DNA of 64,000 nt from Cenococcum geophilum. Its lineage: Eukaryota. The position numbers and the translations under genes are program-made. Positions 1 through 64,000 of the stretch are shown in pieces. Below the pieces are notes generated by a model. It ran no database searches. It had not been told where the DNA came from and was given only the letters and a program-made list of their open reading frames with translations. Numbering within the stretch: the stretch's first letter is position 1; each line of letters begins with the position of its first letter. The DNA lies in NCBI GenBank assembly GCA_050273025.1, contig CP158635.1, forward strand, positions 3,162,001 to 3,226,000. The letters are read 5' to 3'.

Positions 1-398
1 TACGAACCAAATATGATAACCGAGTCCAAAAGCGGTCGTAGCACATCCAATTATCGAGATGGGAACCGCGAAAACCTAGATGCATTGAATAGTAAATATT
101 TTGTCACATAGGTTATGGTGAGGATTCAAGCAATCTAGGATTTGAACCTCGAAACAAGAGAGCTAATAGTCAAGAGGGGCTAACCCGAGCAACGTACCGC
201 AGCAGCAGCGATGACCCAATCGTCTGCACCTAGAGCGGCCTTCAATGTCGCCCTAGAGTACAAACGTGCAGCAAGAAAGATGAGCATTAAAGTCGTGGTG
301 GAGAGGATCCATCCCAGGGCGAGATTCACACGAGTCTCGGGGTTCACGTAATTCGGAGTTGGCCAGTTGGCCATCTCTTCAGGTGTAGCCGTAACCAT
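1..398 (-). CDS. PTH11-like / fungal rhodopsin-domain integral membrane protein, 5' part (runs off the window start)
   Basis: ATG at 398. Exon 398-198 reads MVTATPEEMANWPTPNYVNPETR...LAARLYSR...LGADDWVIAAAA. Intron 197-76 (GTACGT..CTAG). Exon 75-1 reads VFAVPISIIGCATTAFGLGYHIWFV. The WPxPNYxNP, GxDDW and GLGxHIW motifs are typical of this family. Confidence 0.85.
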
Positions 399-2992
399 TT
401 TCAGTTGAATGGAATGTAAGCAATGCCCCTGTGTACACATCAAGGTGTGACAAAGACGAACGAGGGTGTGTGCCTGAGCAGAGACGAAAGGGGCAGGGAG
501 GATGGGCGACCCATATAAATGGAGAAGGATTTGAATTTTTATGTTAGAGACACGACAGCAACTCGTTCTCGAGGAGAGGGATGGCTGCCAAACCGACCTG
601 CTCCAGACAATAGCTGCATATAGTGTGGTCCTAGGAAAGCTAAAAAAATGTGCCCGGTGTGCACCAATCAATGAGCTGCATGCACGGACGGTAAGTTGTT
701 CTACCAGATCACATAGATCGGGAGAGGCTGAAAAGGAGGTAGTGGTTCGGGCTTAGGAGGAGGCTTTTTTGCAATCTGAGACTTGGAAGTAGGGTATTTG
801 GTAGGCTGTACAAGATCTATATTGTTGGATAAGCAGTTACGCACTGTACTAGTGGTTGATTTAATTCATGAAGTTATCTATTCTCATTTCTATGCGATAG
901 TGTTGATGTCGCGCACGAACCACAAAATATACTACCCCATCATTGCAGGGATAAAATGCGGGAAGAGAAGTGCCTGACTCGACCCCACAGTTGCTAATTT
1001 CCTAGATGAAGGGGGGATTTCTCTGATCTAAACCTGAAAAGCTGGTGGGTCTATTTGGAATGCTCTTCCACAAAGCCGTAATCCTTCAGCGCAGGGTATG
1101 GTCTGGCTTGGCACCTGCTGCTGCCACGTGGTTGGGCAGAGGCGACTGAGCCACGAGATTTGGCTGTTTTGGTCTGGCGACCTTGGAGGAAGCCTGACGT
1201 CGAGTAGCGCGGAGATTCCACGATATATGACTCGGAAACCGGAAAATCGTGCCCTGGTGCGTGTCCGTACCAGGCCAGTAAAATCTCCTACGTTTTCTTG
1301 CCAAGACGTTGGATACGCGAGCAGCGTGGAGTGCATCTCGTGTTTTTTAAGTCCATCGCTTGTCCAAGGAACAGGCGGTGGTCTGGTGCTGCAGAAAAAC
1401 TCTGGCCTTGCAGTCCATTAAGAAGTCGTCTCGAGGCGATGAGATACTTGATTTCCGCATCGAACTAAGCTTCCTCACTGTGGCCAAGTCGGCTCAGCCC
1501 CCAGGGTCCAAAGGAATCTTCGTCAAGTCCGCAACCTTTATTCGTAGCGTATTTTTCTAAGACACCTCAAAAAGTTAATATAATCAAATTTTGGCTATAT
1601 TAAAAGCCCCGAGGATTACAAAGTCGACAGCAAGACGCCGTCCTCATAAAATTACGATGGGACGGAAAATTCCAGATTAACCGAAGCGGGCTCAAACCGA
1701 ATACTACAGCATGTCCGGTAGTTAGCGTCTTCCTCGCGTAGCTACTTGCTCGGAAAACCCCACCTGGCCTGCTTCCCCGTCTTGGCAGTAAGCTTCTGAA
1801 GACCTCAACATCAAAATCAAATGAAGCTTTGAATTGTATGATGATTCGCCTGTATACAAAAAGCTTGTGGTGTTGTTCCTTGCTCCGATCGTTCCTACCA
1901 CTTAGTGGGCGCCAATTACTGCCTGAATTTGTTCAGGCATAGACGAAATTAAAAGATCTAGATCCTTAGGTATAATACAGTCCTATTCTTTGCGAATTGC
2001 TTTAACTGTTGCCTCCCTAGTTATTGGGCGTAGGCGACGCTTTGCGACACCTGAGGTAGTATTTCACGATAGCGAGCTGTCGCTGGTGCTGGGGGCTTCG
2101 ATTAATGCGTTAGAGGCTTAGAGGATCTAAAGAAGATTGGAGGACGTATTGTTTAGTAGTTCTAACTAGAGCTTTACCATGAGATCGATTCATGTACGGC
2201 TTTAAAACCTCGTATCTCCGCCAGCAGCAGCGAGGATGAGGTAATTCGGCAAGCTCCATTTGATGTTTGCAGCCAAGACGGAGTATATATATTTGAGGTT
2301 AGCGGTGGCTTGATCTAAAAACACTAACCACCGGACGTGCCTACATGCTGTACTTTCAAATCCACAAAACAAAGTGGTCCGGTTGTTGCTCGGTGCAGTT
2401 CCAGCAGTCGGAAGCTTCCGATAGTGTGCTTTTAAAGGCTTCGGCTTGCATGAGTCATCCCAGGTCACCCCGGGTTTGACAATTAATCGTTTGCTTGACC
2501 CCACAAGTCGCAGCTTCTCCGCAAGAGATAGCCAGCAGCAGTGAACAGCTGATGATATATTAGATACAGTCTGTAACTATAAGCAAGTGCATCTTCAAAA
2601 CTACGCGTTCGACATTAATTCCATCGAAATATAGGTTCCAAGGCATAAGTCTGGAGGTGCTGTAGTCATCAACACACTACACGCTTTTGAGAATATCAAA
2701 GTAACACCGGCACTAGACCTGATCTGTCATCACGCCTGATACGCTTAGATCATCGAATGTCCATCCTTGTATTACTTGTTCCCATATTGCGCCATCCTTG
2801 GAACACGCGTGCTTCGCGTCGCAGAATCGCCGTGAACGCCTCCATCCAAGCCCACCCTCTAGGCTCGGCACGGCAACTCCTGGGCCCGTAACGCCGGTCA
2901 CTAGGTCCCATTCTACAAATCGCTGCGTGGGTATTAATGTCAACGGATGATTACTTCAGGAATTGAAGCAAATGCCTGCGACGGTGCATTAT

Positions 2993-4487
2993 TTAGCCGG
3001 CGACTGCATTCTGGAGAGTCAGGCTCACTTCGCGATTCCCTTTTATTAACTCCTCTAGAAAACTGGCCGCTTCCATCAAAACATTACTCTTGCTCAAACC
3101 GCCGTTTCGCAGTTCGGGCACTAGATCGTGAAGCTCTTCGAAGCCATGCTTGATAAGATTTCGTCTTTTCTGCTCCGAAAGGATGTGATTGCTACGCTTT
3201 TGCTCTTCCGTTAGGTTCTCTCGCTGCGCTTTCTGGCTCGCCGACGAGGATTTCCTCTTCTTTCCAGAATTGTCATCTTGGGATGCTTTGCGAGCCTTGA
3301 TACCTCGTGATAGAGATTGGCTCTTACGTTGCACAGTCGATGTCTTGTCGTCGACCGACCCATCTCGCGGCCTTGATTGATGAGCGTGCTTGCTTTTCCG
3401 CCGCTTCTTTGCGGGCTGGGCACCGTTCTCTTCATCCTCGTCATCAGTGGTCCCGTCCTCGGATTGGTCAGCCTCATCACCGGCCAGAGGCATTAGCTCA
3501 ATAGGGAATCTGCGGAGTCTGCGGGGCGCTACCGGGCTCGATGGCTGGGTGCTTTCAACACTTGGAGCGACATCTTTAGTCGAGGGTTGTAGAATGTGTA
3601 GGTCGTGCATCAGTCGTCGTGTGACTGCATCCTCAGTATCTTGCGGCGATGAGACAATGTATCCTGTCGGGTTGAATGCGTTATCGGAACCGAAGGCGTA
3701 TGGTCTCTTCAGCCGCTGCCTATGACTTTCATCTTGCTGCATTTGTGGATGATGTTGCGCCATCTGCACAAACTGAGCAGCAATAGACGCGTCGATGGAG
3801 CCGTTTTCTGCGTGATTAGGCAGTAATGCCGCCAGCTGTTCTGGTAAGGGAGTATGTGAAGTGGGAACCGTTGGAGATTGAAAGAAATTTGAAGAGTGAG
3901 GACGAGGAGATGAGACAGTAGAATCAGGCAGAGGGTTGAGGTCGTACATGATGTTTTGGTTGGTATATGTCGCCTCAGGCGAAAGGTTGGCCGTTTGGCT
4001 TGACTGAGCGTTATTGAACAATGTAGAAGCAGCGCGTAAATCATCATCAGACGTTATATTTGACCTCCTTCGATTAGAATTGCCGGTAAAGCCATGATCA
4101 TCATGGAAGCCATGCAGTGAATGCGATGGATCTGGTACTGTGGTAGACACGCCGTGTATTGTTGGAGGCGGATCGAATGGCCAGTTAAAATCCGAGAGAC
4201 CATCTTTCGGGTGGAAGCCTGCATCTAAATTATAATCTTCAGTGTGGAAAGGATTTGTGTTGTTGAAAAAGTCTGCGAGTGACTGATTCTCGGTTTCACT
4301 CAGGAGAGGAGGGGCGCCAGTGAAGAAGGCTTCGGAAGACGCGGCGAAATCGCTCGCGCTGAAAGTGTCTACGAAGCATAAATGAGTTATCCTCAGTCAA
4401 GTTACATGACACCTATCAACCTCAGCGAGGCGCATACTTACAACCAAAGGGTGATGTATCTTTCGCAGCCAGATGTGAAGAGTCCAT
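2993..4487 (-). CDS. bHLH transcription factor (fungal INO4-like), ~473 aa, 2 exons
   Basis: Exon 1 4487-4442 (MDSSHLAAKDTSPFG), intron 4441-4369 (GTAAGT..TAG), exon 2 4368-2993; spliced length 1422 nt, in frame. C-terminal bHLH: LTEEQKRSNHILSEQKRRNLIKHGFEELHDLVPELRNGGLSKSNVL. Confidence 0.9.
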
Positions 4488-4775
4488 ACCGAAATGGCTC
4501 TTCAGCAATGGGCGCCTGGTACCTCCCGCCAACCCCGGAAACGAAGAGACGGCAAGGGTATCCAGCTTGTCTTTTCTTTCAAGTTTGACCTGAAGGTTGC
4601 AACTGGCGGGGCCAGAAGCACCATGGTCTGATCGGACTGGTGGGCTGAGGGCTCTGGCGACAAACGGGAAGCCAGAGGTAATCGCCTACGCGACAAAGCT
4701 TACAGGAGCGTCGAAAAGGAGTAGTAAATATAGGGGCTGTTGAGTGATATTTGGTGTTCAAACTTGGCGTTAAGG

Positions 4776-4801
4776 TTTAGGTATTTAGGTATTTAGGTAT
4801 T
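4776..4801. repeat. Short tandem repeat (TTTAGGTA)x3 upstream of the bHLH gene
   Basis: gtttaggtatttaggtatttaggtatt read directly. Confidence 0.7.
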
Positions 4802-5989
4802 GACTTTGTTGAGAGAGGGTTCCGTTGGGTTGCTTGCAGTCGAGCCTGAGTGACCAGTCGACAACCGAAGTGGGAGTAGGTCGAGAGAAGAGAGACGTAA
4901 AGTATGAGTGCCAGTCGCAGGCGTCGTAGGTGTTATAGAGCATCAAGGAGCAGAGAGTAGCAGCGCTGACATTACTGCGGAGGCCCCAACAGACGTCTTC
5001 TTTAAGGTGTTGTGTCGAGTGACCTAGTGGGTTGGGCTATCACATGCGAACGAAAAGTGATCGGTTGTGCAACGGTCGCCTCCGCATCTCGACCTGGAGG
5101 CTGCAGCTGCCGCCCACCCACGGCGACCGCGTGCTTTATTAGTGACCATGCAAATGCCCTCGATGCCCTACCCATTTCTATAGCCCACAACACCCCGCAA
5201 ATTCTCTCTACAAGTTGCTGGACGTGCGATTCGATTTATCCGTCACGTTACGCTGCTCTACTTTCTTGTCCATCTCGCCGAACACGCTGCTCGGCTTCAC
5301 GCTCTCCTGTCGCCACGGATCGCCAATACGCTCGGCGTCCGGAGCTACGAACGGTACGTATCCGGATGTTTCCAACTCCACCCCTCCTTCACGCTGCCCA
5401 TAAGCTCCCCTCCCAACTGCCATTCCCTTAGATGTGCAGAAAACACGTTTCAGCCCTCCAGCTAGCTTTTGACAATAATATGGCATCTTTCCCGTGCAGC
5501 TCGCTTGCCCAATTTCGGTTATTTCTCCTTGTCTATTTCATCAACTCCTTCCCCACGGGGCGTTAGGATGGTGTTTTGAGCAATGTTGATTCCAGCCTCA
5601 GCCCTCCAATTCGTACCAAGTGCGGAGTGACTTCCCCTCCGAACACTCTCTCGCAAACTTGTCAATGCTCCAGGCCTACTTCGGCTTTAGTTCTGGCCCC
5701 TCTATGACTTCTGTCGCTGACGTTTGTCAGAGTGAAGCGCCAGGGCATCCATTTCAACTCCCTGCCGCACACATTGGCGGTGAGCACTTCCACTGCTTCA
5801 ACCGTGGCTTTCTCATATGATATCTGTCTTGACTGGAAGAGGTCAAGAGGTCGTGTTGAAGCTCAAACAAGTCTATCCCCTTTTGCTGCAATTGCCCAAT
5901 CCTGCCACCAACGAGAAGAATTTAGTCACGCTGCATGAGGTCGTTAGGCTTCCCTGTTGCTCATCTTCCTTGGCTTCTTCTTCCATGAC

Positions 5990-7819
5990 ATGGCCAGGAC
6001 TCAGAATGGTGGTCGACATATCCAACTCGTCAAGCCGTAAGTTCACCCTACCCCTTTCTCGAGTAGGTACTTTAGATCAGGTACATCGGATTTACCTGGA
6101 TGACCGATTGCAATCAGATGCCGAATGTGGGGGGTGTTGGCACTAATTCTAACATCTTCCCAGGCTTGCTAGGGCGTATCTCCTCGGGTATCTCTCGAGC
6201 ACGAGTCCAAGGATCGTCAGTGTGCTTGCTGCATTGGCGAGGCAAAAAATAAGCCCGGCAGTGGCGTTGCATCGGGTATGTTGTGTGGCACCTGGTAGAG
6301 ATGAAAATCCCTAATTTCCTCCTTTCTGTTACACTCCTCGCATCCCATTTCAGAGAACTTGTATCTTTCTTCATATCTTCTGATAGCCCCTTTACATCCC
6401 CGGATCCATCTTGGAGACTGACCGGTATGCGCAATCAAGCTATTCCAGGTTCTTCGTCAGGCCGCTGCCCTCAATCGCTTTCCCGCATTTTGCGGCATCT
6501 TAATCGGAGGTTCTACCTTACTCCAATTGCCCCTTAAACATATATTTATCGCACTCAACCAATTCCTTGGACGAAAGAAGTGGTCTATCGATGGGACTTC
6601 AATTGAAAGACTAGCGAAAGTTCTCGCTGCTCTCATCTCAGCTTCCATCAGCTTTACTCTATTGAACAGTAGGCCAGTCAGTCGCATTGAATTACAAGGC
6701 ACAACTTCAACCCAGGGAATACCAATTTCAGGTCCAAACAATGACCCATGTTCATTTAAAGAACCACCTGAAACCACTGCACGCTCTGACGCTCCCAGAC
6801 CGGCTATGCTACCGGCCTCTGCCTTGGCCGGCAGAACCATGGATCTTACTCTCTTCGCCGTAATTCGTGCGCTGGACGTACTTATCAGCGGTATGTGGGC
6901 ACGCACCACGTCCCGTAAAACTCGCTCTACTGCGACAATCTCTCGAAGCACTCCACCAATTCTATTCTGTCTCTCCGCCGCGACAATCATGCATGCCTGG
7001 TTCTACACCCCTTCAAGATTACCATCGACCTACAATCGCTGGATATCGACTGCTGCAGAACTAGACAACCGGCTTTTACTTGTATTGCGACATGCTCGTT
7101 ACGGCACTTTCACTTACGGTAAGGACACCGGTATGGCCCCACTACTTGCCTCCATGTGCAAAGACTACGGGCTTCCAGAGCAGTGGGGTGATCCTGCCAA
7201 AACAATCCCGGTCCCTTGCGAACTCGTGCACATGGGCTGCGGGAAGAACTGCGAGAAACACGCCCTAATACGCTTCTGGCGCGGGTGGGCCTTCGCAGCA
7301 CGAATGTACGCACCACTGCAGCTGCTCATGCTGCTCCGCGGCGCCCGAACCAAAGCACGAGGCCGCAGCAGTCCCTCGAAGCTAGCCATCACCTCCGACG
7401 CGCTGACGAAAGCCACGATCGACATGACGCGCAGCTCTGCCTTCCTGGGCGCTTTCATCGCCCTCTTCTACTACGGCGTGTGTCTCGCGCGCACGCGTCT
7501 CGGGCCTAAGCTCTTCTCGCCCACCACCATCAGCCCCCAGATGTGGGACAGCGGGCTGTGCGTGCTGGCTGGGTGCGCGCTATGCGGCTCCTCCATCCTG
7601 TTCGAACGGGAGCGCAAGCGGCTGGAAATCCTCTTCTTCGTGCTGCCGCGCGCCGCCGCGGTGTGGTTCCCGCGGCGCTACTTGAAAGAGCACAGGTGGA
7701 GGGAGCACGTCGCGTTTGCGCTCAGCACGGCCGTCGTGTTCACGGTCGCGCAGGAGCGGCCGGAGCGCGTGAGGGGCATGCTGGGGAGTGTTTTGCATGG
7801 AGTGCTGAGTCAGGGCTAA
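5990..7819 (+). CDS. TMEM135-like multi-pass membrane protein, ~512 aa, 3 exons
   Basis: Exons 5990-6036 (MARTQNGGRHIQLVKP), 6164-6275 (LARAYLLGYLSST...) and 6440-7819, with GT..AG introns; 1539 nt in frame. Motifs AGRTMDLTLFA, IMHAWFYTPSRLPSTYNRWI, PCELVH, RSSAFL, LFFVLPRA. Confidence 0.85.
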
Positions 7820-8376
7820 GGGCTAGGGCTAGGGTGAGGGCTTTAGCCACAAGGCCCGCCGGGTACCTGGTTGGCGGTTGATGCGGGGAATTTTCGGGTG
7901 GCGGCGGAAGCTTTTGAAACAGAGGTGCCTTGAGCCCTCTGACTGTGTTGGTGGAAGGGCTTTTTTGGTGCGGGGTGAGTGATGACGACGTCTGCTCAGC
8001 TTGAGGTGTTTGATTTGCGGTGCAGAATGTGTCGCATATTTCGTCTGCTCGTGATTTTGGTAGAGCCAGGACTTGTTGGCATTGTCTTCTAAGACGCTTT
8101 TGGGCCCTGTATACTGGCCGGCTGTTGGAATGTTGTAATTTGGTAACCTTAGCCTTCGCTGCATGTATTAAGCTCTGTATTTAGCTAAGAGTTCAAGGCG
8201 TGAAAGCTTGGTTGATCAAATATTTAGGTATGACCATAGGCCCAGAAGATTATAATCCTTATAATCAGTTTAGGGACATGAGTCGGGTGCATCGGGCCTT
8301 TTGCAGGTCCTTGGAGGCTTGTTCGAAGTACTTCTTGCACAGCAATGGCTCGACGAATCACTCACGATATCCTCTC

Positions 8377-9440
8377 CTAGAGTAATTTGACATATGACCG
8401 AGATGCGACTGTAGCATTCCAAGCTTTGTCAACACCAACTGCCAGCTCGTAGTCCTGCGCTCCCGAGACCATTCGAAGGTATTCACGTCTTTCTACACTA
8501 CGAAACAGAAGATGGTTGCTGGTCATGTGATCTGCACCGACCTCTTCTCCTGTCGAAAGCCAAATGGGGCCTAGTTCAGGGGTTCTACAGTGGGGCCCCC
8601 CTACATAATAGCCTAGGTTCTCTTCAATTTGATCCTCACACGAGTTCTGACATCTCTCATTTCCATCTCTGAGAGTATGGATGTGGCAGAAGTATGCTAT
8701 AACATGTACGGGAGAAAGCAAAGGATGCGGTTTCTTCGACCCGTGGAGCTCATCTCTCCATTCAATAAACCGACCCATTACCGCCGGCATCTACCCGGGT
8801 ACGGAAAGATTCGAAGTTTGTTACTTTGTACGTCGACTGGTGTGTTTCTGTATTAACTAATCTTTTCCCTTCTCCCCCAAGCCAGACCTTTTTCAATCAG
8901 GGTACGGGAAGTATCAATGAGTATTACCTTCGCGAGTGCCTTGATTTGTCTCTCATCTAATCCGCGGGTGTTGGAAGCGGTAACCGCTGCTTCAAACAGT
9001 TTTCTGCATACTATTATACAGTTCTGCAATTCCGCGACTTCATTCATGTCTTCACTTGGCAAAAGATCTGAAGCGGGCACTGTATACTCTCGAAAGTTAT
9101 CAAATTTTACTGCCGGTTTGGCAGTTATGACGTTTGCCTGCAGATTCTGAGACTATTTCCCTCGAGTGCCGCACTTTAGTGAGCATATTCGGTGCTTAAT
9201 GCCGTTGTATAGAGTCGACTCTTGTCTCCATGGTTCACAATTCGTTTTAAGTCATTGACTCCCTCTAGTTCTCCATTTAATTTTTACCTGTAAATCCCGG
9301 TAGGGGTTCATCTTTCCTGGATTGAAGTGGTTGAAATAAAGTTGTGGGAGCTTCGAGGTATCTAAAACTAGGTTAACAGCTACAGTAAGCTTAAACCTTG
9401 GAGGTCTTGTTCCATAAGTCATAACATAAGGAGAAACCAC
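8377..9440 (-). pseudogene. Fic/Doc-domain (Fido) protein pseudogene
   Basis: Fragments in several frames: EYAH*SAALEGNSL (stop at 9178-9176), EVAELQNCII, WGRREKIS*YRNTPVDVQSNKLRIFPYPV, a frameshift to PAVMGRFIEWRD, then HIHTLRDGNER (degenerate Fic motif HPFxDGNGR). The 5' boundary is approximate. Confidence 0.75.
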
Positions 9441-9694
9441 AATGACAGTTTAAAGGTAATCCCTTTCATTTCTGCTCCCTTCGGTATTATCTGCCGCAAA
9501 CAATTTACCGTATTTTTCGAGTATGTTATCGGCATTGTACTTAGATGTCACGTGTGCACTGTCAGGTTGAGACCTAGCCTTGCAGGCAGACCTGTCCGCA
9601 ATTCCTTCTCATTTCACTTTGCTTTCCTTCTTCCTACTTGCATCTGGCTCAGCTAAGACATCTTCTTTACATTTGTTCTATTTCAAGAACCATC

Positions 9695-12600
9695 ATGACA
9701 GATCCCATATCGCTCACCGGAACTGCTGTCGGAATTGTTTCTCTTGGGTTAACCGTTTGCCAGAGCCTGGTATCATACTACGACTCGTGGAAGTCTCATG
9801 ATGAACAGGTCAAGGAGGCGGTAACGAGAATTGAAGAGCTCGAAAATGTCCTAGATGTCCTCAGTGGGCGGCTTGCTCGTCTACCTTCAGATCACGAAGT
9901 TAGTTCTCAGGTCCAAACGTTGACCGTGTCTTGTAAGGCTAGCATGAAAAAGCTAGAGGACATATTTGAAGAATGCTGTAAGGCTGGGAACCCATCCACC
10001 CTCAAAGAGAAATTCCAGGCCCAGAGGCGAAAGGCATTATTTCCGTTCAAAAAGGATACTCTGGAAAGCATCAAGGCTACATCACGTGATGTTATTGGTG
10101 TCCTTAACATTGCACTACAAACCCTACAAGTGTATGTTGGACTTTTTCCAGCATTCTCTACTCTATATGTGCCTTTTTTTCATTTCGGTTTCTTGACCAG
10201 GTACAGAGACTACTGGAGGCTGAAAACCCGACTAACCACAAAATCATAGAGACATTCAGGTCGAACAAATTTCGATGATAAACGAGCACTTCAGTAAGTT
10301 AGACAATACCGTAGCTGGCCAAGGGTCAGCAATACAAGCAAATTTGGCGCAAATTTCAGACAGATCAGAACGATTTGAAAAGAGCGTGCTCGTCGACCAA
10401 GCCAGAATAATGGAGGCACTCTTGTCACAGAAGTCTTCCGAAGAGCGGATTATTGAAGCTTTGGTATGAACTAACACCCTTGATATCATATCATTACTAA
10501 TGAACTCAAGAAATCTGAGTTGCAGAATTTCCAGCTGAAGTTATGTCAAAGCCCTAGGCTACTTGAGACAGCATGTAATGATGCTCAGAGATTAGGAGTA
10601 TTCAGCGAGCAACCCGATATAACATCTTTAGCATCATCAGACTTTACACACACCCCAATTAGGAGTCTTGTGCCGCGAAATCGATGCACTTGCACTACAC
10701 ATCCCAAAGGAGCAAAAAGTTTCCCTATCACCCGGAGTAAATTTTCATTCTGGCGCGGGACTTCTTCACATAGCGAAACATGTCATTTTCGCTACCGTGA
10801 TAGAACCTTTGGGCTAGGGCTTAGGGTCTGCTGTTTCATCCTTTCAAGAGCAATCCAGGCAACTTTAACCGTAACTCAGGGTGCTGGGGGTTGTTCTATA
10901 AGCTCAGCCTTGAAGTACCGAGCGATTGTTCCTGACAACTCTCCTGCATTTAAGATTGTGTATTCCGCCGAATTGGAATTCACCCCAGGCATTGACGTTC
11001 AAAGCTTGCAGCATCACATAGAAAATCTATTGCAACAGTTAAAGAAGCTTTTCAGGGACGGAAAGGCGTCGCCAACGGATATATGCCAAAACGAAGGTAG
11101 TCTGCTTCATGTGAGCAGAAAATTCACATATATCGAATATGAAACAAGAATTGACAAATTTCCAGGCTGCTATTCCTGCAGGGGATTCGCTTACTTCTAA
11201 ATGTCAAAATGGGTTGATTGAAAATTATCATAGATGGATTTTTGGGCTAATTAGCTTGGGTGTTCCTACGAAAGAGTTCGATTTTTATGGGAGGTAAGAG
11301 CCGCCGGGTTAGGTTGACTTTCTGGACCACTGACTATTTAGAACGGCAACAGACCGCTTATTAGATCATATCAATGATTACGGCCTCAAGCCCGACCGCC
11401 GTACTGGCCTTGGCCGTATAATATCTGATATGTTAGAGAACACCGATGTAGAGCTTACTGGAACAGACGCGCCCATAACTTACCATCCACCGGGCGACAG
11501 TCGACCAGAATTCGTGGAATGTGTTAGGGTATTTGAAGAACTCTTTGAAAGTAACGTACTTCTTGTGGACAGCGAAGGTTAATTTCTAACAATGAGTAGC
11601 TTTGCAGTGGGGGCCGCTTTGCGTAGCGGTTGTTCGTAAATCAGAAACTGAAGTCCTCAGGATTTTAACCAGCAATCCTGATGCAATCTCAGAAGAGAAT
11701 GACCGAGGGCAAAGTCCACTCCATCTATCGTGCAATTGGCCTCATGGAATGTCTCTTCTTCTCCAGTTCGGTGGCACCAAAATTATCAATCGCCCTGATA
11801 ACATCAACCTTCTCCCACTTTATTATGCTTGCACAGTCGGATGCGTAGAAACCGTGCGGCTCCTCTTAGAAGCCGACAGTGCTTTCTTCTCTAAGAGGGC
11901 ATTTGTTTGCCACGGTGATGGAGATGTACTCCAAAGAGCTGTAGATTGTCATGCGGACACACTATTACCCCTTCTTATTCCTGCTTTGGTTAACAGACGA
12001 AACCGGCTCCAACAGCTAGCTTTTGAGCATCTACCTGAACATTTGTATAACTCCCTCGGCATTTGTCCTGACCGGATTCTAGACAAGCAAGCTTACCAGA
12101 CTTATATTGCGTTGGCCGACAACGGCGTACTAGTGCCGGCCTCACTTACTTACTCGAACAGAATTCAAACAGTATATCACAACTTTCTCACGCCGAGAAG
12201 TGCTGAAATGCTCTTTGAAGCTGGATTCCTTGACATCGATGAACTCGATTTCCAACGCGCTACACCTTTGATGTATTTCAATGCCTGGGCGGGGGGGGAA
12301 TACATTCTTTACTTGCCTTGGCTGCTGGGCAAAGGGGCACACATAGATTGTATATTGCCAAGTCTCAAAGCAGGAGATTCAAAGTGCATGATAGTACACC
12401 AACTCGCTTGGATGCTGGGCACATCTTTCTTTCATGTGCATTTCCAACAACGAAACGAACAAACCCTTAATCAGGATGGGGCCCTTTCCAAATTCTGGTT
12501 GTATCCCGAACAGCTTCGCAACGTAATAGCAAAATTTTTTGGTAAACCTGTATTCGATGAATGCGTATGTTCTTGTTCAAACAATGGCTGCTGCCCCGCC

Positions 12601-13077
12601 ACCAAATTTCTCCTGGCTTCCAGTATATGGACTCGTGGCAGCAAATGCAACAAGCAGCAGGTGCGCCTTTGGTTTATAGACTGGATCCTTGGGTATATTG
12701 AAAAGGTTGGAGATTGTAATGGTGCTCCGGATTGGCTTTTGGCCGAGATAATTCGGTTCGAAACATTCTCTAAGCTTTGCCTCACGCATACATGCCGGAA
12801 TATGTCATTGCTCTACTTGGATGAGAGGCCATACTACGAGTGCTTAGCTCATGAGGAAATCAAAGAAATTCGAGAAGAGGAGCGTTTAATGATTGCACAA
12901 TTGGATGACCTAGTTGCGGAATTTGTAGCAAAGTACACAGAGCTTGGAGTACCGCTACTGGAATTTTTTGAAGGATACTGGGAAGACCGAATGGAGGAAG
13001 TTTTAGACAAGTCAGGATCCGTAGATGAAGAAGAAGTTCGGCGTCTTACAGAGTTGGGTGTGGTGTTGGAAGAGTAG
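9695..13077 (+). CDS. HeLo-like (fungal STAND N-terminal) domain + ankyrin repeat protein with Cys/His-rich motifs, 6 exons
   Basis: Predicted exons ~9695-10131, 10250-10463, 10511-11110, 11167-11293, 11342-11550 and 11600-13077, all with GT..AG introns and an open frame. N-terminus MTDPISLTGTAVGIVSLGLTVCQSLVSYY. Ankyrin-like motifs GQSPLHLSC and LLPLYYACTVGCVETVRLLLEAD. C-terminal CVCSCSNNGCCP and RFETFSKLCLTHTC. Confidence 0.8.
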
Positions 13078-13259
13078 GCTCTGCAAGTAAAAGGAACTAC
13101 TGTCAGAGTACACCTGCTTGTAGCGATGGTGTAACGAATGATGAGTAAGGGTCAGGGTAACTGTACGATATGCTGGTTTGCCTACTTCTGCAGACGAAGA
13201 AGCTATACACATAGCTATCTTGTAACCGACTACCGCACCCTACATATCGCTCTGTATTA

Positions 13260-13307
13260 CCTGCGTAACACCTGCGTCTCGCCTGCGTCTCGCCTGCGTC
13301 TCGCCTG
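13260..13307. repeat. 11-bp tandem repeat (CCTGCGTCTCG)x3 plus one degenerate unit
   Basis: cctgcgtaaca cctgcgtctcg cctgcgtctcg cctgcgtctcg cctg, downstream of the ankyrin gene stop. Confidence 0.8.
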
Positions 13308-13473
13308 TTTCAGCTACATTTTAGTCTCCCCTTTTGATTTATTACTTGTACCTTCTTCGTGTATATATAGACGCTTTAGAGCTACATTTACAATCAAGTT
13401 GCTCGTTCAATTCTCCCACACTGCAGAGCTTACATATCTGGCTGGTCCTTCCCCCTAGCAGATATGAAGAATC

Positions 13474-13869
13474 TCAACCTTTAGATGATCGTAATCGTTC
13501 GCTTTTCTGCCCCTGTAAAGACTTCTTCATCGTTATAAATAGTGCAATGACTAATTCGCTTATATGCACCATCAGTAAGACCAACACATCTGCGACTCCC
13601 CGATCTATCCTACGATCAGCATCGAGAGCTCGTGAATGAGAATCCATATTGAGAATTTTCAAACACAGGTAACTTCCACAACCGGGAGCCAGGGCCCTGG
13701 AACCACCTTTAGCTGCATCTGGCGGCCAAGTTTCCTCGATTATGACTGGTACCTTTTTCACAAAAAGTGCCTCTAAGCAAGGTCGTCGATGGTCGTGCCA
13801 AAATTTAGCTCGCTTTGGATAATGTCTTTCGTTGTAATAAGATTTTGCTAGTTTTATGACTATACTCAT
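13474..13869 (-). pseudogene. Possible relic of a thiol/thiopurine-type SAM methyltransferase
   Basis: SRALAPGCGS...RGVADVLVLL resembles the RALVPGCGRGYDVLLL motif I of fungal TPMT-family enzymes. No downstream part of the domain is recognisable. Confidence 0.3.
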
Positions 13870-14558
13870 TTGATAAACTCGGGGTTTACTGCCCCAAAGG
13901 GTACTGACGATAATGATGTGGTTGTGTTGGCTTTGATTACTTCGAATACGATAGGTTGCCTTATTTCTTCTCTATAGCTATAGTAATTCTATGTCTAGGG
14001 ACACTGCTGTCCACTTTTGGTGGTTTTATTAGCAGTTTTGAGTTGCCTTTTACTAGGGGCTAAGACTTAAGCAGGCTGTCTATTCTAGTAGAACTTTCAA
14101 CTTTTAGTATTTCGACAGAGAGGGCCGTAGTGTCGACTAAAATCGGCTTGTCTTACCACCCTGTTGCTACAACCTTCCTCATGTATATATAGTCTCTGTT
14201 TCTCCACAGATCAATCGACACACGAGTTCCTGACCTGGTATTTCCGGTCAACAATAGCTGATAATAGGATTTGCTGGAGAGAAGTGCAACTGTCAGTGGT
14301 CAGCTCGGACTGTAGTCCGTAATTCTTCACCCACTACCCCATAACACATTTGCCGCCCCTCAAGCAGTTTTTAACATCACCAGGAGCACGGTTCGTACCT
14401 CAAATTTATATACAGCCATGGCAAATTGTTTAATATTCAATATTTTGTCAATAAATATCAATACGGCGTTATACTGATGCTGAATGCTAATAAAAGCCCG
14501 ATCTCATTTCTTAACGTTATGAATTCCTAGACAAAAGAAACCGGTCAACCAAATCCCC

Positions 14559-16218
14559 TCACATATACGTCCCATCATAAACCAGATCCCACAACGGCCG
14601 CCCCTTCCTCCCCAGCTGCCCCCCAACCTCATTCCTCAACGGCCACTCACTCGCCGGCGCCTGATGCGCATACCACGCCCCTCCCCCATCATGCACCCCG
14701 CCATCGTAACCCCCCGCACTGCCGTACGAAGGGTCGTAGTCCTCGACTACGCATGCTCGTTCGAAAACGGATCCCGCAGCCCAGCATACCCCCCTGTCCC
14801 ACCCATTCATTCGCCGCCGTGTACCCCGCATGCGCATTCCCGAACCGCGATAGCCCAAACGCTGGGCTGAGCGGGGAGAGCGGCAAGGCGGCAGTCCCGC
14901 CAGCAACACCACCACCAGACCCCCGCCTCCGCCCTTCCCCTCCCGCCCCTAGCCCCGCCACGGCAACCGTCCACACCCCCGTCCCCAAGTGACAGCCTCC
15001 GCGGACTCCTCGCCGGCACAACCGGCAGCGCACCCCCCTCCCTCATCCCATTTCCCTTCCCCGGACCCTCAGGCACCGACCCCAAACTCCCAAAACTGCC
15101 CCGCGACCTCGAACCGCTAGGATGGTACGGCACTACGGGCGGCGGTGGCGGCGGGGGGTTATGCTCGTAACTCGGCCCGCCAATCCCACTACCATGCAAT
15201 CCGGAGTCGTCGTACGCGCGGTGCGAGAGCGGTTCGCCGGCGCCGCCACGCAGCGGGTGGTGTGGGGACGTGCCCATCGCCATCGCCATCGCCATCGCCA
15301 TCCCTAGATTGTGGTCGCGGTCGTGGGAGGTAGAGTGCCCGTGCCGGGGTGTCGTGGGCAGGAATTCCGGGGTGGGAGGGCGGCTTGCGCGGGGGTCTTG
15401 GTAGTTGTGGCGATGGTGGCGGCGGCGGAGGAGGAGACAGCATGCGAGGAGGGTGGCGGCGAGGGCGAGACGGCGAGGAGGATGCCGACGCCTAGGCCGA
15501 TTTTGGTGCTGACGGAGAGGCTGGGGAGGGGGGATTGGAGGGTGTGTTAGTGGAGGTTGGGGCCGCGATGGGGATGGCGATGGAGCCGGCTGAGACGGTT
15601 ACGAGGGTTGTGATGTATTTTGTTGTTGTTGGGGCGGCGGGAGATGGGGATGAGGAGGCGGATGAGGATCCGGATGAGGAAGGGGAAGAAGCCTGGGTTG
15701 TCGTGGGCTGTGTCGCGGAGTTTTTTAGTGTCGGTCTTTCAATTGTACGAGATATGAATGGGGAGAGCGGACATACCGAAGCAGAGGCGGTTGACGGGCC
15801 GTATTGCTGGACCAGGTAACTCTGGATATCGGTGGGCAAGGCGGTAAACCAGGCCAGCTTCGACCCGCCTAGGAATTCTAACATGAGGATTTGGGAGACG
15901 GCGGGAATCTTGGTTGCGGCCACCTCGCGGAGAGACTCGGGATGCTGTGAGGAGCACATCTGCCAGAGACTCTGAGAGAGAATTAGTATAATTATTCAAA
16001 TGGGAAATTACTATAGAAGACAAAATATAGATATTCAATGAAGAAGACGACCAAACCAAAGGTACATACGGATCAATGGCACTTTGCTTCTTCCTCAAAT
16101 CCACCCTTGCTGGTCTAGGAGCAGGTGTAATGGTTGGTTTTGGTGTTGCAAGACCATGATCTCAATAGAAGCCCCTCGACTCGGTAATTGCCATGAAGCG
16201 GAAGATGGAGGAGTGCAT
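14559..16218 (-). pseudogene. Frameshifted single-pass membrane protein gene (Ser/Thr-rich ectodomain, TM helix, Pro/Gly-rich tail)
   Basis: Coherent protein pieces spread over different frames: MHSSIFRF...FY* TPKPTITPAPR; SLADVLLTA / PESLREVAATKIPAVSQIL...WFTALPTDIQSYL; a Ser/Thr-rich stretch; LSVSTKIGLGVGILLAV / LAATLLACCLLLRRR; SRPPTPEF. One early stop and several frameshifts; these could also be assembly errors in GC-rich runs. Confidence 0.55.
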
Positions 16219-16939
16219 TTTGGCATAGGAGAATAACGCAGGTACAATCACGCCGCGGGGCAGATCAGTTCAGTGCCTGGTGGCCCGTCCATCCTTTTTA
16301 ACCCGCCACTCCTCCCTTCTCGAAGGTTGCCCCAGACTCGCTGATCGACGCCACGCCGTGGCTTGATCAACATCTATGGTTGACGTTTCCATGCAAACAG
16401 GTCCCGACCCTGACTTCGGCACTGCTTGGACTGGTTTAGTCTGCAATGCACTGTGGCTCGTGAGAGGGGGAGCATGGGGAAGCGAGGTGGAGAGGCTGTG
16501 CACGGTCCACAATTTGGTCTTTTGGCCAACGTCAGGATAAGCCTAAAATATAGTATGCCATCGGCAACTTGACCTGCTACATTTAGCTTAAGTGGCGAGT
16601 AGGGCTGCAGAGGTTACGGAATATATTTCCCTGCGCAATCAGCGTTTTAAAGTTTGCAGTGGATGATGGAAGCACGTATGCCATGTATCATAATAATTCC
16701 TCGTCTAGACGGGACGAAGAAACGAAGAGAGAGCAGTTCCGTGTATGGGAATACCCTAGGGCTTGATTGTATAGAATTTCTTTTCAGAGCTAAAAAAGAT
16801 TGCTGCATACTCAGGGTACCTACAGATCGTCTGCTCAATCATCCACTGAAACGACCACACGAGCGACGTTGTCCCGCGGTTTTGAAGGACCCTGGTGCTG
16901 ATAGCGTGGGCCAAAGAACCCGGGCCCCTCCGTCCAACG

Positions 16940-17310
16940 AAATCCTCAGCACGCATCGCACCTTTGCCAACCGTGCTGGGATAATCGCACTTGTCAAACG
17001 GGTCGTGTTGCAGCCGTGACGATTTGCATGCCATCCCCAAAGCACCCAGACGTACAAGGCTTACACAACCTCCAGTCGCAGAACTCATCAGCCTCGCACT
17101 CTAACGACTTCACGCAAGGGCTTCTGTGGCATTCATTTGTAGGCAAAATATCTGTGGAGGGCCAAGCGCCGATCTCGACGTGTAAAATTCGTCTTCTTGC
17201 TCCCATCGAGAGATCAATGGGTTAGGAGGGACAAAGCCATACGGATTGAACCTGCGGGCATCGAAAGTTTCCTCTGCTCTAATTTGATGCTTCACTTCCG
17301 AATTGAGCAT
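16940..17310 (-). pseudogene. Possible relic of a cysteine-rich domain gene
   Basis: Across frames: ECHRSPCVKSLECEADEFCDWRLCKPCTSGC / LGMACKSS / GCNT / FDKCDYP. Regular Cys spacing, but frameshifted and without a clear start. Confidence 0.3.
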
Positions 17311-17622
17311 GAGATATCAAGAACTGAAGTGTCCGACAGCTAATACAAAATGCTCGCCATGGACTGCCTGTATCAAACAAACCCGATACGCGTGCGTGCT
17401 CACATAACAGTTCTGCTTATGGCTCGTCTGGCTGTTTCTGCTCGTCCTGACCTCCTAGGCCCTGCTCCACAATACACCTGCTCTTGATTCCATCGCATAG
17501 GTGTGTACTTCGGGGCGCTCAAGAAAAACCTGGCCTGCAAGCTTGATACGCCGCGGTATGATGTGTTATCAGGCGTCTGTCGCCCACACGTTATCTTCCT
17601 AGCACCCTTATATCCCATTCTC

Positions 17623-18290
17623 TCATCGGCCTGCCCAAACGCCCTCGCCCCTTCCAAATCCTGCAAGCCCTAATCCTCCCTTCCCTTCATTAACAGGTCT
17701 CTTCGCGACCCTCCCCTGCGCCTTGACTCCGTCAACAACTTTATCCAACTGCGTTTCAACAACGACACCTCCAACAATCAACTCGCTGAGTGCTGCATGA
17801 AGTGTCTCAAAGTTGAAAATCAGGTCCAATTCGCATACGTTCTCGAAGAGACGGTCAAGCGCCTCGACGAATACTTGGATTAGGTCGAGCAGCGCAAGCG
17901 GAGATTCGGTCGAGGTAGATATAATAATGAAGTAGAGAGTCGCATAGTGCCGATAGGTCACGAGGGAGGGAGTATCATTGTGGGGTGTAGTGGGAGTGGA
18001 GGACTTGCTGCTGCTAGCAAGGAGGGGCGGAAGCCTAGAGAACTTTGTTAGAGGCGAGTCGCGCGATGAAGACCACATGCACTTACGGGAGGAAGTTGCA
18101 GGATGAGTTGGGGCGGTTGGATACGAGGGTGAAGATTTCGGATATTAGACGTTGCTGTACGCTTGTCTCCTGTAATACAATCGTTAGAACGCCAGTAAGC
18201 CACTCCTCTGAAGAGCCATACCAGCTGGGTGTAGAATTTAGTGAGGCGCGGCTGGCCGGAGTTATTGAAAACAAGCACAGCGTTTATCAT
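17623..18290 (-). CDS. APS3: AP-3 adaptor complex sigma subunit, 3 exons
   Basis: Exons 18290-18222 (MINAVLVFNNSGQPRLTKFYTQL), 18169-18087 and 18034-17623. Motifs YRHYATLYF and LDLIQVFVEALDRLFENVCELDLIF. Confidence 0.95.
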
Positions 18291-18539
18291 AGTGACTCCA
18301 GCTTAGCGCATGCAGATATACGGTCTTGAAAAAGAGTGTTGAACAAAAGCAAATCGGAGATGGTCCTGCAGCGTTGAGATCTCCAATGTGGGGCTTCGGC
18401 GGGAAGTTGCAGGGCCCAAGCTCCTTGAAAGCTTGCCCGCATCTCTTTGGATACATTCTATCGTCACCTTTACTCTATCTAACGCTTCCAATTGCTATAT
18501 CGAGTTCTCTTCGTTTAAGTTTCCTCCTATACCATCAAA
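18291..18539. promoter_or_regulatory. Short divergent (probably bidirectional) promoter region between APS3 and frataxin
   Basis: The head-to-head ATGs at 18290 (-) and 18540 (+) are separated by only 249 bp. Confidence 0.6.
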
Positions 18540-19252
18540 ATGCTCTCAAATTCAATGTCCCGCCTTAACAGTGCTGCCCTTCGCAGCACCGTCCGCGCCA
18601 ATGCCCATCCACGAAGCCCTGTATTATCCTTCTTTACGGTCCGAAACCCTATCAGCACATCTCTCGAACGCCAGGGAATTGCTGCATCTCTAAATAAATC
18701 GAATACATATGCAGTCCGAAGCTTCCATACCTCGCCTCTCCGCAATGGCATCATGCCAGACTCAGCGGATCCAGCACCGAAAGAGAGCGAAGCGAACGAG
18801 CACGTCACATCTCCGACGAACCTCTCCTACGAGGAATACAACCAACGCGCAGATGAGTACCTAGGCTTGCTAATGAACAGGCTTGAGCAACAGCAAGAAA
18901 GCCGACAGGATTTAGAGGCTGACTATGCTGTAAGTTGATTCGTCCTGTTTCGATCTTAAACGCATCTTGCGCTGATTGGTCGATCTTGATAAAGGCCGGT
19001 GTTCTTGAAGTCAACATCGCATCAAAAGGAACCTATGTTCTCAACAAGCAACCTCCCAACAAGCAGATCTGGCTCAGCTCTCCACAGTCTGGCCCTAAGC
19101 GATTCGACTGGGTCGTTACTGGGGAGTCGATGAACCAGAAGGAAGGCGGCGGCGTCGGTGATTGGATCTACTTAAGAGATGGAACTTCTTTAACAGATTT
19201 AATCAGAAAGGAGTTGGGTATTGAGCTGGGTACTGATACCGATGTTGCGTAG
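18540..19252 (+). CDS. YFH1: Mitochondrial frataxin, 2 exons
   Basis: Exon 1 18540-18929 has an Arg/Ser-rich presequence. Intron 18930-18994 (GTAAGT..AAG). Exon 2 contains GTYVLNKQPPNKQIWLSSPQSGPKRFDW. Confidence 0.95.
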
Positions 19253-19763
19253 TCGGAACCATGTGACTAAACGAATGTTACAATCAACTTTTGGGGCGGA
19301 ATATTGGTTGCTGAGTTTGGAGCTGTCGTTTCATTCTGTGGACGTTGCTTAACGTGTAAGTCTCACGCTGATCAAAAATTCATCACCATTTCGATAGGGA
19401 CAATAGTTCCTTGCTGCCATGACGCCTTACTGGCAGAATTCTCATGAGTCTATGAACACTATTTGTACACCTCCTTTCATCAACCTTCGCTTGCTATCCC
19501 ACGTGTAACCCTTCGACTTCCTATGCCCCTTACGCCACAACACCCCCGGTGCCTCTCTCTGCGGCCAGTCTAGTGCTTAAGCCAACAGGTATGGCAGCAT
19601 GAGTGTGACATGCAATGATGTGTGAGACATGCATGGCATTCGGCTGCAAGGTGGCACTCGCGATCGACAAAGTACGAGGGAGCCGGCAAACGAAGAGTTC
19701 TGATGACTCGAAGTGCCTTCTCCTGAACCAACCCCTTGATACTGATCGTCTGTCTCTCTGCCA

Positions 19764-20077
19764 TCAAACTGCAACTACCACCTTCTGTGGTTCACCCTGA
19801 GCCTCTTCTTTTGGTAAACCGTCCTAAATGTGTCACAACAGTTAGCCTTTCCTTGAGATCCCCAAATCCAATCACAACACCACAAAAGGCAACTCACCAC
19901 CTCAAAAATAACTTTAATCATCAAACTGCAGCTTGGGCAGACAGCAACCTCCTCTCCGTCTCGCAGATCCGAGACCGCGATCTCGAAGCGGTCGCCGCAC
20001 GGGCACGGGTAGTGGTAGATTTGTAGCTTGGGATCGAAGGTCATGTCTTCGATTTCGATTTCGTCGTAGAAAGACAT
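19764..20077 (-). CDS. DPH3: Diphthamide biosynthesis protein 3 (CSL finger, Kti11), 79 aa, 2 exons
   Basis: Exon 20077-19898 reads [12 protein letters not shown]...YPCPCGDRF...[14 protein letters not shown]. Intron 19897-19824 (GTGAGT..TAG). Exon 19823-19764 reads [19 protein letters not shown]. Confidence 0.95.
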
Positions 20078-20504
20078 ACTGGGCGACTGCGTAAGTTTAG
20101 TCGTACACTGTCTTTAGTTTTATAGGGGTGTTAGTTGGCGGTTCGTAAAAAGAACTGTAGCCTCAGTGGGTTGGAAATTTTGATGATTGCCACGCGGGGA
20201 CTTGAGTCACAGGGCGGATCGGGTGGGTGAGCGGTTTTTTTTTAGCTGCGACTTGCCAAGGTGGTAAGTGCCGAGTGGACGAGAATTAGCTAGACCAAAC
20301 AACAAAGTTTTTGAGAGGACATTTGGTTATTTCTATAACACCGGTCTAACTTGTAGAAGAACTCATAGAAAGACGCCTTGAAGAGGTCCTAGAGTTGTGT
20401 TGGTGGGAGACTTGTCATCAAATTGGACTACATAAGCTCGAAATCTAAGATAAAGACATAAGTGTTTCTACTGGTTGCGAAATGAGTTAGATTGGTATGT
20501 TGAA

Positions 20505-21200
20505 TCAGCCAGGAATATATCTCCTCGTCCACCAGAGTCGGAACGGCATGTCTTCATTCCCGTCTGGCTGTCCATACAGGTGTTCATTCATCCCCATTTC
20601 TTCCATTGCTTTATCACCCTCTTTTGACATTGAAAGCGCAATTGCGTATAGGTAGCATCCATATTTCGTGTATTCTCTCTTTATTACGTCATTGATTTTC
20701 GTAATGTCTTCCGCAACCGCCTTTTGAAACCGCTTCTTATTGCGCTCACTCTCACATTTGAGCTCTATCACCACATTCTCCCGGTCCAAAAGATTGGCGT
20801 AGTCCATGTTGTCGTTCTCGGGGTTGATGATGAAATCGGCCGCACGTGGGCTGGCTCCTTGGGGGTCGGCATATACGTGCTCTTCTCGATCAGCATTGAA
20901 CAGTGCGGCCAACTCAACCTGCGCCCAGCCTTCCCAACCACCCTTTCTCTGCCACATCTCACCAATCTTCTGTCTGTTGGACTTGTCGTCGCCCCAATCC
21001 ATAATTGCGTCGAAGACCATCCCATGCACAGTCGTTTTGCCCTCATCATGAGCTTCGTCTTCATCATGAGACTCGTCGCTCATCTGGCCGGAGCTGTCAC
21101 TCTGATCGTCGGTGCCATTTCCCCCCTCAAACTCGTTAGTCCAATACATGCCACTAACTGGATCATAGAAGGTTTGTGGCTGATGTGGTCCAGAATCCAT
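20505..21200 (-). CDS. Hypothetical protein with PD-(D/E)xK nuclease-like motifs, intronless, ~231 aa
   Basis: Open frame from the ATG at 21200. Acidic N-terminus, then GGWEGWAQVEL...REEHVY...RAADFII...VVIELKCE...VAEDITKI. The fold assignment is inferred from motif spacing only. Confidence 0.65.
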   Translation of the reverse strand: MDSGPHQPQTFYDPVSGMYWTNEFEGGNGTDDQSDSSGQMSDESHDEDEAHDEGKTTVHGMVFDAIMDWGDDKSNRQKIGEMWQRKGGWEGWAQVELAALFNADREEHVYADPQGASPRAADFIINPENDNMDYANLLDRENVVIELKCESERNKKRFQKAVAEDITKINDVIKREYTKYGCYLYAIALSMSKEGDKAMEEMGMNEHLYGQPDGNEDMPFRLWWTRRYIPG

Positions 21201-21956
21201 TGCATAGATCGATGGAGAAACTTCGTCCAAAGACACCGGCGATGCAACACTCAGTTATCTCAAAGTAGTGTTGTGTTAACGATTTTGGTATGTGGACATG
21301 AAACGGAAGAAGTCAAGTTCCTAAAGAGATTCTGCGAGGCTTAATTTCGGCTCCAAGCGGTGTATGGAAGATGAAAATAAAGGTGGGTCGGTCTCTTCAT
21401 GGTTCATTTAATGACACTTATATACTCGCATAGCAATGCAGGCGCTACACCAACCGCCCAACCATAAAGACGGTCACCAATCGCTGAGCATAAAAGGTCT
21501 TGCTAACAAGGCTGAGGCATTCAACTTTGAGAGATACGGAACCTCGCCAATAGAGCGTTATCATAGCCTCGCTATAGACAAGGCTGAGACATGCTGTATC
21601 ACGATCATTCTGATTATCTGACCAACCGCAGACCAAGATTCCAGGTCCCTCAGCAGTCCTCGCAGAATCCATACGTAGATAGTAATTTCGTGCTGTGTCC
21701 GCCGTTTTTAGCAGCGTGGACACGCCATCTGCGAGCGCGTCACCGCCCAAGAAAGACTGCATTCCTGCACGGGTGCAGATGACTCCCCCGCCTTTACGGT
21801 AAGTATGTGCAAGGCAGCTTATAATGATTGTGGTGTCGTGCTCGCGCGAAAGTTGACGCTTTCGAAGATTGGCGGACTAGTGAGTAGCGGACAGCGAGCG
21901 ATCCAATTAGTGCAGTTAGTTAGCTATTTTTCTCGAGCTCGCAGCTAAGCTAACTG

Positions 21957-23045
21957 TTAGACACACTGATAAGGACTATCCTTTATGGCCTACTTTGGCT
22001 AAATAGACGCGATATAAAGGTAAATAATTGCTACCTAATATAATTATACGAAACACGATAGTAGAAAGCTTAAAATTAAAAAAGAACTTAAAATATATTA
22101 TGATAGTTATAATATAGTTATATAATATATAGATATTAAGGAACTTTAACCGCTGGTTAAAGTTATCTAATTAGTTAGATTTGCCTTGTTAAGACCCGCT
22201 ATAAAGATATTAGTTCCGCTTACCGCCTTAACTAAGCTAATAATAATTTTCTATACCTGGTATAGAAAATCCTAATTGGTTTATTTAATAAGTAAAACTG
22301 GTAAAATACTATACCGCTACCTAACGTAAATATATAAAACATGATAAGTTATAAGTTTTAACTAAAATTAAATTATTTTAAACCTTTAGCTAAAGGGGGG
22401 GATTATAACGGGACTAGCCCAGTTATAGTAGGAACGTCTTAATAAAATACTTAACGGATAAATTCTAACGCTTTAACTAAATTCTGCTAAATTCTACTAG
22501 CTTTATTATTAACTCCTGCTAAGTTCTACTAGATTAATTAAATTCTACTAAAGCCCGTTAAAGACTGCGTGCATATATACGTATATATTAACCGCTAAAA
22601 CCCTTAACTATTTAATTATAAGACTCTCACGTTATTCCTTTCTCTTCTTTATATAATATCTTATTCTCTATAAGAGCTATATACTCTAGAAAATATTATT
22701 AAGAATATTAATAGCTTCTTAGGCGCTAGTAAAAGCTTTATATCCTTTAAGTCGCTATATAGTTATAACTGATTAAGAAGCTTCCTAAATACCTTAGGCC
22801 TTATATAAGTTAGATTTATAAGTTATTACTTATAGCCGTAGAGCAATTACAGTATCCGCTTTATTTATCGCTATATATTAGTATACTAAGTATAAACGCC
22901 CCCCAAAAAAAAGCTTATTGCGATTATAAAGGTTAAAATAATAAAATTAGATAAGATTTGCAAATGTAACAGCAGTATCACGATTAGGGTATGTGGAGTC
23001 GCCATATTACAAAAAGTCGTTACTTTAGCGTAGGTTATTCCGACA
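21957..23045. mobile_element. RIP-degraded, unclassified TE fragments at the left edge of the nest (PPT followed by an LTR-like start at 22404; LTR-like start TGTAACA at 22965)
   Basis: Abrupt switch to TpA-rich sequence. aaaggggggga t|tataacgggactagccc at 22392-22420 looks like a polypurine tract followed by a RIPed TG LTR start. Confidence 0.45.
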
Positions 23046-23050
23046 CTAGT

Positions 23051-23275
23051 TATTAGCGACTTAGTCAATCGAGACATAAGCACGGCAAAAGGGTCGCGCA
23101 AGCCTATACGATTAGATTGTCTATAAACGAGAATCTAAAGCTAAGGAAAAGGAAAGGAAAGGAAAAGTAGCAACGCGAGGAGTTATATACGATCCCTAGT
23201 CACGTAAGAGCTACGTAAGCCCTGCGTCTACTATAACGTCTACCATAGCTACCGCTTTCTGCCAGTGCCGTAACA
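23051..23275 (-). repeat. 3' LTR of Gypsy A
   Basis: Direct repeat of 54658-54882; tattagcgac...gccgtaaca. Confidence 0.9.
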
Positions 23276-26200
23276 TTACCCCCTCCTCCGTAAAAGCCTG
23301 CCCTTAGGCTTTATATGTCCGTATTATACCTATAGGGCGTTCTTATCTTTATGCTCTTCCGGTAGCTTATTATCTTTATTATACTAGCATTTCATCTATT
23401 CGTTTAGGTACTTTAGCGGTCCCAGTTTATTAAGGTAATGGCTATAGAATTTTCAAGCTTATAGGGACTGCTGATAAAGTTCTATATAGGGTACTAGGTA
23501 GGATCTAGGTTATAGCCTTTCTAACTAACGCGGTACTTTGGCGTTTTCCTTACTAGCTTATAGGTTAGTATCTCCTTAATTTCCTATTTATTATTGCTAT
23601 TAACTTAAATTAATAGGGGGGGTTTGTTCTTTTATCTAGGTAATAGGTTGTTTATAGCCTTCTATAGCTTATCTAGTAAGAAAATAGGGTAAACCTTAAT
23701 TAAATCTGGGAGCTTTACTTTATATAAGTTGCCTATTTTCTTAAGGACCTTATACGGTCCTAATATCTAATAATTAAGCTTATAACTAAGCCGTTCCGTC
23801 TTCTAGTTCTTTATTATAACCTAGACTATATTACCTACGGTAAAGTCAGGCTCGCGCCTATACTTATTAGCCTGCTATTTTATTAATTTTTAGGCCTTTT
23901 CTAGATTTGTATGGGCTACTGTCTAGGCTTCCTCTAAGCGCTTAGCGTACTACTGGGCTTCCTTATAAGATAGTTTCTCGCGTATAGTCCGTGGTCCTTC
24001 TAGTCTATCCTAGTTAAAGCTTATTTATAGTAGATACCCTATTTCTAGTTAGATAGGTGCAAATCCTATAAAGTTATAAGGTAGGGTCGCCTAGGTGTAG
24101 TTTATTAGAGGTAGTAGTTTGCCCTAGTTATCTTAGAAGTAGTTAATAAAGGGCCGAAGTCTTTAGTCTAAGTATTAATTTATAATCTCTGTCTAACCGT
24201 CTGTCTAAAGATAGCACGCCGTAGAAAGCTTTAGCTTAATTCCTAGGATCCGAGTAAACTCGTTCTAGAAAGCCGATATAAACTGTGATCCTTAGTCCAA
24301 TATAATAGTATCTAGTAATCTGTAAATTTGGTAGATATAATAAATATATAGTTGGGCCGCCTCTTTAGCATTAATATTCTTATAACAGGGGATTAAGAAA
24401 GGGTATTTGCTAAAATGGTTAACTAAGATTATAACTATATTATACCCGTTTCGGTCTACTAGTAGTTTATAGAAGTCTATAGAGATATACTACTAGGGGC
24501 GCTCTGGTATTGGAAGTAGCTTTAATAGTCTTAGGGTCTTATTTCGTAGAATCGTAGACCTACGGCAATTATTGCAGTTTCGTACATAACGGTTAATATT
24601 TATAACTATTCTAGACTAGTAGTAATAGTTACTAATAATCTTACAGGTTTTATTTTTTTAGAATAGGCCGTAGAGACCTAGGTATATACTTTGGTAATAA
24701 GCCAGGTTCGTAAGTTCTGTTTTTTTACTACTACTAGCCGTTCCTAGTGCTTAAGCAGTCCAGTTTTAAGGGACCATAGGCTGTTAATATCCTTTGCCTT
24801 TTCGCGGTACTCCTATAGAGAAGGGTCCGTACGGTTTGCTTATAGTAGTTTATTAATAAGGTTAAATTCCATAGAGTTAATAGGATATATCTCGGCACTT
24901 AAAGATTTAGTACTTAGTTCTTTGTAACCGACTACTAGTACTATGCTAAGACACTAGGATGCTGCCTGGAAGGCAGCATTAGCACTACCCTCGTATACCT
25001 CCTATACCTTATATTACCCTATTTCGACTACGTATTAGTCTCCCCTTTTATCCTATTACCTATACCTTTCTTATGTATATATACCACTTGATTTCCATAG
25101 ATTTATAATTAAGTCGTTTATTCAATTCTTCGCACTGTAAAGCTTATATTCTTCCTATATCTAAGGGTTAAGGTGCTTTAGTTATAGTAGCGTCTAGGTT
25201 CGTAATAAGATCTTCGCGGCTATCTAGTTATTTAGGTCCTGTTTATAACTTATAAGAGCGTCCGCACGGTTAGTAGCGCCTAGCCTATATATAATTAGGA
25301 AGTAAAACTAAGATAGAGTATCCGCCTAGCGCGCCTGCCAGGCTATAAGGGCTTTTGTTATTATAAAATATTCTAAGGCCTTATAATCTAAAACTACTTA
25401 GATAGGCTTAGGGGTCCCTTCTAATTATACTTGCCAGTGCTAGAAGCTAGAGATAATAGCTAACATTTCTTTATTATAGATTAGGTAGTTTAGCTTAGCA
25501 TCTATTATAGTCTTTAAGTAGTAAGTAATAGGGTACTACTCTCCGTCTATCTACTTCTGGGAATAAACACTGGTAATAATACTATCTAAGGCATCGGTTT
25601 CTAGCATTAAGGGCCGTTCTAGGTTAAAGTGGGCGAGTAAGGGAGCGGAGACTAGTCGTTTTTTAAGCTTATTAAAAGCCTGCCTATATACGGTATTAAA
25701 GTAAAAGGGCTGGTCCTTTATAGTAAGGCGGCTAAGGGGCTAAGTAATCCTACTATAGTTCTTAATAAAGCGTTGGTAGAAGTTATAGAAGCCTAAAAAT
25801 AACTATATCCCTTTTACTGTCCGTAGTGGTTCCCACTAATTAATTTTAGCCATCTTTTCCGGGTCTGCCTTAATTCTATCTATACTAATAATAAACCCTA
25901 GGTACTTTATTCGCTTTATACTAAACTCTAACTTCTTAATATCGGCCTAAAGGCTAGCCTTATAAAGCCGTTATAGAACCTTATAGACGTGCTCCTTGTA
26001 TTCTAACTCGTTTTCTAAGTAAATTATAATATTATCTAGGTAGGCTATATAGAAGTTATTAAGGTAGTTAAAGAGTATATTATTTATATATCGTTAGTAC
26101 GTAGTAGGTCCGTTAGTTAGTCTAAAAGGGAGCACTTTATATTTATATAATCCGTATTAAGTCTAAAATATAGTAAGGTTTATAGATCTAGGGTTTATCC

Positions 26201-29200
26201 TAATTTAGTAGAAGGCCTAATAAATATTAAGCTTTATAAATACCTTAGCTCTATTTATTTGGGCTAGCGTTTTATCTAGTAGGGGTAGTAGATAACGGTC
26301 TTTACGGGTTATATTATTAAGCTTATAATAATAATTAATATAGAAACAAAGTCCTTTATTTAGCTTTTTTATAAAGAGAATAGGGGAGGTAAATAGGGCC
26401 TAACTAGGCTTAATAAACCCCTTTACTAGGATGTCCATAATATACTACTTAGTAGCCTATAATTTAGCAATAGATTGTTTATAAATGGGGGTATAGCTAA
26501 GGACATTTTCCTTATCTGGTTTAATCTTAATCTTATAGTTATACGGTCGGTAGGGTAGAAGTATATTAGATACTGCCTTAAAGAATACGTCCTTAAACTC
26601 TTAGTACTAATAGGGTAGTTTCTGTTCTACTAGCTCCTTATCTATAAGCTTATCTTTCTCTTAGGCTAGGGTCTCTTTTTCTTTAATTATTTAATTGATT
26701 TTATATAAGCTAGTTATAAAGGTAATAGTATCTAGCTAAACTAAGTTTTAGTAGAATCCTACAGCGCTAATATAGCAGATATTAACTAGTGGGAGGTCCA
26801 TAGGTTTCTTTACGGATATTTATTAGGCCGTATTTTGCGGTATAGGGTTTATAATCTTCCTTAGCTCGCATTCTATTTTCCATAAGTTATCCTTCTAGTT
26901 TATCCGTTTAGTATATTATCTAATATTCCTAGCCTTCCTTTATAGCTGCGTAGGGCCTAAGTTCTCTATAGGAAACTTAAGTAGGTCACTACTAACTTCC
27001 TAGGTCTTTAATGTAGGTGGCGTAATATAAGTCTAGGGGCAGTGTAGTATATAGATCTATCGCGGGTTAAGCTATATATCCTTCTTAAAGGCGTAGTCTT
27101 TACGTATGGCATCGGCCTAGTAGATAGTATTAATCTAGGGTTATATAAGGTTTTCTATTATAATACTAATTTCTTTTATAAAAGGAGGGGTTAGGGGTAG
27201 GGTTTTAGGCTAGATAAGCCGTCTACTTTATATGTTATGCTATAAGCCTAAATAGGCTAGCCATTTCCTCCTTAAGATTATATTATAGCTTCTAAGGTCC
27301 GTAATAAGGAAGGGGATATTATACTGCCTTCACCCATTAACGCGGAGGTATATCCGTAAAATACTTATAATAAGTTACCTTACCCGTCCGTTATACCCGC
27401 GAATAGGAATTAGTTTAGGTAGATCTTCTATAAGTGCATTAAGAAAGTCAGCTAGCTTTACAGAATACTAGGTGTCTATTAGGGTAAAGGTATTTACTCT
27501 AGAGTTAACTAAGGTAGAGGTTAAAACTTAATATCTATTGCGAAATAAAGTATAAGGAATAATGCAGCTTTTTCCACTAATTAGCTGTCCTAGATTAACG
27601 TATAATATATTAATCCCTTTTAATCCTGTTAGTTATATAGGGTAACTTACCAATAACAACTACTCGAGTAGGTTATAGTAATGTTGGTTAATTAATCTAT
27701 TGATTGGAATAAGGAAGGGCGAGGAGCTTAAGACTCCTCACTACGCTAGTGCTACGGCGTTACGCAACAACCGCTTGCCTTATTCCCGACACTAGCAACT
27801 CTTCTTTTATAGTTACTATCTATATATAAATACTGCTTAACTAGCGTAACAAATATTAATCCTCCTTACTTACTATTGCTATTATAATATAAGTCTCGCT
27901 ATCCTAAAATTTGCCTCTTAGCACATGGTACTTTCTTACTTAGAAGTTGCGGGTAAATATTATATTAGGGCCGCTAAGGCGCTAGTTATAAGCAAGCCAA
28001 TAGCAATTTTCTATCCTGGGGATAAAAAATCCTAATTAGCTGGTTAGAATTAGGGTCTGCAGATTATTATACTCCTACTCCCTTTTAACCTAACCTTTAA
28101 CCCGTATACGTAGAGTGTTTATATTAATAAACATCTTTAGAGCCTTATTTAGGTTTGCCTTTATTATTCTATTTACTAGGTTATCTTAACCGTTAATTTA
28201 TTAAATCTTAAAGAGTTCTTACTATTTATAGGATTAATAAAGTGCCATAATGTCAATTATAAGGCGCTTCTCCTTTATAGTACTAAGCTTAACTAAATAC
28301 TTATAGAGGGAGTATAAGTTAGTATATACGATTATAGGAATAACGGGAAGTTTAAGTTAATCTATAATTATTTTTAGGGTAGTCCCAATTATAATTACTA
28401 TATTAACTCTGCTAACCATTCTATATATCTCTAATACTAGAACACTTTAAGTAACATATTTACTTTTGGTTAAGCTCTAATAGATAAGATTGCCGTAAAT
28501 TATAAAGTTATTCTCTCTAGTAGATTTATTCGCGATAATAATCTTATATCCTAACTAGGAGCTAAAATCTTTATTATTTATAAACGATTTATTAATAAAT
28601 ATAAAGAGCTTAGCGGTGGGGAGATTAGTAGGTATATAGAGTAGTCCCTAATTAAGATAGTTTATTTACTAGAAAAGACGCTTATTTAGGGTAAGAATGT
28701 TATCCTTAGTTAGTTCCTAGTATTAAGCGGCAATAGAGAGGTTAAATAAAGCCTTAGGTTAATAAATAGAAGCAATATAAACTCCGCAAGCGCATTACTC
28801 CATATATTCTTACTTTAGAGAATTAATATTAATAACGTTAAGCTTTTTACCTTAACCCTTTTAGCGCAAAGTAATAGAATCCTTATTTAGGGAGAGGATG
28901 CATCTATTAAAGAGTAATAGTGTTATTAAATTAAGCTTTTTCTTTAGCTTTACTATAAGATTTACCTTTACTAGCTTATTTTCTCTAAGAGCTAAAAACT
29001 AGTTATCTCCCAAGATAATTATATTATTAGTTTATATACTAATAATTTTAAATAAAGTTCCTATAGTTATAATAAGGAAGCAAGGATTAAATATAGAAGT
29101 AGTTATTAAAAGCTTCTCTTTATAGTACTTACTATAGGTAGCCTACTAGTAAGTTCCTGCCTTTATAATTCCATATAATAGCTTAAGCACAACTATAATC

Positions 29201-29943
29201 ATATCTTTAGGATACTGGTGGCGAATTTATTCTAAAAGGTATACTAATATTAAGCGCTAAAGGTGCGTCTCTAATTAGGTATAGGCTTAAGTAATATCTT
29301 ATAAATAAACCGCTATTCTATTTTTTATTAAGGAGGAAGCTAGCGCAACAATAACTCGCTAACTAGCTCGTTAAATTATAGGAGATTATATAAGAATTAC
29401 CTCCTTACTATTATCGTTATAACCTTAGATAATAAGCCTTAATTTCTTAAATAGGGCGTTAGTAGCTTTGCCTTTAATCTTATTAACTATTCTTAACTTA
29501 AAGATATAAACTTTATTAAACTTAGTAAGGTTATACTTCTTAAACTTAAAGACTCCTCTTATAATAAGACTATTAATCTCCTGCTTATTAGATGCTTAAA
29601 AAGAAGCTTTAGGAGTTATAATACAACCTTCCTTTTAGAGCTGTTTTGTAAGCTTAAAGTTAGCCTTCTCCTTAGCTGTTATAAAGGCCATTAATAACTT
29701 AACTCTATTCTTAATAGCGGCAATAAATTGCTCTTTAAAATTAATAAGATATTAGTAATTTTATAATCCTTTTAGGCAACCCCTACCGCGTTATAGTTGC
29801 GGCACCTCTACTATAATTATATTAGAATCGTAGTCGCCTTCTAGAGTATATTAATGATAGTTCCCTTCTAGGGCATCCTATAAAGGCTTAGAACTATTAT
29901 CTTTATAGTAAGGCTTAATAATAGTTAAACTGAATTAAGTGGG

Positions 29944-32900
29944 TATAAGAGGCCAGTCTAACCGAAACGTATAATTATCTAATTAATAGTATAGAATAAG
30001 AGTTACTGGTAAGTAGAAGATAAGTTAAGGTAGAACAATCTTTATAAATAAAGGATAATGCTTTCTAACCTCTTCTATTTAGAGACTAATTGCTAGTTCT
30101 TCTCTAGAGGGGAACTAGCTTCCTATATATTTCTTCTAAGACGCTAATAAAACCTTTCGCCCCTAACCTGTCTAACTGTATCTTCTAGAATATAGATAGG
30201 ATATATATAAAACCTTCTACCGTCTTATTAGATATGTACCTTCTAGGGGATTCTATTATAATTGCCTCCCCTTTTAGGGTCTTAGTCCTCTAAGACTTCG
30301 CCTTTACTAAGCTTTTATAGAGTTCCGGCTAAAACCACTAGGGAAACCCTTAGTGGAAAGGTATTTTATAATGCAACTTATTGCCAGCTCTTTACTAGCG
30401 CAGAACTTTACTTTATCTTTTATTCCTCTGCTCTTTTTCTACCCTAGCTCCTTATAGTGCTTTTATAATAGGATTTTAATAATAGTAATAAAAATTTGGT
30501 GGGATTTACCTCTCTAATTTTAAGAATTTGTTATAAATAGATCTGGAGGTTATCTGGTGTAACGTGTTAACTAACTACTATCCCTATTTACCTAAATAGG
30601 CTTTAATAATAACGTCTTTTATTTTAATTTCTTTTTATTTATAAGTTGTTGCCTTTTACTCGTCCTTTTATTAATAACACTATTTGTCTTATTCTTAAAT
30701 AGGCTGTTTTTATTATATCTTGCCTTTTAGCTTCTATATCTTTAGCCGTACTTCTATTACTACCTTATTATCTTTTCTTAACGCGTCTATAAGTAATAGG
30801 ATTCCCTCCTTATCTCTTATAACAATACTAACTTCTTAAAGTATCCTCTTATAATAGCTTGTGGTCCTTCTACGCGTCCCTAAACCGGCGGTAGTATTAT
30901 TCCTCTCCTAGTAACGCCCTAGATAGTATCTGTTACTCCTATAGCAGTTTCCCTAAAATGCTATTATTGCTACGTTTATGCTCTTATGTAGGATCCTTCC
31001 TACGTTTGTAAAATGCCTTGCTCTAGTAAAAATAAATTTAAGTGCTCCTATTATTGCAGTAGGAGAAAGACCTATATCCTAGTATTTCCTATTCCGTCTT
31101 ATTTTAGATTTTACTAATTATACTAGATCCCCGCTGTTTATATATATAAGACTTATAGGCTCTAACGCGCTATCTAAGATTTCTACTAATATCCTAATAA
31201 TAATAGGCGGGGATAGAAGGTGTTTTCCCTTGCTTATAAACTCTTTAATTTAATAAGGGTTTCCACTACTGTAGAGACGTAACGTTTTTAAATATATAGT
31301 ATTTAGGAGCGCATATGCGAATAGCTTATCTTTATTAATAATAATATTTATACTCTTACGCGGGCTACTCTGGCTAGGTAAGTTTCTCTAGTAACTTACT
31401 TAGGAATTATGCTAAATCCCTTAGCTAATATCTCTCTAATCCCTATTTAGACGCTAATTTGGAACCTAGGGATACTAAAAATAGTAATAAAGGTTAAGAT
31501 AAACGTTCTCCTTACTAGTTTCCTACCTATGCTAGTCCTTCTAGTACCCGTTATTTTAAGAAGAATATTAGTAGAAGTACTAATAATTCTAGGGATAGAG
31601 GAGCTGATAATACTGTTAATAATAACGTTAAGATAGAAGAAGAGGCTCCTGTTACTATTGTTAGTATTTAAGTTATTATTTAGCTCTTTTCTTCTTCTTA
31701 TAGAATAGCTTTATATAGTGCTTCTTGGGTTCCTCTAGGATGCCCTATTATTAGGAATTAACTTTATACTTTGGGGATGCCTTTATTCTAAGCTTTGGTG
31801 ACAATCTATATAAATATAGTGCACTACTATAATCCCCATATGTGATAAACAGGTAGTGTTTCTATAGGTGCCTTATAATTCCTTAAAATTTCTAATTCTT
31901 TATAGGCTGTCCTTTTGCTCCTCTTTATACTACTAACCTTACTATATATCTCCGGTGCTAGGCTAAATACTCTCCTTTTATCCTTAGGGGATCTTTCTAA
32001 ATCCCTAAGGCCACTTCTTATAGTACTACTACTCCTTTTTAGATAGCGTCTTCTTTAAACAGTATCCCTAATAGTTCTCCTATAGATCCTTATAGGCTTC
32101 CCCTTATAGAATTCTAGGATCCCTGTTATAATAGCGATACGTTTCCGTTCTTAATACCTATACTTAATCCTATAGTTTTAATTTACGGGGTCTTCCCTAT
32201 TACTTTACCTATAGTATATCCGGAACTATTTTTAAATCTTTACCTTTGGTTCTTAGGAAGGTTTTAATTACGGTATTATATCCTAGCTAAAGGTACTTCT
32301 TAGGTTCCTAACTGTTATACGCCTAAAAGTATCCTTCCTAATAAACTAAAAATTCGCGCTTTTTCTGGCGCTATCTTTAGTCTAAAATATCTTCTATATT
32401 CTATTTTAGTTCCCTATTAATTTCGCTAGGTGGGGGCGGTTCTGTACCATCTCTTCTCTAGTATAGCTTTAGTAAGGAAACATAAAATATAAAATATATT
32501 AGATAAGATTTTAGTAATTCTAATTTATAGGCTTAGTTTCCTTTAATTTTCCTAACTATCTTAAAGGGTCCGAGCTATTAGTAATCTAGCTTCTTCTTAA
32601 TGCGTTTTATTTAAATATTTTTTATAAATAGTAAGACTTCATCTCCTATCTTAAATTCTTTTGGTATATATTTTTTGTTATAGTACCTTTTTTATATAGC
32701 CCGGGCGTCTAGTAAGTGCTTTTTAAGTTCCTCTCTGCGAATTCTTATTTACTTAGTTCTTTTGGACGCTACTAGTGCCTCTTTTTTAGGAATAATATCC
32801 TTAACATTTTAGGGGGTATTTACTTTTACCCCAAACAATGCTTTATAAGGGGTCATTTTTATACTACTATAGATGCTTATGTTATACACGTACTACGCTA

Positions 32901-35900
32901 GAGCTAACTATAATGTCTAATTATCCTATTAATAATTAATATAGTAGCGGAGGTAGTGTTCTAATAACGTATTTAGACGCTCTGTTTGCCTATTTATTTA
33001 CGGGTAAAAGGCAGTACTTATCCTTTGCCGTATTTTTAATAAGAGATAGAATAAAGACTAAAATGCACTATTAAATACGGTACCTCTATTAGATATAATT
33101 CCCCTTAGCGTGCTAAATAAGAGCCACCGTTTTAAAAACAGGTCTACTAGTTCTATTGCCGTAATTGTTATTATAATAGTAAAGTATCCTAAAAACTTTA
33201 TATACCTGTTAATAATTACTAGGATAGCGTTAGTAACCTCTCTAGTTCTTATCTTAGTAGGGGGTAAGCCTATAATAAAATCTATTATTAATTCTAATAT
33301 AGGTCCCTATAGAATAAGAAGCACTAATAACTCGCCATATAGGCGATACCTAGATATCTATATCCTTTAGCACGTATTACACCTTAATATATAGTCCTTA
33401 ACCTCTTTAGACATTTTATCCTAAAAGTATTTCCTTTAAACGGCCTTAAGGGTTCTATTAGCACCGTAGTAACCCCTAAAAGGGTTATTATAGAAGACCT
33501 TTAGAATTTCGTCTTAAATTGCTTAGTCCTTTAGGATATATATAGCACCCTTAAAGCGTAACAGACCCTTTTAGTCTTACTACTATAGCTTCTTAGTAAC
33601 TCCGGCTAAGTTAGTCTTTACTATATCTTTCTACCTCTCCCCAAAGGCGAAGGCGTCTCTTTATTAAGCTTAAAGAAGAAAATCCGGAAAGGTTTTATGT
33701 AGATTACTTACTTTTATTTTACTTGCTGCTATTATAAACTTAAGGCGTAGTACGAGACGTTTTAAACTATTAGTGCTAGTAGATTCTTTTACCGTTATAT
33801 AGTGTGCTATATTACGGATAGACATCTTACCTATCCCCCTTAAATCCGAAAACTTGCAGCTAATACGCCGTTAAGTTAAAGGTGCTGTAATACCTCTAGC
33901 ACATTCTATAGAATTCTCGCTAATTTTAGGGTACGCTAACTTTATAACGTCTGCTTAGTTTATAACCTAGTTTATAACTATATCCTACAGCTCTATAATT
34001 ATATTGCTTTATAGCTGTATTACTAGGACCTCTACCCTACTATAAAATTCTATAGTTTTAGGGAAAGAGTCTTCTTTCTTCCTAAGCAAATTTTGTAATG
34101 TAGGGATTATTTCCCCTATGCTGTTCTAGATTCTCCCTATTTCGTAATCTAGACGTCTTAATAACCTATTAGTAGGATTTGTCTTTCCTAGGTAGTATAT
34201 AATCTTAAAATTATACTATAATAGTGCCTCTACCCGCCTAGCTTGTCGACCGCTTAATACCTTTATAGTTATAAAGTATTTTAGGTTATTATAGTCTATA
34301 AGGACTTTAATAGGGTAATTGCTTCCTATATAATAATATCGCTAGTGCTTTATTACTGTAACTATCGCGAGTAACTCCTAGTCGTGCGTTATATAACGCT
34401 ATTTTATAGGGGTTATTTTTCTTAACTAAAACGCCATAGGATGCCATTTTCCGTCTTTTAATTAAGATATAATTACCCCTAGGGTAAAGCCGGATGTATC
34501 TGTTTTAAGATATATACGTAGCTCCTAGCAGAAGTGTATTAGGATAGGCGCCAATATAAATAAATCCTTTAACTGGTCTATAGCCTACTTAGTAGCTTCC
34601 CTAAATATAAAGGGTTCTAACTTCTTGCTATTCTTAGATCCTTTTAGTAGATTAGTAATTAAGATTATTATTTATAAGTAGTAAATAATGAACGTTTAGT
34701 AGAAGCTCGCCGTGCCTAAGAAAACCTATACTTCTCTAAATATTATAGGGTAGGGCTATTTTCTAATAGCGTCTACCCAACTTTTCTCTATTAATACTCC
34801 GTTGACGCTAATAATAAAGCCTAAAAAATTAATGCTAGTAGTATAGAACGTGCACTTTTTTAGGTTTATATAGAGCTTATATTCCCGTAGTCTTTCTAGT
34901 ACTATTTATACGTGGTGCGTATATGCTTTATAGTCGTTAGAGTAGACTATAATATCATTAAGGTAGACTATATATATCGTATCTAATAAGCCCGATAATG
35001 CCTTATTAATATAGGCCTAAAATATTACTAGTGCGTTAGTGAGCCCGAATGGTATTATTAGGTACTTAAAGTGGCCGTACTGTGTTTAGAACGCCGTTTT
35101 CCACTTATTACTAGCTTTAATCCAGATTTAATAGTATATATCTTTTAGATCCAATTTTATAAATATCTTTACGCCTAATAGCCTATTAATAAGCTCCCTT
35201 ATTAAGGGTAATAGGTAGCAATTCTTTATAGTAATCTTATTTAGTACCTAATAGTTAATACAGAGGCAAAGGGTCCCGTTCTTCTTAGGTATAAATATAA
35301 TCGGTACCCCTACTAGGCTTATAGAGGGCCAAATCTATCCTCTCTAAAGATTGTCCACTATATATTAACGTAGTACCGCTAGTTTATTTTCTAATAGGTT
35401 ATATAGTGGTCCAAAAGGAGGTTATTTATCCCCTATATCTATCTTATACTTAACTAATATAGGGTTAGGTAAGGTTTATATAGCCTCTTTACTAAAAATA
35501 TCCTCTAAGTCTATATATTCCTATAGAATCTCTAGTTCCTTAACTGCGTATAGCCAGATATCCGAAAATAAATATCCCGTGTCCCCGTTCTTAGTGTTAA
35601 GAGTAGTATATATAGTATATACCCACCCTTCTTCTTATATATAGTTTAAGAAAGTCTCTTAATCTTTAACTATAATACGCGGTTAAGACTTCCGATGTTA
35701 ATATAAGGCTAAAGGCCAATTAATATCCGGATTAACTTGGTGAAGCTATAGGTATCCTAAAACAAGATTATACCCCTTAATTTCTGCGGTATAGAAGCGT
35801 ATTTTCTGCGTATCCTATAGACTATCGCGGTCCTAGCTGGCTATAGAAAAAGCCTATTCTCTATAGTATGGAATCTAGTAACCTTTAATGCTTTAAACGG

Positions 35901-37627
35901 TATGTACCTGCGAGTCACTAAGGTCTAAATCCAATTTTTTTTACTAGTAATTAAGAAATAAACCCTATAGTTACGCCGCTATCTATAAGGCAGTCTCGCG
36001 TTGCCTATTTATTATTAACTTAAATAGAGACAGGAATAACTATACAACAGCTTACTCCCTCCTTCTCTTACTAGCCTAGTGTAAGGGAGTGAAGATCTAT
36101 TAGGCTCTCTCTTTTCCCAATTAATCTGATTCTTATTTCTTTTGCCAGCAGAAGCGCTTTATATAACCCTTTTTACCGCAGTTATAATAAACGCGTAACT
36201 CTTAGTTCCACTTATTTAGATTAGGTTTTTGCCTATTATTATTCTAGGGCTAACTAGTATTGCTCTAGGGCTTTAAAGCCTACTTACGTTATTTTTCCGT
36301 AGAGTGGTTGGGTTGGAATCTACCCCTATTATTAAAGCTAGGTCTAGTCCTATACTCTTTATTATTAGTGTTTTATTCCTTTCGCTTGCCTAGATAGTCT
36401 CTTTTAGTATTCTTAATTTAAGTAGCTTTAGAGATAAGCTTTTCTTAAGAGGTAGGAATTTCGCCCTTCTCCTATATAGCCTATTAAATCTTAGGTCATA
36501 ACTTAGCAAGTAGCTAGTAAAGTTGTATAGTATTATCCTATAGGTCTAAGTAGGGTATATTATCTTTTAGTTCTTCCAAGTAGTTTATAAACTAGACTAT
36601 ACTCTAGCCTTCTCGCTATTTGGCGTTGTAGTATTACTAGTTATAATCTATCTCTTAATTAGTAGGGTCTTAGACCTAATTAACTAACTAGGACTTAAGT
36701 TCGCTAAATTTAAGGGGTATAGTAAGTTTCTTCTTATAGCATATTTATAAACTCTTAACAGTGCTATATAAGAAGGTAGAAGTAATTAGTGTCTAATTAT
36801 ACTTATTAGAGTAACGTTTCGGATCTAGCCGAAACTTAGTTTCGCATTAACGGATAAAACAATTATAGTTCTGGAGACTATTATTATAGTACTTATTAGG
36901 TTCCTTTGTGCGAAATTTAGGGTTTTCTAACATTATAGTATAGTATAGCGTTATCCCTTTGAGTCCGCTTTGTGTCTAGGGTGTCTATACTTCCCCTAAT
37001 TGTCCTTATAATTGTTCTTAGTAGTCTTAATATACTTGTCTTAATCGTATCTCCAACTCCTTTGTTTTTTATAGGGTCTCGTATAGTAACCGCTCCGATA
37101 ACTCCCTAGCGGTAATTATTCTTAAGGGTCTTATAAGGTTAGATAGACCAGCCGTGGCTTCTTTATAGGAAGAGGGAATGCGCTCCTTTAGGGAGACTCT
37201 TTAAGCCTCTTACGGTAGGGGCGTCGTTTTAGGGGGTAAGGAGGTATAGCCCGTTATCGTTAATTAATAGCCGTATGTTCCTTCCGTAAAGGATTAAGAG
37301 CAATTAGAATTATAAGAGGCTAGTTTAACCGGAACGTATAATTATCTAATTAACAGTATAGAATAAGAGTTACCGGTAAGTAGAAGATAAGTTAAGGTAG
37401 AATAATCTTTATAAATAAAGGATAATGCTTTCTAACCTCTTCTATTTAGAGACTAATTGCTAGTTCTTTTCTAGAGGGGAACTAGGTTCCTATATATTTC
37501 TTCTAAGACGCTAGTAAAACCTTTTGCCCTTAACCTATCTAACTATATCTTCTGGAATATAGATAGGATATAGATAAAACCTCCTACCGTCTTATTAGAT
37601 ATGTACCTCCCAGGGGATTCCGTTACA
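29944..37627 (-). mobile_element. Ty3/Gypsy LTR retrotransposon D (7684 bp), inserted in Copia C, with a ~2 kb extra region 3' of pol
   Basis: 317-bp LTRs at 29944-30260 and 37311-37627. TSD GTGGG/GTAGG (one G>A). Gag knuckle YYNCGKKGYIKRFC (~36190), protease LIDSG (~35985), RT IVYLNDI (~34960), integrase, chromodomain (~32400-32280). Confidence 0.9.
30854..31671 (+). pseudogene. RIPed spliced antisense gene inside Gypsy D: Cys6 zinc-cluster-like protein with acidic C-terminus (~241 aa)
   Basis: Exons 30854-31081, 31127-31377 and 31425-31671 (726 nt, in frame). Introns 31082-31126 (GTATTT..TACTAAT..CTAG) and 31378-31424 (GTAAGT..GCTAAA..TTAG). Literal translation KCYYCYVYALM*DPSYVCKMPCSSKNKFKCSYYCSRRKTYIL|IPAV. 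All internal stops are TAA/TAG, as expected from RIP of CAA/CAG/TGG. The start assumes ATG>ATA. Confidence 0.65.
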
Positions 37628-39260
37628 GTAGGTCTGTAAGATATTTAAATAGTATAAGTTTAACTATTAATTATAATAAGTTAATATAGGCCTAACTACC
37701 CTCCCTTTATACGCTATACGTATACTTTAGACTAGAGAGGCAGATTAAGTGTAATTAAGGTATTTAGGCCATTTCTTATTCCTAGTACGTCGTTGACCTA
37801 GTATATAGCGTAAAGACGTTATACCTCCTTTATTACCTTACGAATAGCCTTAGCTTATTATATAATGGAGGGAGATAGTAAGGAATTATTAGTTATTTAA
37901 GAGTAGGCGCTAAAGACTAGTAATATAGGTATAAGTCTATCTAGGCCAGCGGAATCGTTAACGGCTTTAACAGCTATTTATAAGGTAAGTTCTTTACTAG
38001 TATCCTCTAGTTTTAAAGAGATAATTTTATATACGCGGCGTAATAGTATATAATATTGCTCTACTTTTCTAATACTATTATATACCTTAATAAGGAGTTC
38101 CTTAACCTTAATTACTATTGCCTTTATCTATTATTAAAACTCTATAAATAAGAAGTTCTTTCCTATATTATAGACAATTTAATTAGGGGGTCCTAAGTAG
38201 ATATTAATCTAGCATAATTATAGGGTATCTTATATGTTCCTAGCTAACATATCCTTTAAAAAACGTGCGGCTTAGAAGAAGGTTAAAAAGTTAATAACTT
38301 AGAGTATTAGCTTGCCGCTAAAATATATAACATTAATAATAATATAGAAGTTAAAGTTATAGTTATCTTTAAAGGTGAACTTAAATCGGCCAGGGGACTT
38401 CTAGTTTATTTAGTAGTAATAGTAGTACTTTATAAAATACTTAATTGCCTTAACCTTAACTTTATAACCTGCTCGCTAAAGAACCCTAAGTAATTAATAA
38501 ATAGATAGGTAGTTAAAACGACGGTATAGTTAACGTAACTCTAACTTAGTTAGGTAGCTCTAAGCAATACTCTTTTTTAGATAATAAAGGAGCAACTAAG
38601 GGTAACCCTACTTACGTATAACAGGTACCTAACTATCTCCCTATATAAGCATATTCTTAAGGTTATTAAGCTTAACGCCTAATTTATTTATATCTTTAAT
38701 GCAAAATAGAAATACAGTATTTGTGGGAATAACGTGGAAAGTAATGCACCCTAAGGGGGTTTAGACCCTAATTATGCCAAAAAAAATTATAGTACCCTTA
38801 CTAAAATACATCATATATTAGCCTGCCGTTAAATAGCTAATCTAAATAGAGTTATTAAGCTGCTAAAGGGCTCAAACTTAAGGTTCTCCTGCTATAGATA
38901 CTCCTACGGCTCTAGTATCTAGTATAATACTATAGAAGACATTCGCTAAGTATCTATTATTAAAGAAGAACGTAGAGCTCTCCTTTAGCTTATTAAAGAT
39001 ATCTAACTTTATAATAGAATGGAGCGTAGATTAGTTATTAAGAACAGCAATAGTTTATATGCTATCTACCTTACTATACTTAATAAAGTATTAGTTAGGT
39101 AAGTAGTCCTTAATTTCTATATCTATAAGGAGCTATTTAGCCTTATTAACCTTACCCTTAAGATCTTCTACGCCTTTATATTAAATTAGAAAGCTTTAAA
39201 AGTAGAATATAATAGTCTTATAATTTTTAATATTTCTTATACTTTAGCGAAACTTATTAT

Positions 39261-42200
39261 AATAATAATAATAATAATAATTCATTGCTTAACGTCCGAT
39301 TTAGATCCCTATTGGGCCTATGCGGACTACTCCTTATATACATATAGGGAGAAAACTCTATTTAAGAAAACCCCGTAATCTATCTCCCCGCCTTTTAAGA
39401 CTCGCCTATAAGGCGCCTGCAAGGCGCCTACAAGTTACCTATAGTGCTCTTACTACCTTACTTTTTAACCTTTTTAGGAACCACTACTGCCGTAACAAGC
39501 TTACGGACGCGCTAGTATCGTAAACTTTACTCTACTACTATAGAGTTATTAGGGGGCGCCCGTTACTCGCCCCCCTACCCTTTATTATTATTTCCCTTAT
39601 AACCCAGAACTGGTTTAGTATATTTTGGCTAATAAGCTACTAGGTAACCGCCTTAAGGCCTTTTTATATTAAGAGCAGTGTATTATAGTTCTCTATACTA
39701 GCTACTAAAAGTATTACTTCTTGGTTAGTGTGTAAGGGGCATAACAGTATTATATATTTTAGTGTCTGTTTTAGCTAGCTATATTTACATCTTAGGCTAC
39801 CTACTAAGACACCCACCCGGTAAAGCCAGTCTTTTAGTCCTATTATTCTTATTCTTAAGAGTGTCGCCATTATATTTTCTGCCTTTGTTAGGCCTTCTCA
39901 GAGCCCTAGAGTGTTTACCCCCTATAGCGTTAATTATACTACGGCTTAGGTTCCTCTTATCTTAATTAGCCTCTATACCTTTAACTTTTATATACCTTTT
40001 TAGCGTTGGTCTAACTAGTATTATATTATAGTAGATAGTTTCCTAGCGTTCTTTTATACTCTACTTTAGCTCCTTTCTCTCTTTTACTGTTATCTTTACT
40101 AGCCTCTTACGCGTCTCCCTTTCTCCTCTATATGGGCCTGGGCCCTAAAGCAGCACTATTTTTCTTCTGCTTTCTTTACCTGTTTCTCTATTATGTCTTC
40201 CCTACTTTAGGGTTATTGGTTTGTTCTCCTATAGGGCGCCCTAGGGTCCCTCTATAGTTTATTTAGGCGTGTCTTAATATACTTTATAATATTAAAGTTA
40301 CGTTTATTTTAGGCCCTTTATATTGCAGCGGCTTTAATATATAGTTGTAGGGGGGGAATATTAGCTTCCTTCTTAAGCAGTGCTGTAGCCGTTCGCTTAT
40401 ATCCACCTATTATACTCTAGAGGTAGGCTATTTAGACCTTTTAGAGTAGTTTAAGGAGCGACTTAGGGGGGCCTTTTTTAGATTCTCTAATGGCCCAAAT
40501 ACTAGACCTATACGTTATAGTTGGCCGGACAACTGCTATGTATAATAGGCGTAACCTCTAGAAGCATAGGCCCTATATAGAATTGACGATCCTAGATAAT
40601 ATAATGTACTATACTTAGCCCTTATGGGCCGCTTATGCCGTATATACGCTCTACCGGAGCTTGCTGTCTACCTATACTTCTAATACCCTTAAGCCCTAAA
40701 CTAGTTAACCCCTAAAGCCTTAGATACGGATTATATACTAAAGATCTATAGATTGGTTGCGTTTTCTTATAAAATGGATTAGCTGGTATTTCTCTAGTGA
40801 GAATTAGACTCTATATCGTCTTGCCTATTCTATATAGGTGTTATAAGCTTTCTCTAGCATTCTGTAATTCTCTGCGGCTAATAGCCCGTATTTAATTAGG
40901 TTTATATTATTAATAAAGCCTATTTTCTGGGTTGCCCCTTTCTTAAAGGAGTTAAGCAGGTTGCTTATAAAGAAAAGGAAGAGTATAGGCGAGAGGGGTA
41001 ATTTTTGTGGTATTTCTGTTGTAACTGCAATAGGGGGGCTCTGGTATCCGCTAAAAACTAGTAATATTTTTTTCTAACCTATAAACCCTTAGATAAATTA
41101 TATAATCTATTTTAGGAAGCCTTTTACCCTAAGGATATATAGGAGACGCTTATAGGGTATGTTATTATAGGCGCTACTAATATCTAGGCTAAGCATTAAT
41201 ACTATAAAGTCCCTTTACATCGCCTATATAGATTTAATGGTGGTAGTAAGTAGCGTAAGTACTAATAGTGTTAAGCGGTTCTTTCTTGCCCCTATTTGGC
41301 TCTGTAGTAGTAGGGTATATTTCTTAGCCGTGTCTGCTATATAGTCTGCTATTACCTTTTCTAAGATCTTATTAAGGGTGTTTTTTAAGGCAATAGGGCG
41401 GTAGCTTCCTGGGATTAAGTAATCTACTTTACCTTCTTTTTATAGAATAACTGTTATTATGGATCTTCTAAGTTGTGGGTAATATCCTATAGTAAAGTAT
41501 GCTTTAGCTATATCTGCAAGCTAGGGTGCTATAAGTAGTCTATAGGTCTTTAAGGCCTTATTTAGAATCCTATCTAGACTTAGTACTATATTATTTAAAA
41601 GGCGGCTAATAGTTCTGGCCATTTCCTTTGTTATTATGTTGCTGTTAACCCGTAGGTAAGTCACTGGTGCTTTACCCGTGATGTTACTAAGGTCTGCTAG
41701 AGCTGGTTAGGGGAAGAACCTTTCTATAAGGATCTTTGCCTTCTTATTGTTATTATTAGTGGCCTATAATTCCCCTGCTCTTTATAGGGGTAATAGGTAT
41801 AAGTCTTCTGCTAGTCGCCCTACCTTTTTCTTTACCCATTTTGCTATAGCCTATAGGCCCTTATTATAGGGGAGGCTTAGCTTAGAAGTATACTTGTTTA
41901 TAAATTATCTCCAGTTATTTCTTACTTCTTTTTTTAGGGTATTCTTTAACTGGTTTCTTATGTCTTTATATCGTCTCTTATCTTTAGAATTATAGCTACT
42001 TAAGTATTTCCTTTTTGCTTGTTATTAGCTAGCTATAAGAACCGCGTATTATATAGACTAAGTATATTACGTATAGGGGCCCGGTTTTAAGATTGGGCAG
42101 TACTTTTCTAGCCTATTTTTAATTGCTGCCTAGATCCTTTCTAGTCTTCGGTTAATTTCCTTAGGGGTGGCTAATAAGCCTTACTTATTTGGTATTAGGT

Positions 42201-44828
42201 AGATTTCTTTTAGGTCTTAGAGTTGTTATTTAATTGTATTAAGGAAGCTATCTACCTTAAGCATCCTTATTATATATCTTTTACTATTTAATTGCGCCTT
42301 AATATCTAAATCTAGCTGTATCTGGATAGGGATATAGTCTAAGGTAAGTGCCTATTTTTCTTTGGGGTTATACCTTTTAAGTCTCTAGTATAGGCCTTTG
42401 TCTATAAATATAAGGTCAATTATACTTCTAGCGGATCCTTATTACCATATAATTGCTCTAGGGGGGGTGGCTAGCTTAAGGCCCCAGGTGTCTATAGCTT
42501 TTAGTAGGCACTCTACCTATTATTTAGTAGCGACGTAGATACCCCCCTACCGCGAGTAGTAGAGGTTTATATCTCCTAGTAGGATAGACTCTATGCCTTT
42601 GGTTTTAAGTAAGCTTATTACTAATATAATATTCTCTATTTATGGGACCCCTTTAACCCTAGGGTTATATATATTAATAATTTATACCAGTCCTCTATAT
42701 GTTTGGATTATTATAACTATAATATCTAGATTAACTGCCTACTATAACTATAAGGATAGGCTAATAGTTTTACTAATTATAAAGTATACGTATATAGCTG
42801 CTTTTGGTTTATATAGGAGCTAAAATCCTTAGGGGCAGTATATTGATTGTGTGTAGGTATTATAGTACGGCTCTTATATAGTAAGGATATAGTATTTCTC
42901 TAGGTCTAGACTGTCTAGTAAGGGCCTTATAAGACGGTGGTTTGTATTACTATAGTTATACTATATAATGGATAGGTAGCGGACCCCTAGCGAGGGTCCT
43001 TCGCCTCTTTATTATTCCTTACTTCTTCTATTTTTACTTTCTCTAGGATATTTAAAACTTCTATCTCTTATGTCTACACCCTAGTTACTACTTATTTTAT
43101 ATAGAGCTTTCTATTCCCGTATCTTGTATTCCTACTAGCGCTTTTATATCTAAATCTGTTATTATCTCTAGTTCTTCCCCTATTCTTACTAATTGGCTAT
43201 ATACCCTTTAAGAGTTGGCTACGAATATTATATTTGCCGCGTTAAGTCTAATTCTTAATTATCCCGGTCTTAAGCTTGCTGTAGCTGTCTATAAGGGTCT
43301 TCCTATAGAGCATCCTCTTTCTTATGTTTCCCGTAACCCTTATATCCCTATACGGTCTGGTAATGTCGCGCGGTATTACTTCTGGCCCATTAAGGCTTAG
43401 GATAGCTAGCCTATCCCCCTAGTATTAAAGGTAGGAAACGCTAGAAAGGTACCTATACTCCCCTAGCTTATTACCTATTATTTCTATTTATATAACCTAG
43501 CGTATAGTTATTCCTATAGCTGTTAAGCCCTAACCTTCCGTCTCCTATATTTAATATAGCCTTTTCTCTCCTATGCCTTATATGTGCTTTAGTAGCAGTT
43601 TGCGTATTTTGTTTAGTTTTAATTTAAGTAGTATCTTATATTATAGGGGCCTGCATAGTAGCCGTAGCATACCTATACTGCGCATATAGATTGGGTGTGC
43701 CCCTATTATATATAGTAATAGTATTATTTTAGGCGGAGTCTATAGTTATAGAGCCTTATATTATATATAAGGCTATTTATAATAATACCTTTTTAAATAA
43801 GGAGTTTTTGCATTCCTAGTATATGTGTGCTAATAATAAGGGAGCTATATATTTAACTAGCGTTTCCCTAGTAAGTCTCTAGCGACCCTTATATTCTTTT
43901 ATTATTCTTATTATATACTTAGTTTACATTTTCCTATTAAAGCTATTAGATTTAGGTAATCTTAAGTCCTAGTATAAGGCGTTCCGTTTGTTTTACTATC
44001 TTATATATAGTTGCTATATTATCCACCTAGCGTCCCTTTTCTACCCTAAGGCTTAGGGGAACCGCTAGGACTTTAACTAGGTAATCTTCGCGGAGCACTT
44101 TTATGCCAATATATTCTCCTAGCCTATCCCCTACCCTAACGGCTCATTCCTTTACCTATCGGTCCTTTAAGATAACTTTAATGTCTCCGCTCCTAAGGTA
44201 TTAGACTATAATAGTGTTATAAACCTCTTTATAAATCTTTATAAGGACTTCTGTTTCTAATTATCCCCTAAGCCCCTCTACTTTTTCTATACTTAGTTAT
44301 ATTATAATTATATACCTAGATATTGTCTTTAGGGGAGTAGGTTCCCTGTGCTATAAACGCGTAGCTATAGCGGCCTAGGTGCGGTTCGCCGGTAAGAAGG
44401 GTTTTTATTTATTTTTAATTTTACTTAGCCGTTAGAGGATTTAATTAAGGGTTTGCTAAAGGGGCGCCTAAGGTTCGCTAGACTAGCGGAGCTATTCTAC
44501 TAGCTGTATTAGTTTATTATAGCTAACGGTTGCTCCCCCGTAATTATAGATACTAGACGCGTCTAATAGGCTTTATATTTTGTTAGATGCCTTCTTAATA
44601 GAGGTCTTTCCGCTTTATAGTGTGGTATTCGCCTATTCTTATTATAGAGGGCTATTGCTGGGCGTGGTTTTAGTGGACGCGCGCGAGTATAAACCACCGT
44701 TGTTTAATATGTGCCTCCCCTATAATATATGCATCTTAGGGGGATTTTCTAGGTGTTTTTTAGGGTTCTTTTAGTTGGTTTTAGTCTTTTTAGGCCGGGT
44801 GCAGCAAGAGCTGTAGATATTCCTAGTA
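39261..44828 (-). mobile_element. Tad1-like LINE (non-LTR retrotransposon) E, apparently full length (~5.6 kb), inserted in Copia C
   Basis: ~16-bp TSD tagcgaaacttattat (39245-60) / tggcgaaacttattat (44829-44). (TAA)n tail at 39260-39280. ORF1 with knuckle remnants ~43750-43550. ORF2 with AP endonuclease ~42970-42300 and RT motifs YRPIAL (~41395), IPQKLPLSPILFLFY (~41000) and GFINNINL (~40915). Confidence 0.9.
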
Positions 44829-47034
44829 TGGCGAAACTTATTATATACCTCCTTTTATTTATTAAAAGAATGCCTAGTTAACTAGTAATTCGGTTTTTTA
44901 TAAATGTAGCACTTCTTTTAGCGATTATTTTAAAATAAACCTCCATAAGGACCTCTACCTTTACCTTATAGTCGTTAATTATACCCTCTACTATATTGCC
45001 TACCCCGGCCACTATATATTTAATTAGTCCAGTTATAATTATATTAGTTAGGCGGGTTAATTAAAGTAGGTTAGAGTTAGGCGTTAAATTGCTATACTTC
45101 TTAAGAGCGTAGAGCGGTGCTAATAGAAGATCTTAATTAAGTATATATACCTTTATAAGTATTTACAGGATTAAAAAGAGCAAGGTTATATTCTTTAACG
45201 CCTTAATATACGCTAATAACTTAATTATATAGGCTGAAATTCTCTTAATATAATTTAAATAAACCACGCTAAATTATATAAAGTTAATTAAAGAGCTTTT
45301 AAAGATAATTAAGCTAAGGGATACCTGGGTTTATAGCAATAATCCTTAAAAAGGTAGTCTCTTTCTATTCTAATATATACTACTACTTATTCTCTTCTAT
45401 TTTAAAGTAGTATCTTAACTTATATATTATACGGCCAAAATTATATCCTTTTCCTACTAAATAATTATAATAGAAGGTACTAGCTCGGCCCTTAAGCATA
45501 ACAGAATAGGCGTTATAGTATTAATTAGACTCTATTCCTACCTTCTAGCAACAGTTATAGAAGATACGCAATTTCGAATTAAGAACATTATATAATTTCC
45601 TACTAAACTTCTTTTCCTAATCTAAATAGAGCTTTATAAGCTCTATAAGTAATTTTAAACTACCTCTAATTTAAGATTAAGATAAAGGAGATAGGAGTTA
45701 CATTATAGGCTACAGTAGGGACTTAGGTTAAGTTAGTAGAGTCTAAAGGTTATTAAATCGTGAAGTAATAGGATCCTATACCTGCTCTTATTAGGGTATA
45801 GTATCTAAAGTTAAAGTTACGGGTTAGATTAAATACAGAGGGGTTAAAGGTGGAGGTAGATTTATCTCTAGAGGTATATTACTTAGATTCTATTATAAGT
45901 TAAGCTTCCTTATAGTGCGTAGTTAGTGCTTAACCTCTTATTAAGTCTATTTATGCTCTTCTTTTACATTAATAACCTGCTCCTAAATGTTGTCTTTAAT
46001 AGTACCCCCGTCTATAGGTATAAATACTCTATACTTCTATAAGAAGTTACGGAAGTTTTATATAATATCCTTCTTTATAGGAGTCTATATTCCCTTTATC
46101 CATCTAATAAAGTCCTCCCTTACATAGTACTATAGCATGGTATTATTATATTTACTATCTTTATAGTATGCTATACGGTATAATAGGAATCCGTTTAAGT
46201 CTTACTAATTAATATCTTTAAGGTTAGTTATGTCGGTATTCTATATCTCTAGGTTAATGTCTTTCTTATACTTCTTTAGGTAAGTTAACGCTATAGTGGA
46301 ATCTATAAAGGTATACAGAGGGTATTAAGGTTATTATTTAACGTGTAGTTAGGTATTAAGGTAGTTGTTTAATGCGTTTTAATAAAAAGATTAAGGAGAA
46401 TAAAGGTTATTTAACGTGTAATTAGGTAGTAATTGTAATCCTATAGTCTATAAAGGTACACGGGGGTATTAAGATAGTTATTTAACGCGTTTTTAATAAA
46501 GAGAATAAGAAAATAAAGGTTGTTTAATGCGTTTTAAACGTTAACTTAGGACCCTAGGTTTAGTAATACTTCTAACCTAAAGTACTTAACCAAATCTTTA
46601 TAAACGCGGTTATTCTATATAATAGACGCAACTTAGTATCTCCTAGTACTTAGTAATACTTCTATTACTAGTTTTCCGCAAGTTTAAGATAGTATAGTAT
46701 CGCTGAGATCCATTCCATATAAGCGTATATAGCACCCTTATATAAGACTATTTCTTCTATTTAAAAACCTAGCTGCTCTATAGTTAACTATATATTTAAC
46801 CACTAATTAGTATTAGTTATATAGGGTAACTCACTAATAATAACTACTTAAGTAAGTTATAGTGATGTTGGTTAATTAATCTATTAATTAGAATAAGGAA
46901 GGGCGAGGAGCTTAAGACTCCTCGCCACGCTAGTGCCGCGGCGTTACGTAATAACCGCTTGCCTCATTCCTAACAAATCCTAAAGAGGAGTTTTTCTCTA
47001 GGGTTCCTCTTTTTCTAACTTTATACTATCCTCC

Positions 47035-50000
47035 TGTCATGGGACGGGGCAGTGGCTATAAGACGTATGTATTTGAGGAGTCTATAAGACGTTACGCGAT
47101 CGATCGTAAGGGTTGAGGGCGTAAGGAGGTGATATACCTACGCGTAGCTGACATAAGCTATACGCGAGGTGTACGTAAGAGCACGGGGCTCTCCTATGGA
47201 GGCCCCTGCGGTGGGGTTCCGTGACACTACCCCCCCTCCTATAGAGGCGGAGCTCCGGCGACGCTGTGGTTACTATATATATGTAGAAGGGACACTTAGG
47301 GTATAGAAAAGAAGAAAAGGGGGGTATTGCTGAAGGCTTAAAACAACGTTATGTGATAAGGCTTGGTATCTAAGAATCCGACTAATTAGACAACTTTAAC
47401 CGCCGGTTGAAGTTCCTAAACATTTTAACGATATTCTAGTTATGTGATCGCACTTTACCGTAATCTGATGGCAATCTAATAGTAATTTGCCCCTACGTGG
47501 TAATATATAATAGTTTAACTTTATAAGGGCTCCTATAGAGGATTAGGTATAAAATCTCTGCTTAGGCCCGGTTTCTATAGGTTCGCGTAGTAAAAGTCGC
47601 TAATTAGATCCTTTGCATTTTTAAAGTCTTCCTATAGTTGCCATTTTGGCTGGTTTATGTTAAATCCTATATATATAGCTCTATAGTAGAGCCGTTGTCC
47701 TCTGCCTTTGCTAAAGTATTTAGAGTTGATAATTTGTTTAACGGTTTACTCCTCGTGGTTCTTGTCTTTATTCTCGTCTTAGATTAGTACTAGTGGGGGT
47801 TTAGGCTATATCTGCCCCGGTAAGGGGTTAGGCTAGTAAAGGTATAGTAGCTATAGGTGAAATATAGGCTATATCCCGCGGGTAGCTAGGGTAGGCGGGA
47901 GCTCTAGCTCGTATACGGCTCCCCTATTAATGACTTATTTAATTAGGTAGGGGCTAAGGTTCTTATAATTAAGTGACTTTATAGGCCTCTATATAGAGAT
48001 ATTGCGTATATCTAGCTATACCTAGTTGCTAACACGCATCTCCGGTGGTGGCGTTCTATAACAGTCGGCGAAGTAGGCCTACTTTACTTAAGCCTAGGCC
48101 ATTTCTCCCTTGCAGTAGTTAAGTAGATTTTTTATATGGTCTGTATGCTGGTTGGTAAGTAGCATCTTAAGGCGTTTTCTATATAGTAGTTTTTTATTAA
48201 TAGGTTCTGGTGGTTTTATGCTAGATTAGGGGTAATATCCCTTATTCGCGAAGAATGGGGTAAGTCCTATAGTAGTTAAAATGTGGTTATTTACTGCGAA
48301 TTTACCTAGTAGGAGGTGATCTACCCAGTTATCTTGACTATAGGCGACTACCTATTGTAGGTATACTTTTATGCTAGCATTAGCGTTTTCCGGTTGCCTA
48401 GCAGTTTTGTAATAGAAGGATATAGATATCTTAACGGAGATACTAAGGCGTTGGTAGATTCGTCTCTATATATTAGAGCCAAACTGTGTGCCTTAGTCGG
48501 ATATAATTAAGTTAGGTAACCTATGTAATCGGTAGATTTTGCAAAGGAAGGCGTTAGTGACGTTGCTGACGGCTACGCCTTCGGTTAGGACGTAGTGGCG
48601 CTCTTTTATGAGTTGGTATATTATTATAAGGATGTTTTTATAGGTACGGCTATGTCGCTTATAGGGTGGTAGGTTAATAACGAAATCTATAGTAATATCT
48701 GCCTATCGTTATATGGGTACTGGTAGAGGGTGCAGTAGTCCTTGGTACTTTGTATTAAAGGCCTTAGCGCGCTTATAACTGTGGCAGGCGCCTATAAAGC
48801 GTTTAACTAAGTCTATTATTTTAGGCCAAAAGTAGTATTAGCTAAGAAGCTTATAGGTTCCTCCTTTACCTAGGTGGCCGCTTAATTAGAGGTTGTGGGC
48901 CATTTAAATTAGTTGCTGTTATAGATTTTTTAAGTTAGGAATAAATAGACGGCCTCTATAATAGAGCCTATTCTCTTTTACTTTTAAGGCTGCTATATTA
49001 ATCTGGCCTAAGCTTTAGAGTTTAGTTGGTAGCGTATAGGCGCTAGCGGTCTTTGCGGTAATAAGTTAATATAGTAATAGGTTAACAGAGGTATTATATA
49101 CTGTGGTAATAAGCTTATTAATTTTAGGAGGTGATTCTAGTTCTATAGTGTGGAGCTAAGGTATAGTTAGCTCTATTGTAGGTAGTATACCTAGGGCCAA
49201 ATTCTATACTTTTAGGATCGTTTGTTATTAGAACTGGTTATAGGGGTTATCTTTAGACTAAGGAAGGTCTTGTAAGCGGCGTATTAGGCTATTAGGCTTA
49301 GTACCTTATACTCCTAGCCTATATGCGATTTTAAAGTTAAAACTAAAGAGGAACTCGTTCTAGCGTGCTTGGCGTTAGTTTAGCTATTTTATAGTTATAA
49401 AGTACTTAAGGTTATAATAATCCGTAAGGACTTTAGTTGGCTAGTTAGGTTCTGCTAAGAAGAGTTCTAGTTAGAATTCCTTAAACGCTTATATAATCGT
49501 AAGAAGTTCCTTATTATAGATCTTATAGTTATATTCTTATAGTATAAGCTTAAATAAATAGAATATGACTAGGTGGAGGAGACCGTTATCGCCTATTTAG
49601 GAGAGGACGCCTGCGTTAACGTGGTCTAAGGAGTTAGTCTTAAGATAAAGTTATTGTCCTGGTATAAAGTGAGCTAGGATAGGTGCTTTAGTAAAAGCAT
49701 CTTTAAGGTCTTAGAACGCCTTCTCGTATTTAGGCATCTAGATAAAACGTGGATATGTTTTTTTTCTTTTTACAGAAAGGCCCTTTATTCGCATTATTGC
49801 TATAAGTAGTGCTATAACACCCGAGAAGTTGTATATGAATTTTTAATAGAAGTTAGCGAAACTAAGGAAAGCTTATACGTCTTTAATGCAGTTAGGGGTT
49901 TACTATTTGGTAATTGTGTGTACCTTCTTAGGGTCTATACGGATACCCTTAGTAGTGACGATTAGTTTAAGGTATTTTACTTCTATAACTAAGAATTTGT

Positions 50001-53000
50001 ACTTCTTTAAATTAATATAAAGTCCTGCGTCCCTAAGGCGCTATAGGACCTTTTAAACGTGCTTAGTATGCTTAGAAGGGTTATTGCTATAAATAAGTAT
50101 ATCGTCTAGGTACGCAGAGTAGAAGTCGTTAAGGTAGTCTTATAAGGCGTTATTAATATAGCTTTAGAAGCTGCCTAGGCTGTTATATATGCTAAAGGGC
50201 ATAATGGTATATTTGAATTGGCTAAAGCGTAATGCGAATACGGTTTTTTATTTGTTACCTTCTTATATTCGGAGGCAGTTAAAGGCGGCGATGATATTAA
50301 GCTTGGTATAGATTTTGGCTTGGCTAAGCTGCTTAAGAGTCTTATATATAAGTGGTATGGGGTATTAGTTCTTAATTGTGATAGCGTTAAGTCCTCTATA
50401 GTTAATATAGAATTAAATACCTCCTTTTGGCTTCTTAGTAAGGAGGATAGGGGCGGCTACTAGGGATATGCTGGGGCGAATAAACCCTTTGTTAAGGTGT
50501 TCGTCGATATACTTTTTAACAACTAGAAGTTTGTCTTTTAATATTAGGTAGGGTCTCTTATAGGGTAGCGTTTTTTTTTATTTAATATTAATAGCATAGT
50601 TATTAGGTTAATATAGGGGGAGTATATCTACGCTTTTTTATAAGTATACGTTAATAAAGTTATAGTATTTCTTAGGGAGGAGCTTACGGAGTTCCTTGTT
50701 AGTAAGTCCTTTTTTAAGCTTTATAAACTTCTTAAAGTCTAAAGGTAAAAGTCCGTAGAGTTTTATGGGGGTATTATTTTCTAAAAGGTTAACTATATCT
50801 ATCCTATTATTATAGAGGACGTAGTTTTGTTCTTTATTAAGCTTATATAGTTATAATTAGGAGGCTATAGTAACGGTCTAGCCTTTCCTATATGCTATGT
50901 GGTAAAAGGCCGCGGCACTTATATAGTAGTAGTTAGTTATAGGTAGGGTAATAAGGGGTTCCTTAGGTTGGTATCTTGGGGAGTAGATAGAGGCGGCTAG
51001 GCTATATCCTAGGTAGGTTTCTTTACAGTATTTAGAGTTAAAGGTTGCTTTTCTCTTTTTCTAGTTAATGGCGGGGTTGTATTATTTGAGCTAGTTTATT
51101 TTAAGGATAATAGGGTAGTTAGTAAGTAGTATAATATAAGCCTAAAGTTCTTCCTAGTGCCTATTTATGTTTAGGTGGAGTTATGCTATATAGGTAATCT
51201 TCTATATAGTATAACTATTATTAGCAAGTTATAGGGCGCGGGCTTTAGTAAGGGGTAAGGTAGGTAGGTTATAAGTGCGTACAAATTAGGTATTTATAAA
51301 TTTATCAGTAGCTCCGTAATTAATTATAGAACGGCTTTTATATTATTTTTTAGCAGTAGTTCCTATTACGGGTAAAACTATCTATTTCCGTCTATTTATC
51401 TTTACTAAGTTATCTATTAAGCAAGCCGATATATAGATCCCTTTATTATTAGGGCGTCCTAACCTATGACTTAGGGCTAGGACTTAGCGTTTTCCGTTTC
51501 CGTATCTAACTCTACCGCTATTACTACGTCTTTATCTTATACGGTAGTAGTATATAGTAATATATTTGGTGTTTAAGGTACTAGGTTAGGTATTAGGCGG
51601 CGGCTGCTAAACCTAGCTATTGGGTAGTTTGGGCTATAGCTGTAATAGCCTTCTTAACAATATCTATAGTAACGCTTTAGCTTCTAGAGTAGCTCGCGTT
51701 CTCCGTTTAGTAGCTTCTACAGAAAGGTTGGTATAAAAAGGTCAATATTAGGACTAGTAGTGTTACTTAGGGTAGTGGGCGTTAGTGGTTTAGTAGGTCC
51801 GGAGGGCTTCTATAGGGAGGTCTTTAGGTAGGGGTTTATAGTAGCGATCTAATTTAGTTGTTGTTTAATCTTCCGTATGGCTGCTACCATATTATAAATA
51901 TTATTGTAGTTATAGCTGGTGGCTACGTGACTAAGGCAATAAATAACTTTTTTAAGGAGATCTTCCTAGTCTTTAGTATTGTCTTGGGCGAGGGCTCTGG
52001 TGTATTCCTGGAATTTAATATAGAACTTATTAAATAATTTAGTAGGGCTTATTTTTAGGGCATGTAGTTTAGCTTAGTTAGTGGCTAGTAGGTTATAGTC
52101 GTAGTATATTAGGTTAAGATCGTTAAGGATTTTTTAGTGGGATTGCCACTTCTAGGGGCTATTGGTCTCCTATTAGGCGAAGAGTCTGTTAAATAGTATA
52201 CCCTTTATTCGCCTAATAATGTAGCTAATTTTAGTGTCTTCCGTAGGAAAAAGGCAGGCGCTTTAAGTTAGTTTCTCGCGGATTTATATCTTCTAGTGGC
52301 TGTATTCTTTGCAGTTTCCCTAAAAAACTAGAGGATTAGGGTAACGTGCATTAGACCCTACGGTAGTAGCTTAGGTTTAGTCGTTATAGCTTTTATCGTT
52401 GCTTTAGTAGGGGTTCCTATTAGGTAAGGCTGTTTAGCGCTAACTCTCTATCGAGCGTTAAGTAGGTAAAGTTGCTAGGGGCGTAGAGACTTAAGTGGCG
52501 TTATATGTAGTAGAGAGGTGTCTAGCGTTATTACGAATGTGCTTGTTAAGCTAAGATTGTAGATATTTAATTATGCCTTCTTTTTTAGTAACTGTAGCAA
52601 TAAGTGCGATCTTAGCCTTCTTTAACTATTGGATGTCGCGTTTAGACACGCGGAGGTTATCTTTAGTTTCTTAACGCGTGTTGTCGGCGAGCGCCTCGCG
52701 AGCTTGTAGGTCTTGGATGATATTGTAATCTTAGGCAGTATGCATCTCAGCTTATATAAGCTTTAGGTGGTAGTTTTGTAGAAGGCGGTAGTATTTATTG
52801 GGTTCTTATACTACTATTTTTATAAACGTCTCGGCGTCTCATATTTTAATTTTAATAGGTAGTAGCCCTTCTGCTTGCTTGTCCGTAGTTATATAGTTAA
52901 TAAAAGATAAGATATTATTAGTGTCCATCTCCTTAGGGGTTAAGGCTAGGGCTGATAAATCGAATTCTCCTGGGATTAATTGGCGTTGTAGGTTAAGTAT

Positions 53001-53379
53001 AGGTATTGGATTATTCTTTAGGTTTGATATAGTGGCTAGTAAGGAATATTGTCTTACTATTGTGGGTTCCTTAAAAGTATAAAGTAAGGTAACTTATAGG
53101 CACGCTGCTTTTGGCAGCGCTTATAGTATTGCAAAGACGTAGAATTGGTTATAGGCTGGGTGTTAGTAGTAAAAAGGCGCAACGTAATGTCACGGGACGG
53201 GGTAGTGGCTACAAGACGTATGTATTTGAGGAGTCTATAAGACGTTGCGCGATCGATCGTAAGGGTCGAGGGCGTAAGGAGGTGATATACCTACGCGTAG
53301 CTGACATAAGCTGTACGCGAGGTGTACGCGAGAGCACGGGGCTCTCCTATGGAGGCCTCTGCGGTGGGGTTCCGTGACA
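47035..53379 (-). mobile_element. Ty3/Gypsy chromovirus-type LTR retrotransposon B (6345 bp, uninterrupted), inserted at the end of gag of A
   Basis: 192-bp LTRs TG..CA at 47035-47226 and 53188-53379 (9 mismatches by eye, all transitions). TSD CCTCC. PPT ctacccccctcc next to the left LTR. RT AYLDDIL (~50110); chromodomain ~47750-47600. Confidence 0.93.
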
Positions 53380-54657
53380 CCTCCTAGATTAATAGGACCT
53401 TATCCACTTTTACTTTTATTAAATAGTTTCTTATAAGGTAGCCTTTTTAACTGTATAAAAAGTAAGCCCCTTAATTGCTAAGGGCCTATATATAGGGGTT
53501 ACTATAGGTAGGCTAAGTAACGCTTAGCCTATAGTAGGGCTAGCTATATAGCTAATTACTAGGTTAGTAGCTAGTATAATAGGCGTTATAGGTTATACTA
53601 GGGTATTATAAGCTGTTTTTATATTACTTATAGCTTAATTTAAGGAATTCCTAGCCTTTATCTAGTTAGCTTATGCCTTAATTTAATAAAGGCCTTAGTT
53701 AATAGCTAGGTAGTAGTCTATAAGTTCTTTTAACATCTATATAGTAGTAAAAGCTAGTAATACGGCCCGCTATAAGTCTAGGGTAAGCTTATTAAAGAGG
53801 TCTAGAAGTAGGTTTTTCTGGGGAATCTAGGCTTACCTAGCTAGGTTTAAAAAGCGGGTTTAAAAGGCCGAGAATGTCTCTATTGTTTTTATATTTAGAC
53901 CTTTATAGCTAAGGTGGGCGTTCTATACCCTAAAAGGGTCCTTATAAATAAAAGATAGGTAGTTAATTATTTTTTCTTTAGAGAGGAAGGGTTCTGTTAA
54001 GTCCTAGGCGTATTACGGATATAGATATATCTATACGTCTCCACCGGTACGGCCGAAAACATAGGCTATTTTAGCTTAAGTAGTAGGGAAGTAGTCTATA
54101 TTAACTTTAAGCTTATCCTATAATTAAAGCTTCTAATTATTAAATATAGGGTTAGCTCCGTCTATAAGTAATAGGGGGTTTATAACCTTTGCGGACCGTA
54201 ATAATCCTAATACTATATATTAGGCTAGGGCCTTAAGGACTATAATAAGTCTATTTAATAGGTCCTCGCTAAATATAGGGGTGTTTTTAGTTTTAAGTAG
54301 TTCTTATAGCAGTTTAATTTCGGCATTAGCTGCTGCGAGCTCCGCTTAAGGGGTTAAGATATTAATTATTTCTTCGTCTAAGGTGTTTATAGGTCCTATA
54401 GCGGCTTTGCCTACTACTATATTTTATAGCATAGTAGTAGGGGTATTAAGTAATTCTAGGTAATTTCTTTATAGGTTCTGGTCTGTATATATCTTATAAG
54501 TCCTTTTCTTAGAGTTCTATTCTTTTCCTTTAGGTTCTGTCCTTATAGTCCTAATAATATCCTTAGGGTCCTATTCTATATCCTTGTCCTATTTATAGTC
54601 CTATAGATATATTTAAGTTCCTTCTTAGAAAGAAAGGGTAGTTTAAGCTTTAGATAA

Positions 54658-54882
54658 TATTAGCGACCTAGTTAATTAAGATATAAGTACGGTAAAAGGG
54701 TTACGTAAGCCTATACGATTAGATTATCTATAAACGAAAATTTAAAGCTAAGGAAAAGGAAAGAAAAGAAAAAGTAGCAACGCAAGGAGTTATATACGAT
54801 CCCTAGTTACGTAAGAGTCGCGTAAGCCCTGTGTCTGCTATAACGTCTACTATAGCTGCCGCTTTTTGCTAGTGCCGTAATA
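54658..54882 (-). repeat. 5' LTR of Gypsy A
   Basis: Direct repeat of 23051-23275, followed by the TSD CTAGT. Confidence 0.9.
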
Positions 54883-55141
54883 CTAGTTTAAAAATAAATC
54901 ACGTCTAAGCTCCCTAAAGTAACACTTATTATTAAAGTGTTACTGCTTATTTACCCTATACGTGACTTAATATAACAATAGCCATTAGTATTAAGATATA
55001 TTTGGCACCAAAAACCATATCGTACTAAGGAGTTTTGCCTGTATATAGCTATCTACTATAGTTTTACCTAACAGTTACTACTAAAGCGACGTCCATAAGC
55101 TCTTAGACGCTACGTTAAAGAATTTAAAATATAAGCATATA

Positions 55142-57862
55142 ACATATATAATGAGTTTTTAACTAATATCCTAGTTTTAACCGCGCTAGCAAACCACCCA
55201 CCTATTTTAGCTAGCTTATTACCTGTCTATACAAGTAGAGGTTATAAATATTATTACTAGATAAATGGCGTAGAGCGTATGCGGTAGGGGCTGTATATAT
55301 AGCGTAGGTTACCTAACTGCCTACGGCCTAATAGATAGCCCGACCTTTACTACCCCTTTATTTCTCTTTTGGTAGACGAGATAGACACGAATAAACCAAG
55401 AACCAGAACTACTTATTGCAATTGCAGTACCCCCTAGGTAATACCGACATTACCTAAAGCAATATACTGCTGCATTAAAGCTTAACCTATTACTTTCTTA
55501 TATATCAACTTTACGAAATATATTACTAACCTATAGCTATACCTCGCTAGCTTTAAGCGCCAGGTGCAGAAGATTGTCTATAAGCTACTTTAACTGCTTA
55601 GCGCGTTGGCGGCTTATATAAAAGCGCTAAAGCCTATATAAAGGTACATGGAGTTTTACCTACTACTTTTTAAAAGCGCCTATAAGGCAAACACTAATCT
55701 TATTACAACGCCTATACTAACTAGTATTATATTACTCCTGCTAGTAAAGCAGTAATTATTTAATACTATATCTACCTTACTAAGGCTAGGTTTCTATATT
55801 AGTACTATATAATTTAGACAATTGCTACCCTTATTTTACAACGCGAAAACTCCTACTTTCCTCCCTACTATAATATCGCGCTACTAGGCAAACGCTAAAT
55901 ATATAGCTTCCTTAAACGCTAGGGCGAGCTTTATACTTACTATATATAATTAATTAGCTTAGAACGAGCTATTGCTAGCAATAATCCCGCCCTTATTAAG
56001 AGGTTCTTTTCCAACTACTCTAATACGAAGACTTAGTATAATATTAAGGACGCTAATATATAGAATATAGATAAGACTAGCTACGCTATAGGCTATGCAT
56101 ACGCCGCTAAGGTAGTAGTTTTAAGAGGCAATACTATTAACTTTAAGACGATTAACGGCTTTAGGGAGTAGATATTACAAATTAATTTAATTGGAATGTA
56201 TAGGCAGACAATTCCACCATTTATTATTTTTAAAGGACGCTAATATATAGAATCTCTATAGTAAGAGGTAGAGGAAGCTATAAGCGAGTGTATACTAGCG
56301 ATAAGTAAGAATAGATAGTTAAATTAAAAGCTTAGAGTACGATGGCTAGAGTACTTTAAGTAATATACTAAACAAACTAAGGTATAGTAGAGGCTAATAG
56401 AGGACGGTAATAATAGTAAATATAATAGCTACTGGCTCTTAGTTATAGACGGCTATAGTAGCCACGTTAATATTAAGTTTGTTAAGCTTTACTAGTTAAA
56501 GAAAATTATACTAATTTATCTACCGCCGTATTTAACGTACCTTTTACAGCTATTAGATCTGGTTATATTCTTAGTTATTAAGCAACTATATTTATCTAAA
56601 GTTAATAAATATACGGCTTATAGTATTACTAGTATTAATAGAGAGTACTTTCTAAAAATACTAGGTGAGATTCGGCCGCGAATATATACTAGAGAGTTAA
56701 TTAGGAGCGCCTTTAAGGCAGTAGGCCTCTATCCCTTTAACCTAAATTAAGCTTTTAATCGCTGCTCCGTATAACCTTCTACTTAACTATCTATACCACC
56801 GCCTTCCTCTAAATATGCAACGATTCTATCCTCCCCTATATATCCTCCGCCACCTAATAGCAAATACGCTTAAGCTCGGTACGCGCGTATAATCCTTTAC
56901 CTAGAAACTACATAAGAGGTGACGGAGGTAGTGGTTTTAAAGCTAATACAGCACCTACAATCCCTAAAGAACGGCTTAGAGATTATACAGGCTAAGAATA
57001 ATAAACTTTGGCAACATACTAAGGAGAGAAAGGCTAAAAAGAAGTAAAAATAGACTATAATTTCTACCGAGTCGGTTCTTACACTAGAGGCAGTAAGAGA
57101 GCTTACCACTACTAAGCGCGCCGCCAACAAGGCCAAAGAGCAAGCTAGGCTTACTAAGGAATAGCTTAAGAGAGATCGTTAGGCAGTAGAAGCACTTGCT
57201 AGGAAACAAATTAACGCTAGAAAGGCAGCTAGGAAGAAGGCTGCTAATCTAAGAAAGCTGGCTAAGGAACACTAGCAAGAGGCAGTGGAGACAGGAAAGG
57301 TAGCAAGTAAGGCGCAAAAGAACTCCCTTACCGCCGCCAATATAGCTCACAAAAAGAACACTAAAGAAGCTTAACTAGCGGCTTAAATAGCAGCTGATTA
57401 TGCGCTATTAAAACAGTTAACTGCGGAAGAGCTCCAGAAGCGGGCGAAGGACTCCATTACCGCTATCGCCGCCGCTGCGGCTCTCGTTAAGCAACTTCAA
57501 GATGCAGCCAAGGGAGCGGGAGGAGCTACTTTACTGGAGGACACTCAGCAAGGGCAGGTGACGGATAGGTTGGAGGACGACGATACAAGTAATCTAGGCG
57601 ACGAGGAGTCCTCAGATGAGGACGTTGAGTCAATTGGCGACCTTCGGTGGCCGATCGACTGGCCAATTGAGCTCTAGAACACCAATGGCCGACTTAATAT
57701 AGACTTTATTATATATATTTATGGCTTCAAGGCTCCCTAGAAATAATGCGATGATTTTTAATGGGTTTTACTAGTGTTTTGTCACCAAATTAACATTTGG
57801 TGGCATTTTGGTGTTCAAATCGGTCAAAACTAGGGTGTCGGTCAAAACCCCATCACATACGT
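55142..57862 (+). mobile_element. Tc1/mariner pogo-type (Fot1/Pot-like) DNA transposon, ~2.7 kb
   Basis: Right TIR ...cggtcaaaactagggtgtcggtcaaaaccccatcacatacgt followed by TA (57863-64). RIPed left TIR TA|acatatataatgagtttttaactaatatcctagttttaaccg at 55142. Confidence 0.88.
55539..57677 (+). pseudogene. RIP-inactivated DDE_1 (pogo/CENP-B-like) transposase
   Basis: HTH remnants, I*NIDKTSY (from WNMDETG, ~56070), LLVIDGYSSHVNI, LPPYLTYLLQLLDLVIF, then an Ala/Lys-rich coiled coil and acidic tail ending in TAG at 57677. Confidence 0.8.
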
Positions 57863-58087
57863 TAGCGATTTTCTGCCCCGTAACCAAGCACGAGCTGATC
57901 TAAGTTCGGCTAAAATTCCACTACGGAGCGTCTGATTTATGACATAACTCTAACCCGGAGTTTCGCCGGCCGGACCTGCAGGCCTCTAGTCCTGAGCAAT
58001 CCCCGTGTCCAAGTCGTACTCGAGACCCCCAAAGCTGCCAACAAGCCCTCATGGCCATACCACTCTGCCCTTGAGTAACACACCACA

Positions 58088-60370
58088 ATGAACGATGCCG
58101 AAGCCGTCACCATCAAGCTCGCCGAGCTTCTCCGGCACCCCGAGGACCTCGACAAGATCCCCGCACTCAAAGCCGAATTTACTCGCAAGAAAGCCGCCAT
58201 AGATGGGCAGCTGCGCCATGGGCTCAAGGAGCAGCTAGAGGTGACACAGGCAGGTATGAATAGCATCACAGATGGCCAGCGCACTGTCAACCAGATCAAG
58301 GAGGAAATGATGAAGATTGACAAGCTGTGCGCGGAGGCGCAGAACATGATTCGAGACTTCCCGCACATCAACCTCGTTGCGCAGACACATAGGAATTTTG
58401 AGCAGGTGGAGAAGATGAAGAGGGATATTGATGGGTTTGAGGAGAACTTGACGAGGCTAGAGGCATTGCTGCGGGAAGATGACAATGACCCGGGGAACCA
58501 GCCGAATTTGTTGGAAATACATTATGGGCTGACGCAGTTAAGGGATATAAGGGATGCGGCAATGGATCAGATCAAGAGCTCGGAAGAGGCTTCAACGGAG
58601 CTGATTGAGAATTTAAGGTTAGACACTGGGTCTACAGTACAGGATTCCTTCAACAGATTGGAGGATGTGGTTGGCTGGTTTGATGAGCATGTTGGGAATG
58701 CATGTATGAATCTGATACCACTCGTTCAATCTGGAAACAGTGGCATGGTGGTCAGATTGGCTTTGGTTATTGAGGAAGAGGAGAAGAACGATAAGAAGGC
58801 CAAAGCTCTCCAAGACGCGCAGAGGGAATACAAAGAGCTAGCATCGCGCTTCAAGTCTATTGCGACGGGGCCTAAGGAATTGCGAGGCTACAAGGAAAAA
58901 TTTCTCAAGGCAATCGAAATGGCTACTACAATCCAGATCGACGCGTCGAATGAAGCTTTCCTAGACGACTCTGACAAGCTGGAGAAGTGTGTTCGTTGGT
59001 ACTTCAACGACCTTAACACCGTCAAGTTAGGCATGACAGGCTTGATGCCCAAAAAATGGCGGATATTCCAGACATATGTGAATATCTATCATAAGCTCAT
59101 GCATGATTGGTTAATCGAGCGCATCGACGACCCAGAGCTCAAACCCGCGCATATGTTGGCCATCATTCACTGGGAGGAGAAGTACTACGCCAAAATGCAG
59201 AAACTCGGTTTAGCTGAAGAAAATCTTTCCCCCCATCTCATCGACAATCGCGCTGCAGAGCTGGTCCGCGAGTACCGCCAACTCATCATCAAAGCTGTTG
59301 AAGAATGGATGGACCGTATGGCTGTTACTGACAGGCAGAACTTCCTGGCACGTAGCGAGGCCGCGCTCGACACAGATGAAAATGGCTGTTTCCGCACGAA
59401 GACTCTTGGTGACATGTGGCGTATGCTTCGCGAGCAACTCATATTTGCCGGCAACAGCGACCGTACCGATGTGGCAGAGGGCGTTGTCGACGCCATGTTC
59501 CGCGCGCTCTCTTCCCGCCAGCGCATGTGGGAATCCCTCGCCGACGCAGAACTCGCGAAGTACTCCGCTCCAACTGCGGACCAAGAAGGATTGCAGCCGC
59601 TTCAGGATTGGCTAGTTGCAGTTGCTAACGACCAAATCGCTTGCATCGACGAGGCCAACCAGGACGCAGACGGCTTGACCTCATATCTTACCCTCTTCAA
59701 CCGCGACATCACGCCGCTAGTATCCCCTGCCTACGTACCTACAGTAACGACTCAAATCGATACCCTCTTGACCGGCTACGTCGATTTAAGCACCCACTTC
59801 ATCCACATCTTCGCCTCCTTAATTTTCACCGTGGACTTCCGGTCCATCATGTCCGAGTTCTTCACCCCAGCCTGGTACTCCCAAAAACGCATCGGCCAAA
59901 TCGTGTCGACATTCCAAGACTACCTAGCCGACTACGAGCGCGTCCTACATCCATCTCTGCGCGACATTCTCGTCGAAGAGCTTGCCGACGAGCTCCTCGC
60001 GCGCTACCTCTCCGCCGTGCGCAACCGCGGCGCCAAGTTCCGCCGCTCAGACCCCTTTGTCGAGAAAATCAAAGACGACGTGCTCACCGCGTTCAATTTC
60101 TTCGAGTTGTACCCTTCTTTCCCGGAAATCAAAACGAAATGGCGCGCCGTCGATGGTTTTGTCAAACTCCTCGAAGCGGACAAGAGCGCTGTCCCGGCCA
60201 TATACGAGTCCGTTAAGGGGCAGTATTGGGACGTGCAGATTGGATGGATTGAGGCTGTGCTGAGGGCTCGTGATGATTTTGAGAGAAGCATGTTGAATGC
60301 GGTTAAGGCGAAGGCGGCGGAAGTCTACGTTGAGCGTGGATCTGAGACGATTATGAGTAAGGTCAAGTGA
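58088..60370 (+). CDS. SEC6: Exocyst complex component Sec6, 760 aa, single exon
   Basis: Intact 760-aa ORF beginning LAELLRHPEDLDKIPALKAEFTRKKAAIDGQL and ending RGSETIMSKVK, typical of fungal Sec6. Confidence 0.95.
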   Translation: MNDAEAVTIKLAELLRHPEDLDKIPALKAEFTRKKAAIDGQLRHGLKEQLEVTQAGMNSITDGQRTVNQIKEEMMKIDKLCAEAQNMIRDFPHINLVAQTHRNFEQVEKMKRDIDGFEENLTRLEALLREDDNDPGNQPNLLEIHYGLTQLRDIRDAAMDQIKSSEEASTELIENLRLDTGSTVQDSFNRLEDVVGWFDEHVGNACMNLIPLVQSGNSGMVVRLALVIEEEEKNDKKAKALQDAQREYKELASRFKSIATGPKELRGYKEKFLKAIEMATTIQIDASNEAFLDDSDKLEKCVRWYFNDLNTVKLGMTGLMPKKWRIFQTYVNIYHKLMHDWLIERIDDPELKPAHMLAIIHWEEKYYAKMQKLGLAEENLSPHLIDNRAAELVREYRQLIIKAVEEWMDRMAVTDRQNFLARSEAALDTDENGCFRTKTLGDMWRMLREQLIFAGNSDRTDVAEGVVDAMFRALSSRQRMWESLADAELAKYSAPTADQEGLQPLQDWLVAVANDQIACIDEANQDADGLTSYLTLFNRDITPLVSPAYVPTVTTQIDTLLTGYVDLSTHFIHIFASLIFTVDFRSIMSEFFTPAWYSQKRIGQIVSTFQDYLADYERVLHPSLRDILVEELADELLARYLSAVRNRGAKFRRSDPFVEKIKDDVLTAFNFFELYPSFPEIKTKWRAVDGFVKLLEADKSAVPAIYESVKGQYWDVQIGWIEAVLRARDDFERSMLNAVKAKAAEVYVERGSETIMSKVK

Positions 60371-60756
60371 GTAGCATAGATACGGCATGAGTTTAGCGTT
60401 TCTGGATTTAGAATTTCGGATGCGTTTGAACGCGCATGCTTTTCGTGTACTCGCTTCTGAGATTGGTGAGCGGTGCATCGGGTCTGGTTTAGATGGCATG
60501 GCGTTTTGACTGTACAGAAAAAGCTATGATGTACTTATACCCGAGCCTTGTTTCAAATGTTCATGGATGCGCAAGTTATGTTCTTAAAAGGGGTTTCATT
60601 AAGATCCATTCTATCATACCTGGCTCATGGCCTCCCTAAGCAAACTTCTTTCACTCATAACAGACCATAAACGCCTCTTCGCGCCCAAATTCCTGTATCC
60701 CATCCTTAACACTGTCATACCATCATCACGACTATCGGAATCATCATCCATTCGGG

Positions 60757-63700
60757 CTACGCCTTGGACTTCATCCATCCCCCACCCCTTTCTCTGCCCC
60801 TCCCACTCTTATCCACTCGCCCTCCCCTCGTTTTCTGAACCCCGAGACCCCTCCTCTGCGCCTTAAACCCCCCTCTTCCCCTCTGCCCTCCCGTTTTCTC
60901 CTGCCTCATCGCCTTCATCTTCTCGCCCACCTCCTCCTCATCCACCTCCATCTCATCATCATCTTTCCGCCTGCGATTACTGAATTTCAGCTTCCCCCGC
61001 TGCCCGCGCTGCGCCGCATCCCGTCCTTTGATCGCATCCACATACGCATTAATACCGCCCTCCAGCGTGCCATCGCCGGGCCCGCTGCCATCGCCCATCA
61101 AGATATCGCCATCGTCCTCGGCCTCGGAGTCCTCCGGCCCGCCGAGAATAAGCTTGCCGTCGAGGTTGACCTTCGCCTTCGACTTCTTCGCCGGGACCGC
61201 CTTCTGCTTGAGTGGTTTCGTTGACGAGATATTGCCCAACGCGCGTCGGGAGAGGAGGTCGAGCGGCTCGTCCTCGTCCTCGACGATGTACGTCTTGCTC
61301 TCCTTCCGGTCGGCCTTGCCGCCCTTCTTGCGCCCCATGACCTCCTCGTCCGAGACGTCGCTGCCGTCGCTCTCGTCGTCGTCGTCGTTGCTGCCATATA
61401 CAGCCTCGTCGAACTCGGACTCGAAGTTGCTCTTGTGCTTCGGCGCGGCGTCCGCCTCGTCCTCATCCTCCTCGCCGCCTTCCTTCTTTCTCTTCTTCCT
61501 CTCCCGCGTCTTCCGGATGTTGGCGATGAGCTTGCGGTCTTCCTCCGGACACGCCTTCTCGACGACGTCGACGCCGAAGCGGCGGATCATGCGCTCGAGG
61601 ATGTGCTTCACCTTGGCCTTGAAGTGGGCCTTGTGCTCGTGGCTCCAGACCATCAGGTTCGGGACCAGGGCTTTGAGGCGCGGCAGCATGAGGTCCTGCG
61701 GCAGCGAGATGACCGAGACCTTGACGAAGCCAAGCACCGAGCGGACGATCTCGCGGTTCGGGTTCTGGATGAATATGTCCATGAGCTCGAGCAGGTTCTG
61801 CACTGTCTCCGTCGATATGCGCGATTGGAAATGGTACAGGATTCTCGTGACGGCGGTGATCGTGGCGGAGATCATGTGCGGTGTGCTTCCTGCCAGACCT
61901 GCCGAGACCATCGTGAAGTACTCTTCTAGCGTCGCTGGCACGGATGGCGTGTCGGATGACATATTTGGAACTTTTGCGTTAACGACGGTGCCACCGAGCG
62001 CCATCTTCTCCCCCATGGAAACTAGGAGGTCGAAGGCAGCTGTGCGCGCTTTCTCGTTGACTTCTTTGGCTGAGATGACAACTTCTGGGAGGATTGAGGG
62101 TATGAAGTGGAGGTCGCTGTTGGGGATGAATTCAACGATCTGAGCGATAGCAGCCAGCCGGTCGCGGCGGGAGGGTGCCGATGCTTTATCCGAACTTTGT
62201 AGTAAGAGCTGTTGTAGCTCAGTATTTCGTTCTTCCAGCGCAGCTTTGCCGATGGGTGACTCGGCGAGACGGGGAATGAGCTTGTAAGCTTTCTTCTGCA
62301 GCTGCGGATCATCGTCCTTATTAACGATGAGAGCAGCCATTTGAAACAGGGTGGGGAAACTATCGCGAGGGAGGTAGATGGAGATTGTAATGACAAGGTC
62401 CATGAGTGTGTGGCTCATTGGTGGCATTTTATCTTTCGTTTTCTCTTGCTTTTGCTTATCGGCTTGTGTTTGGGGACCACCCTCACCAAGGGAGGACTCG
62501 AGGTGGGTCGTAACTCGTACGAAGGTTTCCATGAGTTCCTGTGAGAGATGTTACTACCCGTCTAGGAATAGATAAGAGATTCTACTGGCTTACCTTCTCC
62601 GGTGTGATGCTCAGATAAGCATTTATACAGCGAAGGATGATCCCTCTGTATTGCGGTAGAGTCTGACTGTAGACGTTGAATAGCACTGCTAGTAGATTGC
62701 TAGCGAATCCTGCCAAGTGATCAAGATTATTCTTCGCATCAGCTTTGGATACTTTTGACTGAGCGACAAGATTTTCTTCTTCGTCAAATAACTCTATTAT
62801 GGCTTTGTTAGAGTCTACGAGGTTTTGCAGTGCCCTACATAGATCTGTCCTTAGATCCGCCTGCCCATATAGCAAGTTAGATAATAGTTCCGCAAAGCTC
62901 TGATCGAAAGCCTAGAACAATGTCAGCGAGTTCGGCAAAAGCGCAAAAATGTTCGACCTACTTCAGTAAGATCAAGCGGCAAATCACAGTAACCGGGCAG
63001 AATAGACCAAACTTGCTGTACAACGGTCTCAAACACCTTGATCTCCATAGTTTTCTCTGCATCCCCGTGCTCGAGAACTCGCTGAAAAATTGCCTCGCTT
63101 AAGGGAACCATATCTGATCTAAAATGTGCCAGGCGCGTATTGCTTACGGAGTCTCGGAGAATTGGCAGCATCCAAACCCGTCCAGGGTGGCCTGGAGCGG
63201 GTTTCGGAAGGTTAAGCGGTAAAATCTTGAGGACGTTATCTGGACCCATGGCCCGTATCGCTTTTGCAAGGACTGCATCGGCTTCTTTCTTTCCCGCGAA
63301 GGACTCGTTTCCTCGCAGTTCCCCAATGGTCCTGACCACGTTTGAGAGAAGCGGGGCTGAACGCCATCGCAACGCTTCGAATATTGCACCGAGAACATTG
63401 AAGACCTCCATCCAGGCGGCTTGGAACTTTATGCTCAAGAGATCCGTAGCAGTCTTCGCTAGCTTCTCCAGGACTTTCTCGTCAAATATTGAAGGGTCCA
63501 GCAGGACGTTGTCTGGTATGCAATTTGCCATGAACGAAATGAGACATTCTGAAGCAGAAATACGGATGTTGTGAGAAGGAGAACTAAGGAAGTTGGATAT
63601 CATAGCAAATAAATTAGGAAGGTTTTGGAAAGTCTCATCAGGGTTGATCTGTGCTGAGACATCGTAACCTCTGGATAAGACAGCTATCCATGGGGGAAGC

Positions 63701-64000
63701 AATTGTGAATCATTCTTCGATGGCTGTAGCTCCGAGATCACCTCGAGTAGTCGAGGGAGCTTTACAGAAGACACTTCATCGGCCATTCCAGCGAATATGA
63801 CTTCAAAAACTTCGAATGCAGCCATGGTAAGGTATTCATTGCTCGACTTCGAGATATTCAATAAGAGTTCACAAAGCGAGTCAATCTTTCTACTCGGCCA
63901 GCCTCCAGAAGCAGTCGCAATGGTCTTGATCAGTTGTAAAGCATGAATGAGGCCCGGTTCATGATGTTGACCGTCACGTTGCGACTTGTGCTTTTTACTT
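60757..64000 (-). CDS. RRP12: Ribosomal RNA processing protein Rrp12 (NUC173 domain), 3' part
   Basis: Exons >64000-62962, 62911-62594 and 62538-60757, with GT..AG introns 62961-62912 and 62593-62539. Motifs GRVWMLPILRD, LQKKAYK, KEVNEKARTAAFDLL, KVKHILERMIRRFG, DEPLDLL. Confidence 0.93.

Follow-up and report, generated by a model that had tools for sequence, protein, structure and literature searches.

Structure of the element

The window, i.e. the whole stretch of 64,000 nucleotides of Cenococcum geophilum DNA that was analysed, contains a RIP-degraded chromovirus on the minus strand, element D, which we recognised by an LTR pair and Pfam domains. BLAST pairs positions 29944-30253 with the 5′ LTR at 37311-37620 (94.2 % identity across 310 bases), and the 3′ LTR, with its end at about 30260 judged by eye, spans 29944-30260; both are on the minus strand. 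A polypurine tract (30265-30275, minus strand) was read from the sequence immediately upstream of the 3′ LTR. RVT_1 (E 1e-26), RNase H (RT_RNaseH), Integrase_H2C2 and SH3_Tf2-1 were all detected by Pfam in one minus strand frame, and a chromodomain at 32254-32403 (minus strand, Pfam Chromo) forms the C-terminus of pol. Chromo was found in all five translations scanned, scoring 17.2 bits in the window copy, which is below the cut-off of 25.1, and 25.6 bits in copy L015. Element D displays the LTR pair, the RT-RNase H-integrase order and the C-terminal chromodomain of a Ty3/Gypsy chromovirus and is a member of a very high-copy chromovirus family.

An earlier note, made from the letters alone, had described about 2 kb between the chromodomain and the 3′ LTR of this Gypsy element. 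The distance is indeed about 2.0 kb, with the chromodomain ending at about 32254 and the LTR at about 30260. The note had further proposed that this interval carries, on the opposite strand, an intron-containing gene with a zinc-cluster-like motif. Our analysis of the sequences supports a conserved antisense module with a conserved ATG, a canonical intron, apparently RIP-made stops and a predicted Cys-rich basic motif, while several details of the proposal had to be changed.

Conservation among copies

We compared the window copy with 36 further copies of element D from one metagenome, giving a set of 37. The antisense-gene region was present in all 37 copies and had high-depth coverage in two DNA runs; it is an integral part of the family. 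Shared transversions and indels across the copies delimit a conserved block at 30779-31807, which holds the antisense gene and is conserved like pol; variability in the flanks is 5-13 times higher. In 30781-31710 we counted 4.3 shared transversions and 1.1 indel columns per kb, the corresponding values being 5.1-5.2 and 0 in pol, 58.8 and 43.6 in 30254-30780, and 25.0 and 4.5 in 31711-32150.

The block contains only four shared transversions (31285, 31492, 31586 and 31697), which are too few for choosing a strand. Its two 1-nt indels shared by at least three copies, a deletion at 31085 common to four copies and an insertion after 30813 in three, sit in the putative intron 1 and the putative 5′UTR intron, respectively, and two diverged relatives differ by in-frame gaps of 2 and 1 residues. 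Variability counts also define a hypervariable spacer (30261-30778) between the LTR and the block; diagnostic sites show that two recombining subfamilies differ there, and the spacer may be the site of an antisense promoter. As the two subfamilies recombine, they offer no clean two-lineage dN/dS, and since neither an intact copy nor an intact relative was found, dN/dS is not computable.

The candidate antisense gene

On the plus strand, exon 1 of the model (30854-31081) begins with an ATG in the context ATAATGG, present in 25 of the 37 copies, and would encode a Pro/Ala/Ser/Thr-rich stretch followed by the Cys-rich basic motif. The product of exon 2 (31127-31377) is weakly predicted to be helical, and exon 3 (31425-31671) would encode a polar, acidic low-complexity tail ending in TAA, the terminal stop being found in 35 of 35 copies (34 TAA and one TAG). 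Joined in the window copy, the exons make an in-frame stretch of 726 bases that 14 stops interrupt before the terminal one. Every one of these stops is TAA or TAG, an observation that has no power, since any stop codon is derivable by RIP from another codon. RIP has killed the gene in the window and in each of the 34 gap-free copies, every one of which has 10-15 internal stops.

Of the 14 internal stops, 12 have C or G in at least two other copies and read there as Gln or Arg codons. All three stops of exon 1 read CAG or CAA in 4-6 copies each, and in exon 2 seven of the eight window stops revert elsewhere. At the same threshold, the share of resolved stops is 86 % in the plus strand model, 70 % in the pol frame and about 30-40 % in the three non-coding plus strand frames of pol. 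Stops that are constant in all copies at 31115, 31124 and 31379 lie inside the two introns. The earlier note had read the gene by reversing RIP and had suggested the copies as a check. The ATG, most Cys codons, the signals of intron 2 and the 12 reverting stops agree with that reading, but the stops at 31175 in exon 2 and 31495 in exon 3 persist in every copy, and the model needs saturated CAA-to-TAA RIP at both. Saturation is plausible but unproven as their cause, given that the pol frame itself retains 13-19 unreverted stops per 983 codons. De-RIPping also over-corrects, and at threshold 1 a single copy with ACG masked the ATG.

Base composition shows a coding-like pattern in parts of the model. 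The third-position bias of exon 1 is strong (A3 = 8 %), exon 3 has G1 of 0.46 and T3 of 0.52, and the three-base periodicity at 31399-31698 (chi-square 60.6, p 3e-11) lies far above that of pol. We infer that 30854-31671 is probably coding, and it appears likely that the ancestor had a spliced antisense gene of about 241 codons.

Putative introns and RNA reads

Fungal spliceosomal introns are recognised by a GTRAGT donor, a CTRAC branch site a few bases before a YAG acceptor, and a length of about 45-60 nt. Intron 2 of the model (31378-31424, plus strand, 47 nt) agrees with this description in every part, with GTAAGT or GTGAGT, CTAAC and TAG. The donor GTRAGT is kept in 35 of 37 copies, CTAAC in 34 and TAG in 35, and in the window copy a private A at 31416 disrupts the branch site. 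Neither strand of the 5,082-nt consensus has another strict fungal intron motif, and in the window's RIP block the background is 3 such motifs in 70 kb. The intron also supplies the frame change that the earlier note had ascribed to it.

The proposed arrangement of three exons and introns of 45 and 47 nt is less secure at its first junction. Putative intron 1 (31082-31126, plus strand, 45 nt) has a CTAAT branch and a TAG acceptor, but its donor, GTATTT, is weak; it is without the usual G at +5, and RIP is unable to make that T from G. The length is a multiple of three and the sole effect of splicing would be the removal of two stops, which are present in all copies. Because exon 2 is without an ATG, the gene model depends on this weak intron. 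The possible 5′UTR intron (30789-30840, plus strand) gained a family consensus of ATAAGY...CTAAC...TAG, but its first base is G in only one of 36 copies, and TATAAG could instead be a TATA box.

In 12 % of one RNA run, 19 reads fell on the element, all fitting only partly, less than 95 % alike and with no joints. None of these poor reads overlaps 31082-31126 or 31378-31424, and their orientation differs between the LTR and the interior, in a library of unspecified strandedness. A second run, presumed to be RNA, was represented by 3 contigs.

The cysteine motif and homology searches

The earlier note had proposed six cysteines. Five of them were recovered as Cys codons in the copies: those at 30959, 31043, 31052 and 31073, together with a weakly supported one at 31007, where 2 of 37 copies and neither of the two covering fragments (P0001 and P0004) have G. 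The proposed second Cys, at 30968, is instead a RIP product of an Arg codon, CGC, which is kept in 13 copies. Two further Cys codons were found at 30962 and 30971, and the corrected pattern reads C-C-X2-C-X11-C-X11-C-X2-C-X6-C, followed by RSRRK. The Zn(II)2Cys6 spacing is C-X2-C-X6-C-X5-12-C-X2-C-X6-8-C. We rejected a canonical Zn(II)2Cys6 cluster (PF00172), as the first loop is X11 and not X6 and one proposed Cys is a RIP artefact.

No zinc-cluster model of Pfam matched any of the 38 translations scanned (30 at E up to 5, 8 at E up to 10). These translations are RIP-damaged, with Cys codons changed to Tyr in most copies; the equally short Chromo domain is still detected in RIP-damaged copies. 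PF12511 (DUF3716) had no match among the same 38 RIP-damaged translations, and Pfam found nothing at E up to 1 in the three plus frames of 30254-32600 in the window. The PDB profile search with the copies gave 0 matches at E up to 10, the ESM Atlas search with P0001 no usable match, and exons 1-2 of the window copy gave no match in a word-based search of proteins. AF2 predictions on 30 RIP-damaged translations had a mean pLDDT of 39.6, and the helices of exon 2 reached only about 50-60.

Homologues at the same position in other fungal Gypsy elements, for which the note had suggested a search, did not appear in a comparison of the gene profile with 1.84 billion representatives. It found only four fragments, all from the element's own family. 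Their clusters consist of metagenome ORF fragments that carry no informative names. When the reconstructed products were compared by tblastn with the window and all loci, only family copies matched, so the other nested elements of the window show no related gene. An IMG/VR scan with the integrase-chromodomain part resulted in 26 pattern matches, of which 0 were confirmed.

Alternative readings

In the de-RIPped consensus the minus frame is equally open, so openness alone does not decide. A frame of 178 codons in pol phase (31177-31710, minus strand) is free of stops there, as is one of 93 codons, and the diverged copy P0005 has a natural ORF of 130 aa in the minus frame that matches it. The block could hold a third sense ORF, running from 31710 to 31177 and perhaps from 31098 to 30820 and expressed from a spliced or re-initiated sub-genomic message, with the plus strand gene as its shadow. 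The shared transversion at 31492 is synonymous in the minus frame, and a pol-trained codon model, in which strand composition dominates, leaned to the minus strand in block A and was positive for minus frames at 30782-31114. However, the 178 codons have no conserved ATG. Some 440 nt of variable sequence, with 25 shared transversions per kb and about 10 stops in the pol frame, lie between them and pol, and by eye no acceptor-like site was visible upstream. Four copies have the 1-nt deletion at 31085, which would shift the frame of the 93-codon part, and in 31426-31671 a minus strand reading would put A at the first position of 51 % of codons and at the second position of only 11 %. The plus frame has fewer stops than the minus frame in all 23 gap-free 924-nt copies (14-19 against 18-32). 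Host-trained codon statistics likewise oppose the minus strand and modestly favour the plus strand: at deRIP threshold 2 the log-likelihood ratios were +1.5, +7.0 and +4.6 for exons 1, 2 and 3, and 8 of 9 values over three thresholds were positive. On this scale true coding chunks average +8 and +13 and antisense shadows would be negative, and the exon ratios are below typical coding, with exon 1 near zero. No protein of 313-2000 residues matches the minus frame, which is weak evidence. Taken together, we regard a minus strand ORF as quite unlikely.

Openness on both strands also suggests a compositional cause, and neither a homologue nor a confident fold was found for the antisense product. 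Antisense non-coding transcripts of retroelements are known, as mentioned in one published account (PMC7264820), and the block might be a conserved non-coding part, for instance a signal for RNA export or packaging or a unit of antisense non-coding transcription, whose open frames are by-products of composition. This seems unlikely in view of the periodicity far exceeding that of pol, the strong third-position bias of exon 1, the conserved ATG, the position of the unrevertable stops in introns, the indels in diverged relatives that are multiples of three, and the confinement of the shared 1-nt indels to putative introns. A chance path through AT-rich, RIP-mutated DNA would in its turn explain why 157 of 168 control windows of 818 nt from the RIP block were equally open when no more than two GT..AG introns and 14 stops were allowed per path in the window copy, and why the target stretch admits another path with only 7 stops. 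Such counting along paths of up to two introns has no power, either in the raw copy or in the consensus, where the antisense of pol gives 0-4 stops. Conservation equal to pol across the family, the recovery of ATG, Gln, Arg and Cys codons in other copies and a canonical intron unique in the consensus contradict chance, which we consider very improbable.

Proposed origin and role

In the reading that we prefer, the family ancestor would have carried an accessory gene opposite gag-pol, between the chromodomain and the 3′ LTR. It would run from the ATG at 30854 to the TAA at 31669, with introns of 45 and 47 nt separating its three exons, and its product would consist of a Pro/Ala/Ser/Thr-rich N-terminus, a basic cluster of 6-7 Cys, a probably helical middle and a polar acidic tail. 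Introns antisense to the genomic RNA are not spliced from it, so that they survive reverse transcription. The gene may have had its own promoter in the LTR or in the variable 0.5 kb adjoining the 3′ LTR. Its protein may have been a nuclear regulator of the element that bound zinc and nucleic acid, a role of the kind proposed for other antisense accessory genes of retroelements. Should it indeed control the element or interfere with host silencing, it would, as a conjecture, bear on the expansion of such families into AT-rich repeat compartments. On the side of method, comparison of many RIP-damaged copies is enough to reveal a hidden gene even when every copy is dead; three tests were used, namely where non-RIP changes and indels are tolerated, whether stops revert elsewhere and whether splice signals are kept.

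Comparison with known systems

Compared with the Gal4-type cluster (PF00172), the predicted product has likewise at least six Cys in a basic context and a second half of C-X2-C-X6-C with Arg and Lys, and a probably helical region and an acidic tail follow the cluster. The first half differs, being C-X2-C-X6-C in PF00172 and C-X2-C-X11-C here. HBZ of HTLV-1 is a spliced bZIP protein. It resembles the candidate in being encoded antisense near the 3′ LTR and in being small and regulator-like, with both a helical part and a basic region, but it belongs to a retrovirus of people, bears no sequence relationship and has a bZIP in place of the Cys cluster. It is described as nuclear and transcribed from an antisense promoter in the 3′ LTR, according to the accounts cited (PMC11963269, PMC7264820).

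Antisense ORFs between pol and the 3′ LTR are reported from plants and from Boty (PMC7264820, PMC11963269, PMC8365987). The plant ones, termed aORF-3R, include gene23 of maize Grande, those of rice RIRE2, Silene Retand with its TRP28 proteins, and PvRetro13; a nuclear or DNA-binding regulatory role is proposed for them in these sources, with their function unknown (PMC7264820, PMC11963269). As described there, they share with the gene of element D the position, the orientation, the presence in most copies and a conservation like that of the element's own genes. The plus strand model at 30854-31671 lies between the end of the chromodomain at about 32254 and the LTR at about 30260, and its presence in most copies with pol-like conservation separates it from a one-off transduction. 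According to the same descriptions, the plant ORFs belong mostly to non-chromovirus lineages and have much longer spacers (Retand 2.9-6.6 kb). The candidate gene is without a TRP28 domain, small and split by short fungal introns.

In fungi, the gene brtn was reportedly described in 2011 (Virology 417:248). It is an antisense gene of Boty elements in Botrytis and Sclerotinia (PMC7264820, PMC8365987; also PMC4227169). We tentatively consider that the gene of element D could be one lineage of a widespread, little-studied class, namely spliced antisense genes of ascomycete LTR retrotransposons for small six-Cys, helix-tailed nuclear regulators, which would be analogues of HBZ controlling the transcription or silencing of their own element and would have diverged beyond recognition from brtn and the Pfam models; we hold this to be possible but doubtful. 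Ordinary ORF and gene finders miss accessory genes of retrotransposons in RIP-mutated repeats, so fungi may have many more of these than brtn, the only published case, would suggest. From what the cited accounts report, brtn is the closest precedent, and an antisense passenger gene is not a new idea for fungi. As described there, and likened by position and description, both genes reside in an ascomycete Ty3/Gypsy element with a chromodomain, lie antisense between pol and the 3′ LTR and occur family-wide.

Setting and family copies of element D

Element D lies in an AT-rich block of 35 kb (22-57 kb, GC ~0.28-0.42) with GC-normal flanks on both sides and no ORF of at least 100 codons throughout. 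Self-comparison of the window revealed nested LTR pairs, the innermost of which (29944-30253 and 37311-37620, 94.2% identical) bounds element D. Three further direct-repeat pairs (23051-23273/54658-54880, 27629-27786/46813-46970 and 47035-47227/53188-53380; 88-95% identical) bracket or flank it, so the block is built up of nested LTR elements. In the flanks, three stretches of 1 kb (7001-8000, 15001-16000 and 61001-62000) have a GC of 0.61-0.63 and carry long ORFs overlapping on both strands.

The pol domains of element D share one - strand frame (RVT_1, E 1e-26; RT_RNaseH; Integrase_H2C2; SH3_Tf2-1). The chromodomain, in the same frame, ends near 32254; the Chromo match was detected in 5/5 translations, with 17.2 bits in the window copy and 25.6 bits in L015, a metagenome copy. 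It is followed at the pol end by an AT-hook-like GRPRK (32182-32196, - strand), retained in three of the five translations and replaced by GRPYK in the other two. A purine tract (30265-30275) adjoins the 3′ LTR. The gap between the chromodomain and the LTR thus measures ~2.0 kb, in agreement with the earlier note.

The family is very high-copy, with 10,103 and 7,623 contigs in two DNA runs, and differs from the window nearly always by transitions (463 transition and 25 transversion places in DNA run X1). Using the purine/pyrimidine pattern of 31206-31275, we recovered 36 loci from one metagenome, all of them RIP-damaged copies (GC 0.30-0.39) with the 3′ region joined to pol and an identity of 81-91% per aligned stretch, mostly 84-89%. 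Two copies have insertions inside exon 1 of the proposed gene, L030 (~1059-3009) of ~1.95 kb at window ~31016 and L018 (~4286-4480) of ~0.2 kb at window ~30990. We aligned all 36 with window 30200-35280 and de-RIPped the alignment by restoring C or G at every position where some copies retain either. In the control, stops in the pol frame fell from 67 to 15-21 over 3,013 nt, with other frames still at 38-84. RIP is thus partly saturated, and even a true gene retains an unresolved stop every 50-75 codons or so.

Constraint on the antisense block

The earlier note had proposed a spliced + strand gene in this gap. Its three exons (30854-31081, 31127-31377 and 31425-31671) indeed join in frame in the window copy (726 nt), with 14 internal stops, every one TAA or TAG. 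Taken alone, this path is uninformative, because paths using no more than two GT..AG introns and no more than 14 stops also exist in 157 of 168 same-length windows of the RIP block, a path with seven stops is possible in the target stretch itself, and RIP could account for any stop codon. The same test is powerless on the consensus too, where the antisense of pol gets down to 0-4 stops. Searches of Pfam with the three + frames of 30254-32600 and of proteins with exons 1-2 of the window copy gave no match.

Changes that RIP cannot make mark where selection acted while the family was active. We therefore read constraint from shared transversions and indel columns in the window and the 36 copies. 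Per kb, these amount to 58.8 and 43.6 in 30254-30780, 4.3 and 1.1 in 30781-31710, 25.0 and 4.5 in 31711-32150, and 5.1-5.2 and 0 in pol. Two subfamilies (21 and 15 of the 37 copies) are 14 linked transversions apart within 30620-30778 and only two apart in 30779-31807. Inner markers at 31285, 31586 and 31808 follow this split only in part, showing that the lineages recombined. Only two indels in the block are common to at least three copies, a 1-nt deletion at 31085 in four copies and, in three copies, a 1-nt insertion following 30813; both fall within putative introns of the earlier note. Three-base periodicity is absent from 30200-30700 and reaches its maximum at 31399-31698 (chi-square 60.6, p 3e-11), exceeding any part of pol. 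The pol-like constraint, the placement of the shared indels and the periodicity together argue that block 30779-31807 had a function and that at least some of it was coding.

Start, stops and introns

The start codon at 30854 (context ATAATGG) is ATG in 25 of the 37 copies, ATA in 11, the window included, and ACG in one. At 3/3 stops of exon 1, 7/8 of exon 2 and 2/3 of exon 3, two or more further copies carry C or G and encode Gln or Arg. Reversion in other copies thus covers 12 of the 14 internal stops; the remaining two, 31175 and 31495, are stops in every copy. The others present in every copy lie in intron 1 (31115 and 31124), in the donor of intron 2 (31379) and at the terminus (31669).

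Intron 2 (31378-31424, 47 nt), postulated together with its frame change, bears canonical signals conserved across the family: GTAAGT in 32 copies and GTGAGT in three, CTAAC in 34/37 and TAG in 35/37. It is the single occurrence of a strict fungal intron pattern on either strand of the 5,082-nt consensus, against a background of three in 70 kb of the window's RIP block (both strands counted), and its position is the exact end of the exon-2 frame and start of the strongly periodic exon-3 frame. The window has a private A at 31416, where C stands in all 36 metagenome copies and in almost every contig of the two DNA runs; this converts the branch CTAAC to CTAAA and, being a transversion, is not a RIP change.

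Intron 1 (31082-31126), needed by the gene model because exon 2 has no ATG, is less clear. Its donor GTATTT is near-invariant (30/37 exact, four more with a 1-nt deletion), but the signals are weaker than those of intron 2: G at +5 cannot have existed, the branch is CTAAT, and 24 copies have the acceptor TAG against 13 with TAA. The putative 5′-UTR intron (30789-30840) reads ATAAGY...CTAAC...TAG in the family, with G as first base in one copy; its TATAAG could instead be a TATA box.

Coding strand

Openness by itself does not settle the coding strand, since a - strand frame in pol phase is also open in the consensus over 31710-31177 (178 codons) and 31098-30820 (93 codons). Unlike the + frame, it has no residual stop at all, which counts against the + strand. 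No conserved ATG was found in it, and variable, stop-rich sequence separates it from pol. The + strand is favoured by the ATG, by the intron, by where hard stops and 1-nt indels fall, and also by the stop counts, with fewer in the + frame than in the - frame in 23/23 gap-free copies (14-19 vs 18-32). The composition of exon 3 points the same way: read on the + strand (G1 0.46, T3 0.52, T2 0.11) it resembles a disordered tail, and the - reading would require A1 0.51 and A2 0.11. A host codon model, for which 13 non-overlapping ORFs from the GC-normal flanks served as the training set, gave +1.5, +7.0 and +4.6 for + exons 1, 2 and 3, with 8/9 values positive over three thresholds. Pol chunks were positive in 71/72 tests over three thresholds, and true coding chunks averaged +8.0 and +13.2. 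Against the + strand, the ratios for its exons are modest, and a pol-trained model made no clear strand choice.

RNA run X21 gave 19 reads, none fitting well. First mates map to the - strand solely over the LTR with its inner edge (29944-30351), and to the + strand solely within exon 3 and pol (31474-31779 and 32698-32901). If the library was stranded, this placement of a few poor reads would hint at opposite transcripts.

Proposed zinc cluster and homology

TGY occurs at codons 30959 (24/37), 30962 (7/37), 30971 (9/37), 31007 (2/37), 31043 (19/37), 31052 (11/37) and 31073 (8/37), giving the family pattern C-C-X2-C-X11-C-X11-C-X2-C-X6-C followed by a basic run. The window TGC codons at 30968, 31019 and 31055 arose from Arg CGC through RIP. 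Of the six cysteines suggested previously, five were recovered (31007 weakly) and 30968 was lost to this effect. Zn2Cys6 spacing is matched by the second half (C-X2-C-X6-C, amid basic residues) but not by the first, and membership in the zinc-cluster family was not borne out. Among 38 RIP-damaged translations there was no relevant Pfam match, and none to DUF3716 (PF12511).

A profile of 30 + strand translations, searched against 1.84 billion representative proteins, had four matches, all short metagenomic ORF fragments of the same family. One of these fragments, P0001, spans Met to the stop equivalent of 31115 with a 2-residue in-frame gap. The - strand profile matched a single fragment of 130 aa, aligned with a gap of one residue, and none of the longer proteins. 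A PDB search returned 0 matches, the ESM Atlas search no usable match, and AlphaFold2 a pLDDT of 39.6. These results neither point to capture of a host gene nor assign the product to a family. A tblastn search of the other nested repeats, with D's reconstructed products as queries, showed no related gene.

Comparison with known elements

The gene proposed in the earlier note probably existed as an accessory gene of this chromovirus family and is now dead. Our search of the open-access literature found no fungal case besides Boty; PMC8365987 and PMC4227169 cite its Botrytis gene, brtn. According to PMC7264820, antisense additional ORFs between pol and the 3′ LTR occur in the plant elements Grande, RIRE2, Retand and PvRetro13 and also in Boty of Botrytis and Sclerotinia; those of Retand encode a TRP28 domain, probably DNA-binding (PMC11963269). 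This kind of gene is therefore already known, and the present case adds a member.
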